Origin: Octopus sinensis
Taxonomy: Eukaryota
Direction: 5' to 3'
Length of the DNA: 64,000 nt
Assembly: GCF_006345805.1 (NCBI RefSeq)
Contig: NC_043008.1
Coordinates: forward strand, 10,416,001 to 10,480,000
How positions within the stretch are numbered: the stretch's first letter is position 1; every line of letters starts with the position of its first letter. Positions 1 to 64,000 of this stretch are shown one piece after another. The translations under genes were made by a program, and so were the position numbers. The notes beneath the pieces are model-generated. The model ran no database searches, was not told the DNA's origin, and was given only the letters and a program-made list of their open reading frames with translations.

Positions 1-855
1 CATCTAGATTGAGTCTACAGCCATGATTATCAGTTGTTGGGTGAATTCTGGTGTGCAGACACTGTCAGAATGCTTGATGGCCACAGCTTCAAGTCACAGT
101 TGCAGTTGTCCATGTCATGTCTTATAGCCTTTACAGTGTTCATAGAGCATTAAGCAGCAATCATTATGTTGGTATTTTGATATTGTATATCATGATACAG
201 TAACTCTTTTCCAATATTCAGATGGCTTCCTTGTCAGCTAACTTTTTCTCAACTACTATTTAACTTTATACTCTACAATGCTCCTATTCCTTTAATGCAG
301 AGCACATAAAACCTTTCTCTAAAATAAGGCCATCTCTTAGCTTTTGGGTGTAGATTGCTCTGTTGTTTTTAAAAATAACAGTATCAATATATTGCTTCTC
401 AGTTGCACCTTTTTTGGGTGGATCCCAGAGTTTATTGGGTTAAAGGGTTTTCCAGGTGTAGTCCAGAACCAGATAGATCAGGGGTGGGGGGTCTGCTTGA
501 TAGTGAGTCCATTGTCACGGATGGGGTTAAGACTTTGCCTACAATCACACAGAGAAAAGGAGCAACTGAAAGATTCCAGTTGTTGTTCAAAACACTTTTG
601 TTGGACTGACTGTGCTTTGCATGAAACTTGATGGGTTTACATACATGGTGGTAATAATTTTGACAATCTCATCTGAGATACTGTAGTGTAACATGGCCTT
701 TCTGTTGACACTATCAAATGCCTTGGAGAAATCCGCAAATATAATTTGTAGAGTCTGAACTCTTCTATAATTCTTCTAAATGTTAGGATTCATAGTAGTG
801 TTGATCTGCCTTTGCTGAAGCCATTTTGGTTCTGTTCTAGGATGGAATTAATCAT
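1..855 (-). mobile_element. Degenerate non-LTR retrotransposon reverse transcriptase fragment (RTE-like)
   Basis: Minus strand at ~690-850 reads ILEQNQNGFSKGRST and, after a frameshift, DFSKAFDSVNRKAM: the QxGF..GRST and DFxKAFDSV motifs of non-LTR RTs. Stops and frameshifts present. A related segment recurs at ~61440-61545. Confidence 0.75.
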
Positions 856-3325
856 TGCCATCATCATTTAATGTCCATGGCCCATGCTGGCATGAGTTGG
901 ATGGTTTGATAAGAACTGATGTATCCAAGGACTGTTTTGATCTCCAATACATTTTTTGGTATGGTGTTTATGGTTGGATGCCTCCTTGATGCTAATATGA
1001 GGAGAGCATAACTTTGTAGATTTTTGAGGCTAGAGGTGGTTGTGTGATTCCTCTGTAGTTCTGAAGCAAGTGAAGATCCTCTTTCTTTGGAAGTGGAATT
1101 CAAGTTAGTTACATATGATAGGAAAACAAGAAATTTTATCAGACAACATTGATTTTGAAAAACTGATCTTAGTTTCGTTTAATTGGTTAGAAATTTGCCA
1201 CATTTACTGAAAATGTCTGTATTTGAGTAAAAAATTGTAGAATAATACACTTTTTATTTTTAAATGTCATTAAACTGATTACAAATTGATTACATACATA
1301 TTCATCTTTTACATTGATATAAAGCATAAATTTATAGGGGGTAATGGGTGTATATTTGATTAAACTGACCTGAGTATATGCATGTAATTTCTTTTTATAT
1401 ACTGAAAAAATAAAGACAAAATTGATTTTATTAGAATTTGAATGGAAAAGAATATGGATGAAAATAAAATCATTCTACTGTCTTCAGCATACGTTTTATT
1501 TCAGAATTTACATTTTTATGTCAATCTTGCTTTTGATGAGTTGGCCAAATATATTATATTCTTTTTTACTAGAAATAATGGCTAAGTCACACTCTACAAT
1601 CTTTGAAAAATCATACTTCAAGTCCTCCAGACCATGTTCTACTGTTTTGAATAAAGTGATTGTGCATAGACTTTATGAATAAGAAAAATATGGGATGTTT
1701 GTACCCTTTGATTATATATAGGCCTGCTTGGTCAAAGCTGACCTGGGGTTAAACAACAACAACAACAACAATAATAATTTCTAACCTCAGCTCAAGGCCA
1801 GACATTTTGCAAGTAGGGAAGGACTAAATGAACTCAATTCTTGACTGATATTTTTATTTTATTGACGTTGGTGGATAGACAGGCCAAACTGATCTCAGCA
1901 GGATTTGAACTCAGAACATAATTACAATAATAATTGTTTCTAACATAACAACAACAATAATGATTATGATGATAACAACAACAATGCTTTATTTGAACAA
2001 ATCTCGAATTTTTTGTTGATCAACAAAAGTGTTTACAAAAACCTACTCTTCAATTTGAGTTTTCATTTTAGCTATTTAATGATCTGTGTCTTTGGAATCA
2101 TAATACAGTTAAATTACAAACATATGCAATCATAAATATTGGAATTCATTAGTATAATCTGGTTTCCCCTTGATGACCATATCAGATCTATCTTAATGTC
2201 AGGTAGAACAAATAGAGATAACATTATGTTCACCATAAAGATAAGCAGAAAGATTTTAAAACTTCATGCATGTAATATTAAACTGACCATCAATTTATTT
2301 AGTATTTGTTTTCTCATGCTTGCAATGTATAAATGTGTGCATCCAACCACATCTGTCACCATATCAACTACAAAAGAGGTGTGATAACTTTATGTATTGT
2401 TGCAGGTAATCAAATATACTGTAGAACCTCTGAAACAATATATTAGGTCAGTTCACAGAATATAGAAAAATTTCTTGACTAGCTGAGGATGTGATACAAT
2501 TTAGTCCCTGTAAGATTACAGGCTTACAGCCCCATTAAATTATAAACCTTTGTGCCAATGAATTATGATAATGGTTTATGAAATAAGCCCAAGGTAATAC
2601 ATTTCAAAGATGAGTACAATTGATTAAATTGACCCTAATATTTGATTGGTATTTATGCTATTGTTCCTAGAAGAATGAAAAGCATTGATGATTTGATGAC
2701 TCTTGCCAGATTTGAAATCAGATTGCAAACCATATTGTGTTACCCTCTACTGTGAAAAGATGGAATAATCATAGCCAGAATGCCTTTAAACATAGGCTTG
2801 CTAAATTAGGGTTAATTTGGAACTAAACATCACTAACCTGCTGTTCTATGTTACTGATATCAAGCAATATTTAAGTGATATCACAAGCATACCAAGTGAT
2901 AGTGAAAGAAGTTGAGTGTTTCATTGAAGATGAAAAGCCTTGTTTTGAGTGTTTTGTTGAAGATAAAAAAACACACACCCTCTCTTCACTACCTTCAATC
3001 TCTTCTACCTTAGTAGTTCATTCACCTTATCAACTTGTCCTCCACCATACTGTCTATATTGATTTCTAATATAGGAACAAGATGATAAATTTCTGGGAGG
3101 GATCTAATACGTTTGGTTGATTCAAATACTTGACAAGTATTTATTTTATTGACCTTGGAAGGGTCATAGGTAATTTTAAGCTCAAAATATGGCAATAGAT
3201 AGTTATAGCAAGATATTTTATCCAGCTCCCTACTGATTCTGGCACACACTACACATTCTTGAACTCAGCAGTAATGTTTTTATTTTGCCACAAGAGCAGC
3301 TTACAGAGAAGAGCAAACCATTTAA

Positions 3326-3363
<38 letters not shown>

Positions 3364-3982
3364 TGTGTGTGTGTGTGTGGTGTGTGTGTGTGTGTGTGCA
3401 TGTGTGTGTTTGTATATAATCACAGAAATGATTTTAATGTAAGAGGGAGTCTCTATATATTTACTCTGCAGCTAAATCATCCTCGTATCAAATGGAACCT
3501 CTTTGCAGAGAGAACACATTGGATAATGTTCTTATATACAAAAGCAAGTATGGTCAAGGTTAGAGCAGTAAAGTAACATTATGTGCAGCAGAGCATCAGA
3601 GCTGCATGTAAGCTTTCTGGCTTGATGCCTTCTGCAAAACTGACTAGGAAGACGGAAAAGAGGAGAGATAGGTAAGAAATTGAGAGATAAAATAAGTGGA
3701 AACTTAGTGTATTTTTCTTTCATTTACTAGTTTCACTCTTTAAACTACAGCCAAGATGATTCAATTATACTGGCCCTAGTACTTTGATACTCATTTTATT
3801 AACCTCAGAAAAGGGCATTTAAAGTTGTCTTGAACTCAGAATGTAAGGGGAACATAAAATATCAGAAGGTGTTTTATGTGGTATTCTTCTGATATACATA
3901 AAATATAGAGTTGCATTAGAACTTCTAGAATAATTGGACTTCGTAAATAAGTTCAGTTGAGCAAATCATATTAATATATATT

Positions 3983-4277
3983 ATCACCGTGATCACCGTG
4001 ACCGACCAGACCATCAGATGTTGTTACACATCGCTGGTCACAATGCGTTCGCATTGTTTTAGCCTTTGAATGACGCCACCCTGCTGGCTAAGTGAGCAGG
4101 CCAACAGAAGAAAGAGTGGGAGAAAGAGTGGTGAAAGAGTACAGCAGGGATCACCGCCCCCTACCGGAGCCTCGTGGAGCTTCTAGGTGTTTTCGCTCAA
4201 TAAACACTCACAACGCCCGGTCTGGGAATCGAAGCCGCGAGTCCGCTGCCCTAACCATTGGGCCATTGCGCCTCCAC
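3983..4277 (-). mobile_element. tRNA-derived SINE
   Basis: Minus-strand head gtggaggcgcaaTGGCCCAATGGttagggcagcggactcgcgGCTTCGATTCCc has A and B boxes. GC-rich body, short repeated tail, inserted in a TA-rich site. Confidence 0.8.
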
Positions 4278-4572
4278 AATATATATTATAGACACTGTAA
4301 TTCTCATTAAATCAAACTAGGATTTTTAAGCAGGCAAGGAACAATTTGTTTACAATTTCTACTTTAATCCTTTTGTTACTGTATTTCTGATCAAAATACA
4401 CCAATTATGTGTTTCAAATAAATTCTGAAATAATCATGAATTCAGACTGGTTTCACAAAAGGATTCTTGTTCTATTTATCAACATTATATTGCTATGGAA
4501 TTTTATAGCACAAATAACAAATTTAATACATTCCCATTTTCAACATTAGATCACTCGATCGAATCTATACCA

Positions 4573-4614
<42 letters not shown>

Positions 4615-5640
4615 TGTAAGTATCTGTTATTCTTTAACTATGATTGTTAATAATTAACTTGCTATATTTTCACAATGGAGTGTGTGTGTGTGTGTGTGTG
4701 TGTGTAAGTGAGCTATAGTTCATAGAAATTAAGTTATTTGCTTTGAAACTTCGTTTACTTAAATGATATTTACCCTGCACTGTGTATGCAGTGGTTAGGG
4801 TAGGGTTTGTCTTTCAGAGAAATACTATATTACATATTTGATTCATAGCCATTATGTGGCAAATACTTTCACTTTTATGTACCGTTTTAAATTACACTGC
4901 ATAAAGATATTTTATCAATCCCCAAAAATCACTTCTTAATTCAGATTGCTTTTTATCTTTCTGAAGATAATTTTGTTTCAGTTAGTTTTACTTTCGTCAC
5001 TATCATCATTTGATGTCTGCTTTTCCATGCTAGCATCACTTGGACAGATCATTAAATTCTCAGGCATATGTTATTTAGAGTTTTTGTTAATGATAACATG
5101 TTTTCTTGCTTTGTCAAGCAGCCAAAAAACAGAAAGTGGTAGAGTTTATTTGAATTCTTTCATAAGTTGCAGTCAATTACACATAAAGAGATTGTAAAGT
5201 GATCATCAAATCTTGTCAGGTTATATCTGAAGAAAGTCCTGAAGAATTTGTACACCTTATAGAAGTGTCTAAAACTGATATTGCTCTTCATATCAGCACC
5301 AAATAAGACTTTGTAGGCATACAATTTTACTATTTAATAGCTTGCATATTTATCACTCATAGTTACCGACTGTGGTGGAAGGGGGTGATTTTTAAAACTG
5401 AAAAGGATTAAAAATGAACTATGGAGCACGATAGGTCAAAACAGATTTAACAACTTTCTTGTAATATAAGCGTTAACCATGAACTTCTGCAAGAAATATA
5501 CCTTTCCACTATCATCAACAGGTTTGCTCATGTTAAACCTACAAAATGTAACTTTTAAATTATAGTTTACTGTGCAAGTAAAAAGTATGTTTTTTAATAC
5601 CTATGTGTTTCTGATTTAAAAAAAATAACTGAGCTTATTT

Positions 5641-5878
5641 TGGCACGTAAAAAGCACCATCCGACCGTGGCCATTTGCCAGCCCCATCTGGCACCTGTGC
5701 CGGTGGCATGTAAAAAGCACCCACTACACTCACGGAGTGGTTGGCGTTAGGAGGGCATCCAGCTGTAGAAACATTGCCAGATCAGACGTGGCCTGGTGCA
5801 GCCTTCTGGCTTCCCAGACCCCAGTTGAACCGTCCAACCCATGCTAGCATGGAAATCGGGCGCTAAATGATGAATGAT
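5641..5878 (+). mobile_element. RTE-family 3' UTR copy (5'-truncated LINE or partner SINE) with (GAT)n tail
   Basis: Same sequence family as 19779-20035, 25158-25605, 57310-57665, 61975-62340 (+) and 860-1000, 26805-27060, 33363-33515 (-). Ends in ccatgctagcatgg...aaatgatga. Confidence 0.8.
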
Positions 5879-6440
5879 AATGTTACAAGCCTCACACTAC
5901 ATTTATCCAGTCTTGGTAAGGAGCTGCACCTATAACTGTTGCAGACTCTCTCTCTGACTTGTAAGATTGATTGGGATGAGTTTGATGTTCAGTTTGGACA
6001 AACATCTATAAATTGATGTCTGTAGGAAAATCATAGGTAGGGAGAGATTTCGTGTGGATTAGTGCTTCGAAGAGACAGGACTGAGAAGAGTGATTAATGT
6101 GGAACTAAAGGGAGTGGGTGCTACACACAATAGGTGTAATGAGAGGACTCGGGTAAACAGGTGTGTTAGGGGTGGCCCAGGGTTGAGGTGTTAGGCAACT
6201 AGTTTGTTCAGAGATTTACATTTTGAAAGATCTTATTTTCAGAAACTATTCCCAAGTTTCTTTAGGGTTAAGAAGGAAAGTAAATATCTCTTAGAATAAG
6301 ATACTGGTCTAATTAAGAATTAATTTCCCACATTGGAAATTAACCCTTAAATAGATCTGTATGTGAAGTGGGTCAAAAATTATAATACAACAGAACAGGA
6401 ATCTATACTTTCAGATTCCTATACATTTGGCTATTATTAA

Positions 6441-6995
6441 GGCAGTGAACTGGAAGACTTGTTAGTGCGTTAGTCACAATATAAATGCCACTGAGGTTGA
6501 CTTTGCCTTTCATTCTTTTTGAGGGTTAAAAAAAGTAAGTACTGATGTAATCCACTAGTGACCTCTCCTAAAATTTTAGGCATTTTGTCTATAATAGAAA
6601 GGATTATATAAGTTTGTCAAGTTGGTAGAATCATTAGCATGCTGGACAAAATACTTAGTTCAAATTCTGCTGAGGTCAACTTTGCTTTTCATCCTTTTGG
6701 CGTCAATGAAATAAGTACCACTTAGGGTCAATGTAATTGACTTCTCCATCCCAACAAGAAATTTGAAACCATTTTATCAAGAGATTGAGCTGGCTGAATC
6801 ATTAGCATACTGGGGAAAATACTGAACGGCATTCCTTTTGGGTTTGCATCCTGAGTTCAAATTCCACCAAAGTTGGCTTTGCCTTTCATTCTTTCGGTGT
6901 TGATAAAATAATTACCAGTTGAGCACTGGTGTTGATGTAATTGACTAGATCCCTCCCCACAAAAATTTCAGGCTTTGTGCCTATAGTAGAAAGAT
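6441..6995 (+). mobile_element. Cluster of three old copies of the SINE family typified by 22521-22750
   Basis: Three successive degenerate matches to gagctggcaga...gttcaaatt...gactttgcctttcatcc...agtacc. Confidence 0.7.
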
Positions 6996-7139
6996 TTATT
7001 ATTATTATCATCATTATCTCTGTGTACCTTTGACATGTGTAGTGTTTTGTTTTGGTTTTGTTATTTGTATTGTATTGAAAGTGCTCTGTGTATGTGTGTA
7101 GTACCTTGACGTACTAATTTCTGTATGTTGTATATATTT

Positions 7140-7730
7140 CTAAGTCCTGTATATGTATTGGTCTGCATTTTTTATCATTCCCAAAGCACCTGTTATTAGA
7201 GGGATTGTTTCTATTTGCATGCCCCACATTCAGGCTATCTCTGTTTCCAAATCTTTGTATTTGGATAATTTCTCATTCTGCTTTAGAGATATATTATCAT
7301 CTGTTGGGACTGATATGTCAGTTAAAAGGTATTTCTTTTCCTGATCCTCCTTGACAACAATATCTTTTCTGTTAGCCTTGATCGCTATGTCTGTTTGTAT
7401 GACATATCTTAGAGTATGGTCACTTTGCCATTCTTGGAGATCTTTTTTTTTTTTTGGTGTATGCTCATACCATCTCTTTTCTGTTGGTATTTTATAGTGT
7501 TAGCATAACTTCCAGTGAATGTAAAGGCCCAACTCTGTCATGTCTGTGGATGTGTTCTCTCTTGGCTAAGACTAGGTAGCCTGAGATAGTGTTTTTAATT
7601 GTCTCTTCTCCATGTCCATGTTCTGCAGTTACTGTATTCTGCTTCATTATTGGCTTTTGACTATTTCTATTTCTATTGATCTTGTGCCATGATCAAGAAC
7701 CCCTTAGTCTCTGCTTTGAGTCTTGTTTGT
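7140..7730 (-). mobile_element. R4/Dong-clade (REL endonuclease) non-LTR retrotransposon relic
   Basis: Minus strand gives AETKGFLIMAQDQ, then EETIKNTISGYLVLAKREHIHRHDRVG (decayed zinc knuckle with RHD), then DISVPTDDNISLKQNEKLSKYKDLETEIA*MWGMQIETIPLITGALGMIK (REL nuclease motifs). Confidence 0.8.
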
Positions 7731-8491
7731 ATCATCTAATGTGAGATTTCTTTGCCTACTCTATTTTCATCTTTTTTCTAGTATTTGCTGTGTAGGGGAT
7801 TTATGTGCAAATTGTTTTATCATGGTATCCTCTAGACCCAATTTTAGTTTAAATTTTAATTATTTCATGATTTCTGATGTGGTTTCTCCATTACTTCATA
7901 GCTGTCTGTTATTGCAGCCTGTTTTGTATTGGTTTCTTTTAAGACAAACACAGTCCATATTTCATGTTAATGTTTCGTAGCTATTAGTATTAGTTTTCCA
8001 TGATACTGTACTAGATAATTCATATGGCTGATATAATGTCTTTAACTCAGCAATGCTGTTTAGGGAAAAAGTTTTGAATGCAATAATGAATCTAATGATG
8101 ATGATTAGAATGATAAATGTTTCATTTTTTAATGTCTGCTTCAGTTTCCATGATTCAAATATTACTATTAAAATTATATAAAAGGTTTTTAATATTCTGT
8201 GATGTTTTGGGTTTTGGGGTACCTGAGCTGATGTTCAAACTCATGCTGTATATGATATATCTCTAATTTATTAATTTTGTATATTTAGTGAGTGATTCAT
8301 TTATCACAACTCTGGCAAATTTGGGAAGGATTATTCTCTACTGAGAAGGTCAGAGCTAAAGTAAAATATGTGCAGAGTTGTTTTTCATACTTACTATTGA
8401 AATAAAAATATTAACCACTGACTGTTTTAGGTATTTTCTTTATTGCCTATATATTTTCTGGTTAGCTTTTTCAATTCTCCATGTATTAAAC

Positions 8492-9120
8492 CATCATCAT
8501 CATTTAATGTCTGTTTTCCAAGCAGGCATGAGTTGGACAGTTTCATCAGAGCTAGCTAGCCAGAAAGCCGCACCAGGCTCCAGTCTGATTTGGCATGGTT
8601 TCTATGGCTGGATGCCTTTCCTAATGCCAACCACTTTACAGTGCATGGGGTGCTTTTAACGTGGCACCACATGATCACTTTTATATGGCACCAGCATGAG
8701 TGCTTTTTACATGGCACCAGCACAGGACTTTTGCAGGCCAATCCTCTTCACCAGACGGAGCGACCTAAACACTTCTGCTGTGGAGTACGGGTATTCTTGA
8801 GTACAGCAAGGTACCAGGTATCTTAGTTCTTTGTCATCTTGTCTGAGATTGTCCTTCAGTACTTCATCCCATGTCTTCCCAGATCTCCCTCTTCCACATG
8901 CTCCATCTACTTTGAGAGATTGGCACTTCGTTATGGAACTGTTGGCATCCATCCTCATCACACAACCAAGCCAATGCAGTCTTCTCTCTTGCATACTGCA
9001 TCTAGTTCTTATGCCTAACTTCTCTCTCAATACACTAGCACTTGGTCGAACATATACACTTACACTATACATCCAGCAGAGCATACTAGCCTCATTCCTC
9101 TCTAACTTTTGCATTGCTTT
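8492..9120 (-). mobile_element. 5'-truncated RTE LINE: ORF C-terminus plus 3' UTR and (GAT)n tail
   Basis: ORF 8707..9114 contains ERRLHWLGCVMRM...GRGRSGKTWDEV (RTE C-terminus) and runs directly into the abundant (GAT)n-tailed UTR repeat. Confidence 0.85.
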
Positions 9121-10677
9121 AACTTACCTCTTGTTATTCATGCTGGGTGGCATCTCTAAAATACAAAGTCTATGAACTTAGGAGGTTGTTGGCAGCTTTT
9201 CCAAGGTAAAACAATCCAAGTGAAGTGAAATCACTCTCAAGAACTAAAACTAGGCTACAGATTTTACTTACTGGTAGTTTATATCTACTCTTCTAACTTT
9301 TAGAACTGAGTGAATATTTTTTATTAAAAATTTAGGATATTTGAAAAGTAGTTGTTTACACATAGCAATCATATTAAAGTATTTTTTAGTAATAATAAAA
9401 AACAAATATTAAACATCTTGAAGTTTGAAATATTGTTAAAAACTAGTTGTTAAGAGGAACAATTTGACCTGAATTATTTTATCCATTTACTGTTGGGATT
9501 AACTGTAGCTGAGATATTTGTCTTCTTTTGTTAGTGAGTGGTCATTGCAGCAATTCTTTTCTTTACTTCTCTGCCATTCATTCATGCTTTCTTTGTTTAT
9601 TTTTAACTCATAAAAAATTTCCTGGACATTGGCTTTAAAATTGGTTTGTGTATTGGTATAGTGAAGCATTATAAAGCTTTACAATAAAGTATTTTCCCCA
9701 CTTGTTGTCAAACGCTGAATAGGTTACTTACCTCCAGGTTCAGTTACATCTTCAAGTAAGTCATATATTTTTAACTTGGAAAACAATTCTAATTTCTCTA
9801 GTTATTTCTTCCATTGTTTAAATATCTTCATTTATATATTTCATTTATATTTTCTGATTCAATCATGATTTAACTGCTGTCAGTAGCAGTGTTTAAATTT
9901 TAATTAAAATTTAGTTTTCACTTTATATAGTAGGTGTGTATGTTTAGTTGTGTGCACATGTTTGTATATATCTATATATTAAATGTATGTGTGTGTGTGT
10001 GTGTGTATTTGTGGTCTTTTAATTAGATAAAATGAGAGTTTATTTTCATTCCTAAATGCTGGCATGCGGTGGATGGGAATTTCTGAAACAGTATTTTAAT
10101 GCTGAATACCTTTCTTGATGATAACCCTTTTAGTTACCTCTTATGATATAGTCATACAGTGTGCCTATTCTAAAAACTAGGACTCACATATATACTCAAA
10201 CATGCTATTATATATGGTGAACAGAGTATATATCTATAATTTATATCTATGATTTAATAATTTCATATTTTAACAAACTGCATAGTATTCATTATTACTT
10301 TTACTCTCAATCCAGAAGTCAAATTATTTAAAAGTTATTTTAGATTTTTTCCTTAATACATAAAGAGTTCAGTTACATTATTAATTAAAATATTTATAAA
10401 CATGTATTATATATTTAAAAAATCTTATCTTTCAGAATAAAAATATGACTTGAAACTTGAGTCTTTTAGAAAATGTCTTTGATTTATCAAGTAATTTTTC
10501 ATTAATAAATTGACTTATTAAAATTCATAGAATCAAATATTGTAAGAAATTGAAACCAACGAATGAAATTAAACACTGAACATCTAAGTCAGTACTCAAA
10601 TTGGTTTGTTAATACTATATAAGCATTTTAGTCTAATACAAGCAAGTATTTAAAACCTAATTTTTCAAGTTAAGGTG

Positions 10678-11045
10678 TATGTGTGGTTGTATGATAAGAA
10701 ATATGTTTTCCAGTCTCAAGGTTCTAGGTTCAGTCCTATTGCATGTCACCTGGGACAAGTGTATTCTATATCCTTGGTCTAGCCAAAGCCTTGTGAGTGA
10801 GTGAATTTGGTATGTGAAAACTGTGTGGAAGCCCATCATGTGTGTTTCTGTATTTATCCCTCATTGGTGTTGGTTTGTTTATGTCCTTGTAACTTAGCAC
10901 TTTGGCAAAAAGTATCTGATAGAATAAATACCAGGCTTTAAACAAAATAAGTACTGGGATTGCTTTGTTTGATTAAAACCCTTCAAGGTGGTACCCCAAC
11001 ATGACTGCAGTCAAAGGACTGATACAAGTAAGAGATAAAAGATAA
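10678..11045 (+). mobile_element. Older copy of the bipartite tRNA-SINE family of 41308-41712
   Basis: Colinear similarity: ggttcagtcc head, gccttgtgagtg, gatagaataaatacc, gcagtcaaaggactga tail. Confidence 0.75.
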
Positions 11046-13472
11046 CCTATGACCAGTAAATACCTAAAGTATACTTTACTAGAGTACTTAGCATTGCCTA
11101 GAAAATGTAGAACATGGTTTTGTGTTTTGCTGATTGAGAACTACCATAATTCTGCATAAATTTATTATTGAAAGAGCATGCTAGCATGGAAAGCGGACGT
11201 TAAACGATGATGATGATATACATGTTTATTTTTTACTTAAAATATTGTCATGTTTCAATAACTTACTGTAAAAAGAAATGATACAAATCTATTTCAGCTG
11301 TCACAATCCACATTGATAGAATGTATGTTGAGATACAATAAATATATAGTATGTGATAAAGCTGTACAATAAATGGCTTTCCTTTAATTTCTAATTTATT
11401 AACTCATTTTTTTTTGTTTGTTTTTGGATTTCCATGTTTTGAACATTAGAAATTACGATTGTGTATGTAAGAAAAAGACATTCACAAACCTTAAACTCTA
11501 TTCCCTCACTCAAAATCCAATCTTTAATCTTTACCTTAAACGCTGACCATAATTGTAAAATGAAGTATTTCTTGTAGGGTTGTAATCTCATGCATTTAAT
11601 ACAACTAATCCAGAAATAAAACCTGGAAAAAAAATGCTTAAAATGGAAAAGATTTTGCAGGTTAAGTATTCTACAACAGAAAGGGTGAAGCTAGCCAAAA
11701 ATTTAATAGCAAAAAGTAAAATTTCAAGACTGGTTTTTCCAAAATTTCTTCAAAGAACAGGAAGTTAAGCATATGGGGTTCTTATTGCACAAATCCAGCA
11801 ATAATTATTGCTTAAAGTATATCTAATTTATATGAAACAACCATGTCTACATTGATATTAAATACTGTATGTGTGGTTAATAATGCTGCTTTTAATTATG
11901 TGATTTCTCAGTACCATCATTAGGAACATTTCATAAACTACAGCATCCAGTGGGACAATGTTATGATTGAAGTTAAGTTTACTAAATATTTTAATTAAAT
12001 TCTTAAGGATGAACAGAGTATAGCTATTAATTTACTCAGGTGTATTGAATATTTACAGAAAATAGAATGATTGAAAACAAATACATGAGACACAGATAAT
12101 TTCCTGTTAACTTATAACCTTTTTTTATCATATTGATTTTGTCCTGGTTGTGATGAAGATGTAAGACTTCCATCATGCTGTTAGATACCTATGGAGGTAT
12201 AATGAGAATTTGTCTCAAGAAATTGTTGTTGTGGACATATTTTTACCAAAGAGAACTATCTTGGTTGAAAACAATGCAGAAAGAAAGAGGAGACTGCCAC
12301 TGGGTAGAGTTTGAAATAGAAGTGTAGAATAGATAGAGCAGGTTGGAATATGAGGAGGCCCTTAGTTATCTTAAATGATTAGAATTTTAAAAAATCAGCA
12401 ATGTTATGTTAGCAACACACAATTGTTTTATCACAGATAACTAAGTAACATATTTTGTTATTTATTTAACGACCTGAGGTCATGGTAGTTCATTTTTTTT
12501 TTTACACTACACTCGGATAGTGAACTTTATATGGGTGTTGGTTGGAGAAGAGCTCCTTATTTAAGAATCTAATGTCTAGGAACAGTAATAGTTGAGATTT
12601 TTTTTACTGTTTGACACTTCAACCAAAGTGAAGGTCCTACTTATTAGATGCTAAGCTTAACAGGAACTCACTGAAGAGATGATTGACATTTTACCTACAC
12701 AAAAAGTTGTCTACACTGTCTCTCAAAAGGACTTTTTAATACTATCCTGACATTGGTATTTTGGTGCATTTGGGTGCAATTAAGTGGATCTAAGTTCCAG
12801 CAATACAATTTTGTGTATCAAAGCATATGTTTGCTTGTTGTATTGGTTAATATTGAAGTAAAAGTTTTTAAAAATGCATCATTGCCAATTAAAAAAAGTA
12901 GTCTATATAGGGTTCAGATTCAGACACTGCAGACAATATTTGTTAATTTATTAAATTTTGGTTAATTCAGCCAGAAATAATTGCAGTAATGTTTTTAGTG
13001 TATTATCTTTTACAGATAAAAATGTCATACCTAACTGAATGTAATTCAGGAAGGTGTGAAAGAATGAAACAACCAAATTTAATATTTCCATTTAATTTCT
13101 ACTTAAATGTAAAAGCATTTTAAGAATTTAAAATATTTTTTAATTATTAGCTTGTTTATTTGAAAACTTAGTTTTAATGAATTTTCTTTAGAAGAATAGG
13201 CTATCTGAACACATTTTTGTCTCTTTTTTTTCTGTTGTTTATCTATCCAACTAATCCTTTATTATCCAATGGTTTTATAATTGAAGTCCACTGATTTTAA
13301 ACAAATCACTTGGCAGTTATTAGGAGGTTATAGTCAAATATCTGGTTGCACTACCTACCCTCAGTCAAATCATTTTGTTGTCAATCAACTTAGAGAGATA
13401 AAAACAAAATTTTTTTCATGCCCTCCACAGTTACCTTGGATGTATTTTCCTTTTCCATTCTTTTTCTTTCTG

Positions 13473-13645
<173 letters not shown>

Positions 13646-13893
13646 AGTTTGGTTGAATGGCCCTTACCAGGGTAGAAAGTAAATCTATCTTGATTATTGT
13701 TGGAGACAAAAGTCACAGGAATAGGTTATCAATGAAAGAAATTATGTCGTTAGTTATGGCAGTATACTGCTTTACTGGAGTGCAATATAAAATATATTTG
13801 ATCTCTAAATTAAAAAAAAATATTATTGTAATATTATATATATATATAATATATATTGATAAAACGGTAAGATAACAAGATATTATCCAGTTA

Positions 13894-14903
13894 ATGAAAC
13901 ACTTCGGACTTAGTATAACTATAGACACTAACCTGACGGTTGTCAATTTCTTAGACGTTTCCTTAGATCTTAATAATAATATTTATAAGCCTTATAGGAA
14001 GCCCAATGATAGACTAAGTTATATTAATGTAGGTTCATGCCATCCCCCTATAGTATTCAAAAATTTAGTTAAAAATATTAGTAAGAGGATTTCTAGCCTC
14101 TCATCTAATGAGGACATCTTCAATAGCGTTGCCCCAGTTTATAATAAAGCTTTAAAAGATAGTGGTTTTAGCGAAAAAATAAAATATACACCTATCACCA
14201 GCCCAACAATAAGGAAAAGGAATAATAGAAATAGGAAGGTCATCTGGTTTACGCCCCCTTACTCACCCGAGGTGGCCTTCAATATAGGTAAATATTTCCT
14301 AGCACTGATAGATAGACATTTTCCAGTTAACCATGCTTATAGGAAACTCTTCAATAGACACAATTTAAAAATTAGTTTTAGTTCAACTACCAATTTTAAA
14401 AACATAATCAATCATAACATACAAAAAACACAAGAAGAAAACAGCTGTTCATGCAGGAATAAAGAATTGTGCCCGCTAAATGGAGCTTGCATGTCCAAGA
14501 CCATCATATATGAAGCTACCGTAAACTCTATAACCACTAAAGACACCGTTTCGACGAAGAAATACGTGGGCCTGACAGAGGGTAATTTCAAGGCCAGGTT
14601 CGATAACCACACTTTGAGCTTTAGGCACTGGAACAAAAAAAAGCGACACAATTATCCAATCACATTTGGTCTTTAAGAGATAAAGGTGTCGATTATAACA
14701 TACAATGGAAGATTTTGGCCAGATGTAAGCCCTATACTAACGGCAGCGGAAGGTGCAGTTTATGCGACATGGAGAGATGGCTTATCTGGAAAAGCAGCTT
14801 AGACCCTACCACATGTCTAAATACAAGGACAGAGCTTTTCGGATCATGCCCACATGTGACTAAATTTCTGTTACGTTTTTGGTCCCCTAAAGAAAACGGA
14901 TAG
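13894..14903 (+). pseudogene. PLE RT C-terminus and GIY-YIG endonuclease, one frameshift
   Basis: NFLDVSLDL, YRKPN, SCHPP, IWFTPPYS, CSC..CPLNGAC, IIYEA...YVGLTEGNFKARFDNH. Adding one A to the A8 run at 14635-14642 restores KKATQLSNHIWSLRDKGVDYNIQWKILARCKPY...CSLC...LNTRTEL...CPH, joining ORFs 13894..14676 and 14715..14903. Confidence 0.9.
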
Positions 14904-15098
14904 AACATGCTTTCTGTGTTATGTCCCAAGAAGATTTTATATATTTTTATATATTTTTATATATTTTTATGTATTTTTATATAATTTTTATGACGAAAAA
15001 TGCGAGCGATGTATAAGTACGCAGGCAAAGCAGAGTTATAACAGAGTAATTTCCCTTCATTTTTAACGGTATTTTTTCATAACGTTTTTCAAATAGCC

Positions 15099-15161
15099 AG
15101 ATAACCGAAGAGATGGTGTTGTGGATTTCCACTTCGGCATCTGAAACTCAGAGTTTTATCT
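15099..15161 (+). ncRNA. Hammerhead-ribozyme-like motif (type I) in PLE 3' UTR
   Basis: AGATAA-CCGAAGA-GATG...CATC-T-GAAAC-TCAGA-GT-T-TTATCT. Stem I AGATAA/TTATCT, stem II GATG/CATC with an inner GTGG/CCAC hairpin, stem III ACT/AGT. Core has C at U4. Confidence 0.65.
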
Positions 15162-15190
15162 TGACTACCGAGTAATGTAACATATTGTAT

Positions 15191-15229
<39 letters not shown>

Positions 15230-18200
15230 TGTTTCCAAGCTTGTGTATGTTTAGAAATCCCAAACAAAATTCCACATGCTTTGTGTCTAGTTTGATAGGT
15301 TTGGTTTATTCCTTCACTTTTCACCTTCTTCAGTTTTTCCCTCTTTCATGTTTTTGGTTTAACAAATTATATTATGGTAAGATACTGAATCCTATCATCT
15401 TTTAAGGAGTGTAATGGCTTTGCATTAGCACGGCTCCAGTTGTCTATTATTTATTTACTAGTGTAACCATACTGTTATTAACAACAGTTGATATATTTAT
15501 CTTAGAGAAAATTATAACAAAATAAATTTAAAATACAGAAAACTATTCATTTTTAGATATAGCCATTGTAATTGACTTTACATTAAATAATCTTGAAAGA
15601 AAAAAATATTTGCCTTAATTATACAGAAATTTCAAATAACTAAGATCTTTCTGTCAATGTATTATATTATTTTTCTTGTGGTACTAAGTCCTTAAGAATT
15701 TGCTATTGGAGATATCCAGCTATACATTTTTACTAGTATCCATACACTTACTTGGTTGTAGGTCACTCAGTGAGTATGCAGCACACAGTGACTGTCTAAT
15801 CATTTTTCTTTTTTGTTTTTGTTAAATTCTCTTCAAATTCAATATATACTCTTTGCATTATTTAAAATGTTTTTAGTTACACCAATTAATGAGACAATGA
15901 TTTCAAACTACAACTTTAAGTCCTTTAAACTTTAAGCGTGATAATTCTTTTTCTCTTCTTTCTCATCCAGTTTTTTTTTTATGTAAACCCCTATGCAAAT
16001 TATAACTCGTCTTTGTAAATGTTCCCTAAATTCAACACTCTTTTGGCAAATAAAATAAATTATTATTTTTATTGAACAAAACTCCCTGTAGTATTTATGT
16101 CCTTTTTATGTTCTAAGCCTGAATCCTGTCAAGGTTGACTTTATCTGTTATTCTTTCAGGATCAATAAAATAGTACTAATGAATACTTTTATTCACAATA
16201 TTCAAATCTATAATTCATTTGGCCATAAAAAAGATAATTGAAATGTACTGTGTGATTATTACACAGTTTGCCTAAGATGTATTTCAAGGTAATGTATCAT
16301 TGCTCAAGATATTTATCTCAAGGGTTTACAAAGGGTTCATCTCAAGGTTTACAAAATATTCAGAGTGAAGAGGGTGAACTGGCAGAGTTGTTAGTGCATC
16401 AGCTAGAAAGCCTTGTTGTATTTTCCTAACTCCCTTTAGACAGACACTGTGTGCTGCGTACTGGGTGACCTACAGTCAAGTAAAAGTGTGGACACTAGTA
16501 AAAATGTATAGCTGGATATCTGCAATAGCAAATTCTTAGGGAATTCAACTTTGCCTTTCATCCTTTTGGGGCTAATAAAGTCCTAGCACAGGGCAGTGGA
16601 TTGATGGAATTGTTGAAATGTCTGATGAAATGCCTTGTGATTATCAGTACTCTTTAGTTCCTTTCTGAGCTCATATTTTGCCTTCTATAATCAACCCCCT
16701 CATAGTAGGAAATGAGTCCATGGGGCCCAGTTAATAGTGTTAGGCTGCCAATGTAAGATTGAATAATGCAACAATTAGTGCAACATCTCATTTGCATAAA
16801 TAAAAAGAGTGAGTTCTGCTCTTTCTAGGATCAATGGTAGGACAGAAAATGCAGTTAATGAAAAGAGAGTTCTTTTTGCTTTTGAAGTTCAAATTGGTTT
16901 GAAAGTTTCCAATAATTGGTGACAGTGGGTTCCATATATCATGATAAAGTTATATTACATGGTTTTTCATGATTATTTGTGATTGGCATTCATAATTAAA
17001 GTACTTTCAAACATTTTAGAAGAATACTATCAAATCTTAACCTTCTAAATGTTTTTCTGTCTTACTCAGAAGACAGGCAACTTTTATTGTACTGTCTCTG
17101 AGATTGGTGGGTGGGAAAGAGATTTGTTCAAAATGACTTGAAACAGAGTTGACTCAGGAGATAGATGGTAGGGGTTAAGTTACACAATGAATAAAATCTA
17201 TCCTCCAAGAATAGACACGATCCATCTAATAGTCTTCTGCACAGTGTCCATTTCCCCAATTTCATCCACAAATCTTTGGTTATCCTGAGGTTATGACAGA
17301 AGGCTCACATCCAAGATGGTACAAAATGATATTGAATCTGGAACAACATTATTACAAACAAGCTTTTTAACCATATAACTATGTCTGTACCTATACAGAG
17401 AAGAGTCAATGAGTACATATTTTGTAAATCATAACCAGATTTTTTAAAGATACAGTGTTCAGTGTTGCTAGAGTGATATTGAAGAAGTATACAGCCAAAT
17501 AATAAAAATAGAAATTTAAAAAAAAAATCCAATTATCAAATCAAAACAAGTAGTTAACTTTTATTTTGAAATGTAGTTACAAACAAATCTTTTTTATTAA
17601 GTAATATTTTTTCATTTCTTTTTTGTTATCAAAAGTTGAATATAGTGATATTTTCTTTTGTTTTTCTTAATGCATTTACAGTCTATACATATTTTGGCCT
17701 TTTGATTCGCCTATTGCAGTACTACCTCCTCTTTAGGCTCATATTTGTGCATAATTTTTTCCTCTAATGCTCTAATGTATAACAACATACAAAAACACTT
17801 TGAGTTCACAATTTATAATAGATTGAATTGTTGTTGTTGATGTTGTAGCCAATACATTATATTTTTTATATTCATTAATACCCTTAGTACAACTCTCACT
17901 GTGTTTGGCTCACCTTTCATCTCTCAAAGCCTGAAAGTTAGTACCCATAATGTCCTGAAGAAATTCAGGTTACCAGAAATTTGTGCCTTTATGTCCAATC
18001 CAAATATCATTAGTCATGTACTGGGATTGATCTAATCAACTAAACCCTTCCTCCAAATATCAGGCTGTGCCAATGTTAGAAACAATTACTATCATCAATA
18101 GGGATGATGGATAACAAAATTGGTAGAATTTTGGATATCTTTTACGTCCTTTTAAGTTCTTGTTCATATTACCTCTTGGGGTCAGTCTTATGTTTCATTT

Positions 18201-18668
18201 CTCCACTGATAGTGAAATTAGTACCAGTAATACAGAGGGAGTTTATAAAATTGACTGTTGCATCTTTCCTTTCAATTTCTGGTTCTGCACTATCAGTGCA
18301 TGAGAGCTTTACTATCATTAATATTTTATTAAATAAACATTAAACATAAAAATATAACTAACTTTCCATGCTTGAAATGCCTTTTTGAAGCTTAGCTTTT
18401 TAAAAAAACGTTGACTTGTAGGAAAAGGAAAATGAACAGAACTATTAGTAATAGTATAAATGACTTTAAGATATTTTGGTTTCTTGGCAACAAGAAGGTC
18501 AAGTATTGTATAAACCTACTTGACATGTTACACTGTTCAGAAGACATATTTCTATACCAGGTGAAAAAGACAGAATAGGTTATTGATAAATCACACATGA
18601 GAAGCAAAGGTACAGCACAATTAAAATGAAAATGTGTAAATAAATGTTCCTTTTTGCTTACAAACCTC

Positions 18669-18708
<40 letters not shown>

Positions 18709-19544
18709 CAGTGTGATGGATGAGATTTTTCTTTAATAATTTGTTTATAATCTTTGTTCTAGTTTTTTTTTTATATCACTTTTCTCATCTGACAAGATTA
18801 GTGTAGATTGTATTTTTGAATTGGCAAATGGCCAATTTTTGTAGGAAATGAATTATGGTTGGCCAAATACTGAATGCTGGTAAGAAATAACGGATGAAAT
18901 GTAAATTCAAATTTAATTTGATTTCACCATAGAAACATGAAACACCAAATGAGACAAAATAAAAGCTCCAAATGTGACTGTGTACTGATTGATATGTATT
19001 AGTATCAATTTCTTTTAGCTGATATGAAACCAATATTTTTAGAGTGAATCATTTGTATCAATATCACTATGTTACTAGTACTTATTTCATTAATCTAAAG
19101 AGGCTGGAAGCAGGAAGTTGTCTTCAGTTAGTTTCAACAAAAAATGTATCACTGTTAGATGTCAGTTTATTATGCAGGTTCAGGTATGATTGTGTAGCTA
19201 AGAAGCTTCCTTCATTGCCACATGGTTTTGAGTTTGATCCCACTGCATTGCACCTTTGCCATGCATCTTCTACCATAGCCTGAAGATGGATCAACCAATG
19301 ACTTGTGAATGTTATTTGGTTGACGGAAACAGTGGAAGCTTGTCAGAAGAACTGTCCTTGTTATGGCTGGTAAACTTGGCTGGCTTAATACCAACACGTG
19401 TCTGTGACTACCTTTAGTGGACTCCACTCTGTTGCAAACATTTGGATCAGATCTCCAATCTGAATATAACTTTCACTATTTGCTCACCAGACTTTGGGGG
19501 TCCTGAAGAAAAACTTTGGCACTTCCTAATTATTCTACCAAACA

Positions 19545-20497
19545 CTACTGCTATTTTTAATCCCAGGAGAACGCTTTCTCCAGGTGGTTATTTGATGCAA
19601 TCTGCCCCTGATATATATTGCAAGCAGGGGAGTGAACTCCTACCATCTTCCAGCCACAAGACTACCAGACTGCATGGTTTTGACCTCTCTGTAGTCATCC
19701 TTGGTGGTGAATACTCATCCACTAAAGACAGCAATAGTTCACTTCAGTTCGCAATATATAAAAATCAAGTGACACACAATTCCATGCTGGTGGCACATAA
19801 AAAGCACCAACTGGTCGTGGCCGTTGCTAGCCTCGTCTGGCACCTGTGCCGGTGGTACGTAAAAAGCACCCACTACACTCATGGAGTGGTTGGCGTTAGG
19901 AAGGGCATCCAGCCATAGAAACATTGCCAGATCAGACTGGGCCTGGTGCAGCCTCCTGGCTTCCCAGACCTCAGTTGAACCGTCCAACCCATGCTAGCAT
20001 GGAAAGCGGACGTTAAACGATGATGATGATGACGATGACACACAGAGATTGATCTTGCAACAAGCAAATTAGCTTGTGAGAAAATCTCAGTAACAAATGA
20101 AAGTAGTAACTATACTAAGAAGTAATATTCATTGCCACTTGAACATAGCTGTTCCACAGGAACCTATGTTACTGCTGTTTTTAACCCTAGGATTTTTTCA
20201 AGCTAGCTAATTTGCTTGTTGCAAGATCAGTGACTGTGTGTCACTTGATTTCTATATATTGTGAGATGAAGTGAACTACTACTGTCTCTAGCAGATGAGT
20301 ATCCACCTCCGAGGATGACCACAAAGAGTTTGAAGCCATATGGTTTGGTGGTAAGATGGTAGGGGTTCACTCTCTTGCTTGCAATATATATCAGGTGCAG
20401 ATTGCATCGAATAACCAGCCAGTGGAGATGTCCTTCTGGGGTTTAAAATAGCAGTAATATCAGTTCCCATGGTACAGCAATGTTTAAGTGGCAATAA
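19545..20497. mobile_element. Old inverted pair of a ~358-nt HHR-bearing non-coding element (PLE pLTR / retrozyme-like)
   Basis: Left arm (with an insertion) is the reverse complement of 20190-20460; ORF track shows NPRRT...MQSAPDIYCKQ on opposite strands. Decayed HHRs at 19662-19709 (-) and 20303-20351 (+). Confidence 0.7.
19779..20035 (+). mobile_element. Young RTE 3' UTR insertion with 9-bp TSD
   Basis: TGACACACA at 19770-19778 and 20036-20044 flanks a (GAT)n-tailed copy. Confidence 0.85.
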
Positions 20498-21628
20498 TCA
20501 TTACTTCAAAGTAACTTTTGTTGAATAGTTAGGCATAATTAATTTTCTTATTTATACCCTTCTCATTTATTTTATTCAATATCCTTTGTTACTTTCTTAT
20601 AAGATAAAATTCATATCCAAAAACTAATTCTATACTTTAGATATAAAAATGAAAGATATTCGACAGAAATGTTATCTCCTAAGTACAAAAGAAAGAATGC
20701 AAGAATTTACAAACATTTTCCTTAAAATAGACACATTTATGTAAACCCACATGATATATTAATGTTCTTTATAACTTTGAAAGTAGGTTAAAGAGAAAAA
20801 AAAGAAAAAGAAGCTATATTTTCTATTTTCTTTATAGCAAATTTGATATCCCACCCCCAATATTTTTGATTAGAAGCAAGGGTAATATTTTGTTGTGGGA
20901 AATCATATAGTTGATTGATTACTGGTATTTATTTCATCGTCTGTGTAGGGATAAAAGGCAAAGTTGATTCTGAAAGGGGATTAAACTTCAAACTAAGAAA
21001 GAAGAAATGAAATACCTTAATGCATTTATAGTATAGTAACCTGTTGGCCTTTCTAATTATAAAGAAAATATTGGCTTCTTTACCTGTCACAAAGGTCTAT
21101 TATAAGAAGGCATAACAGAAAAAGAGATATTTGGATGTTCATAGCTTTCACAGGGGCATTAGCAGGATGAAGTGAAGTTGTATCAATGAAGCACTGAATT
21201 GCATTACAACCATAACTGACTGGAAGCTTGTATCTTGTTTTACAGTATTTATAAATAAGATATTGATGACAAATGGAATATTGATGTTAGAAGGGGGAGA
21301 GAGGATTTTTTTTTTTTGTGTTTCCATTTACTGACCACCATAAAAAATAATGACATGTCTTAAGAAATAAAAACAAAAGAATTGTACAGGTATATAGTCA
21401 ACACCATATATTTATATAATTTGTATATGTACATGTATATGTACTAAGAATAAGTTTAAAAATTAATATCTAACCTATAAAATTTTTTATATATCTTATC
21501 AATAACGAAGAATTATTTTGGGCTAAGTTGAAGATTAAATTTTCAGAATAAAAAGTGTTGTTGTTTTGCTTTTTAGCCCTTGCTCAAAGGTATTCCAACC
21601 ATAATCATCCTGTCTTTTTAGGAGTAAA

Positions 21629-22024
21629 TCTTTATATATAAAAGAGAGGTTGTGTGTCTGTCTCCTACGATTTAGATTCCTAACTACTCCCACATTTTGC
21701 AGTGCAGTTTAACCAAAACCAGGTATCTTATAGTTGTGATTCATATCGAGCCCTTCTGGGTATTAGCGCGCATCTACGATGAGTCTACGATTTAAAAAAA
21801 AATTTACCATCATTTTTTTTCCATTTTAATGCATTTTTTCGCTATTATATAAGGGAAGTAACTCTCTAAAAATGTCTACGATGAGTCAACGATTTAAAAA
21901 AAATTTACCATCATTTTTTTTCCATTTTAATGCATTTTTTGCTATTTTTTGGCTATAACTCTCTAAAAATGCTTATATAGTTATTTCCCTTACAAACCCG
22001 AGCAACGCCGGGCGATACTGCTAG
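21629..22024 (+). mobile_element. Non-autonomous Helitron
   Basis: 5' TC after A, 3' CTAG before T, subterminal GC hairpin CCCGAGCAACGCCGGG about 12 nt from the end, no TSD, internal ~107-bp tandem duplication. Confidence 0.85.
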
Positions 22025-22520
22025 TGTTGAATAAAGTTGTCTTACATGTCCTGCTCTTTTTATAGGGCTGTGGTGTGTAGTTTCGGCAATATTTGGCTGC
22101 TATTTCTAACATGAGCATGATCATGTAGATGTTCTTGTAAATTCAATTGGTTCTAGTTCATTACTTGCACTTATTTATTTTTAATCATAAACAGTTATTT
22201 CTGATAGGATTTAAATTTAGAAACCTGACATGATATAATAAGGTTAATAAGTCACGGTCTGGTTTACTTTTGTTTTTGCTATTCCTGTTATAATGATGAA
22301 TTCCTAACTTTGGCAGAAGACCAGAAGTTTGTTGGAGGATGGCTAAAGACAATTCAATCAACTCCATCTGGGCACCTATTACATGTTAGAAACCTGTTGC
22401 ACTGGTATGGACACAGGAATAGATGGTTCTAGTGAGATTAAAAAGTTACTGTGTACTGACAGTGGAAACTACTTGTGATAGAGGGGGAAAACAAACATAA
22501 AAAAGACACGGGAAGATATA

Positions 22521-22750
22521 GGCGGCGAGCTGGCAGAGACGTTAGCACGCCGGGCGAAGTGTTTCGCGGTATTTCGCCCGTCGCTACGTTCTGAGTTCAA
22601 ATTCCGTCGAGGTCGACTTTGCCTTTCATCCTTTCGGGGTCGATAAATTAAGTACCAGTTACATACTGGGGTCGATGTAATCGACTTAATCCGTTTGTCT
22701 GTCCTTGTTTGTCCCCTCTATGTTTAGCCCCTTGTGGGTAGTAAAGAAAC
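22521..22750 (+). mobile_element. Young tRNA-derived SINE with conserved central core (Meta/MESC-like)
   Basis: B box GAGTTCAAATTCC and core gcctttcatcctttcggggtcgataaattaagtaccag. CpG-rich; near-identical copies at 24915-25143 and 63605-63834. Superfamily name is from memory. Confidence 0.85.
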
Positions 22751-23922
22751 AGATATAGTCAGGCGATTATAGGATCTGGGGGCCTCACAAAAAAGATGAA
22801 ACAAAATTGAGAGGAATAGTAGTGGTAAGTTGTACTTGAGGTCCATTTAGTTGCAGCACTGATGGTGATGCAGCACTGTATCATGTCATCACGGACAATG
22901 ATGATAGTTATGATGTCATGACGATGATGACACCACTACTGGATTGGGGTTAAGAGCAACATGCAATATAGATAAGTCTAATAATGATCAATAGCATCAA
23001 ATGATAACACCATAAGAAGAAAAAACAAGAACAAAATAAGCGAACAATGTATAATGCTGCATGTGAACATCTTTGTATGTGTGCATGTGTGAGTGTGTAT
23101 GCATGTGTGTGTGTGTGTGTGTATATATAGAGGTCTACATTGATACGTGTATAAGTAAACCTGTGTATGTGTCAGTGAGAGAGATGCTGATAAATCAATG
23201 TTATTCTTTCTTCTACTGCTTTCACTTTTTCTGATCTTACTGCTGAGAATAGACCACATTCATTTAAATCAACTTTTCTCTCTCTCTCTCTCTCTCTCTT
23301 TCTTTCTCTCTCCCTCCCTCCCACCACAATTTCTATGTCTTACTAGACATTTTAACTTGCCTAATCAATGAATGTTTTTCACTCAAAATCATTATTCTCC
23401 CTGTCACTCTAAGGCTCGTTATGTAAAAGTAAAACTTCATTAATGAGGTCTAGTAAGACAGAAACATGTATAGATATATATATATATGGAGAAGTATCTT
23501 TTTGATTATTATAGTCACAATGTTTTGATTGTTGTAAATCTTGCCTGTCCTACTCAGCAATGTTCTTTTAATATTAAATGAAGCACTTTATTAAATCCCC
23601 TGGATATTTCTCTATGTCAGTGTGTGTGTACGTCAAAAAGTCAACATTTTAAAAGTTTTTTTCTTAGAGATTTACAAAATGTAAACATTCGTACCAGAAG
23701 TTGACTCATTTAATGTCAGAATAGAATTTACAGAAAAAATAAGGGCTTAAATCTAATGAAAATTCAATAAAATCTAATCATAAGTGAGGGAAATTATGTT
23801 AAATACAACTAAATTGAAAAGCTTTTCCCTCTGGCCAAATTAGCAATTCTGAAAACATTTGTGTGTGAATTTTACATGAGTAGAAACTTTTTTTAACAAT
23901 TTTTATCCTGAAAAATCACCTG

Positions 23923-23988
23923 TTACCTTTGTTTTAAAGTGAAAGAGAGGAGAAAGTGGAAGATGTATGAATGTGCATATGAAATGGA

Positions 23989-24038
<50 letters not shown>

Positions 24039-24304
24039 ACTTACACATACATGAGAACACACATGTTCACTAACTCTTTCTCACACACACATATACATGC
24101 ACGCATATATACAAAAACGATGTGCGCATATTTATTGATGTATGTACGTATACATGACAACACACCCATTCACTCACTCACTCACTCTCTCTTTCTCTCT
24201 TTTTATCTCTCTCTCTCTTCCTCTCTTTCATACACACATCTGTTTCATATATACGCACATACATCTTTCACTTTCTCCTCTCTTTCACTTTAAAACAAAA
24301 GTAA
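23923..24304. repeat. Inverted repeat, ~110-bp arms, ~150-bp spacer
   Basis: ttgttttaaagtgaaagagaggagaaagtggaagatgtatg is the reverse complement of catacatctttcactttctcctctctttcactttaaaacaa with one mismatch; pairing continues into the GA/CT tracts. Confidence 0.85.
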
Positions 24305-24834
24305 ATGAATTATAATTTTTTACAGAAATTAATGAACTCTGGATGATGAAATCACATTCAGTTAAAAATACTTCTAAATGATTAAAATATTGTGTATGTC
24401 AAAATGTCGAAGTTTTTCTTTCTTAGAGAGCGCAAAGACTATGTGTGTATATATGTCACAGATAGCAGATGTGTGTCTGTGCTAATTGACATGCCATGAC
24501 ATTCATTATATGTGTGAGGTATTCTGTGTGTGTGTTTACATCATGGGAGCCATGTATTTTTTCATCAAGAAATAACAAGCAAAAATTGTGTTTAATCGTT
24601 GAAATAGAGGTCCAAATATCACAAAAATTTGTACTGCACTGTAGCAGGTAAGTATGAAAATAAATATGCAAAAAACATTAAGATAAAATATACTATTTCT
24701 GATATAGTTTGGGTACACACAAACATCTCTAGAATTTTAGTATTATTGAGATGTATATACACGTGTGTGTGCATATATATTGATATAAATGAGTGTATGT
24801 GTACATATATATGTATATATATTTGTGTATATAA

Positions 24835-24914
<80 letters not shown>

Positions 24915-25142
24915 GCGGCGAGCTGGCAGAACCGTTAGCACACTGGGCGAAATGCGTAGCTGTATTTCATCTGTCGTCACGTTCCGAGTTCAAATTCCGC
25001 CGAGGTCGACTTTGCCTTTCATCCCTTTCGGGGTCGATAAATTAAGTACCAGTTACACACTGGGGTCGATATAATCGACTTAATCCGTTTGTCTGTCCTT
25101 GATTGTCCTCTCTGTGTTTAGCCCCTTGTGGGTAGTAAAGAA

Positions 25143-25143
<1 letters not shown>
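24915..25143 (+). mobile_element. Young SINE, same family as 22521-22750
   Basis: High identity to 22521-22750; inserted in a (TA)n tract. Confidence 0.88.
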
Positions 25144-25157
<14 letters not shown>

Positions 25158-25173
<16 letters not shown>

Positions 25174-25605
25174 TACTCCAATGCGACCGTACGACAGGCA
25201 CCCATGCCAACCCCCTTTGCTTGTGAAGACATGTTGGGGCAAGCGAAATCGAAATCGAATTGAACCAGCCAGGATCCCTGGTCTGGTGGTACGTAAAAGG
25301 CACTATCCGACTCGTGGCCGATGCCAGCACCGCCTCGACTGGCTTCCGTGCCGGTGGCACATTAAATACACCAATCTGACCGTGGCCGTTGCCAGCCTCG
25401 CCTGGCACCTGTGCAGGTGGCACGTAAAAAGCACCCACTACACTCACGGAGTGGTTGGCGTTAGGAAGGGCATCCAGCTGTAGAAACATTGCCAGATTAG
25501 ACTGGAGCCTGGTGCAGCCTTCTGGCTTCCCAGAACCCCGGTCGAACCGTCCAACCCATGCTAGCATGGAGAACGGACGTTAAACGATGATGATGATGAT
25601 GATGA
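25158..25605 (+). mobile_element. Long young RTE 3' UTR copy with three ggtggcacgtaaaaagcacc modules
   Basis: CpG-rich, (GAT)n tail, near-identical 3' end to 19779-20035. Confidence 0.82.
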
Positions 25606-25619
25606 TTGTTTTGCTTCCA

Positions 25620-26060
25620 CAATTCTGCAATTTGGTGTTTGTGCATACCTTCACCTATGATTAGGAATCTTGGGTAATGGCCAAAAAGAATACATGTGGC
25701 TGAGATGGGGTCCCTCCAAAGTGTCTTTGGAGTAACATTAACCAATAGAATATACAACTCAGAGATCAGAGGTGCTTCAAGTAGAGCTATTACTTCTCCA
25801 GATTGAGAGATCACAGCTCTGATACTACAGACATGTAAGAATGCCTCAGAAAAGAATTACTGGACAGGTTTTACAAGCAAAACCAACTGGAAGGAGACCT
25901 AGGGATAGACCACAAGCAAGATGGTTGGATAACATCCATGAACTTGGTTGGCCTTACTTGGAGATCCAGCCAGATCAATTAGAGTTGGTTGCTTCTGACA
26001 GGAGCCAGTGGAATGTGTTCCCCCATCACACTCTCAGGAATAAGTGAGCAAAAATGAGAT
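25620..26060 (+). mobile_element. RTE (Expander/Rex3-like) ORF C-terminal relic
   Basis: ORF 25841..26047 MPQKRITGQVLQAKPTGRRPRDRPQARWLDNI...ASDRSQW. Confidence 0.78.
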
Positions 26061-27617
26061 GAGACTCTTCTCCCTGACAAATATAATACTTAAACCAGGT
26101 GTTGGCAGTTTAATAATAAACTAGGGCTGGAGAAGCACCATGGGTCTTGTATTATTTCTTAGAAATTTTTAAAGTTGAATGTGTTTGTAGGTGATTGAGT
26201 AATTAGTGGCTTTTGGTCTGCCCTTTGCGTCATAATTTGGTTTAAGTTTTGCTTATGTAAGTATTGTCAGTGATAGAAATGAGGTGACATATGGGAATAA
26301 TTTCATGCATAAGATATGATATATGAAGTAAATGTAATGTATATAGGTAAATGTAAAAAAGAAAAATCAAAACTGGACCTACGTATAAAAGAAGTTGCTG
26401 TTCCCTGACCTAAACAAACTGAAAAAAAATATTGAATAAAATGTTCTGCTCAGAAAAACAGTGAATGTCTATTTTATGAACTGTTAGTCCAATGTCTTAT
26501 ACACATGGCTATCTTTTCTCAAGTGTATGATTTCTCTTGAAAAGTCAAGAAGAGAAAACAAATTTAATGTCATAATTTAAGGATGATCCACAATTCTAAC
26601 AAGAATGGCCAACTGTTTGAAATTTAATCTTTCATCTCCTTTGGATTGGTCACATAGGTAAAGAAAAACTTAGACCTTATTAGATGCTTGTATATCAAAA
26701 ACTTACTAACAGACCATAATTATGATACTACAACCTGTTAAATACTTTTAAGCTCATGATATAAACAATAAGTTATATAATGAACTTTAGTTTTCATGTG
26801 GTAATCATCATTATCATCTTCATCATCATTTAATGTCTGTTTTCCATGCTGGTGTGGATTGGAGGTTGACAGGAGTTGGGAAGCCAAAGAACTGCACCAG
26901 ACTGCAATTGTGTTTTGGCATGGTTTCTATGGCTGGATGTTTTTCCTAATGCCATCCACTTTAGAGGGTGCTTTTTATGTGATACCAGCACAGGTGCTTT
27001 TTGTGTAGCCCTAGCACAGGTGCTTTTTATATGGCACCAACACATGGTTGCCAAGTAGTTTGCAAAACAGAGACCTCGAGGCTGGAGTATATTAAATTAA
27101 TACTGTGAATGTCTTTCTTACTAACTCATCCAAACATCCATTGTTACTTTAATAAACATCAAAATATTTGCAGGAAACCACTTTGCTTATATTCATCTGA
27201 AATGTATAGATTTCAATAATAACTTGCTTTGTTGTTTGGGATTTTTTTTAGATGTGCTTTGAAAGTCTTTTTTTTTAATTTTTTGTTTTGTGCATACCAT
27301 AAAAAAACCTGATGTAATAAAAACAGACACTTTAAAAGATACACCCACCCACACATTTAAACATACTCACACACACACAACACACACGCACACTTTGTGT
27401 GTATACATTATACTGCAATAAAGTAACTTGTGGTGAGATATTCATCGACCTCTTTCTAGCTTTGTGCATACAAAAACACTGGTTGTTATGGGAAGCAGCA
27501 TGATAACAACTATCACATCAGTCATCGTAGGTTCAGTGAGTAAAGACAAAAGCTACAGGTGAGTAGCTTATAAGTTGGAAACACCAGTTGAAATATAACT
27601 CATATAAAATTCTCACA

Positions 27618-27657
<40 letters not shown>

Positions 27658-30289
27658 TTGACAAGTTAAAAGTCACAACTTTTTTTTAGTATATGGTATC
27701 TTTGTTACATCAGAAACCAAGAAAGAAGGAAATCTATGTGGTTGAATATTATTTTCTGTAATGAATGTTTGAAGTTTTAAGTCGACATAAACTGATATCT
27801 TTATCAGCCGAGACTATATCATTATCATCATTATCATCAACACCATGATGATGATGATTACTCATCAATATGATGATATTTGTTTATCACCCTCCTCTGC
27901 AGCATTATTATCATCGCCAGTTTTTGACTTAACACAGGTGATTTTGAGAGAACTTATAAGTAATGAAAATTTTAAAACTAAATTTCAATATCCAAACCAC
28001 TTTTATTGAAGACACACATTGGAAATTAGAAAATTGATAGTGTATTTTATCAGACATTCAGTTTATGTAGTTTTGATCAGGTGTGATTGTTTTGACACAC
28101 ACTACGTGATATTTAATCTGAAAATCATTGTATGAGTTGAAAACACCTGCAAGGTTTTGTCAACTTTACATTAGCAGACAACTGGGAGAATCATCCATAA
28201 ACTATTCTATTTATCTCAACTATTTAGCTTTTAATGCCACAAATGCATTTGTATCATAAATAAACTCACAAAGAAAAATTAATCCATTATTATTTATGTT
28301 GTCATGATTAAAAGATAAAAAAAATATTTTTTAAAGATGAGAAGATACCAGGCACCTGTATAAAGTTGTATGTCAAATTTATATAAAAAGCAAAACAAAA
28401 CAAAACAAGATACAAGAAAAAATATGCAAATACACTTGTTATATTTTCTACCTTAAAACTAATTGTGGATTCCATGAAGCAAGCATATTTTGTTGCAAAA
28501 GAAGTATATTTAGAACCATTTAGCTCATACCATTACACACACACACAAAATATTGAACCAACTGTTATGTTTTGCAATAGCTAAGATCAAACTTCAAATG
28601 AATACCTCAAGTTTCAAATTATTGTCACGACCATCATTTTAGCTTTTGTGAAGCAGCATGAAAAACGATATGCTTACTTGTGTTTCAGGAACAATTTGCT
28701 CTAATTGATTTCTTTAGATAATAGGCATACATTGCTATATAGAGCAGTGTATTGATTAGTATTATCCTGTTGATATTTTTTCTTTTTGTTTTTTAATTTC
28801 ACTGTTTTCATAATAGAACTGGTTAGATAGATCTTCAAATCTTGGATGACTTTTGAAACGGAACTGTTGGAGTTTGTCTTTTAACAAGAGGCTCTCCTGC
28901 TCATTACAATCAATCAACCATGAAGAAGCAAAAAAGTGAAACATTTTGGAGTGCCTACAAGAAAAAGAGATACTAAATATTTCAAAAAATTCTTCAACAG
29001 CACACCGACTTATATTGTGCTTTATCTCTTCATTGAAATGAATATTGAGTCACACCAATATGTGTTCCTTTGATATGTAGTGGATTTATTACCAATTCAC
29101 CTATGGGAATATATTTAAATTAATCTTTGATTTGTTAACTGAAGTTTAGAGAAAAATGGTCACATGATGCTTTGTAGAGAAATTCAGCTGGAATAAGTGG
29201 TATACTTCTTGTTAACATTCTTAATTGTAACCATTCCTTTTCTATACTAATTTAAAATCTAATATCTCTGCTTTCTCAACTCAAATTGATAACAAACAGA
29301 TCAAACAGAAGTTATTGCTTTTATATTGACATACATTTTACCAGTCATATGTAACATTTTTAATGGATTTACCATTTGCAGATCTTTAGTTGGTACAATA
29401 ACACTATTGCTAAAGATTGTAAACATGTGACTGCAACAGTATTCACAGAAATTTACTATTTGGATGTTATATCTACTTTAAATATCTGCTGGCTGCTAAT
29501 TACCTGCAGATGCACTTCACACACAAACAGATGCTCAAGTTGACTTGTTCAGTTCTTAAATCATGTGAGTAGAGAAGTGAGAAGTTTTCACAATATCGGT
29601 TTTCATGTATCAATGTATCTTTTCACTTTCCACTCAATACTGTAGATCAAATGATGAGATAAAATTCTAGAGTTTTATCTAAAAATTAATTTCTCTTTTG
29701 TAAAAAGTTACAGCAACTTGGTATAAAATTGTAATAGTTTTCTTTTTGTTTTTGTTAAATCCCTGGTCATTTTTTATCAAGCAAACTTATGATCAGAGGC
29801 ATTCTGGTAGTGAAATCTCATCTTTTTAGGGCTATGTAAGATTATATTCTCCAGTGCGATCTTTCATTGTGATTTGAGAAGGAAGTAGTTGCTATTTCTT
29901 GTAGGTTAAACGACATCGTGGTATAGCTCTATTGTGGCTTAAGAAAAAATGTTTAGTAAATTTACTCATTTTCCTATTTTCTTAAAAATGTTTAAGTTAT
30001 TAACATTTTTAGTATAATTCAAGAATCATTTTTGAAAATAGTACAAATAAGAATTTGGTTAATCTTGTTCTGTTTATTTACATTGTTGAAGCACTAAAAA
30101 CTGAAAAAAACCCCATATTTCTGTCAGATTCTATATCTATACATATATATATCACATGCCCATTATCATTTAACATCCATGTTTTATGCTGGCATGGGTA
30201 TACATACATGTGTACATACATACTTACATAAGTTTAGAAATTGGCTCTTTCTCTATTGGTAAGAAATCTTGAAATAAACTGAACAATGA

Positions 30290-30559
30290 CATACATGTAT
30301 ACATGCATACATACATACATACATACATACATACATACATACATACATACATACATACATACATACATGCATACGTACATACATACATACATGCATGCAT
30401 ACATACATACGTACGTACATACATGCATGCATACATACATACATACATACATACATACATACATACATACATACATACATACGTACATACATACATACAT
30501 GCATGCATACATACATACGTACGTACATACATACATACATACATACATACATACATACA

Positions 30560-30590
<31 letters not shown>
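30290..30590. repeat. (CATA)n tetranucleotide array with CATG/CGTA variant units
   Basis: Direct reading; source of the MYVC/HTYI ORFs. Confidence 0.95.
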
Positions 30591-30595
<5 letters not shown>

Positions 30596-31873
30596 GAGTG
30601 TTTGAAGTGGTATACAGATATTGTATATTTAGAAAAAGGGGACAGTCAGAATTTTGGATAATTCATTATTTTTGCACTTTCGTTTAAACAAACTCTTCAA
30701 GACAGGAATTAAAATCAAAATGATTATAATTCTTATCTTGAAGAGTTCATTTAAACAAACAAAAGCGTTAATAATAAAAGAATTATCCAAAATTCTGATT
30801 GCCACTTTTTTCTCAATGTACATGTATGTATATATATATATATATATACATACACACATATATGTATACACACACACACACATGTCTGTGTGTGTGTGCG
30901 TACAGACATAGACATACATATATGTATATATATGAAATAATCTACTAGAGTACAAGTGGATAATAATGTCACTTGGATATTTTTATTGGTGTCTTATAGA
31001 CAGGTTTATGTCACATTTAATGTAATAGTTCACTTTTTAGTTCTTCATTTCATGACTGTTTCTAGTTCCTTGAAGATTTAAATTTAGTATATGGTCATAA
31101 ATCATTTTGATTTCATATAACCATCTAACCATAATAATATTCAGTTAATCTTGACCAGGGAAAGAAAGACCATTTCTTGATGTTAATTAGCAAGATAAAT
31201 TGTTCAATTTATGATACAGGTCAAGCTTTTATTATTTTTACAAATATTTTCAGAGACTTTTTTTTTTATCAGACAGGATTTTCCAACTCTTATATTGTGG
31301 AGTACCAAACTGTCTCACGGTATTTAGTTTTATGCCTTTCTGAGTTCAAATTCCATTGTGGTTAATAGAACAATCATTAGTCTTCTATTGAGATTAACTT
31401 AATTATCTTCCTGTACATATTTTTGGCTTTATGCCAGCATAAAATATCATGAGTGTAGCATAAATTTATAATCTTTAACAATATAATATAAATTTTACCT
31501 TTAGATATGCAACATTTATTAATATTTATATCTCCACTGTTTTAATTGGTTGATTTCTAATTATCCTCCAGTGTCTTAATGATGAATGCATATATAACAT
31601 CAGACTAGAATTGAACTAGGAACCATGATATCTAAACTAGATGTAATAACATTCTTATGCACCTGGGCACTGATGCATGTAGATGCATTTTCCAAGTGAG
31701 TGCATTAACATTCACTTTTCTACCATTGACTTGTGCACGGAATTGGATTGGAAAAACATTTCATGGATTCTTTTGTTGTCTGTGCATCACTGGTCTAGCG
31801 AATAAGAACATTGTCACTTTTTGTTTAGAAATAAAGATTCATTGTTCAAATGCAATCTAGCACTATTTATGTA

Positions 31874-32215
31874 CCTGAGACCCCCTTTGGTCACGACACT
31901 GACCATGGGATTGCTCCTAGAAAGTTACCCTCCCAGGTACAAGTCCGGGCAAGGTTGTTTATGGAAGACCAGCAATCACCCATGCATACCAGCCTCCCCT
32001 CTCCACATCACCGATGTTATCCAAGGGAAAGGCAAGGGCTGATACAGCTTGGTACCTGTGACGTCGCAAGTCATTTCTACAGCTGAGTGAACTGGAGCAA
32101 CGGGAAATAAAGTGTCTTGCTCAAGAACACAACACGCAGCCCGGTCCAGGATTTGAGCTCACAACCACACGACCGTAAGCTCGACGCTCTAACCACTGAG
32201 CCATGCGCCTTCACA
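31874..32215 (-). mobile_element. tRNA(Arg)-derived CORE-type SINE (octopus OR-like)
   Basis: Head gaggcgcaTGGCTCAGTGGttagagcgtcgagcttACGgtcg, then CORE-like gtgttcttgagcaagacacttt...ccagttcactcagctgtagaaatg. Older copy at 36890-37220 (+). Confidence 0.8.
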
Positions 32216-34643
32216 CATTTATGTACCTAAGTATATTATATCTGATAGGAATCGGATAAATATTTTTAAATGTTTCATTTCTTAATATAATATGAAAACA
32301 CAAAATCTTATTAACAGCAAGTCCTCTTGGACATTCGACAGTTAACCATTATTAATATTATGGTTATTCTTTTCTAGTTTACTTAACTCTGAATCATCTT
32401 ATGTAATCTTAACAGCATGGGTTAGTTTTAATTATTTCAAATTTTTTTGACCTTATGTATCATGGTTTATAATAGGTCATGTTTTTCACATTGCCTTCTT
32501 GATTGCTGCTCCCATACAGAAGCTTTGTTTCCTAAATATAGTGTATAACTCTTTTACTTGTTTCAGTCATTTGACTGCGGCCATGCTGGAGCAAATTGTC
32601 CCCAGGACTTATTCTTTGTAAGTTTCTTTGTTGCTCAGGACAGCTTCTACAGTCATTAGATGTTTATCTCTCATGACACCTTCATCAGCCTCACCTTTGT
32701 TGCTCACTAACACATAATGGTATAAAGATGAAATTCTCACTCCTAACTACAATCCCATATTGCCTACCAAGAGTAACAGAAGATTTTTTTTTCCTTCCAT
32801 ATTTCTTTCTGACTTTTCCTTCTGAGCATGCTGATCTTTCATGCTCTAGTGTATTATTGTGTATTTGTTGACATCTTCCATCACTCTTGTTGCATGGTCA
32901 GAGCAGCTTCCTTGCCTTCTTTTTAGATGATTCCTCTGGTTTCTCTCAGCATCTATTCCTCTATCTTTAGTCACTCAATGCTTCTTCTTGTACTTGTAAA
33001 AGCCTTGTAGTTGCAGCTGTTTTGCTATATCTATTGTTATTATTGTTGCTATTTCTGTGACTGCCTTCAGAAAAAATTGAGCTGATGTCTACTGTGGATG
33101 CAGTTGTAGTGGTGGTGGTGGCATTGGTTGGAACTGTAGCAGATGGCTATGTTGCTTTTGCTTGGCTTCCATATTTTCATGTTTATTGTCTTGCTGGTGG
33201 TGTTGGTGTTGCTGGACATAGCAATTGGTAACTTGTTGTTAAACTGGTGGTAGCAGTGTTATTTTTGTTGTGGTGCTGCCATGCTGTTGATGTTGCTGCT
33301 GGTTTTTCTGTTGTTTTCACTGCTACTTACTGGCTGTTATTTTTTTCTGATAATTGCTTAAACATCATAATCATCATCATTGTTTAACGTCCACCTTCCA
33401 CGCTGGCATGGGTTGGATGCTTTGACAGGAGCTGGCCAGGCAGGAGCCTGCATTGGACTTCTGTGTCTGTTTTGGCAGTGTTTTTATGGCTGGATACCTT
33501 TCCTAACACCAACCACAGAGAATCATTTCACCAATCCTTCAGAGGGACAACAAAATTTCAGAAAATTATTATATACAAATATCATCAACAAAAAGTTCCA
33601 AATATATATATATAGTATCTCTTTAATCCTATCTTTTTTAGATGGGTATTTAGATTGTAGTTAAGAACAGACTGTCTTTTCTCTTGCTTTGATTGAATAC
33701 AAGATTCATTAGAATAAACTAAATATGCTTGGAAACAGAATTCTGAATTTATGTTACAAACAAATCTTTGATGTGTATTTATAACCTAATAAAGAATTAA
33801 GTATTCCATAATACATATTTAAAAAAAAACATTGTGATCTAAGTTTGATGAGTATGCATAACCCAATAAGGATAATGTATTTATAGTTGAAAGCAAATTA
33901 TAATCAGTATTTGATGTGTATTTATAAATCCAATATTATTCTCTAATACATTAAGAAACATAAACTTGATTTTCTGTATCTAACTCCTTCAATATGTAAG
34001 AAGATAAAAATGGCAAGGGAGAATTTTAAACTTTACCTGAGGTTTCATTTCATTTCTATTTATAAGAAATTGTTTCAGTACCTAATCAAAATTAGGATTT
34101 TTTTGTCATCCAAACTGATTAATTTCAAAGACATTCTTCAAAAATAATTATTTAATAGTCTTCACATTTAATCATTGATATAATAGATATTACATTTGAA
34201 ATATTAGAATATAAAAAAAACTCCCCATTTAATCCATTTTATAAAATAATTGCTTCTCTTTTACTCATTAATAATTATTTTAATCTGAATAGACTATTCT
34301 GCAGTTAATCAGCTTTTTGATGAATTGTCTGTATGAGTTTCAGCTAAGTACTTCCTTGTGTGTTGCTTCTCTAAGAAGTATTCATTGATCAAAAACTATT
34401 GTTCATAATAAGGTGTTCTGCTAAGATAACCAACCCATCTGCATATAGAGAATAACAGTCTTTCAATAGAAACCACCACCACTAAAGAAAACAAAAGCCT
34501 AACTACCATCTCAATCCTGTTGTCATTGATATTATTGCTACACTAGTCATTCTTTCTCTAGGCTAGTAATCAATCACTTATTGCTTACTATCAGTCAAGT
34601 ATTGATTGATTCAAAGCAATTTTACTTCGCATAGTATGAAGTC

Positions 34644-34691
34644 ATGTCAACAAAGCAGATCATAAAAAGGAAAAAAGGAAACCAAAACATG
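34644..34691 (+). CDS. Candidate first coding exon (MSTKQIIKRKKGNQNM), unknown host gene
   Basis: Non-repetitive context, ATG-initiated 16 codons ending at donor ATG|GTAAGC in phase 0, compatible with the 52037 exon. Inr-like TCAGTC about 50 nt upstream. No homology recognised. Confidence 0.25.
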
Positions 34692-35122
34692 GTAAGCGTA
34701 AATTAGAGATTAAAATTAATTGCGATTTAAATATTCACAATTCAAAATTAACACTACACTTTAAACGCATGTTACATTCATTTTCTGTGTTTCTATTTGT
34801 CTGTCAGTCTCTCTCTTTCTTTCTCTCCCTCTCTCTTTATAAATGTATATGAGAAATATATTAAGTTATGTAACAAAAGCAGATGAACCACCGTAAAATA
34901 AAAATATATGATCATCGTCTAAACTTGAAAATGTCAAATAGAAAATTTTATATAGAACTCACTTTAAAAATATACATTTTTTTGCACTAATTGTTGACTT
35001 CTGAAAAAGAAATTAATTATTTTAAAGGAGCTAAAATATCTTTTTGTTTCACCATGGAGTTTAAAGAATGGAAGCAGTTCAAATCTGTTGCATGTATATA
35101 TATATATAAATAATGTGTGTGT

Positions 35123-35164
<42 letters not shown>

Positions 35165-36889
35165 CAATAGATTTTAAGTGCATGTATATATAAATACCTC
35201 CCACATTCACGCAAGAATTTGTTTTCTTTTCACTGTCATGACTAATTTATCTAAATAATTTTGATTGGTTATTGGGACTATGAAAACAACTCCCTCCCTT
35301 GATTGTCTGAATCTTGAATATATGCAGAGAGATTGTTTATTGTTATTTAGGTCTTATTATTTAGATTTTGTCATTTTCTTTTTAAAATAGACATATAATC
35401 ATATATCATCTGATTGGTTAATTATTTACTTCATAAATGAGATGATAAAAATGCAATTCTTTAAGAAGCTTCTATGAAATATATTTAATATTGATTAAAT
35501 TTTGTTTAGATACTTTAAATTTACTTACAGTGGCACTTTCTTAATATATAAATGATCTTATGAGAAATCTTTATTTTTTGATTCTCTTTCATTTTTGTTA
35601 AAAATCCCTCTTGGTTAAGCATGTTACTCTTAACATGGATTTTTTTTAACAATGAGTCTAAAAATGAAATCTCTATCAGTGCTTAAAAGTAATCTTAGTA
35701 ATTTCTGCATGCCTATATTTCTGAATAACTATCAGAACATCAATTTATATTTAACCAATTGCCAGCTATAAGCAATTTTTTTTATATACTAAATTTCACT
35801 ATTTTATCAATTCCATAAAGGTTAAGAAGTTAGAATATTTTGGGTAGTTGACCTATATGTCAGTCATATGAGCATAACTATTCTCTTGTGACCAAATTGA
35901 TAACTGTTGCTTGAAAAGTAGTTATTCTCATTCTATGATTACTTCATGTTAAAAGAGTAATCATATTGGAGTCTATCTCCGCAGTAAATTATGCAAATAT
36001 ATGGTTTTATGGTGCTATTTGATCATAGTTGCTATGAAAAGATTATTGTCTGAAAAGTAACAATTATCTCTTTTGGACTTAATAGAAAATAGGATAATAA
36101 CTTCATTCCCATTATTCCTAACCCAACATTTTATTGTTTGAATTACTTTATACTGCAGAGATAAAACTCTTTGGTGTGGAAATGTATAACTTGAAAACTA
36201 GATTGTTAAGTGACAGAATTAGATTCAGTTATAAATTAACTGCAGTTGAGAACATTTATTTATGAGTCTGGAAGTGCTCATTAACTTAGTATTTTCACTT
36301 AGTTTTGTTTATTTCATGTTTTGCTTGACACTTAATCTGATCTCTCAAAACTGCCTCTCACATCAGAGAACAGCCAGAATAAACTTGACACTTTGTTCAT
36401 GAAGCAGTTGATTACTCTGGTGTACAATTCAGTCTTCTCTCTCTTTTTTTTTAAATTTAAGAGCACAAGGATCTTTAACAACATATGGTAATTGTTATTT
36501 TTGTTTTTTGCTCACCTGTACCTGTATGTCCCTTTTTTTTCTCCACATTACATTTTCCTATAACAAACTAGTGATAACAGATCATATTGCAGTGTCTTCT
36601 CAGTAGGGGACCTAAAACAAGATTTGGTTAAATTACCCAGAAGATACACTTCATTCCCTGTTGCAACTTTTCTTGTTTTCTTTCTTTACAGTTATTGATA
36701 TCAGTCACATTTAATATCTATTAGTGACCTCAGTGGCCTCATTATTGGATGTTTTATACTCTAGTCTTAAATCTTTACTAATGAAAATGCTAATGATTCT
36801 TTTTAAAATTAATTTCTGCTGTTTTGTTCTGTTTTTTTTTTGCCACTGATGCTCTTTTGCAAACAATATCTAATAATGCAAATTATATG

Positions 36890-37220
36890 CCACGGCTCAG
36901 TGGTTAGAGCACTGGGCTCACAATCATGAGATAGTGAGTTTGATTCCCAGACTGGACTTTGAGTTGCATTCTTGAGCAAGACATTTTGTTTCATGTTGCT
37001 CCAGTTCACTCAGCTGTTGAAATGAGTTGCAACAACCCTGATGTCAAACTGTATCTGCCTTTGCCTTTCCCTTGGATAACATCAGTGGTGTGGAGAGGAG
37101 AGGTTGGTATGTCTGGGTAACTGCTGGTCTTCCATAAACAACCTTGCCCAGACTTGTGCCTTGGAGGGGAACTTTCTAGGTGCGATCACATGGCCATTTT
37201 TGATCAAAGGGAGTTTTTAT
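36890..37220 (+). mobile_element. CORE-type tRNA SINE, older copy
   Basis: Colinear with the reverse complement of 31874-32215. Confidence 0.8.
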
Positions 37221-39060
37221 GACAGGGTACTTGACGAAGTATTTTAATCTAGGGCCTTGACTTTGTATACATGCATGGCAAAGTGGAAAAATCAATGATC
37301 TTGAGGCTATACTGTGCAAATGATAAGAAATGATCTTTAAAACAAAATGCATGAAACATGTTTATTGTATGTGTAGTGTTTATTGAAGGTGGTCATCATT
37401 GCTGTTGTTAGCTTCAGGTTATCTCTTAGAGAAATCTATGTGACCATCCCATCATTTTTCAGATATAGCTTGGGCTACATTATCCAATGTGGCCTTCCTC
37501 TTTCTTAGATGAAAGAATGTGGTTTGAAGGAAATTTGGTTGCTGTTTATTGTAGATGGCGTAACAGCATAGTGGCTCTGTCATTGGTTAGAATCTCAAGC
37601 TGGGTTTGTGACTATGTTATATAACATGCACACACATACATATACAATTGAACTTGAGAAATACAAAATTCAGGGCCATCCAAAGTACTCAATTTTAGAT
37701 TAGTATTAATTTATGGTTTGAATAGATTCTTGCTACTCAGTAATGGTAAAAATATATTTATTGTTCTTCTATATCATTGTTCTGAAACAGTTTTCGTACT
37801 GCACAATTTAGGGAGCAAAGTTTTACTCTTATCACATACACCAAATTTAGTGTGGAGGCACTGGAAGAAAGAGGACATTTTCCAATTAAATTTGCTATGT
37901 TATTTTTATTGTTCTCACTTAAGATCCCTTTATTCTCTCAACTTTTGTCCTTCAAAAAAACCTTTTCTCCATCAGTCAATCATGTAACCACATGAAATAC
38001 ATCTGCACACATCTTGGAGAGATTACTCCACAGTTTAAAGAATAAGGCTGTATATCATTTTAGTGTCATATTTCAGTTTTGATTTGTTTTACTTTTATAT
38101 GTAACTTTAAAACTTATATAACAATGCTTAATTTCTAATTCACTTAGAATTGTTTAACCTTGAAACATTTTGATTTGATATTGATTGCATCTGTATTGTA
38201 AGTGTTGCTGGTATATCTGTGTTTGTGATATACATAAAGATATCTACTTGCATATGATACACTATATAAAAATGTATCTGGGGTCAAATTCGCTTACATT
38301 AATACATACGTTTGCACACATGTACATGCACACATACACGTGTTTATACCACAAAATAAACAAAACAATACATACACACACAGTTATATAAAATACTGTT
38401 TGATGTTTTTGAAAATTTAAACACTGCTTTTTAACTTTAAAATCTATGCAGTTTTATGTTTTAGATACCACTTCTAAACTGTTTGGATAGGATGCTTTCA
38501 TATAGTTCATACATTAACAATATGACTGAGGTAAAATATCTGAAAAATAGTCACTTTTATGGCAATATAAGAAGGAATATCTTTTAGTTATAAGCATAAT
38601 TTCAGTTGCATACATATACTCACACTCATACATGTACACACATTGTCATTTTCCTAACTGTTAGAACCTAGAATTTTGGAAAAGAGCTACCAGTGATGTA
38701 TATAATCATATTCTGTGTGTGTGTGTGTGTGTGTAGGTAATTGATATTATGTGGATACCATATTTTTCAAGCTGGTATCCAAATAGGTTTAATTACACAA
38801 TTATCCCCTCTGTTCTACCCACACAGCACAAGCAGGTGTTCTTTCAGGGTTATGTTCTTAGTCTCATTCTATATATTGTAGTTTAAGTGTGAATATTTTT
38901 GAGAACTTTCCTATTGTGACAATCTATTGAATTAAAATATATTGAAGAACTGCAGAAAAAGTGATCTAGGGCCTAAAACTTAGAATAGCAGATACCAAAA
39001 TACTTATTAAAGAAGTATACCATGTGGGAAATGACATTTGTTGATATATATAAAGAAAAT

Positions 39061-39500
39061 GGAAATTTCAATCCTGGGTTCTCATTCCTAAGGTTTTTTT
39101 TTTCGATGTTATTATTATTATTATTATTCAGGTCACTGCCTGGAATCGAACTTGGAATCTTGGGGTTAGTAGCCTGCAATCTTAACCACTATCCCATATC
39201 CCTGTGGACAATTATGGAGTGAAATTTAGGGCTTATAAATCTAATATTTTCCTATCCTTCCTTAATTGCGAGTTCGATTTCAGGCTGTGACCTGATTTAT
39301 AATAATAATAATAATAATAACAATAATAACATTGAAAATTACCTCAGGAATGAGAACTCAGGTTCGAAATTTTCCCAAGACACCTAATGAAGGCTGGAGG
39401 GTATATCAGCTGAAACGTGTTAACAACAAGTAAGATGAGGACAAATATCTGTCAAATGTAAATAATGTATATAATTCTTCATCTCTTAAATATAGAACTG
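39061..39500. mobile_element. Inverted pair of tRNA-like/(AAT)n/HHR element
   Basis: Minus arm 39061-39260 with tRNA-like head. Plus arm from the B box at ~39270 through (AAT)n to a decayed HHR at 39380-39420. Confidence 0.8.
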
Positions 39501-40156
39501 TAGCTCAGAGAGCTGTAACCTTAGTCTGTTGGCATTAAAGAATCTCTTTCTTTCTTTCTCTCTCTCTCTCTCTCTCTCTCTGCATAAGCCAGAATGTTGC
39601 TGCATGTAAATGAACATGGGCATTGAAGATGTAAGAAACACCTGTAAAAGCTTGAGAAATTATTCAGATATGATGAATAAGAATTGAAATTTTAATATAT
39701 GTGAAGATCAGTGTGGTCAGCTGTAAGGGATTAAAGGTATCAGCCAATATATATATATATATGGAAAAAATAAAAACATAAACAATAACAACAACATAGG
39801 AAGCAGTAGTGGTGGTCAGACCAGAGGATTTGGGTTTTCAAGGCCTATGTATATATATGCACTTCTCCCTCTGAATAGGACTGTTAATCTTTTCCAAGTA
39901 GCTTTCATTATGAGTGGAATTGAGCACAACGCTGTTAGCCAATGTTTCACTGATCAATTCTTTAATGCTGCTGGTTAATTTTTACCACCTGGGGTACCTA
40001 TTTAGAACTAACTCCACTTGTTCATTGAGAGTCATGTGTCTTCACCATGGATACAATATAGTGCAAGTGACAGAAATGAACTGTTGATCTTTTAGCTTGT
40101 TGTCCGGTATGCTATCAGCCCCCCCCCATTCTCTATTATCTACTTAATGTGTGTGC

Positions 40157-40201
<45 letters not shown>

Positions 40202-40495
40202 GAATATCTATTACTAATACTTGTATATGTATAAACTATCTATGCAATATTTGGGGTATTGCTAGTATAAGTGAGTACATTTAAGTATAGTATGATAGTC
40301 CCTCAAAATGAATACTGTTGGAAAAATGGAGATGATACGGATGGATTCATCGCTAAAGGATATACCAATACCAACTAAGGACAATTATGTTATTATGGTT
40401 CTCGTTTTGTTAAATATATAAATAAATAAGTCAACATTCTAATATCCTAAACCTGATAAACCAACTAAATTGTTTCTCCATTTTCTTATTTGCAT

Positions 40496-40540
<45 letters not shown>

Positions 40541-40582
40541 TGTATGTATGTAGGTATGTATGTATGTATGTATGTATGTATG

Positions 40583-40624
<42 letters not shown>

Positions 40625-40626
<2 letters not shown>

Positions 40627-40845
40627 AATGTGACCTCGTGTGTACCGTTGGCAATTTTTTTTCCTCCGTCTTCCCTTCTTTGGATCTTTCCTTTTCCTAT
40701 GTTTCTGACAAAGAGCTCCGCTCGAAACGTTAAACCCTCCTTCTTTCCTTCTTTCCTGAGCGTCCAATAATACTATACTTGTTCCACATCCTCGCATTGT
40801 TGTGTTTTCTCTTTGGGTTTTTTGTGTTTTCATGTTTGGATTAAC
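40625..40845 (+). mobile_element. PLE pLTR-like fragment with minimal HHR
   Basis: GTTT-CTGACAA-A-GAGC-TCC-GCTC-GAAAC-GT-T-AAAC at 40701-40735. Sits in TA microsatellite. Confidence 0.72.
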
Positions 40846-40866
40846 TATATATATATATATATATAT

Positions 40867-40980
40867 AACGGGAAGCTTTATGAAAATAAACAAAAGACGA
40901 AGGCAGGTGGAAAACAAACGAACAATTGTATTAGTATGGCGCTCAGGAAATATAATAAAACAAGTCTTTAACGTTTCGAG

Positions 40981-40983
<3 letters not shown>
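40867..40983 (-). mobile_element. Related pLTR-like fragment with 3' half of HHR
   Basis: Minus strand aggctcGAAACGTTaaag...ttcctgagcgcca.actaatac parallels 40720-40775. Older copy at 61598-61775 (-). Confidence 0.62.
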
Positions 40984-41034
<51 letters not shown>

Positions 41035-41307
41035 ATATAACATGATGCTTCAATTGTACATACAGACACACACAAGTTCATGGTTCTTTACTTTATCCAA
41101 AGTGCTTAGAATAGGAAGTGTTTCGAATTATGGAATGATTGTATAATTGCATTTATAAAATGGGATAGCTTGGAATGGAACTGAAACCTGAAAATGTCAA
41201 TCATTTACATTTTGCAATACCGTTTATACATATACTGTGAAGATATTTTATATATTATTTAGTGAGTTTAAAACCATTTTGATAATTTTGTTTGTGTATA
41301 TATACAC

Positions 41308-41712
41308 AGGCGCAGGAGTGGCTGTGTGGTAAGTAGTTTGCTAACCAACCACATGGTTCCGTGTTCATTCCCACTGCATGGCATCTTGGGCAAGTGTCTT
41401 CTGCTATAGGCCCGGGCCAACCAATGCCTTGTGAGTGTATTTGATAGACGGAAACTGAAAGAAGCCCGTTGTATATATGTATATATATGTATGTGCGTGT
41501 ATGTTCGTGTGTCTGTGTTTGTCCCCCCAACATTGCTTGATAACCGATGCTGGTGTGTTTATGTCCCCGTCACTTAGTGGTTCGGCAAAAGAGACCGATA
41601 GAATAAGTACTGGGCTTACAAAGAATAAGTCCCGGGGTCGATTTGCTCGACTAAAGGCGGTGCTCCAGCATGGCTGCAGTCAAATGACTGAAATAAGTAA
41701 ATGAATAAAAGA
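41308..41712 (+). mobile_element. Bipartite tRNA-derived SINE with internal TA/TG microsatellite
   Basis: A box TGGCTGTGTGG, B-box-like GGTTCAGTCCC in the sister copy, and an A-rich tail that is (TAAAAGAG)n in the sister copy at 42065-42480. Confidence 0.85.
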
Positions 41713-42064
41713 ATATATATGTATATATATAATGAGGATAATCATGTTATAGTCACATAAATTTTTATGTGGAGCTAAAATTAAATGCAGTGATATCTGT
41801 CCTATTCACAAGGGTCTCCCTTTAATTTCACACATTTCTTATAATTTTTTGTTCTGAGATGCAAACTCACAACTAGAGTCATTCAGTTAATCAATCCATC
41901 CTATCATTATACAATCAAGATTTTGATTTTTTGCTTTATGCAATGGTTTTATATAGTTTATCAACTTCAGATTATCACTTTCAGCAATATTTTTTTTCTA
42001 TTTTTTAGTTTTAATCTTTTTTATGTTACATATGTGAAGTTTTTCCAACATTTTTACTTCTTAT

Positions 42065-42480
42065 GCGCAGGAGTGGCTGTGTGGTAAGTAGCTTGCTAAC
42101 CAACCACATGGTTCTGGGTTCAGTCCCACTGTGTGGCATCTTGGGCAAGTGTCTTCTGCTATAGCCCTGGGCTGACCAATGCCTTGTGAGTGGATTTGGT
42201 AGATGGAAACTGAAAGAAGCCTGTCGTATATATGTATATATATATATATATGTGTGTGTGTGTTTGTGTGTCTGTGTTTGTCCCCCTAGCATTGCTTGAC
42301 AACCGATGCTGGTGTGTTTACGTCCCCGTCACTTAGCGGTTCGGCAAAAGAGACCGATAGAATAAGTACTGGGCTTACAAAGAATAAAGTCCCGGGGTCA
42401 ATTTGCTCGACTAAAGCGGTGCTCCAGCATGGACACAGTCAAATGACTGAAACAATTAAAAGAGTAAAAGAGTAAAGAGT
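42065..42480 (+). mobile_element. Same SINE family as 41308-41712
   Basis: High colinear identity; partial copies at 32550-32625 and 61165-61400 (-). Confidence 0.85.
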
Positions 42481-42645
42481 TATACATAGATACAATCAGT
42501 TTTTTCTTTTCACTTTTATTATAACAATTTTCTGGAATTTTCAATTTGGAGCAATTCTCTCATTTCAAAAATTTTTGTATTTTGGAGCTTTCCTGAAATA
42601 GATTAAAGATTACCAACCTTATGTGTGTGTGTGCATGCATGCATG

Positions 42646-42679
<34 letters not shown>

Positions 42680-42730
42680 TGTATGTATGTATGAATAAGT
42701 AGATAAGTCTATGTCTGGTCATAGAGTGAC

Positions 42731-42820
42731 CAATGGTTTTGCATCCATAAAGGGCTTAGCACCGTGAACATCTTGTCAGACACTCACAGAGCTAAGCCCT
42801 TTGTGGATACGAAACCATTG
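42731..42820. repeat. 30-bp-arm hairpin with 30-nt loop
   Basis: caatggttttgcatccataaagggcttagc / gctaagccctttgtggatacgaaaccattg: 27 Watson-Crick pairs, 2 G-U pairs on the + strand, 1 mismatch. Confidence 0.9.
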
Positions 42821-42885
<65 letters not shown>

Positions 42886-42888
<3 letters not shown>

Positions 42889-43285
42889 GGTGGAGGAACT
42901 CTTGAGAGTCAACGGCCATCCAATAAATGTCTTAAGGCCGTATCATGCGCAGGGACATAGAAATAGCCGGACTGAATACCCGATCGCACAGTTAAATCAT
43001 TGGGAGTGAAGGACTCCTAGCCTTTGTTAGGGCATCCTTCTAGGAGAAGGTAACTCATGTATCTGGGATAACTCCGATATAAAACCTGCAGCTCAGTGTT
43101 TACCGATGATGTTGACTTGTTCTTCTTTTCAGATTATGGCTGCTGTTGCTTAGTGAGTGGGATTGACTCAGTGCACAGCCTTTCCTCACTTTCAAAAAAA
43201 ATCTTCTTGCACAGGCATTGCATGATAACAACATTGATTAAGCTTCGTGCAATGGCCATACTCGATAACGAGGGGCAGCCACCAT
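42886..43285 (+). mobile_element. ~400-bp GC-richer insertion in (TA)n, probably a non-autonomous RTE-related element
   Basis: Sharp composition boundaries. Contains tagggcatccttctaggagaaggtaactc, resembling a motif I recall from RTE 5' UTRs. No credible ORF. Confidence 0.5.
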
Positions 43286-43728
43286 ATATATGTATATATG
43301 TGTGTGTGTATATATATATATATATATTATAATAAGAGATATATGTGTGTGTGTGTGTGTGTATGTATATATATGTACATATATATGATATATGTATATA
43401 TATACATGTATATATTTATGACATATATATGTATGTATATATGTATATATGTGTATATGTATATGTATGTTTGTATGTGTATATGTGTATGTATATATAT
43501 ATATATATAATAATAATAAATCTCTGAGTGAGATATAAACAGTAACTGCTCTATAACATAAGGGGTATCAGCCATCTGAATGTGGCTAGGGACAGGGCGG
43601 GGTAGTGGGGGTGTTACTGATGCATTTAGCCCCAGGCGATCATCAACGTCACCAGAAGGGCTGACACCATCTCGGTGTCCTTGCCAGCCTGCAAAGGGAG
43701 ATCAGCCTCCCCGAAGATACGGATACTA

Positions 43729-43771
43729 CATACAGACCGGTTTCGAGGTATTTGCCTATTACCAACGCATG
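43729..43771 (-). ncRNA. Hammerhead motif, probably inactivated copy
   Basis: CATGCG-TTGGTAA-TAGG-caaata-CCTC-GAAAC-CG-GTC-TGTATG; A6G in the core, palindromic ACCGGT stem III. Confidence 0.7.
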
Positions 43772-44078
43772 GTAAGCACCGTTCTTTGTTGAGGGACTTC
43801 CTCTACAGGCTGGATATATATGGATTTTCACAGTAACCACAGTCACTGATGTAGAAAAACCGTTCGACAACAATAATAAATCTCTGAGCGAGCCCTGTCC
43901 CTAGCCACATTCAGATGGCTGACCCCCCTTATGTTATAGAGCAGTTACTGTTTATATCTCGCTCAGAGATTTATTATTGTTGTCGAACGGTTTTTCTACA
44001 TCAGTGACTGTGGTTACTGTGAAAATCCATATATATCCAGCCTGTAGAGGAAGTCCCTCAACGAAGAACGGTGCTTAC

Positions 44079-44121
44079 CATGCGTTGATAAGAGGCAAAT
44101 ACCTCGAAACCAGTCCGTATG
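44079..44121 (+). ncRNA. Minimal type-I hammerhead ribozyme with U3-A8 core
   Basis: CATGCG-TTGATAA-GAGG-caaata-CCTC-GAAAC-CA-GTC-CGTATG. Stem I 6 bp (one G-U), stem II 4 bp, GUC cleavage triplet. Confidence 0.8.
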
Positions 44122-44720
44122 TAGTATCCGTATCTTCGGGGAGGCTGATCTCCCTTTGCAGGCTGGCAAGGACACCGAGATGGTGTCAGCCCTTCTGGTG
44201 ACGTTGATGATCGCCTGGGGCTAAATGCATCAGTAACACCCCCACTACCCCGCCCTGTCCCTAGCCACATTCAGATGGCTGATCCCCCTTATGTTATATA
44301 TATATATATATATATATATGTTTCTTTCTTTTGTGTTATGCTAAGAAGCATGTGCAATACCAGATAAATTTATATATAGAAATTAAGACATGTGCTCCCA
44401 GTAATACATCCGATATATCTGTATGATCACAAAATAATCCAAGAACATTTAGCATTAAGTCAGAATGTTCAGAGTTATGATAATAGTCTTCAGGATTGAT
44501 ATACCAATGTCCAATATTTCAGAAATCTAACAAAAGAACTAACATATATGAAAATTACTTATATTTACTCGGACAGAATTGTTTTCCCCAACAGCAAACT
44601 TAACTAATTTCATTAGCAGGCTTCAAAAAAAGTGATGTGGTGGTACACACATACGTGCATGATGGAATCTCCATCGGTTATTCAGTCAGGAGAATTCCTT
44701 CTTATGAGATTGACATCTAA

Positions 44721-44935
44721 CTCCTTAGCATTTAAAACATCCATATCTGGCCAAAATATTCTGTTTTATGTTAAAACCTACTAGATCTGGCTTCTCACAG
44801 TTACCTACAATGTCATTCTAAAGAAAAACAATCACATCATTGGAATCTCACAACTATGAAATAATGCATGATAAATTCAAAACAGTGTGCATAAATAAAC
44901 ATTACATTTGACAGAGTAATCTGAATACTAAAAGG
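44721..44935. mobile_element. piggyBac-type MITE (decayed)
   Basis: Flanks CTAA/TTAA; termini ctccttagcatt / aatactaaaagg. Confidence 0.55.
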
Positions 44936-45247
44936 TTAAATTGCTTACTTTTCCACTGGCGTGTAGACTTAGTATAGCTCTTAGACTATACAACAAAGCT
45001 GGACCTTTCATTTGCAGTCTAGAGAGTTGGAGCAAGAAACATAAGGAGAGACAGACAGACAAATGGATGGAAAGGCAAACAGAGAAAGAGAGAGTACCAG
45101 TTCTGTACTGGGGTCAATTCTTTAGCTCTATTGACCTTGAAAGGTGAAGGTTGACATCATGAAGGTTTCATTCAGAATGCAGAGAGTATGAACAAATACT
45201 GCAAAATGTTCTATCCAATGCTCTTACACCTCTGCTAATTTACCACC

Positions 45248-45250
<3 letters not shown>

Positions 45251-45330
<80 letters not shown>

Positions 45331-45363
45331 TGTGTGTGAGTGTGTGTGTGTGTGTGTGTGTGT

Positions 45364-45394
<31 letters not shown>

Positions 45395-45426
45395 GTGTGT
45401 GTTTGTGTGTGTGTGTGTTTGTGTGT
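45251..45426. repeat. (GT)n microsatellite
   Basis: Direct reading. Confidence 0.95.
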
Positions 45427-46161
45427 AAATCATGACAAACTGGATATACTGAATATATATTCAGAAACAATACTCAGTATATCAAGCATTGTGATTGATC
45501 TGAAGTAATGAGCACACATTACTGATGAGATTGTAATCGGTGATGAAAGGATTGACAGACAGACTGATTGATTGATTGATTGATTAAGCAATTAGTTAAT
45601 TTGATTAGGTAATTAGCTAATTATTTAACTAGTTGACTAGTAATAAAAGTGCATTTTTATTGGCAAAATGACCCTCCCAAAATACAATATCTTGTTTCAA
45701 CACTACATCTCACATCAAGATCCTACAAAGAAAATGTGTGTGTGAGTGAGTGAGAATGAGAGAAGGAGAGAGAGAGGGGGGGAGCATTTTGAAATATTTA
45801 AAGAAAACCAGAAATGATGTTGATGTGTAGATATGAAAAGAAATATCTTTTGATGAACTGGAAGAGCTTCATGTAGTTATAAGTGGTATAACTCTAATCT
45901 TTCTATCTCCTTAAGACAGTAGCCATCTCTGTATGGAGATTAACCCCAAACTATAAAAGCGTATGATAGTATTCCCCATTTTCAAAAAGACAACTTCTCA
46001 AATGCTACAACTATCAACTTACTTTTTATCCTGCAACTTACAGATGATGGAAATAGTTGTAAACAACCTCCTAATTTATCCATGAATGAGGCAGCCTCTA
46101 CATGGATGCTTGCTCTTCTAGAAATAGCAGTAGAATCGTCCTCAAATCACATCCTCACCTT

Positions 46162-46294
46162 CATTTGATGGATATTTGTCCTCATCTTGTTTGTTGTTAA
46201 CGCATCGTTTCGGCTGATATACCCTCCAGCCTTCATCAGGTGTCTTGGGGGAATTTCGAACCTAGTTTCTCATTCCTAAAGTTTTTTTTGTTAT

Positions 46295-46390
<96 letters not shown>

Positions 46391-46660
46391 TCACTGTCTG
46401 GAATCAAACTCGGATGCCATATGCCCATGGGCATATGGTGTAGTGGTTAAGAACGTGGGCTACTAACCCCAAGATTCCGAGTTTGATTCCAGACTGTGAC
46501 CTTAATAATAATAATAATAATAATATCAAAATGAAAACCCAGGTTCGAAATTTCTCCAAGACACCTGATGAAGGCTGGAGGGTATATCAGTCAAAATGTT
46601 GTGTTAACAACAAACAAGATGAGGACATATATCCGTTGAATGTAAATAATGTAAATAATG
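46162..46660. mobile_element. Fold-back pair of tRNA-like/(AAT)n/HHR element
   Basis: Arms meet at the 22-bp palindrome CCATATGCCCA|TGGGCATATGG (46417-46438). tRNA-like head 46429-46501. HHRs at 46200-46243 (-) and 46561-46604 (+). Same family as 39061-39500. Confidence 0.85.
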
Positions 46661-47044
46661 TACTTGCATTTTTAGTTTTCACATATCACTCCCCCTATTC
46701 AAACTGAGTTAGACCACTTTACATTCAATACAATGTTTTCTGATCTTCATTGCTAACAAACCTTTTGCACTGTAGACTTTGCTATCTAAATTTTTACATA
46801 TGAAATTTTTCTATACATTCTGAAATGAGAAGTTGTTAAAATATTGAATTTCTCAATGTCATGCAGTCCTAAACATACAGTGAATTGGAGCAGCTTGCAA
46901 ATTATATTTTGGATACTAAATTTCATATAGAAAATGCTTTCTATTTTGACACTGATTTTAGTATATTTAGATATAGTCTGTTCTACTCTAAGAGCTTCCT
47001 TCACACATAGATTTTTCATTGTCATTAGACAACAGAGAATTATA

Positions 47045-47390
47045 AAAATAATAATAATAATGAAATTATTGTATACAGTGCTCAGGTGCACCACAACTTG
47101 TCAGAAAGTGCGTATAAAGTATATGCAGTAATGTACAAATGTCTGGAAAGCGAACAATGTATGAGTCAGATACATGCGTGTGTGTGTATGGAGGGGAGAA
47201 AATCAGGTGTAGTGTTGGCGAATCTCAGAAAGCATGGAAGTTTTGAAGGATGCAGTGCTCCAACAACTTACTGATGCTGGCGGTTTGTTCCATGCTTCAG
47301 CAACTCTCAGCATGAAAAAATGTTTATGAAAGTCATAGGAGCTGTGCTGTTTTCTGACTTTGTAAACATGTCCACGGGTGTTAGATGGGT
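47045..47390 (-). mobile_element. CR1-clade LINE 3' end
   Basis: SNTRGHVYKVRKQHSSYDFHKHFFMLRVAEAWNKPPAS...SFK matches the TRGH..FF.xRV..WNxLP CR1 C-terminus; (ATT)n tail. Confidence 0.8.
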
Positions 47391-47785
47391 AGAATGAAAA
47401 AAGCAGAGTTGTTTGTTTAAGATCTTTGTGATAAAGAAATTTTTTAAAATGCTTATGTGACATCATCACTCTAAAGGATAAAAAGGTTTCTATTATTGAA
47501 GTGTTTGTGTGGCTTAGTTGTAAATACAGATTCAGATATATGTACATATTATAAGTTCAAGTATTTTAAAATTGAATACATTTTATCATTGTAGACTAAT
47601 TTTTCCCAAGTTTACAGTAAGATACACCAAAACTAGGAAACAAAACAAAACAATGTACTGAATCTTTGATGTAGAGCCTCAAGCAAATTTTTGATTTGAT
47701 TTCAACAGTAATATATAACAAACAGAAAGGCATGATCTGTTAGCTCTTTCATTTATATTGGAAAATATATAAGTGCATATATTTC

Positions 47786-48187
47786 GGATCATTTCAGTTT
47801 GACCGGCAGTTTTTTCTAGCAGTGTCATAATTATAACCCTAGTATCGATCTATTGCATTTCAATCTGTTTTAGGGTTAGTTAGGTTTAGAGGTGGGGGGA
47901 AGGGTAACTTTTTTTCTTCACAAATGTAAATATACCCAATCTGTTTCTTAAACGAGGGACATATTCATACGGCACAATGTTTTTTACCTCAATAGACGTC
48001 AGTGATTGGTTGAAATTGCAGAAATTGAAGAAAAACAACAACAAATATCTTACAAACTATAGAATTTTCTCAATAAAGCCAAGAGAAAAAGATGTTTTAT
48101 AAACACATTCTACCAGTGTACGAAGTTTAAAATTTTTTAGTTACCTAGAAATTATGTTAAAAACTGCCGTTCAAACCGAAAAGATCC
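47786..48187. mobile_element. MITE with 28-bp TIRs and 8-bp TSD (Merlin-like termini)
   Basis: ggatcatttcagtttgaccggcagtttt versus the reverse complement ggatcttttcggtttgaacggcagtttt. TSD tatatttc/tgtatttc. GG termini. Confidence 0.82.
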
Positions 48188-48729
48188 TGTATTTCAAATC
48201 AATCCTAATTAAATTTTAGATGCACTTCTCAATCAGCATTTCAGTAATACCTTTCTGAGAGAAATTAGAATATTTTGTTTGTATTATCTTTTCAGGTTAT
48301 GCTGAAAGTAACTTAACTGCACAACAAAGATCTCAGCCTGGGGGAAAAAGGTTACTACATGTTTTTCTTTCTAGATATGCATGCACTATTTAGTCACTTG
48401 AGCTTCAATATATACAGAGAGAAAAAAAAATCCAAACAGGTGGCACCTGTGTTAATAATACTTTCACATATTTAAAAAAAATGATAGCAATTTATCATTC
48501 AGGAAAAATCAAATCTATTAGGTGAGCTTACCTGTGGTCAGCAAATATTTGATGGTGGTTAAATGTTAGCTGCAGATCATTATTAAAAACTGACTTGTAT
48601 CTCAGCAACTGCCTGAATAAGTAAGTTTTCTATCTGATACTTTGGACAAAATAATCAACAATTTCCTTTTTAATATCATTGTTTTGGTTGCATTCCAAAT
48701 ACTACTAGATTGGACTGCATTATACATAT

Positions 48730-48783
<54 letters not shown>

Positions 48784-49121
48784 GTATATATATATATATA
48801 TATATATATTGTATGTGTATGCATGTGTGTGTGTATGTGTGTATGTATATGTGTGTATGTGTGTGTGTGTGTATACGTGTGTATGTATATGTGTATATGT
48901 ATGTGTGTATATGTACATAAATGCATTGTATGTGTGTGTACATATGTGTTGTATATATTTTGTGCAAATTTATGTGTGTATTTGAGTAGGCATGTATATA
49001 TATTCTTCAAAGCTGAGTTACTTCTCAGGCATTTAGTCTTATGGTATTTAAAGTTTTCATACACACACAGACACACACAGACACACAGACACACACAGAC
49101 ACACACACACACACACACACA

Positions 49122-49830
49122 CAGAGGGTGTGATAAGTAAATTACAGCCATTTTTATATTTTTAATTTTGCACATGTGCATTGTTTGTTTTGATTTTGTC
49201 AACTACATAGCATTGTAGGGTCAGTTGGGCACTGTCAGTGAAAAACAGCACCATGCTGTAATTCACTCTGCCAGAAATTTGGAAATGACATGCTGTACTG
49301 CTTGGCATTTGCGCTGGAAGCTCCAATACAAGCATTTCAGAGTGCTAGGGTGTCAATCTGAGGACTTTTTGTGTCTCCAAAACATGTACTGAGAGGGATA
49401 AAAATCAAACGTCCAGTCAACATCATGATGTTTGGAGTGATCACTAGAGATGGTGACATTATGCCTCCATTCATCTTCCCACACAGCCTCAGACTCAATC
49501 TGGATTCCTACCTCATGTGTCTGGAGGAGGTAATGCTGCCCTGCGTCAAGAGGGTGGCTACTGGAAGACCCTATGTCTGGCAACAAGACTCTAGACCATG
49601 CCACACATGCAGGAGAACCCAGACAATTTCTGTGACCACATTACTCCTAACATCTGGCCACCTAACCCTCCAGACTGCAACCCCCTTGATTATTATGTGT
49701 GGGGTGTATTTGAGCAAGAGACCCACAAAACTCTTTGAAATACCAAAGATGACTGAAGGGAAGGATTATGGCAGTATTCACCAACTTAAACAAGAAGACC
49801 ATCCAGAAGAGTTGCGGGAGATTCCAATCA
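49122..49830 (+). mobile_element. Tc1/mariner superfamily maT (DD37D) transposon relic, internally deleted
   Basis: IMMFGVITRDGDIMPPFIF...YVWQQDSRPCHT, then frameshifted IWPPNPPDCNPLDYYVWG with D as the third catalytic residue. Confidence 0.8.
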
Positions 49831-49909
49831 TGATTTTATTCTTTTTGATTTCCTCAGTCTGGGACATTTCACATCACTACTCTAGTATGTGCCTTTGTCC
49901 CAGCTCTTG

Positions 49910-50130
49910 ATTCTGCTGCCTTCGTCTGCACCTTGTGCCAGGCTGTTGGTTCATCCAGTATTGTGGAAAGGAAGATGTTTAGTTCCTTTTTGAAGACATC
50001 TACTTCCACTTCTTAATTTTTGTGGCAGGGCATTGAAGAGCTGTGGGTCTCACAGCATCTTGCCCCTTGCTACAGTCTTTTGTCATCTAGTACGTAAAGC
50101 AATAATGCTTTATGGAGACTTCAATAACTA
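49910..50130 (-). mobile_element. CR1/L2-group LINE 3' relic
   Basis: Minus strand PQLFNALP...VDVFKKELNIFLSTILDEPT. Confidence 0.6.
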
Positions 50131-51722
50131 CAGTAATATTACATTTTGTTTTATTTTAAAAAATAGCTGTTTTTAATGGTTTTTAGAAATGTGTAATATC
50201 AAGTATTTATACTATAATATTTATGACACCAAAGGTATATAATTTATGTTTTTCCATAAACTAAATTATTTTACTGAAGTAATTTTGACTAATTAGATAC
50301 AGGATTATAACAGTATAAGGGCCTGCACTTGGAAAGGGATTCAAGTATGGAATATTTAAGTTTTAAGGGCATATGAATATATTTAATTCACATATGTGTT
50401 CTAAACAATTAATATTTGAAAAACCAATCTTAACAAAAGTGAAAGAAAAAGAGAGGAAGCATAAGAAAATTTTATATGTGTAATTTTTTTAATGTATGAT
50501 TTTTTTTATTATGCTGAGCCTCAAGATATTATATTTTCTTTAAAATATCTCAAAATTGCAAGCATTCATGCAATGTATTCCCATGAGAGTGTTAGAGTTG
50601 TTGATTTAGCAGATTAACAATTGAATTACTAAGTATGAACCAGAAGTCAAATACCTACACATTGAAGATAACACTACACAATTAGCATGCACTATAATAG
50701 AATAGGTTTGTTGTATTTGTTACCATTTCCATTTAATCCTTGGGTTCTGGTTGTGGACCTCATGGGAGTGTGCAAGATAAACCCACCAGAACATAGTAGT
50801 GTCTATTCTACACTTCCAATTGTTGAGTTGGTATTCCAACTATGACCACCCTATCTTTCTTCCTGGCATATTGTTTTTAGAATTCTTCAATGTGTTTTTT
50901 TTATAAGATGGATATTTGTGAGAGATGTGACTGCTATTTTTAGCAAGTTAAGTAGCTGTGTAAAGGCTTTCTTTTCGGCAAGATGTGCATAGATATTCAT
51001 TCACCTATCACACTGTTGTTTCAGATAATTTAGATTACATTTCTTCATGTACCTTCTTAATTTATCTCTTTCTGTTAAATCTATTTGTTTTCTAGTAACT
51101 TTGTGTTGAATTATTATTAGTACTGACTGAAGAATGTCATATTTACATAAAATTGCTTGGAGTGGAATTGAACTCACAAACTTTTATTTCTTTTACACTA
51201 TTCCTCTGATTTTATTGACTGTGATATTGTAGAAAATAATGAGGTTGTTTATAGATAACAACAATACATAATTATATATATAAAGGAAAATTTATATATA
51301 AAATTTCTTTTATTATTCACATACCATCAGAATTATGTAGACCTTGTCCAGTTTAAATGGGTTCAATACTTAAAAATAATACAATAACGATACAACAGAA
51401 TATCTTCTTATAAAGGTTGTGAATGTACAGATTTGAAAATGGACAGTAATTCAAGCATAAAAAAATATCAGGTTTCAAATCATAGCAGAAATGTTTGTGT
51501 AAAGTTAACCGAGTACTTGTGTGTTGTAGAACATGTGAAATGGTGTTCTTGAATTAAAGTTGTTTCTTTGAGTGTCATAGATATATAAATAAGTACTAGT
51601 GTTTCAACTTCAAAGATTTAGTGTCACTTTTATTACTTGCTACATAATGTTATTGACAAGGTTAAAAAAAAAAGATCATATCGGTCAAAATTTCTTCTGA
51701 TAACATATTACATATAAATTAA

Positions 51723-51941
51723 CCTTGTTACCATATTTGTGTTGAATTATACTACTTTTGCTTCAATTAATTTTGAAAATAATGAAGAATTTTGTAAAAT
51801 AACTTTGTCATTATAAAGCTGGTGTTTGCAATATAAATCAACACACTCTCTTGATGAAAGGTTTTAATTTAGAGCACTTTAAAGCAGGAAATTTGTACTG
51901 TAAAGTAAAGGGTGATCTCAGGTAGGTTGATATCAAAAGGG
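51723..51941. mobile_element. piggyBac-type MITE
   Basis: TTAA on both sides; termini ccttgttacca / tgatatcaaaaggg. Partial relative starts near 4364. Confidence 0.6.
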
Positions 51942-52036
51942 TTAATGTTTTTTTTTTTTTGATGTAATGTTTTTAAATCTAGTGGTTATAGATATTGAAA
52001 AATAACTGATAATATTTCTATTTTGTAATTTCACAG

Positions 52037-52152
52037 ATTTGGTGCCAAAGTAGAAGAAAACAACCAAGCTTCATGTCACAAGTACTAAAATCTGAGTTTG
52101 TTCCAAATAGGACATATAATCGTAATACCATCACTGTGAACCCAGACTGCAG
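52037..52152 (+). CDS. Internal coding exon of an unidentified host gene (IWCQSRRKQPSFMSQVLKSEFVPNRTYNRNTITVNPDC)
   Basis: Acceptor ttttgtaatttcacAG, donor CAG|GTAAGA, 116 nt, exactly one open frame (phase 0 to phase 2), GC higher than flanks, non-repetitive. Confidence 0.6.
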
Positions 52153-52969
52153 GTAAGACATATTTTAGATTTCATAAGAGTTGTTTGTTTTATTATCATC
52201 TATTAAAAACATGCTAAATAATTACTAAGTGTTTTGCAAAATATCCTTTTTATTGTTTTATTAAAATCATTTATCAATGAGATCTATCAGACTGATTAAT
52301 ACTGAAGAGAACTGTACTTAGTTTCAACTCTCATTCAACAATCAGTAAATAGACAATATCAGACATTTGATGAAGTAATTAATTTTTACATACAAATTTG
52401 AAATTTTTTTTTTCATTATTATCCAGTAAAAGAGAACAAATGAGATACTTTCCAAAGTCTGACAGTCTAATTTCTAGGGAACTACAATCCATTTATTATT
52501 ATGCCTCACTTTCATGCCACTTAACTTTTGGTTGTCATGTATTTGGTTAATCAATAAATATAGGTAAGATAATTAGACAGCAATGAGAAGTAGTGATAAT
52601 GACATACATTGACCTTGAGACACAAATCATCTTTTTAAATTAAGATAATTAAGTTAAGAGATCAGGTTGTCTTAATGTTAAATTGTGTTATAATGCTCCA
52701 GCATATTGACCTATAATGGGACAAACGTTGTGAAGGGGTGGAAATATGAGGGTAATTGAGGAACCTGGCATGATATGTAAGTGTCAGTTTTTGATTAAAA
52801 ATATATGAGAAAAAAGTTCACATCCAAAATCACAAGTTGCCTTCAGAGAGATGGCTCTGCTTGATATGTAAGAAAAGTGTTGTTAGAAACCCCATACATT
52901 GTACACAGTGCAAGATTTGGACATGTAAGAGGTGTAGCAGTATCATTGGAAGATTAACAGTGAAAATAG

Positions 52970-53212
52970 TTTATGTGTGTGACAAATGATGGGAAACAAT
53001 AAGCACTAAAACTGTGCTGACAATAGACTCCCTCAAATACTTGGGAAGATCATTAGAAGTAGCAGATAGCTCCCAAGTTAACACTGGAGGAGGAAGTTCT
53101 GAGAGTGTGGTTGCTAAAATGAGAATGGGCTGGGCAAAGTTCAGAGAGCTTCTACCTTTGTTGGTAACTAAGGGCTTCTTAGAGTGAAAGGCAGATTGTA
53201 TGATGCTTGTTC
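52970..53212 (+). mobile_element. RTE LINE internal fragment
   Basis: GGGSSESVVAKMRMGWAKFRELLPLLVTKGF.RVKGRLYDAC. Confidence 0.75.
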
Positions 53213-53974
53213 AAACATTTCACATGACTTTATTTATTAAAACTTTCGTTGTTGAATGTTTTGTCTTCGAAATGCTGTCATTTATGCAGAAATTGCCAGC
53301 TTTCATATTCAATTTTCTGATCGGGTAAAAATTATCAAAATTTAAACCTCTGTAACATTTTTCTAATGTTTTTTTCTGGAACAAGTGAATAACAGCATCA
53401 GATTCACTGTGAAAAATTACCAAATTTGAAAATTAATATACTAAATTTGATATACCAAATCAATATACAAAATTTGAAAATTCTCACTTAATTTTAAAAT
53501 TTCAAAAAGTGAAGCCAATTTGAAAAGATCACAAACAGCAAGCAACTTGATAAGAGCAGAACTAATTAGAAATTGATATTTAGTTTGGTGGCTTGCAATA
53601 CTTAGTTCAAACTTACATCGAATATCATATTTTATGATGCTTATGTAGCCAACATGGATGAGATTCACATGCAAACACATTGTTTTCTAACATATATTTT
53701 AATATTATGTTTTTCACAATTATATGGATAATGTTGGACTAATTTTCATTATTGAGATACATGCCATCTGGTTGAAATCATGGCAACATCTATGTATGAT
53801 TCTGATAAAAGGAAAGTTGTTTAATTTACATTTACTAAATACTTTCCTGCAAAGGAATTTACAATTAGAGATAACAGTTTTTGTTTCTCTAGCCATGGTA
53901 ATTATTTCTCTTTCATCTAAAAACTTTCTTTTGCTTTCTTCCATTTCTGTTTTCTTTTCTTTCATTTTTTTCAT

Positions 53975-54080
<106 letters not shown>

Positions 54081-57000
54081 ATGCATATAAATTGAGAATT
54101 TGATGGTTGGGTAGTGTTGCCACTAAATTCTAAATTATTCAATCAATAATTATTGCTGACAATTTGAACTAAGATAGTTAGCGATCCATAAGCACCAGGC
54201 TATCATGATATCATGTTATTATAGAAGCAAATTATATTATACTGTCAAAAGACTAGATTACTAAAAATAAACAACTTAGTTGGCCAGCCACTCAGTCACA
54301 TTGCCAACCAGCCAACAACTCAGCCAACACCACCACAAGGCAGCCAGCCAACCAGCTGTTCCGTCAGCCTGTCAGCCAGTCAAGTAAATATTTGTTTGAT
54401 TTGAACCTATACGTGTTATAACACCTTTATAGCATTGTGCACGTTTGTTAAAAAAGTATAGTATTTACAAAAATACAAAACATTTCCATATGAATATACT
54501 TGGAAGTGCAAAATAGATTATAAAACTTTTGAATGATTATATTCAAAAGTATGTGTCTGGTGGATAAATTATTGGTTCCTATTCAGACTGGCTCTTTATC
54601 GGTGCTGCAAATTTTGTTCCACCATGTTTCACTCTGATAGATAACTTAGTGCAGTGATTCTGCTGTGGACACAGAAAACTAATTAGAACCAAGCTGGTAG
54701 CAGGAGTCAAAAGGATTAGGAAAAAAAAAAAAAAACCTTTGTTAAAGAACTGAAAGAACAAGTTTGAAAATTTCAGAAACTGTGTTTTAAAATAGATTTT
54801 TTTAAGTGGTAAGTACAAATATTTATTAGATGTACATTGAAGTTAAATTTTTTTATTTTTTTGTAGAGCTATGCAAATTATTAATTTATATTTAGTTTTA
54901 TGATAAATTAGTTTATTGGTAAATTTTTTTAGTACCTATGTTCTATAAATGGATACATATAAATTTCAGAATAAAATGTTAAACATATCTTGATGAGAAT
55001 ATGTAGTGTAACTTTTCCTTCTAAGACTTCTCATACCAAAATATTATAGCTGTCAAATTGTAGTCATATCATAGACTGTGTATGTATGTATGTATTGTGT
55101 TTTGATTTTAAATTTCTAAGATAAAGGTAGTAAAATATATTTACATTAAGAAGTAACTAAAGCTATACTTCAAAATATACTCGGTAAATGTATTTTAGAA
55201 ACAATATTCCAAAAGTGATGAGTGATTATCAGTATAATTGACAAACAACTTTCTTTGTATGTTTACTATGTAATCAGCTTGGAAGTTACTTTGTACTTAT
55301 GAACACTTTTTAGAATGAAGTTGAATATCTGGCAGATGCGTCTAAAATGATAATTTTGTTGCTGTAAATAATTGTCTTTACTTCAGTTGTAAACTAATTA
55401 AATGATCATAAAGTATTAGTTCTAATTAGAACATTAAGTTTATTAATGATTTCAGATGAAGTTTGAACTACAAATCATCATCATCATCATGTTTAACTTT
55501 TCATATTAGTTTCTGTTATCATTGCTTTAATGATAATTGATGAAAAATAATAAAATATGAAAATGCTTTTTTTTAAAAATGCTTTACATTTTAACATATT
55601 GAACTTTAGTTTTATTTTATTCTACAATATTTAATTGTAGCCTCTTTCTTCAGAAATGTCACTTCTCCCCAACTGAGTTATACTTTGGTATTTGCTATAA
55701 ATTTGATACCTCATTTTCTATCTCAATCTTAAATGTTAGACCCGTCTATATTTTCGTAGATTGGAAAGTTTTGTAAAATTCTTATGATACATGTATTACT
55801 TAACCTTCAAGATATAGTTAGATCATATTTTTTTTCACCTGTCATTGAAACTTTGTATTAAAAACCAACTTTTCTATGTGAATGTAAATTAATCTTTCTT
55901 TTTTCTGCACAAGAATAAATAGGGTTTAATTATTTTTGTTGGATTTTATAGTCTTTTTTTTTTAAAGTTTATTTGAATAAACATCTTTGTAAATTGTCAT
56001 CATCATCATTTTAACATACTTTTTTTATGCTGGAATAAATTAGATGGGACTTTTTGAGGTTATCTTATAACTGGTTTTCTGTTTTGATGTCAACTTTTTA
56101 GTTTTTTCCTATGACATGCAGGGATACAACGAACCAATTTTTAAAAAAAACAAGATACACACAGAAAATTAATTCTTCAAATATATCACTATATTTCACT
56201 GAAAATACTTATACACATTCTCTAAGTGGATTTTTTAAATGTAAATATTGGATGTTATTCTTCCTGCTAGTTAACTATTCATCTGTGAAGCAGGAATAGC
56301 ATATAATTCAGACAAACAGACAGATTAATGTAAAAGGCTTAGCTAATGGTTACAGACTTGTTTAGGCTCCTTGTTCATGTAAGATTGATAGTAAGCTAAA
56401 ATCTCCTCTCCACTCTTTTACTGTACATCAGTAAAAGCTCTTAAATTGCAGGGAATATTTGATAGAAGTTAACAGACATGTGTTCAGCTTCATCTATTAT
56501 TTGAAGATCTAAATATTGTATATTGTATAGAGTGTGTATTCTTTAAAATAATTTCAGAGAACTTTTACTCCTGATGACAAATCTTGCTGAATGAAGTTGT
56601 TTCACAATACCTGTGCTTAAAATTGTGTGATAATTCTTTCTACTGTTGGCACAAGGCCTGAAATTATATCAACTCCAGTGTTCAACTTGTATTTATTTTA
56701 TCAACTCTGAGAGGATGAAAGGCAGAGGCACCCTCAACAGAATTTGAACTCAGAATGTAAAACTGGAAGAAATGCTGTTACACTTTTTGTATGGCATGCT
56801 AATGATCCTGCCAGCCTGCTGCTTTGTGTGATGCATGATAATAAAAAGCAGACAGTAAAAAAAATATATGGATTTGCAAAGATTTTAGAAATGAAATTAC
56901 ATTGATTCCCTTAATGTATAATTGATTACTGGGAAATATACTTATGGTTTCACAAGGAAACTATTTGATAGTGAAATGCAACAGTGTTAGAAACATTCAG

Positions 57001-58299
57001 CAAAAATGTAGACATGCAACTTGATATATGCTATAAAAGTTAGTGAGGAATTTGTTAAGATAGTTACAAAGAAACAACAAAATTTAATTAGTGTCAATTA
57101 ATCCCAGGATCTATTACTTAGGATGGTGTAAGGTCATTTAGTTTTTTTTTTATTTTTAATGATTTTCATTAGCTAAATGTACAAAGGAAAGTATACATGA
57201 AGTTACATTGAGAAATAGTTGATAAACTATTTAGTATTCAGTCTTAGATGTTTAAAGAAGTAAGCAGAAAAGTGCAAAATGTTTATAATTTTTAATGATT
57301 GAGAAATAAGGACCAACATACATGGCACCTTGCTGTACACAAGAAAACCCATCCTCCATAGCAGAAGTGTTAAGTTAAGGCCACACCCCTTGGCAAAGAG
57401 GATTGGACTGCAAGAGTCCTGTGCTGGTGCCACATAAAAAGCACTTGTGCTGGTTTCACATTAAAAGCAACCAGCGCACACTGTAAAGTGGTTGGCATTA
57501 GGAAGGGCATCCAGCTGTAGAAACCAAGCCAAATCAGGCTGTATCCTGGTGCAGCTCCCCAGCTTGCCAGCTCTGGTCAAACCTATTTCTTTACTCAGCT
57601 GGTCAAACCGTCCAACCTATGCCAGTGTGGAAAATGGACATTTAAGGATAATGATGATGAGGATGAATGCATCTTGTGAATAACTGAAAAGTTGACTCAA
57701 ATTTTGGATTTCAAATACAGGAGGCTTAATCTTGTTAATACCTTACTAATTGACAGTACTCTTCCATCAGAGATATACTTAAATTTGAACAAAAAGATCT
57801 AGCATAAAATCGAATAAATACAAATCTGAGATAAATTATGAAAATAAAATGAAATGCTATTACTGAGTTACTATAAATTCAGAATTTTTAATGTCTCATA
57901 TGCATAATTTTTCAGTAAAGAATGAAATTGCAAAATCAGAAAGGTTTTTAACCAATTCTACAGACCCATATTATGCAATCTTTTTTTCCCTAAATTTCCA
58001 TTCTTCTGTAACTTCTCTAATTTTGTGTTCTATCCAATCACTACCTTGTATATTAATTGCTTCAAATTTTACTCACTTATCCTTAGTCTGTAATATAGGA
58101 AATTCTAAGACAATAGAGTGCCAAAATTGGTATACAGACAAAATGTCTTTCTGAGATGGGATTTAATTACATTCTTTTACATTCTAAGTTCAGATCTCAC
58201 TGTGGTCAACTTTGTCTTCCATCTTCCAGGTTTGATAGCATAAGTACTAATCATGTAATGAAGTTGGCTATATACCTCTTCCAAAAGAGTATGTTGAGT

Positions 58300-60880
58300 G
58301 CATGTGTATCTTCGATTATAATTTTAAAAGATATATGTTTTTTATGGACTTCCAGTAATGCATGTGCAATGATACACAGTAATTGACTGGGGTGTTACCT
58401 GCAGCGTACCTACACATATGTGCCCCATTGGCTTTCTTTCCTCTTAACTTTTAAAAAAATGAATATTTTTTAATGAAATTTTCTATTAGGTCATCTAGTA
58501 TGAAATTTGTAGAAAAGAAAAGAAAGTTTGCTAATGTTTGTTTTATAAATACAAGGAATAGTTTTATTCATCAAAGTATGCATCCATATTGTCAGTACAC
58601 TTTTGCGATTTCAGCAGTAGCTTGTCCAGCCTGGAACTGTAAAAGCTTGGCAATCTAGAGTCAATAAAATCTTGGAAGGCCTGTTTTACAGCATCATCGA
58701 AATTAAATTTTTTTCCTATCAAAAAGTTATCCAAATTCTGGAAGAAGTGGTAGTCAGTGCAGGTGAGTATGGTGGATGATAGAGAACTTCCAACTCCAAC
58801 TCCTGTAGTTTCGCCAATGTCATTTTTGCAATGTGTGGTCTGGCATTGTGTTGCAGTAAAATAGGAATGGATCTGTTGACTAATCTAGGTTGTTTTTTGT
58901 AAGCTTCTGCATCATTTGGTCCATGTTTTTTGTAAGCTTCTGCATCATTCGGCCATGATTGATGAGTCTGGTTTAATGAAATCATAAGGGATCACACCTG
59001 CACCAGACCACGAAACACACACCATCAGCTTCTTTTGGTGAATTCTGCTTTTCGGACTGTGTTTTGGTGGCTTGTCTTTGTCCAGTCATTGTGCTGAAGG
59101 TTTATAGTTGTTTATAGTTGGATCCATTTTTCATCACATGTTACAATTCGATTAAAAAATTATTAGTTTTTGTGATGGAAATGTAGCATAATGCAGGCTT
59201 CCAAACGCTGTTTCTGATTTTCATTGAGTTTATGTGGAACCCACTTATCCAACTTTTTCATTTTATCAATTTGAACTAAGTGAGTCAATATTGTTTGCTT
59301 GCTAACACCAAACAACAACAATAATTCATAGGCACTTGGAGGTGGATCTGACTTGACGGTGGCTTTCAGTTCGTCATTATCCACCTTTGCTTCTGGTTGA
59401 CCGTGTTGCTCATTTGTGCGGTCAAAGTTACCAGAACAAAATTTTTCAAACCAATTTGATACTGTCTGCTGTGTAATAACATTAGAATGAAATACTCCAT
59501 TAATATTCCGAGGTGTCTGTGATACTGTATTTCCAAGAAAGAACTCATATTTCAAAACTGTACAAATTTCTGACTTATCCATCTCTAAACAAAAATAACA
59601 AAAAAAAGATTTATAAATACTTTATAAAGTACAAAATGAGTTATAATAAAAAAAAATAGATGTGTCAGCTTTCTAACAAAAAATATTGTAAAAATATAAT
59701 AATGGTGCAAAATAAGCAGCTGTCAAAGTTTACCTCTCTAAAAATTTCATACTTGATGACCTAATACAAATATGTTTCAGATAGTGTAAATTCCAATTAT
59801 AAGGGAATTTGTTGTGAAAAAATTTTCCAAAAAGAATGTGATGTATGTCAGTATATATGTAAGGTATTCCACCAATTTTTATTGGCATGCTAAATTTTGA
59901 AGTAATCATTATCTATATACTCTGAAAAAGTATCTGCTGAAATTTTCATTTCAAAAACCCATTTTCCCTAAGGTTATAAGGAACAAGGCTGATGTGTATG
60001 AAGCTCCTCTCTCCATTCATTCAAAAACATTTTATTCACAACAAATTCTGATATAATCAGAATCTACACCATCTGAAGCATACTTGTGGAAGATTTCATT
60101 AAAAAAAAACAACATTTTTCTTGAAGTTAGGAGGAAATAGTTGGTGGTACACATTTGTGTATGTATATCCACTGCTTTAATATGAGCATCTTTGATTATA
60201 ATTTTAAAAGATACATGTTTATTATGGACTTCTGGTAACACATGATATACAATAACAAGCCACAGTGTGGTGTTCATGATCAGACTGCAGTTTTTGTGTA
60301 ATGTGTAGATTCCAGTAATATAAAAATTTGTTGTGAAAATATTTTTGTGAGGATAATGAGAGGAGTTTCAGAAAATTTACACGAGTTGGTTTTGTTTCCT
60401 CATGCCTTTCAGAAAAATTGATATTTTTTCATGAAGTTTTCTACAAATACCTTTCAGAATGTATGGATTACAATTATTTTGGAATTTAATATGAGAAAGA
60501 ATTTGGTGGGATAGCACTTGTACATATATACATCATGTATATCTACAAAATGAAACTTAGTTTCGAAAAAATTGTGATGTGTGTCATTATGTATGTGTGT
60601 GTGTGCTCACTATTTTTTTCCACATCAAATTCCTATATAATCATAATTTACGCACCCTGAAAGACATTCATAGAAATCTTCATTTAAAAATATCCATTTT
60701 CCCAAGAATTATGAAGAAACAAAGCCAATTTGTGTGAATTTTATGAAACTCCTCTCCTCATTCTCCCCACCAAGAAATTCCAATATAATTGGAATCTACA
60801 TCATTTGAGGCATGTTTGTAGAAAATTTCATTTAAAAATATCTATTTTTCTGGAAGTTACAAGGAAACAGTCAATAAGGC
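58300..60880. repeat. Degenerate mixed direct/inverted repeat array hosting the mariner
   Basis: The unit gaaattttctacaaata...tcaga..gtgtagattcca recurs in both orientations. 58316-58380 resembles 60196-60255; 59935-60110 resembles 60660-60860 and is inverted at 60300-60470. Confidence 0.65.
58486..59764 (-). mobile_element. Full-length defective mariner (cecropia/Hsmar1-like), 1279 bp
   Basis: 28-bp TIRs ttaggtcatc(t/a)agtatgaaattt(g/t)taga, TA TSD on both sides. Transposase fragments with WVPHKL, HNARPH, HPPYSP. Frameshifts and a 33-bp internal duplication near 58890-58955. Confidence 0.93.
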
Positions 60881-61540
60881 ATATTTGTGAATAAGTAATA
60901 CTAAGATTACATTGCTATTATATATCTACATATTGGCTTATTTCAATTCACTTTCATTTAGTATGTAACAAAATTTTATTACATAACTGCATGTTACATA
61001 TAAACAAAGAATATACTTCTTTCATTTTGTTTACATCAAAAGAGTGACAATAATGTGAATGAGATGAACTTAATTTTTCCCTGCACATAAGCATAAATAG
61101 AATAATGGCATTGTGTTTAGTAATGAAAACTAACTATATTGAAAATGCATCGTTGTGTGTGTATCTTTTATCTTTTACTTGTTTCAGTCATTAGATTGTG
61201 GCCATGCTGGTGCACTGCCTTGAATTTTTAGTTGAATGAATTGACCGCAGTACTCCCCTTTTAAACCTGGTACTTATTCTATTGGTCTCTATAGCCAACC
61301 ACTAGGTTACAGGGATGCAAACATACCAACACTGGTTCTCAAGCAGTGGTAGGGGGACAAACACAGACACAATGACATGCACACATAGATACACACACAT
61401 GGCATTTTTTACAGACTTTACAGTGTTCACAGAGCACAGAACAGCAGTCATGATGTTAGCAAGTTGATACCTGGTATGAAACATCTTGATATAAGTAATT
61501 TTTTCCCAATATTCAGATGGCTTCCAGTCCTCTATGTCAG

Positions 61541-61578
<38 letters not shown>

Positions 61579-63604
61579 GCTGTGTGTATATATATATAGG
61601 GAGAATTCACAAAAATAAGATGAAGACAGGTGGTGTAGACAACAAACAGATGTATTAGTATAATGCTTGAGAAGTGAAAAAATCTTTAACGTTTCAAACC
61701 TACACTCTTCCACAAAAAGGAACACAGAAAGAAACAATGCGACAAAATAAAGAAAGTGTAGTGGCTAGCGACCTATATTGGAAAAAAGTTACCTGTATCA
61801 TGATGGTTCTTGCCTGGTATCAAAATGCCAACATCATGACTGCTGGTTAATTCTATGTGATCACTGTAAAGTCTGTAAAACATGACATGGACAGCTGTAA
61901 TGAATGTGTTGTATTGAATGTTTTGTTTTTTTTAATAAATATCAATAACTGTCTTGCAAGTTACTTGGTTACCTTGCCAGTGTTGGTGCCACATAAAAGC
62001 ATTTGGAAGGGCATCTAGCTGTAAAAAAATGTGCCAAAACAGATTTTGTTTGTGCTGGTGCTATGTGAAAAACATCTGCTCCACTCTGTAAAGTAGTTGG
62101 CATTAGGAAGGGTATCCAGCTGTAAATACTATGCCAAACAGACCTTGCTGGTGCCATGTAAAAAGCACCTGGTACACTCTGTAAAGTGGTTGGAGTTATG
62201 AAGGACATCCAGCCGTGAAAAGCATTCCAAAACAGACAATGGGGCTTGGTGCAGTCCTCTTGCTTCTCAGTTCCTGTCAAACCATCCAACCCATACCCGC
62301 ACCCATACCAGCATGGCAGACAAACATTAAATGATGATAATTATTAAAAAATTCCTGACAAAAGAGGGTTTTAACAACCAATATAAATTTAATTACAGGA
62401 TTTCTGGATTATTGTTACATTTTATTTTTGTGATGTTCACATTCATATATTTTGTTTTTATACCTCAGGGTTGAAGAAAACCTTTATTCCACTGTTACCC
62501 TTTTTCTGCATGAATGCACAATTTTGGTCTAAGTTCTGGATGTTTTCCTGTATTATTCAAAATTTTCAGGTGATGCATTTTATGGTTATTGCAATTCATT
62601 TATTGACAGTAATTCAATAAAGCCAGTCACTTCTAAACACAGCTGAGAGAGAAACCCAATAAGTCAATACAGAACTTGTTTGACTGGGGAGTTTAAAAGA
62701 AAATACAATATTTTGTTTATATGAATTCAATATCATTGAGCATCATAGCTTTGGAAATCTATAATTGTTTACCAAACTACTCATGCATGAATTCTAGTTG
62801 CGAGTTAGCTTCAACTACTATTGTTTTAGTATATGTCACATGTTGTGGTTCAGGATTATATAAAAATGATATTTTTTTATGACAATAAATGTAGAAAAGG
62901 TCATCTTTGATCGGGCCAGAACATTATTGCTGTACATCCCTATTATTTGATTAGAACATACAACATGAATAATTCAACAGGAAGTAGGGAATGTTTGTGG
63001 TCATTTGAAACACATAGTGTGTCATTTAAATTAGATGCACACTAATGGATATTACAGTGATCCAAACATATATATTTATTTGCATTTTTTATTAATGTGA
63101 AGTTCACATCAGTAATTTTTAGAAGATCATTAAATAAATATTTTCTGTATTCTTTTACTTGTTTCAGCTATTGAACTGTTGCAGTCTACCTTCAAGGTCT
63201 TTTTCAGTCTATCACATCAAGCCCAGTACTTATCTCGGTCTAGTAGTTATTTCATTGATTTTTATTTATTGAACAGCTTTGTTACCTTTCGGCATAAAGG
63301 GATATAACTCAACAGAACAGCATACACAGATTTCTACACACACCTTGATGTAGAGAACTACATGTCTTCTATTGTATGTGTGTATGTATATAAAAATTAA
63401 TAAATGACAAAAAGGACAAGTTACTTAATTACCTTCATTAGCTTATAGTTGTTTCTGCTATAAGAAGTCATGCACTCAGAGCTAGTGCTCATGCAACGTT
63501 ATATAGCTTCCTTGAAGCCATTATAATAAAGTGTACATTTATTTCTGAAAGCAGTTAAATATATAGAGCTGGTTACATTCAGAACCATGAAATTATATAT
63601 ACCT

Positions 63605-63834
63605 ATTTCTTTATTACCCACAAGGGGCTAAACACAGAGGGGACAAACAAGGACAGACATAGGTATTAAGTCGATTACATTGACACCAGTGCATAACTGG
63701 TACTTAATTTATCGACCCCGAAAGGATGAAAGGCAAAGTCGACCTCGGCGGAATTTGAACTCACAACGTAACGGCAGACAAAATACCGCTAAGCATTTCG
63801 CCTGACGTGCTAACGTTCCTGCCAGCTCACCGCC
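63605..63834 (-). mobile_element. Young SINE, same family as 22521-22750
   Basis: Reverse complement of 22521-22750. Confidence 0.88.
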
Positions 63835-64000
63835 TTATATATATGAAATTATATATACCATTGACATCCTTGTTAGCCTCTGACCCCTCTAACACATCTC
63901 ATTTGCCACTCTGTTTCTCATCCTTACATCACATATCTCTTTTTCTCATTTGTCTATCTAGTGCTCATACTGCTATCACCCACGTCCTTTTCACCCTGCT

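Follow-up and report, generated by a model that had tools for sequence, protein, structure and literature searches.

The element at 19546-20513 of the window (the whole 64,000-nucleotide stretch that was analysed) is best explained as two decayed copies, placed head to head, of a 358-nt hammerhead unit that is multi-copy and non-coding. We read this unit as a non-autonomous PLE derivative, a retrozyme-type mini-PLE that was likely copied in trans by a PLE RT/EN, and give this reading a probability of about 0.72. Taken alone, the old element is a single dead representative of a type already known, and its value is comparative. Together with a younger relative in the same window, it displays the retrozyme-type features that persist, namely the length, the ribozyme fold and a single 3' end.

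Architecture of the old element and of its copies

The host window is AT-rich, microsatellite-laden animal DNA, possibly octopus-like to judge from its SINEs. Self-comparison of the window gave three inverted matches, which pair 19546-19778 with 20235-20456 (78% with gaps, E = 2e-52), 20036-20086 with 20191-20243 and 20113-20190 with 20436-20513. They bear out the original prediction of an antisense arm followed by a diverged sense arm. The minus arm, read from 20190 to 19546 with a 266-nt insertion excised, is 379 nt long and comprises the 358-nt unit plus a 21-nt direct repeat; a period of about 358 nt after removal of the insertion had been predicted, and the period after excision is 358. 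With unit positions counted relative to A9 of the hammerhead, the 5' part of this arm (20045-20190, minus strand) starts at -226 and includes a stretch (20087-20112) that occurs in the minus arm only and closes the 358-nt circular permutation, while the 3' part (19546-19778, minus strand) covers -80 to +152. The direct repeat at 19546 and 20170, likewise predicted for the left arm, is identical at 18 of 21 positions, compared with 13-16 for the best 21-mer self-match in 40 shuffles. Its copy at 19546-19566 (minus strand) is a terminal redundancy, the second copy of the stretch with which the minus arm starts.

The plus arm (20191-20513, plus strand) runs from -122 to +209 and has an 11-nt deletion after 20352. 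According to the self-comparison, the two arms abut head to head (5' to 5') at 20190/20191 with zero spacer, and about 2 nt at this joint fit either arm. The contig depth is down to the level of the flank at 20515, and this edge moves the 3' end of the plus arm from the predicted 20497 to 20513. The plus arm overshoots the end of the minus arm by 57 nt (the tail; 20457-20513, plus strand). Over 317 positions aligned on the doubled unit the arms are 84.5% identical (268 matches, 49 mismatches), a difference of 15.5%; 36 of the mismatches are transitions, 13 of them in CpG context. The unit has a GC content of 0.40 and contains no RT + GIY-YIG frame, and in the doubled unit no sense stop-free frame is longer than 51 amino acids. 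Only 1.06 units stand in tandem at the old locus, where no two consecutive hammerheads were seen.

The insertion in the minus arm is bracketed by an exact 9-nt TSD (19770-19778 and 20036-20044, both on the plus strand, with an offset of 266). The sequence between the repeats (19779-20035, plus strand) is SINE-like with a (GAT)n tail. Copies at 5641 and 25344 share about 90% identity with it, and its 3' part matches 8492-8668, a stretch downstream of an RTE-like frame, at 80%. The predicted '266-nt RTE insertion plus TSD' therefore stands as an insertion with a TSD, while its RTE label is tentative and comes from motifs of the related frame; a Pfam search of this frame gave no match. By the same motif, 8492-9123 (minus strand) has the appearance of the 3' end of an RTE-like LINE, and it is the DNA downstream that resembles the inserted SINE.

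Long inverted arms around a short non-palindromic middle could also suggest a DNA transposon of the MITE or foldback type, bounded by long terminal inverted repeats. However, the ends are offset by 57 nt; they would be flush if the minus arm reached 19504, but this longer arm lacks significance, 61-65 of 297 controls having as good a score. There is no flanking TSD, the 7-8-nt candidates with one mismatch being at chance level. Further, the middle is a permuted piece of the arm, the arms bear a hammerhead and the inversion joints differ between copies. In the lack of flush TIRs, of a TSD and of a fixed internal layout, the MITE reading is largely refuted and we regard it as highly improbable; the prediction of permuted, non-TIR ends is upheld. 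There is similarly very little to recommend a juxtaposition of the arms by two unrelated insertions or by a later inversion of a tandem array. The 15.5% difference between the arms and the lack of a TSD linking them to one event would accord with such a history, but the arms abut without a spacer and with an overlap of about 2 nt, their differences are mostly transitions, as expected of decay after insertion, and the same build is seen in the young element and in at least eight other joints listed among the contigs described below.

Evidence for a multi-copy family comes from contigs of four DNA runs (three organisms) that were aligned to 20040-20600 at a likeness of at least 80%. All four runs contributed, with 955-1299 contigs per run, and the depth over every part of the unit is tens to more than 1000 times that of the flank, a ratio that is not a copy count. 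No RNA record was among the listed data sets that carry the sequence, an outcome that carries no weight either way. Among the joints listed (15 rows and 12 letter rows), at least eight are head-to-head joints at other places; three of the head-to-head joints listed occur in all four runs. The 5' starts at the joints listed scatter from -191 to +169 from A9, and none is at the cut site (+31). One tandem joint with a period of about 359 is also among those listed, its letters known from one contig of one run, and a similar 'goes back 300' joint was found in three of the four runs without its letters. The combination of variable inversion joints with a tandem joint of period about 359 indicates that this is not an ordinary MITE.

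Two segments, 20211-20248 and 20363-20419, have 5-30 times more contig depth than the other parts of the unit, which suggests that they are common to larger related families, possibly the helper. Depth of this kind is what would be seen if the segments were common to longer relatives of which the old element is a stump, that is, a pLTR and a short piece of the body of an autonomous PLE, whose 358-nt wrap arose on a single occasion through a template switch or a local duplication, without any self-standing unit; an inverted truncated copy with a tail is, moreover, a standard PLE insertion (PMC8557442). We nevertheless consider this quite unlikely. The wrap recurs in another copy with a period of about 359, and the young relative wraps in both arms. 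In run X2, 23 contigs have loose ends before 20203 that are like the linking segment and unlike coding sequence, and the short longest frame of the doubled unit (51 amino acids) points the same way. The 358-nt unit is better read as a self-standing, multi-copy element.

The hammerhead motif

Both arms contain a decayed copy of a type I hammerhead. The minus-arm copy (19662-19710, minus strand) retains 9 of 12 Watson-Crick pairs, is decayed at four of four CpG sites and is changed at core positions 5 and 12. The plus-arm copy (20303-20351, plus strand) retains 8 of 12 pairs and has the core CCGAGGA at 20309-20315, with C at position 4 (20310), an extra nucleotide separating position 9 from 10.1 and a predicted cut after 20345 (unit position +31). 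Neither arm alone gives a hammerhead fold (z = 0.03 and 0.62). The suspected CpG-type nature of the defects is supported, since seven of the eight CpG sites in the two copies have decayed and 13 of the 36 transitions between the arms are CpG-type.

The hammerhead was restored by giving the old copy the seven commonest other letters of the family, as taken from the contig variants. With these letters, 12 of 12 Watson-Crick pairs form in stems I-III (MFE of -18.3, z = -2.5 against mononucleotide shuffles); stem I has 6 bp, stem II has 4 bp with G10.1-C11.1 and the cut site is GUC. The restored 15.1-16.1 region is a perfect 10-nt palindrome. In the predicted folds the helix III of the monomer has a near-zero probability, and in the cofold a 10-bp intermolecular helix III joins two molecules; the C at core position 4 also permits a slipped stem I that buries C3, and this is seen in the cofold. 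Of the seven letters, four form the majority in every one of the four runs and three (20338, 20341 and 20345) in only one or two of them; the minus arm independently has five of the seven. The original prediction of a complete hammerhead fold with a palindromic stem III is therefore supported as to the fold, with family letters, and as to the palindrome. The core is not canonical, having C (20310) in place of the U at position 4 of CUGANGA. The catatg of the original reading is a CpG-decayed form of the loop-3 hexamer, for which CGTACG is the better reading.

In the minus arm, position 5 has decayed from G to A, which implies that position 4 was C there too. No C-to-T change at 20310 appears among the 40 of 87 contig variant rows listed, and a minority U could still occur. 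Given this C, cutting by the hammerhead would probably be slow. The U4C change lowers activity in vitro yet supports viroid infectivity (PMC3088659); a literature search for 'U4C' hammerheads returned the viroid mention in that source only, which does not establish absence from PLEs. A descriptor that demands CUGANGA would miss the old family. A relaxed hammerhead descriptor listed neither old copy at a score of at least 7, and its counts are barely over those of shuffles (18/4/2/1 for the real sequence and 4-12/0-4/0-2/0 for shuffles). Searches of the window and of the old and young elements with Rfam covariance models, at E values of up to 5-10, gave no match to a hammerhead family; the best Rfam matches in both elements were to hairpin miRNA models and fell below the gathering score.

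In metagenomes the family-specific pattern was found at 0 loci. A shorter hammerhead motif was found at 66 loci (67 matches), and blastn at E = 1e-3 showed no similarity of any of them to the old element. Among the 67 matches, 40 have T and 19 have C at position 4, and none of the nine 'CC' cases passed a strict stem filter. An inspection of 30 of the 66 loci for long frames revealed none that is RT-like by eye, and local inverted repeats occur at nine of the 66 (some being duplicates). Five unrelated AT-rich metagenome contigs (L059, at 396-610, L015, L042, L055 and L063) carry a hammerhead half-motif with U at position 4 in a back-to-back or inverted arrangement, with two motifs back to back in L059 (396-610). 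Seven viral-contig matches to an 18-mer were also found, and none continues as a hammerhead.

Relationship to a younger 360-nt element

A younger related element with a 360-nt unit lies at 43509-44298 in a (TA)n tract. It is also built head to head, both of its arms exceed one unit and wrap, and its hammerhead has a U3-A8 core. Its arms differ at 9 of 383 positions (2.3%), compared with 15.5% for the element at 19546-20513, which agrees with the prediction that the latter belongs to an older family. With the ribozyme as the anchor point, the old unit is colinear with the young one from end to end, with an identity of about 60% (201 of 333 aligned positions). None of 500 dinucleotide shuffles reached the old-young score, with or without the ribozyme. 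Among real-window controls, 0 of 1358 reached it in either direction with composition-adjusted scoring; with plain scoring 0 of 2036 did so against the young unit, and 6 of 2036 matched the old unit as well as the young unit did. The best non-self matches of the old unit in nhmmer are the two young arms (E = 0.008 and 0.015), and the reverse search was not significant.

Further similarities were found at a finer scale. A 13-mer is common to both units at the same offset (0-1 of about 2700 controls); shared short words near the diagonal are a weak indication, their sum statistic being attained by 52-188 of about 2700 controls. The plus arms of both elements end at +207 to +209, with tails of 57 nt (old) and about 43 nt (young). 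Between the old and young stems I and II there are six double changes with the pairing kept, in addition to the change from C3-G8 to U3-A8. The statistics are modest, and taken together the sequences suggest that the two units likely share descent and that their nearly equal length (358 and 360) was likely inherited from the shared ancestor. The old family had been described as sequence-distinct; this does not agree with the colinear alignment at about 60%, the result of 0 of 1358 composition-adjusted controls and the homologous stop of the plus arms. Of the proposed successive waves by one mechanism, the shared head-to-head build is supportive and a single mechanism is plausible.

A size-constrained RNA intermediate had also been proposed from the lengths of about 360 nt. 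If the units are homologous, 358 and 360 are one observation and not two, and such a constraint does not follow from them. The same consideration applies to the reading that independent hammerhead families converged on about 360 nt and that a circular RNA intermediate of this size is required. In its favour are the two periods, arms that cross the cut site (one exceeding a unit), the circles of 330-400 nt of mussel and axolotl retrozymes (PMC7229834) and the circular folds of both units, which are better than those of mononucleotide shuffles (z = -4.7 and -4.4, with 16 control windows ranging from +1.4 to -3.8 and two of the 16 at -3.2 and -3.8). Such convergence is nonetheless unlikely in our estimation, as the units appear to be homologous and thus not independent, published units span about 170-400 nt (PMC7229834) and 51-972 bp (bioRxiv 10.64898/2026.07.22.740005), and no arm spans two cut sites, so that a linear transcript of about 435 nt would be enough. 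A size limit cannot be argued from equal monomer lengths in different families unless common descent is first excluded.

Several other features were observed in the window. A PLE-like RT/GIY-YIG fragment at 13876-14903 has an Atlas score of 0.96 and falls with HTH_animal and GIY-YIG clusters from molluscs, echinoderms and cnidarians; Pfam did not name this frame. The frame as a whole (13876-15190, plus strand) is 5'-truncated, consists of an RT end and GIY-YIG with a frameshift near 14630 and ends in (TA)n. A hammerhead-like motif is present in its 3' UTR (about 15099-15160); stem I of this motif has 6 bp, helix III is nearly palindromic and core position 4 is again C. Another inverted hammerhead family is represented at 46162-46642 and 39061-39475, with a canonical CUGAUGA core at 46565 (plus strand) and 46239 (minus strand); its arms meet at (ATT)n tracts around a short segment that is tRNA-like by eye. 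Hammerhead-bearing PLE-like stumps adjoin (TA)n at 40680-41000 and 61520-61780, with a motif at 40705 (plus strand) and a partial one at about 40970 (minus strand), and the 61.5-kb stump lies inside a different inverted repeat (61398-61512 and 61775-61889). A decayed mariner-like transposase (59163-60890; Pfam HTH_48, E = 3.5e-12) stands beside a complex set of inverted repeats, and further local inverted pairs of unassigned kind are at 15686-15799 and 16436-16545 and at 23923-24035 and 24194-24304.

Proposed mechanism and comparison with known systems

In the mechanism that we propose, a tandem source locus of more than one unit would be transcribed, and hammerheads with a 10-nt palindromic helix III would cut as a dimer, perhaps yielding circles. 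A PLE enzyme would nick AT-rich DNA, reverse transcription would begin at internal RNA sites from both DNA ends and the two 5'-truncated cDNAs would join 5' to 5', the offset of the starts giving the tail. The SINE inserted itself into the minus arm at a later time, and both ribozymes were disabled by CpG decay. Each arm reads across the predicted cut site and one arm exceeds a unit, which excludes a linear cut-to-cut monomer as the template and leaves either a ligated circle or a tandem transcript that stayed uncut. As no arm extends over two cut sites, about 435 nt of such an uncut transcript would serve as well as a circle. An autonomous partner that shares sequence with the 358-nt unit was not found in this analysis. 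The PLE fragment at 13.9-15.2 kb had no match to the unit in nhmmer and cannot, given this lack of DNA similarity, be assigned as the helper.

A broader and more tentative proposal, which we hold possible but doubtful, is that a single lineage of PLE-dependent mini-elements went through about 40% divergence and at least two amplification waves without loss of its length (358/360), of the place where its RT starts (+207 to +209 from A9) or of its hammerhead fold, and that over this time whole stems were exchanged and the core shifted between two non-canonical forms (C at position 4; U3-A8). If true, this would be a natural experiment for selection on a circular, slow-cutting, dimer-gated RNA template, and it would include a family-wide U4C core in an animal retroelement, hinted at in the 3' end of the window's PLE too.

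Metazoan non-LTR retrozymes form circles of about 170-400 nt, with PLEs proposed as helpers (PMC7229834; Cervera & de la Pena, 2020), and are characterized by a non-coding unit of about 150-450 nt with a GC content below 50% (PMC7229834). More recently, retrozymes were reported to derive from pLTRs, with units of 51-972 bp and with one of nine tested elements cutting (bioRxiv 10.64898/2026.07.22.740005; Li, Clavereau & Pollet, 2026). The old unit resembles these elements in being non-coding, 358 nt long and of 40% GC with one type I hammerhead, in having more than one unit per insertion and a predicted self-paired fold, and in the presence of PLEs in the same genome; no LTR, PBS or PPT was seen in the old element. 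It differs in that its copies are head-to-head arms of 0.9-1.06 units and not tandem arrays, an inverted architecture that we did not find described in the accessible portion of PMC7229834, and in that its ribozyme is PLE-like (an extra nucleotide after A9, a long palindromic helix III and C at position 4). The old copies would also fail the 2026 rule by which an 'active' retrozyme has two consecutive intact units. Membership of the old element among retrozymes is incomplete, as it is known here from its sequence and no tandem intact units were seen.

In PLE insertions the 5' end is often occupied by an inverted copy that is itself 5'-truncated, and there is a tail of 30-40 bp (PMC8557442), the latter explained by two internal RT starts (PMC11167929). 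Dual hammerheads lie 100-700 bp apart on opposite strands of PLEs and are marked by an extra nucleotide after A9, a palindromic helix III and U3-A8, and a circle has been proposed for more-than-unit copying (PMC4209133). The old element is like truncated EN+ PLE insertions as described in these sources in its inverted 5'-truncated copy joined at the 5' end, its tail on one arm, its variable 5' starts, its dual hammerheads a few hundred bases apart on opposite strands and its AT-rich target, and its hammerhead has an ATG at A9/stem II, as in Poseidon of Anolis. Unlike those insertions, it has no RT or EN sequence and its unit wraps on itself at 358 nt, and the old and young tails (57 and about 43 nt) exceed the published length. 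The ribozyme itself corresponds to the minimal, dimeric type I hammerhead of PLEs (PMC4209133) in its 6-bp stem I, its 4-bp stem II, the nucleotide between 9 and 10.1, the palindromic 15.1-16.1 region and GUC; it departs from that type in the 10-nt length of its helix III palindrome and in the C at position 4 of the ancestor of both arms, the latter being a likeness to the natural U4C variant of a viroid (cited in PMC3088659). Active Penelope families are reported from Octopus vulgaris in a paper whose accessible part does not mention ribozymes (PMC13282606), and a literature search on hammerhead ribozymes in octopus gave no such element at the level of titles and the start of abstracts.

Head-to-head arms with a tail and hammerheads on opposite strands are an already published PLE signature, and retrozymes of 170-400 nt are likewise known. 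For a PLE of Anolis, uncut RNA is the main substrate in vitro and cleavage is dispensable there (PMC11167929); against this background, the old element bears on whether PLE enzymes move retrozymes and on whether cutting or circles are needed. Judged by sequence features, it likely acts like a PLE-mobilised retrozyme, and is neither an autonomous PLE nor a MITE.

What the first reader, a model, noticed from the sequence alone, without database searches (positions are those of the whole stretch)
43512..44298. ORF-less 360-nt hammerhead monomer copied past one full round in both arms of an inversion: footprint of a circular-RNA retrozyme
Seen: two near-identical inverted arms inside a TA tract. 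The left arm repeats its first 21 nt exactly 360 nt later (43512/43872). The right arm repeats a different 47-nt segment 360 nt later (43892/44252). The two arms are thus different circular permutations of one 360-mer, each with one HHR. Established: metazoan non-LTR retrozymes are tandem monomers of a few hundred nt with type-I HHRs that yield circRNAs, and PLE insertions typically show partial tandem and inverted pLTRs. Inference: an octopus retrozyme-like family reverse-transcribed from a circular or multimeric RNA, probably by a PLE RT. I know of no description of this family but cannot check.
Basis: partly seen in the sequence, partly recalled or inferred. Interest (0 to 1): 0.82.

Follow-up and report, generated by a model that had tools for sequence, protein, structure and literature searches.

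The report
Ribozyme mini-retroelement copied from both ends
This is one of hundreds of scattered copies of a 360-base, protein-free repeat that carries a hammerhead ribozyme, and the copies' ends indicate it was likely pasted in by a Penelope-type reverse transcriptase that copied one, probably circular, RNA twice, from two fixed start points, into both sides of a staggered cut.

Summary
Observation confirmed: two head-to-head arms (43509-43892 minus, 384 nt; 43892-44298 plus, 407 nt), each more than one round of a 360-nt, ORF-less unit with a type I hammerhead (U3-A8 variant). It is one decayed copy of a dispersed family (164 exact ribozyme-core hits). No reverse transcriptase gene was contiguous with the element in 173 loci screened. 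Both ribozymes in this copy carry private lesions.

Correction: the permutations are not free. 3' ends fall at two fixed sites about 43 nt apart. In 48 of 49 two-armed copies with both ends at a site, one arm uses each. Two-armed copies outside TA tracts have roughly 12-bp target duplications (15 of 16). The arms share haplotype and private alleles, yet their lengths are independent and half are not nested, which argues against fold-back. Copying rarely stops at the cleavage site (4 of 57).

Verdict: a new non-LTR retrozyme family with the Penelope-like-element (PLE) integration signature, most likely mobilised in trans by two target-primed runs on one RNA. A circular template is favoured, not shown. 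Expression, cleavage and the partner PLE are untested or not found.

The parts
43509..43892 (-). Left arm, 384 nt = 1.07 rounds of the unit (67 to 360 to 90); 3' end at start site B; carries the 43-nt tail
43892..44298 (+). Right arm, 407 nt = 1.13 rounds (1 to 360 to 47); 3' end at start site A; joined 5'-to-5' to the left arm with a 1-nt overlap at 43892
43892..44251 (+). One 360-nt unit (48.6% GC, no long ORF, predicted fold z = -4.3 against shuffles)
44076..44123 (+). Type I hammerhead of the right arm: stem I 6 bp, U3-A8 core UUGAUAA at 44085-44091, stem II 4 bp, GAAA, short stem III; predicted cleavage 44115/44116; loop-III palindrome broken by a private G to A at 44112
43727..43774 (-). 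Type I hammerhead of the left arm; private core lesions A6 to G (43762) and G10.1 to U (43758), predicted inactive
43509..43551 (-). Terminal tail (unit 48-90) between start sites A and B: hairpin followed by a U-rich end; present at this end of the insertion only
43939..43981 (+). Internal copy of the tail (hairpin at 43956-43970), the segment best conserved in sister families; candidate RT-binding element (inferred)
44263..44280 (+). Hairpin just upstream of start site A (also at 43903-43920); lowest variation among copies (33 of 4670 unit-sites in unit positions 11-30)
43284..43509 (.). TA-rich microsatellite, left part of the target
44295..44319 (.). (TA)n tract, right part of the target; hides any target-site duplication here

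Best explanation
The locus is a single, now decayed insertion of a dispersed 360-nt hammerhead retrozyme family, likely mobilised in trans by a Penelope-like RT-endonuclease that primes reverse transcription twice, once from each nick of a staggered cut, on one probably circular RNA. Shown from sequence: multi-copy family, no ORF, conserved type I hammerhead, two fixed 3' ends used one per arm, about 12-bp target duplications, AT/TA targets, random 5' truncation, gap-free copying up to 3.3 rounds, and arms of one haplotype but independent length. Inferred: (1) copies longer than one unit are transcribed; (2) hammerheads, working as dimers through the palindromic loop III, cut out 360-nt monomers that a host ligase circularises, as shown for mussel and axolotl retrozymes; (3) the PLE protein, possibly a dimer, binds the hairpin-tail element, nicks both strands about 12 bp apart and starts one cDNA at site A (unit 43-47) and the other at site B (unit 87-90); (4) each run rolls round the template and stops at random; (5) the two growing ends are joined, giving head-to-head arms with the tail at one end only. 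Odds: PLE-type mobilisation in trans about 0.9; two independent priming events about 0.85; same RNA molecule about 0.7; circular template about 0.65.
For: 3' ends: 106 of 113 arms end at A (64) or B (42). A+B pairing: 35 of 36 in the 80-locus set and 48 of 49 pooled, with 5 more loci having one end off-site. Target duplication >=8 nt in 15 of 16 two-armed loci outside TA tracts, mostly 12-14 nt with boundary slack, against 0 of 29 shifted controls. Neither arm lies inside the other in 24 of 48 loci, this window among them; nesting equals the permutation mean (24 vs 24.4); length correlation 0.16, p 0.27. Arms differ at 57 of 2125 polymorphic comparisons (2.7%), rounds within an arm at 49 of 1449 (3.4%), random loci at 25%. 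8 alleles private to one locus are shared by both arms against about 0.14 expected. 53 of 113 arms exceed 360 nt, 3 exceed 720, 1 exceeds 1080. Only 4 of 57 unselected arms stop at the cleavage site (p 0.08). 0 of 48 single-arm loci share an abutting 5' flank. The ribozyme covaries across sister families: 93.6% of cells paired, 8 of 17 pairs with double changes including C3-G8/U3-A8 and the loop-III palindrome. Co-resident autonomous RT-GIY-YIG elements also end at two sites about 35 nt apart in TA tracts. Two internal RT start sites, nicking and extension of both strands and a predicted dimer are reported for an anole PLE (PMC11167929).
Against: No autonomous partner sharing the tail or ribozyme was found among 61 fetched GIY-YIG loci (several overlap), from 147 listed of 5029 candidates. 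Circularity is not shown, and in the anole PLE uncleaved RNA is the dominant substrate and ribozyme mutants still insert. Arm concordance could reflect subfamilies active one after another or gene conversion between arms; neither was excluded. One pooled locus is A+A (L117) and one sister-family copy is B+B (L214). 6 of 80 loci have more complex layouts. Only 4 of 13 single-armed non-TA loci show a duplication. The 80-locus set was chosen for an intact ribozyme, which inflates length and read-through counts. The slight excess of stops at the cleavage site (4 vs about 1.6) would fit some linear cleaved templates. The covariation controls do not correct for relatedness.
Confidence: 0.62

Rival explanations
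1. Same PLE-driven, two-site insertion, but the template is an uncleaved linear multimer (from collapsed tandem arrays or multi-round copies), or extra rounds come from in-register template jumps. No circle is needed and the ribozyme has another role.
For: Anole PLE inserts from unprocessed RNA and does not need cleavage in vitro. Copies with two cleavage sites exist (12 of 113 arms). Arrays can collapse in assemblies. Eight of nine Xenopus retrozyme dimers did not cleave in vitro.
Against: No long array among the first 100 core hits; the longest copy is 3.3 rounds. 29 haplotypes, 13 recurring, among 77 loci would need many hidden arrays. Short linear sources should give 5' read-through into flanks, seen in 0 of 48. 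The ribozyme and its dimer palindrome are kept by compensatory change across families about 30-40% diverged.
Confidence: 0.26
2. The copies are 5'-truncated pseudo-LTR remains of an ordinary autonomous PLE whose ORF-bearing copies were not sampled.
For: All end features are those of PLE insertions; the search for partners was partial.
Against: Upstream of the ribozyme the sequence wraps round to the tail without a gap, up to 3.3 times. tblastn of two resident PLE ORFs against 173 element loci hit 4, each outside the element and on the other strand, beyond a TA tract or over 1 kb away. No shared 5' flank in 48 single-arm loci.
Confidence: 0.05
3. The inverted arm arises by self-priming (fold-back) of one nucleic acid strand, as proposed for rotifer Penelope elements, and not by a second target-primed run.
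For: PMC3846280 proposes self-priming to explain head-to-head repeats with junction palindromes. It would explain shared alleles. In 8 of 48 loci the two 5' ends lie within 20 nt (5.5 expected).
Against: Fold-back makes one arm a sub-copy of the other; in 24 of 48 loci neither is, and nesting is no more common than with shuffled lengths. It gives no reason for the second arm to end precisely at the other fixed site next to a target duplication.
Confidence: 0.05
4. A DNA-level rearrangement, satellite remnant or assembly artefact produced the inverted, over-unit structure.
For: The locus sits in microsatellite DNA, which is hard to assemble.
Against: The same layout recurs at 39 of 80 loci on many chromosomes with unique flanks and target duplications; the arms here differ at 9 sites.
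Confidence: 0.02

Closest known systems
Metazoan non-LTR retrozymes (mussel 350-390 nt, axolotl 330/350 nt, coral; PMC7229834; bioRxiv 10.64898/2026.07.22.740005)
   Same: ORF-less unit of 150-450 nt, GC under 50%, one canonical type I hammerhead per unit, stable predicted fold, target duplications longer than 4 bp, co-resident PLEs. PLE mobilisation of circles is the model those papers propose.
   Different: Here copies are dispersed, mostly under two rounds and often head-to-head, not long tandem arrays. The 3' ends map to two fixed sites, which I did not see described for retrozymes in the main texts read. No homologous pLTR of an autonomous PLE was found, unlike 24 of 57 Xenopus families that match known elements. 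Expression and circles are shown there, untested here.
Endonuclease-bearing Penelope-like elements (Poseidon PAc, PMC11167929; rotifer Penelope, PMC3846280; structure review in PMC8557442)
   Same: Two 3' ends 30-45 nt apart with the tail at one end only, inverted 5'-truncated partner copy, 8-12 bp target duplication, AT-rich or (TA)n targets, over-unit copying, type I hammerhead with palindromic loop III; U3-A8 cores are known in schistosome PLEs (PMC4209133).
   Different: No RT or GIY-YIG ORF; the whole element is the size of a pLTR, so several full rounds and both arms can be measured. The papers describe the tail as optional or often one-sided; the near-strict A+B rule and the independence of arm lengths are counted here.
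Non-autonomous Chlamys PLEs such as MRC1 (PMC8557442)
   Same: Non-autonomous PLE derivatives that form pLTRs and multicopy head-to-tail insertions.
   Different: They lack canonical hammerheads, occur in green algae and generally resemble their autonomous family at the 3' end.
L1 twin priming (recalled, not read here)
   Same: Two priming events on one RNA give an inverted 5' segment.
   Different: In L1 the second primer lands at variable internal sites and the two parts do not overlap; here both starts are fixed and both arms copy the same bases.

Membership tests
Non-LTR retrozyme | ORF-less unit of about 150-450 nt, GC under 50% | tested here: met
   360 nt, 48.6% GC; longest stop-free frame inside 92 codons; no PLE protein match inside the element
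Non-LTR retrozyme | One type I hammerhead per unit | tested here: met
   Motif and covariation; layout matches the canonical metazoan form in PMC4209133. Rfam models did not detect it. Both copies in this window are mutated.
Non-LTR retrozyme | Head-to-tail repeats with at least two ribozymes in some copies | tested here: met
   12 of 113 arms span two cleavage sites, longest 3.3 rounds; no long arrays seen; each arm in this window holds only one
Non-LTR retrozyme | Target duplication longer than 4 bp | tested here: met
   15 of 16 two-armed non-TA loci, 0 of 29 controls. Absence of LTR-type PBS/PPT was not searched for.
Non-LTR retrozyme | RNA self-cleaves | not testable with these tools
   Needs a transcription assay
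Non-LTR retrozyme | Expressed as monomeric linear and circular RNA | not testable with these tools
   No listed holder is on record as RNA, and only contigs were available
Autonomous Penelope-like element | RT plus GIY-YIG ORF between pLTRs | tested here: not met
   No contiguous ORF in 173 loci with 1.1-2.5 kb flanks; no shared 5' flank in 48 loci
PLE-type integration product | Two 3' ends with a 30-45 nt tail at one end | tested here: met
   106 of 113 arms; 48 of 49 pairs
PLE-type integration product | Inverted 5'-truncated partner, target duplication, AT/TA targets | tested here: met
   39 of 80 loci two-armed; 57 of 113 3' ends abut a TA run of 8 nt or more; duplications AT-rich
Non-autonomous derivative of a specific PLE | Sequence homology to the pLTR of a resident autonomous family | tested here: inconclusive
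   None in 61 GIY-YIG loci; two hits were separate sister-family insertions nearby; most candidates were not examined

The most novel reading that the evidence does not exclude
This family is a genomic record of how PLEs integrate: one dimeric RT-endonuclease cuts both strands about one helical turn apart and primes two rolling-circle cDNAs on the same ribozyme-made circular RNA, always one from each of two fixed sites. That would explain the head-to-head repeat, the one-sided tail and the over-unit copies of all endonuclease-bearing PLEs in one mechanism, and show a retrozyme hijacking a PLE enzyme through RNA structure without sharing its sequence.
Probability: 0.4. Interest if true: 0.78.

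Novelty: new member of a known kind. Interest (0 to 1): 0.56.

Why it matters
Retrozyme mobilisation by PLEs has so far rested on co-occurrence and pLTR similarity, and the origin of PLE inverted repeats and tails is still open. Because this element is only 360 nt and has hundreds of young copies, both arms and every round can be measured. The near-strict one-A-one-B rule, the 12-bp duplication and the independent, non-nested arms are direct footprints of two priming events and count against the self-priming model. They define a small RNA (two hairpins, two start sites) that can be put into the existing in vitro PLE assay as a linear or circular template. The class of element and the circle-to-over-unit model are already in print, which limits the novelty.

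Tried and rejected
Rfam scan: no hammerhead family matched; the miRNA hits are artefacts of the inverted repeat and TA tracts.

Search for an autonomous partner: the unit was compared with 61 GIY-YIG loci from at least five PLE families. Two homologous stretches (L160/L172, L168) were separate sister-family insertions bounded by TA tracts, not pLTRs.

Expression: no RNA holder listed. Four runs guessed as RNA, all contigs, were laid on one unit. Contigs cover it and some join end to start, but genomic over-unit copies give the same joint, so this is no evidence either way.

A-to-I editing footprint: rare changes are mainly C>T and G>A (36, 27); A>G 13 vs T>C 8 is too few to support it.

Cleavage site as an RT run-off point: 4 stops at 221-229 among 156 arms against 3.6 expected; 4 of 57 in the unselected subset.

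Long tandem arrays: not counted directly; judged only from hit spacing and arm lengths.

Earlier scan notes: none.

Literature searches without a description of this family: octopus + Penelope + hammerhead, octopus + retrozyme, cephalopod + hammerhead ribozyme + circular RNA, Penelope + twin priming. Repbase and Dfam could not be searched. The supplement of PMC7229834 was unreadable and that of the 2026 preprint was not seen; either may list related sequences.

Full report
OBSERVATION. Two arms meet 5'-to-5' at 43892. With unit position 1 set at window 43892, the right arm runs 1 to 360 to 47 on the plus strand (407 nt) and the left arm 67 to 360 to 90 on the minus strand (384 nt), both without gaps and 9 mismatches apart. 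TA tracts lie on both sides. The unit has 48.6% GC, no long frame and folds better than all 100 shuffles (z -4.3). Rfam found no hammerhead, but the motif is plain: 6-bp stem I, core UUGAUAA, 4-bp stem II, GAAA, a 1-2 bp stem III, cleavage predicted at 44115/44116. This is the canonical metazoan type I layout, and the U3-A8 core is a known variant (PMC4209133, passages).

FAMILY. A DNA search of the own genome gave 1951 first-look candidates, 40 scored. Exact patterns gave 164 hits for the ribozyme core, 790 for a 32-mer upstream of site A at up to 2 mismatches and 3032 for the tail at up to 2 mismatches; reversed controls gave 0. A locus often gives two or three hits, so the family has some hundreds of loci. 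The tail count includes sister families 60-80% identical with periods of 354-358 nt. Across 13 ribozyme copies from these families 93.6% of cells pair and 8 of 17 pairs show double changes, among them C3-G8/U3-A8 and the palindrome of loop III (controls ignore relatedness). The family ribozyme is intact in most units, but both in this window carry private changes, so this copy is a decayed one.

SAMPLES. The 80-locus set is every locus behind the first 100 of the 164 core hits; it is selected for an intact ribozyme. The pooled set of 112 adds 20 loci and 12 of 20 tail-selected loci; 7 sister-family loci and 1 beside a gap were left out. Searches used 111 (L198 omitted).

ENDS. Of the 80 loci, 39 are two-armed head-to-head, 35 single-armed and 6 complex. 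In the 74 simple loci, 106 of 113 arms end at site A (unit 42-48; 64 arms) or site B (85-93; 42 arms); 5' ends are spread over the whole unit. Two-armed loci pair A with B in 35 of 36 cases, pooled 48 of 49, with 5 more having one end elsewhere. Exceptions are L117 (A+A) and the sister copy L214 (B+B). Half of the 3' ends (57 of 113) abut a TA run. Outside TA tracts 15 of 16 two-armed loci have a target duplication, mostly 12-14 nt as measured with 6 nt of boundary slack, against 0 of 29 controls; single-armed loci show one in only 4 of 13. Each two-armed locus is therefore one insertion at a staggered cut. These are PLE hallmarks: a tail at one end, an inverted truncated partner and 8-10 bp duplications (PMC8557442 and PMC3846280, passages). 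In the anole PLE the tail lies between two internal RT start sites, both strands are cut and extended, and a dimer is predicted (PMC11167929, first two of four parts read). A young resident RT-GIY-YIG family (781-aa frame) also ends mostly at two places about 35 nt apart in TA tracts. Its linker has the CxxxxCxxC motif that PMC8557442 gives for Neptune and Nematis; I built no tree.

TWO RUNS, LIKELY ONE TEMPLATE. Fold-back self-priming, proposed in PMC3846280, requires one arm to lie inside the other. In 24 of 48 A+B loci, this window included, neither does, and nesting equals the value for shuffled lengths. So the arms are independent RT runs. Yet they match at polymorphic columns (2.7% discordant, like successive rounds at 3.4%, unlike random loci at 25%) in a family with 29 haplotypes among 77 loci, and they share 8 alleles found in no other locus against about 0.14 expected. 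One RNA offering both start sites explains this and the A+B rule. Successive subfamily waves or gene conversion could contribute and were not excluded.

CIRCLE OR MULTIMER. Arms exceed one round in 53 of 113 cases and reach 3.3 rounds (selection inflates this). A cleaved linear monomer would stop the RT at unit 225; among 57 arms whose partner already supplied the ribozyme hit, 53 read through (4 stops, p 0.08). A linear transcript of a short copy should carry flank into daughters; 0 of 48 single-arm loci share an abutting 5' flank. No long array shows in the hit lists. With the conserved dimer-type ribozyme this favours a circle, the model proposed for PLEs in PMC4209133 (passages) and for retrozymes in PMC7229834 (parts 2-4 of 6 read), where mussel and axolotl circles were shown. 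Against it, anole PLE RNA inserts uncleaved, arrays can collapse in assemblies, and no RNA data were usable here.

AUTONOMY. Two resident PLE frames matched 4 of 173 element loci (some loci overlap), always outside the element. No PLE among 61 GIY-YIG loci shares the unit as a pLTR, but 5029 candidates exist and few were examined. The partner is unidentified.

WHAT IS KNOWN. Non-LTR retrozymes are an established class, and a 2026 preprint (10.64898/2026.07.22.740005, parts 1-3 of 5 read: abstract through discussion) argues from co-occurrence and pLTR similarity that they are non-autonomous PLE derivatives; its main text lists no mollusc among 35 genomes. Searches found no description of this family or of twin priming in PLEs (listing only); repeat databases and two supplements were out of reach. 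The host was not identified by any search.

VERDICT. A new retrozyme family of a known kind, whose copies give unusually clear, countable evidence for how a PLE enzyme integrates such RNAs. The single locus is a dead or dying copy; the value lies in the family.

Noticed in passing
L194, L188, L187, L189, L191, L214 and others (tail-pattern loci): A superfamily of sister units, 60-80% identical, period 354-358 nt, with C3-G8 or U3-A8 cores and different palindromic loops. Several show the same A+B ends; L214 is B+B.
   Followed up: partly
L164-L167, L169, L174: A very young autonomous PLE family (781-aa RT-GIY-YIG frame, 97-99% identical copies) with a U3-A8 hammerhead and an overlapping upstream open frame of up to 479 codons rich in N, Q, H and T. 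A second family (L168, 775 aa) has a similar upstream region and no hammerhead found by my patterns.
   Followed up: partly
L018:940-993 and 1949-2000: The element sits in a TA run whose flanks resemble, by eye, the repeated 3' region of another PLE family (L231, L234): likely a nested insertion.
   Followed up: no
L104, L101, L133, L202: Complex copies with internal jumps, same-direction second segments or a very short A arm; may record template switching.
   Followed up: partly
80-locus set: Single-armed copies end at site A far more often than at site B (25 vs 6 of 35), and 5' ends are somewhat more frequent at unit 100-180; the ribozyme selection may cause the latter.
   Followed up: no
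window 42886-43283: A 400-nt non-repetitive segment between TA tracts with short inverted ends (GGTGG / CCACC) just left of the element; possibly another small transposon.
   Followed up: no
runs X1, X5, X6: Contigs of more distant sister units have higher depth than this family, including a 359-nt contig with an end-to-start joint; the runs are only guessed to be RNA, so this is a lead only.
   Followed up: no
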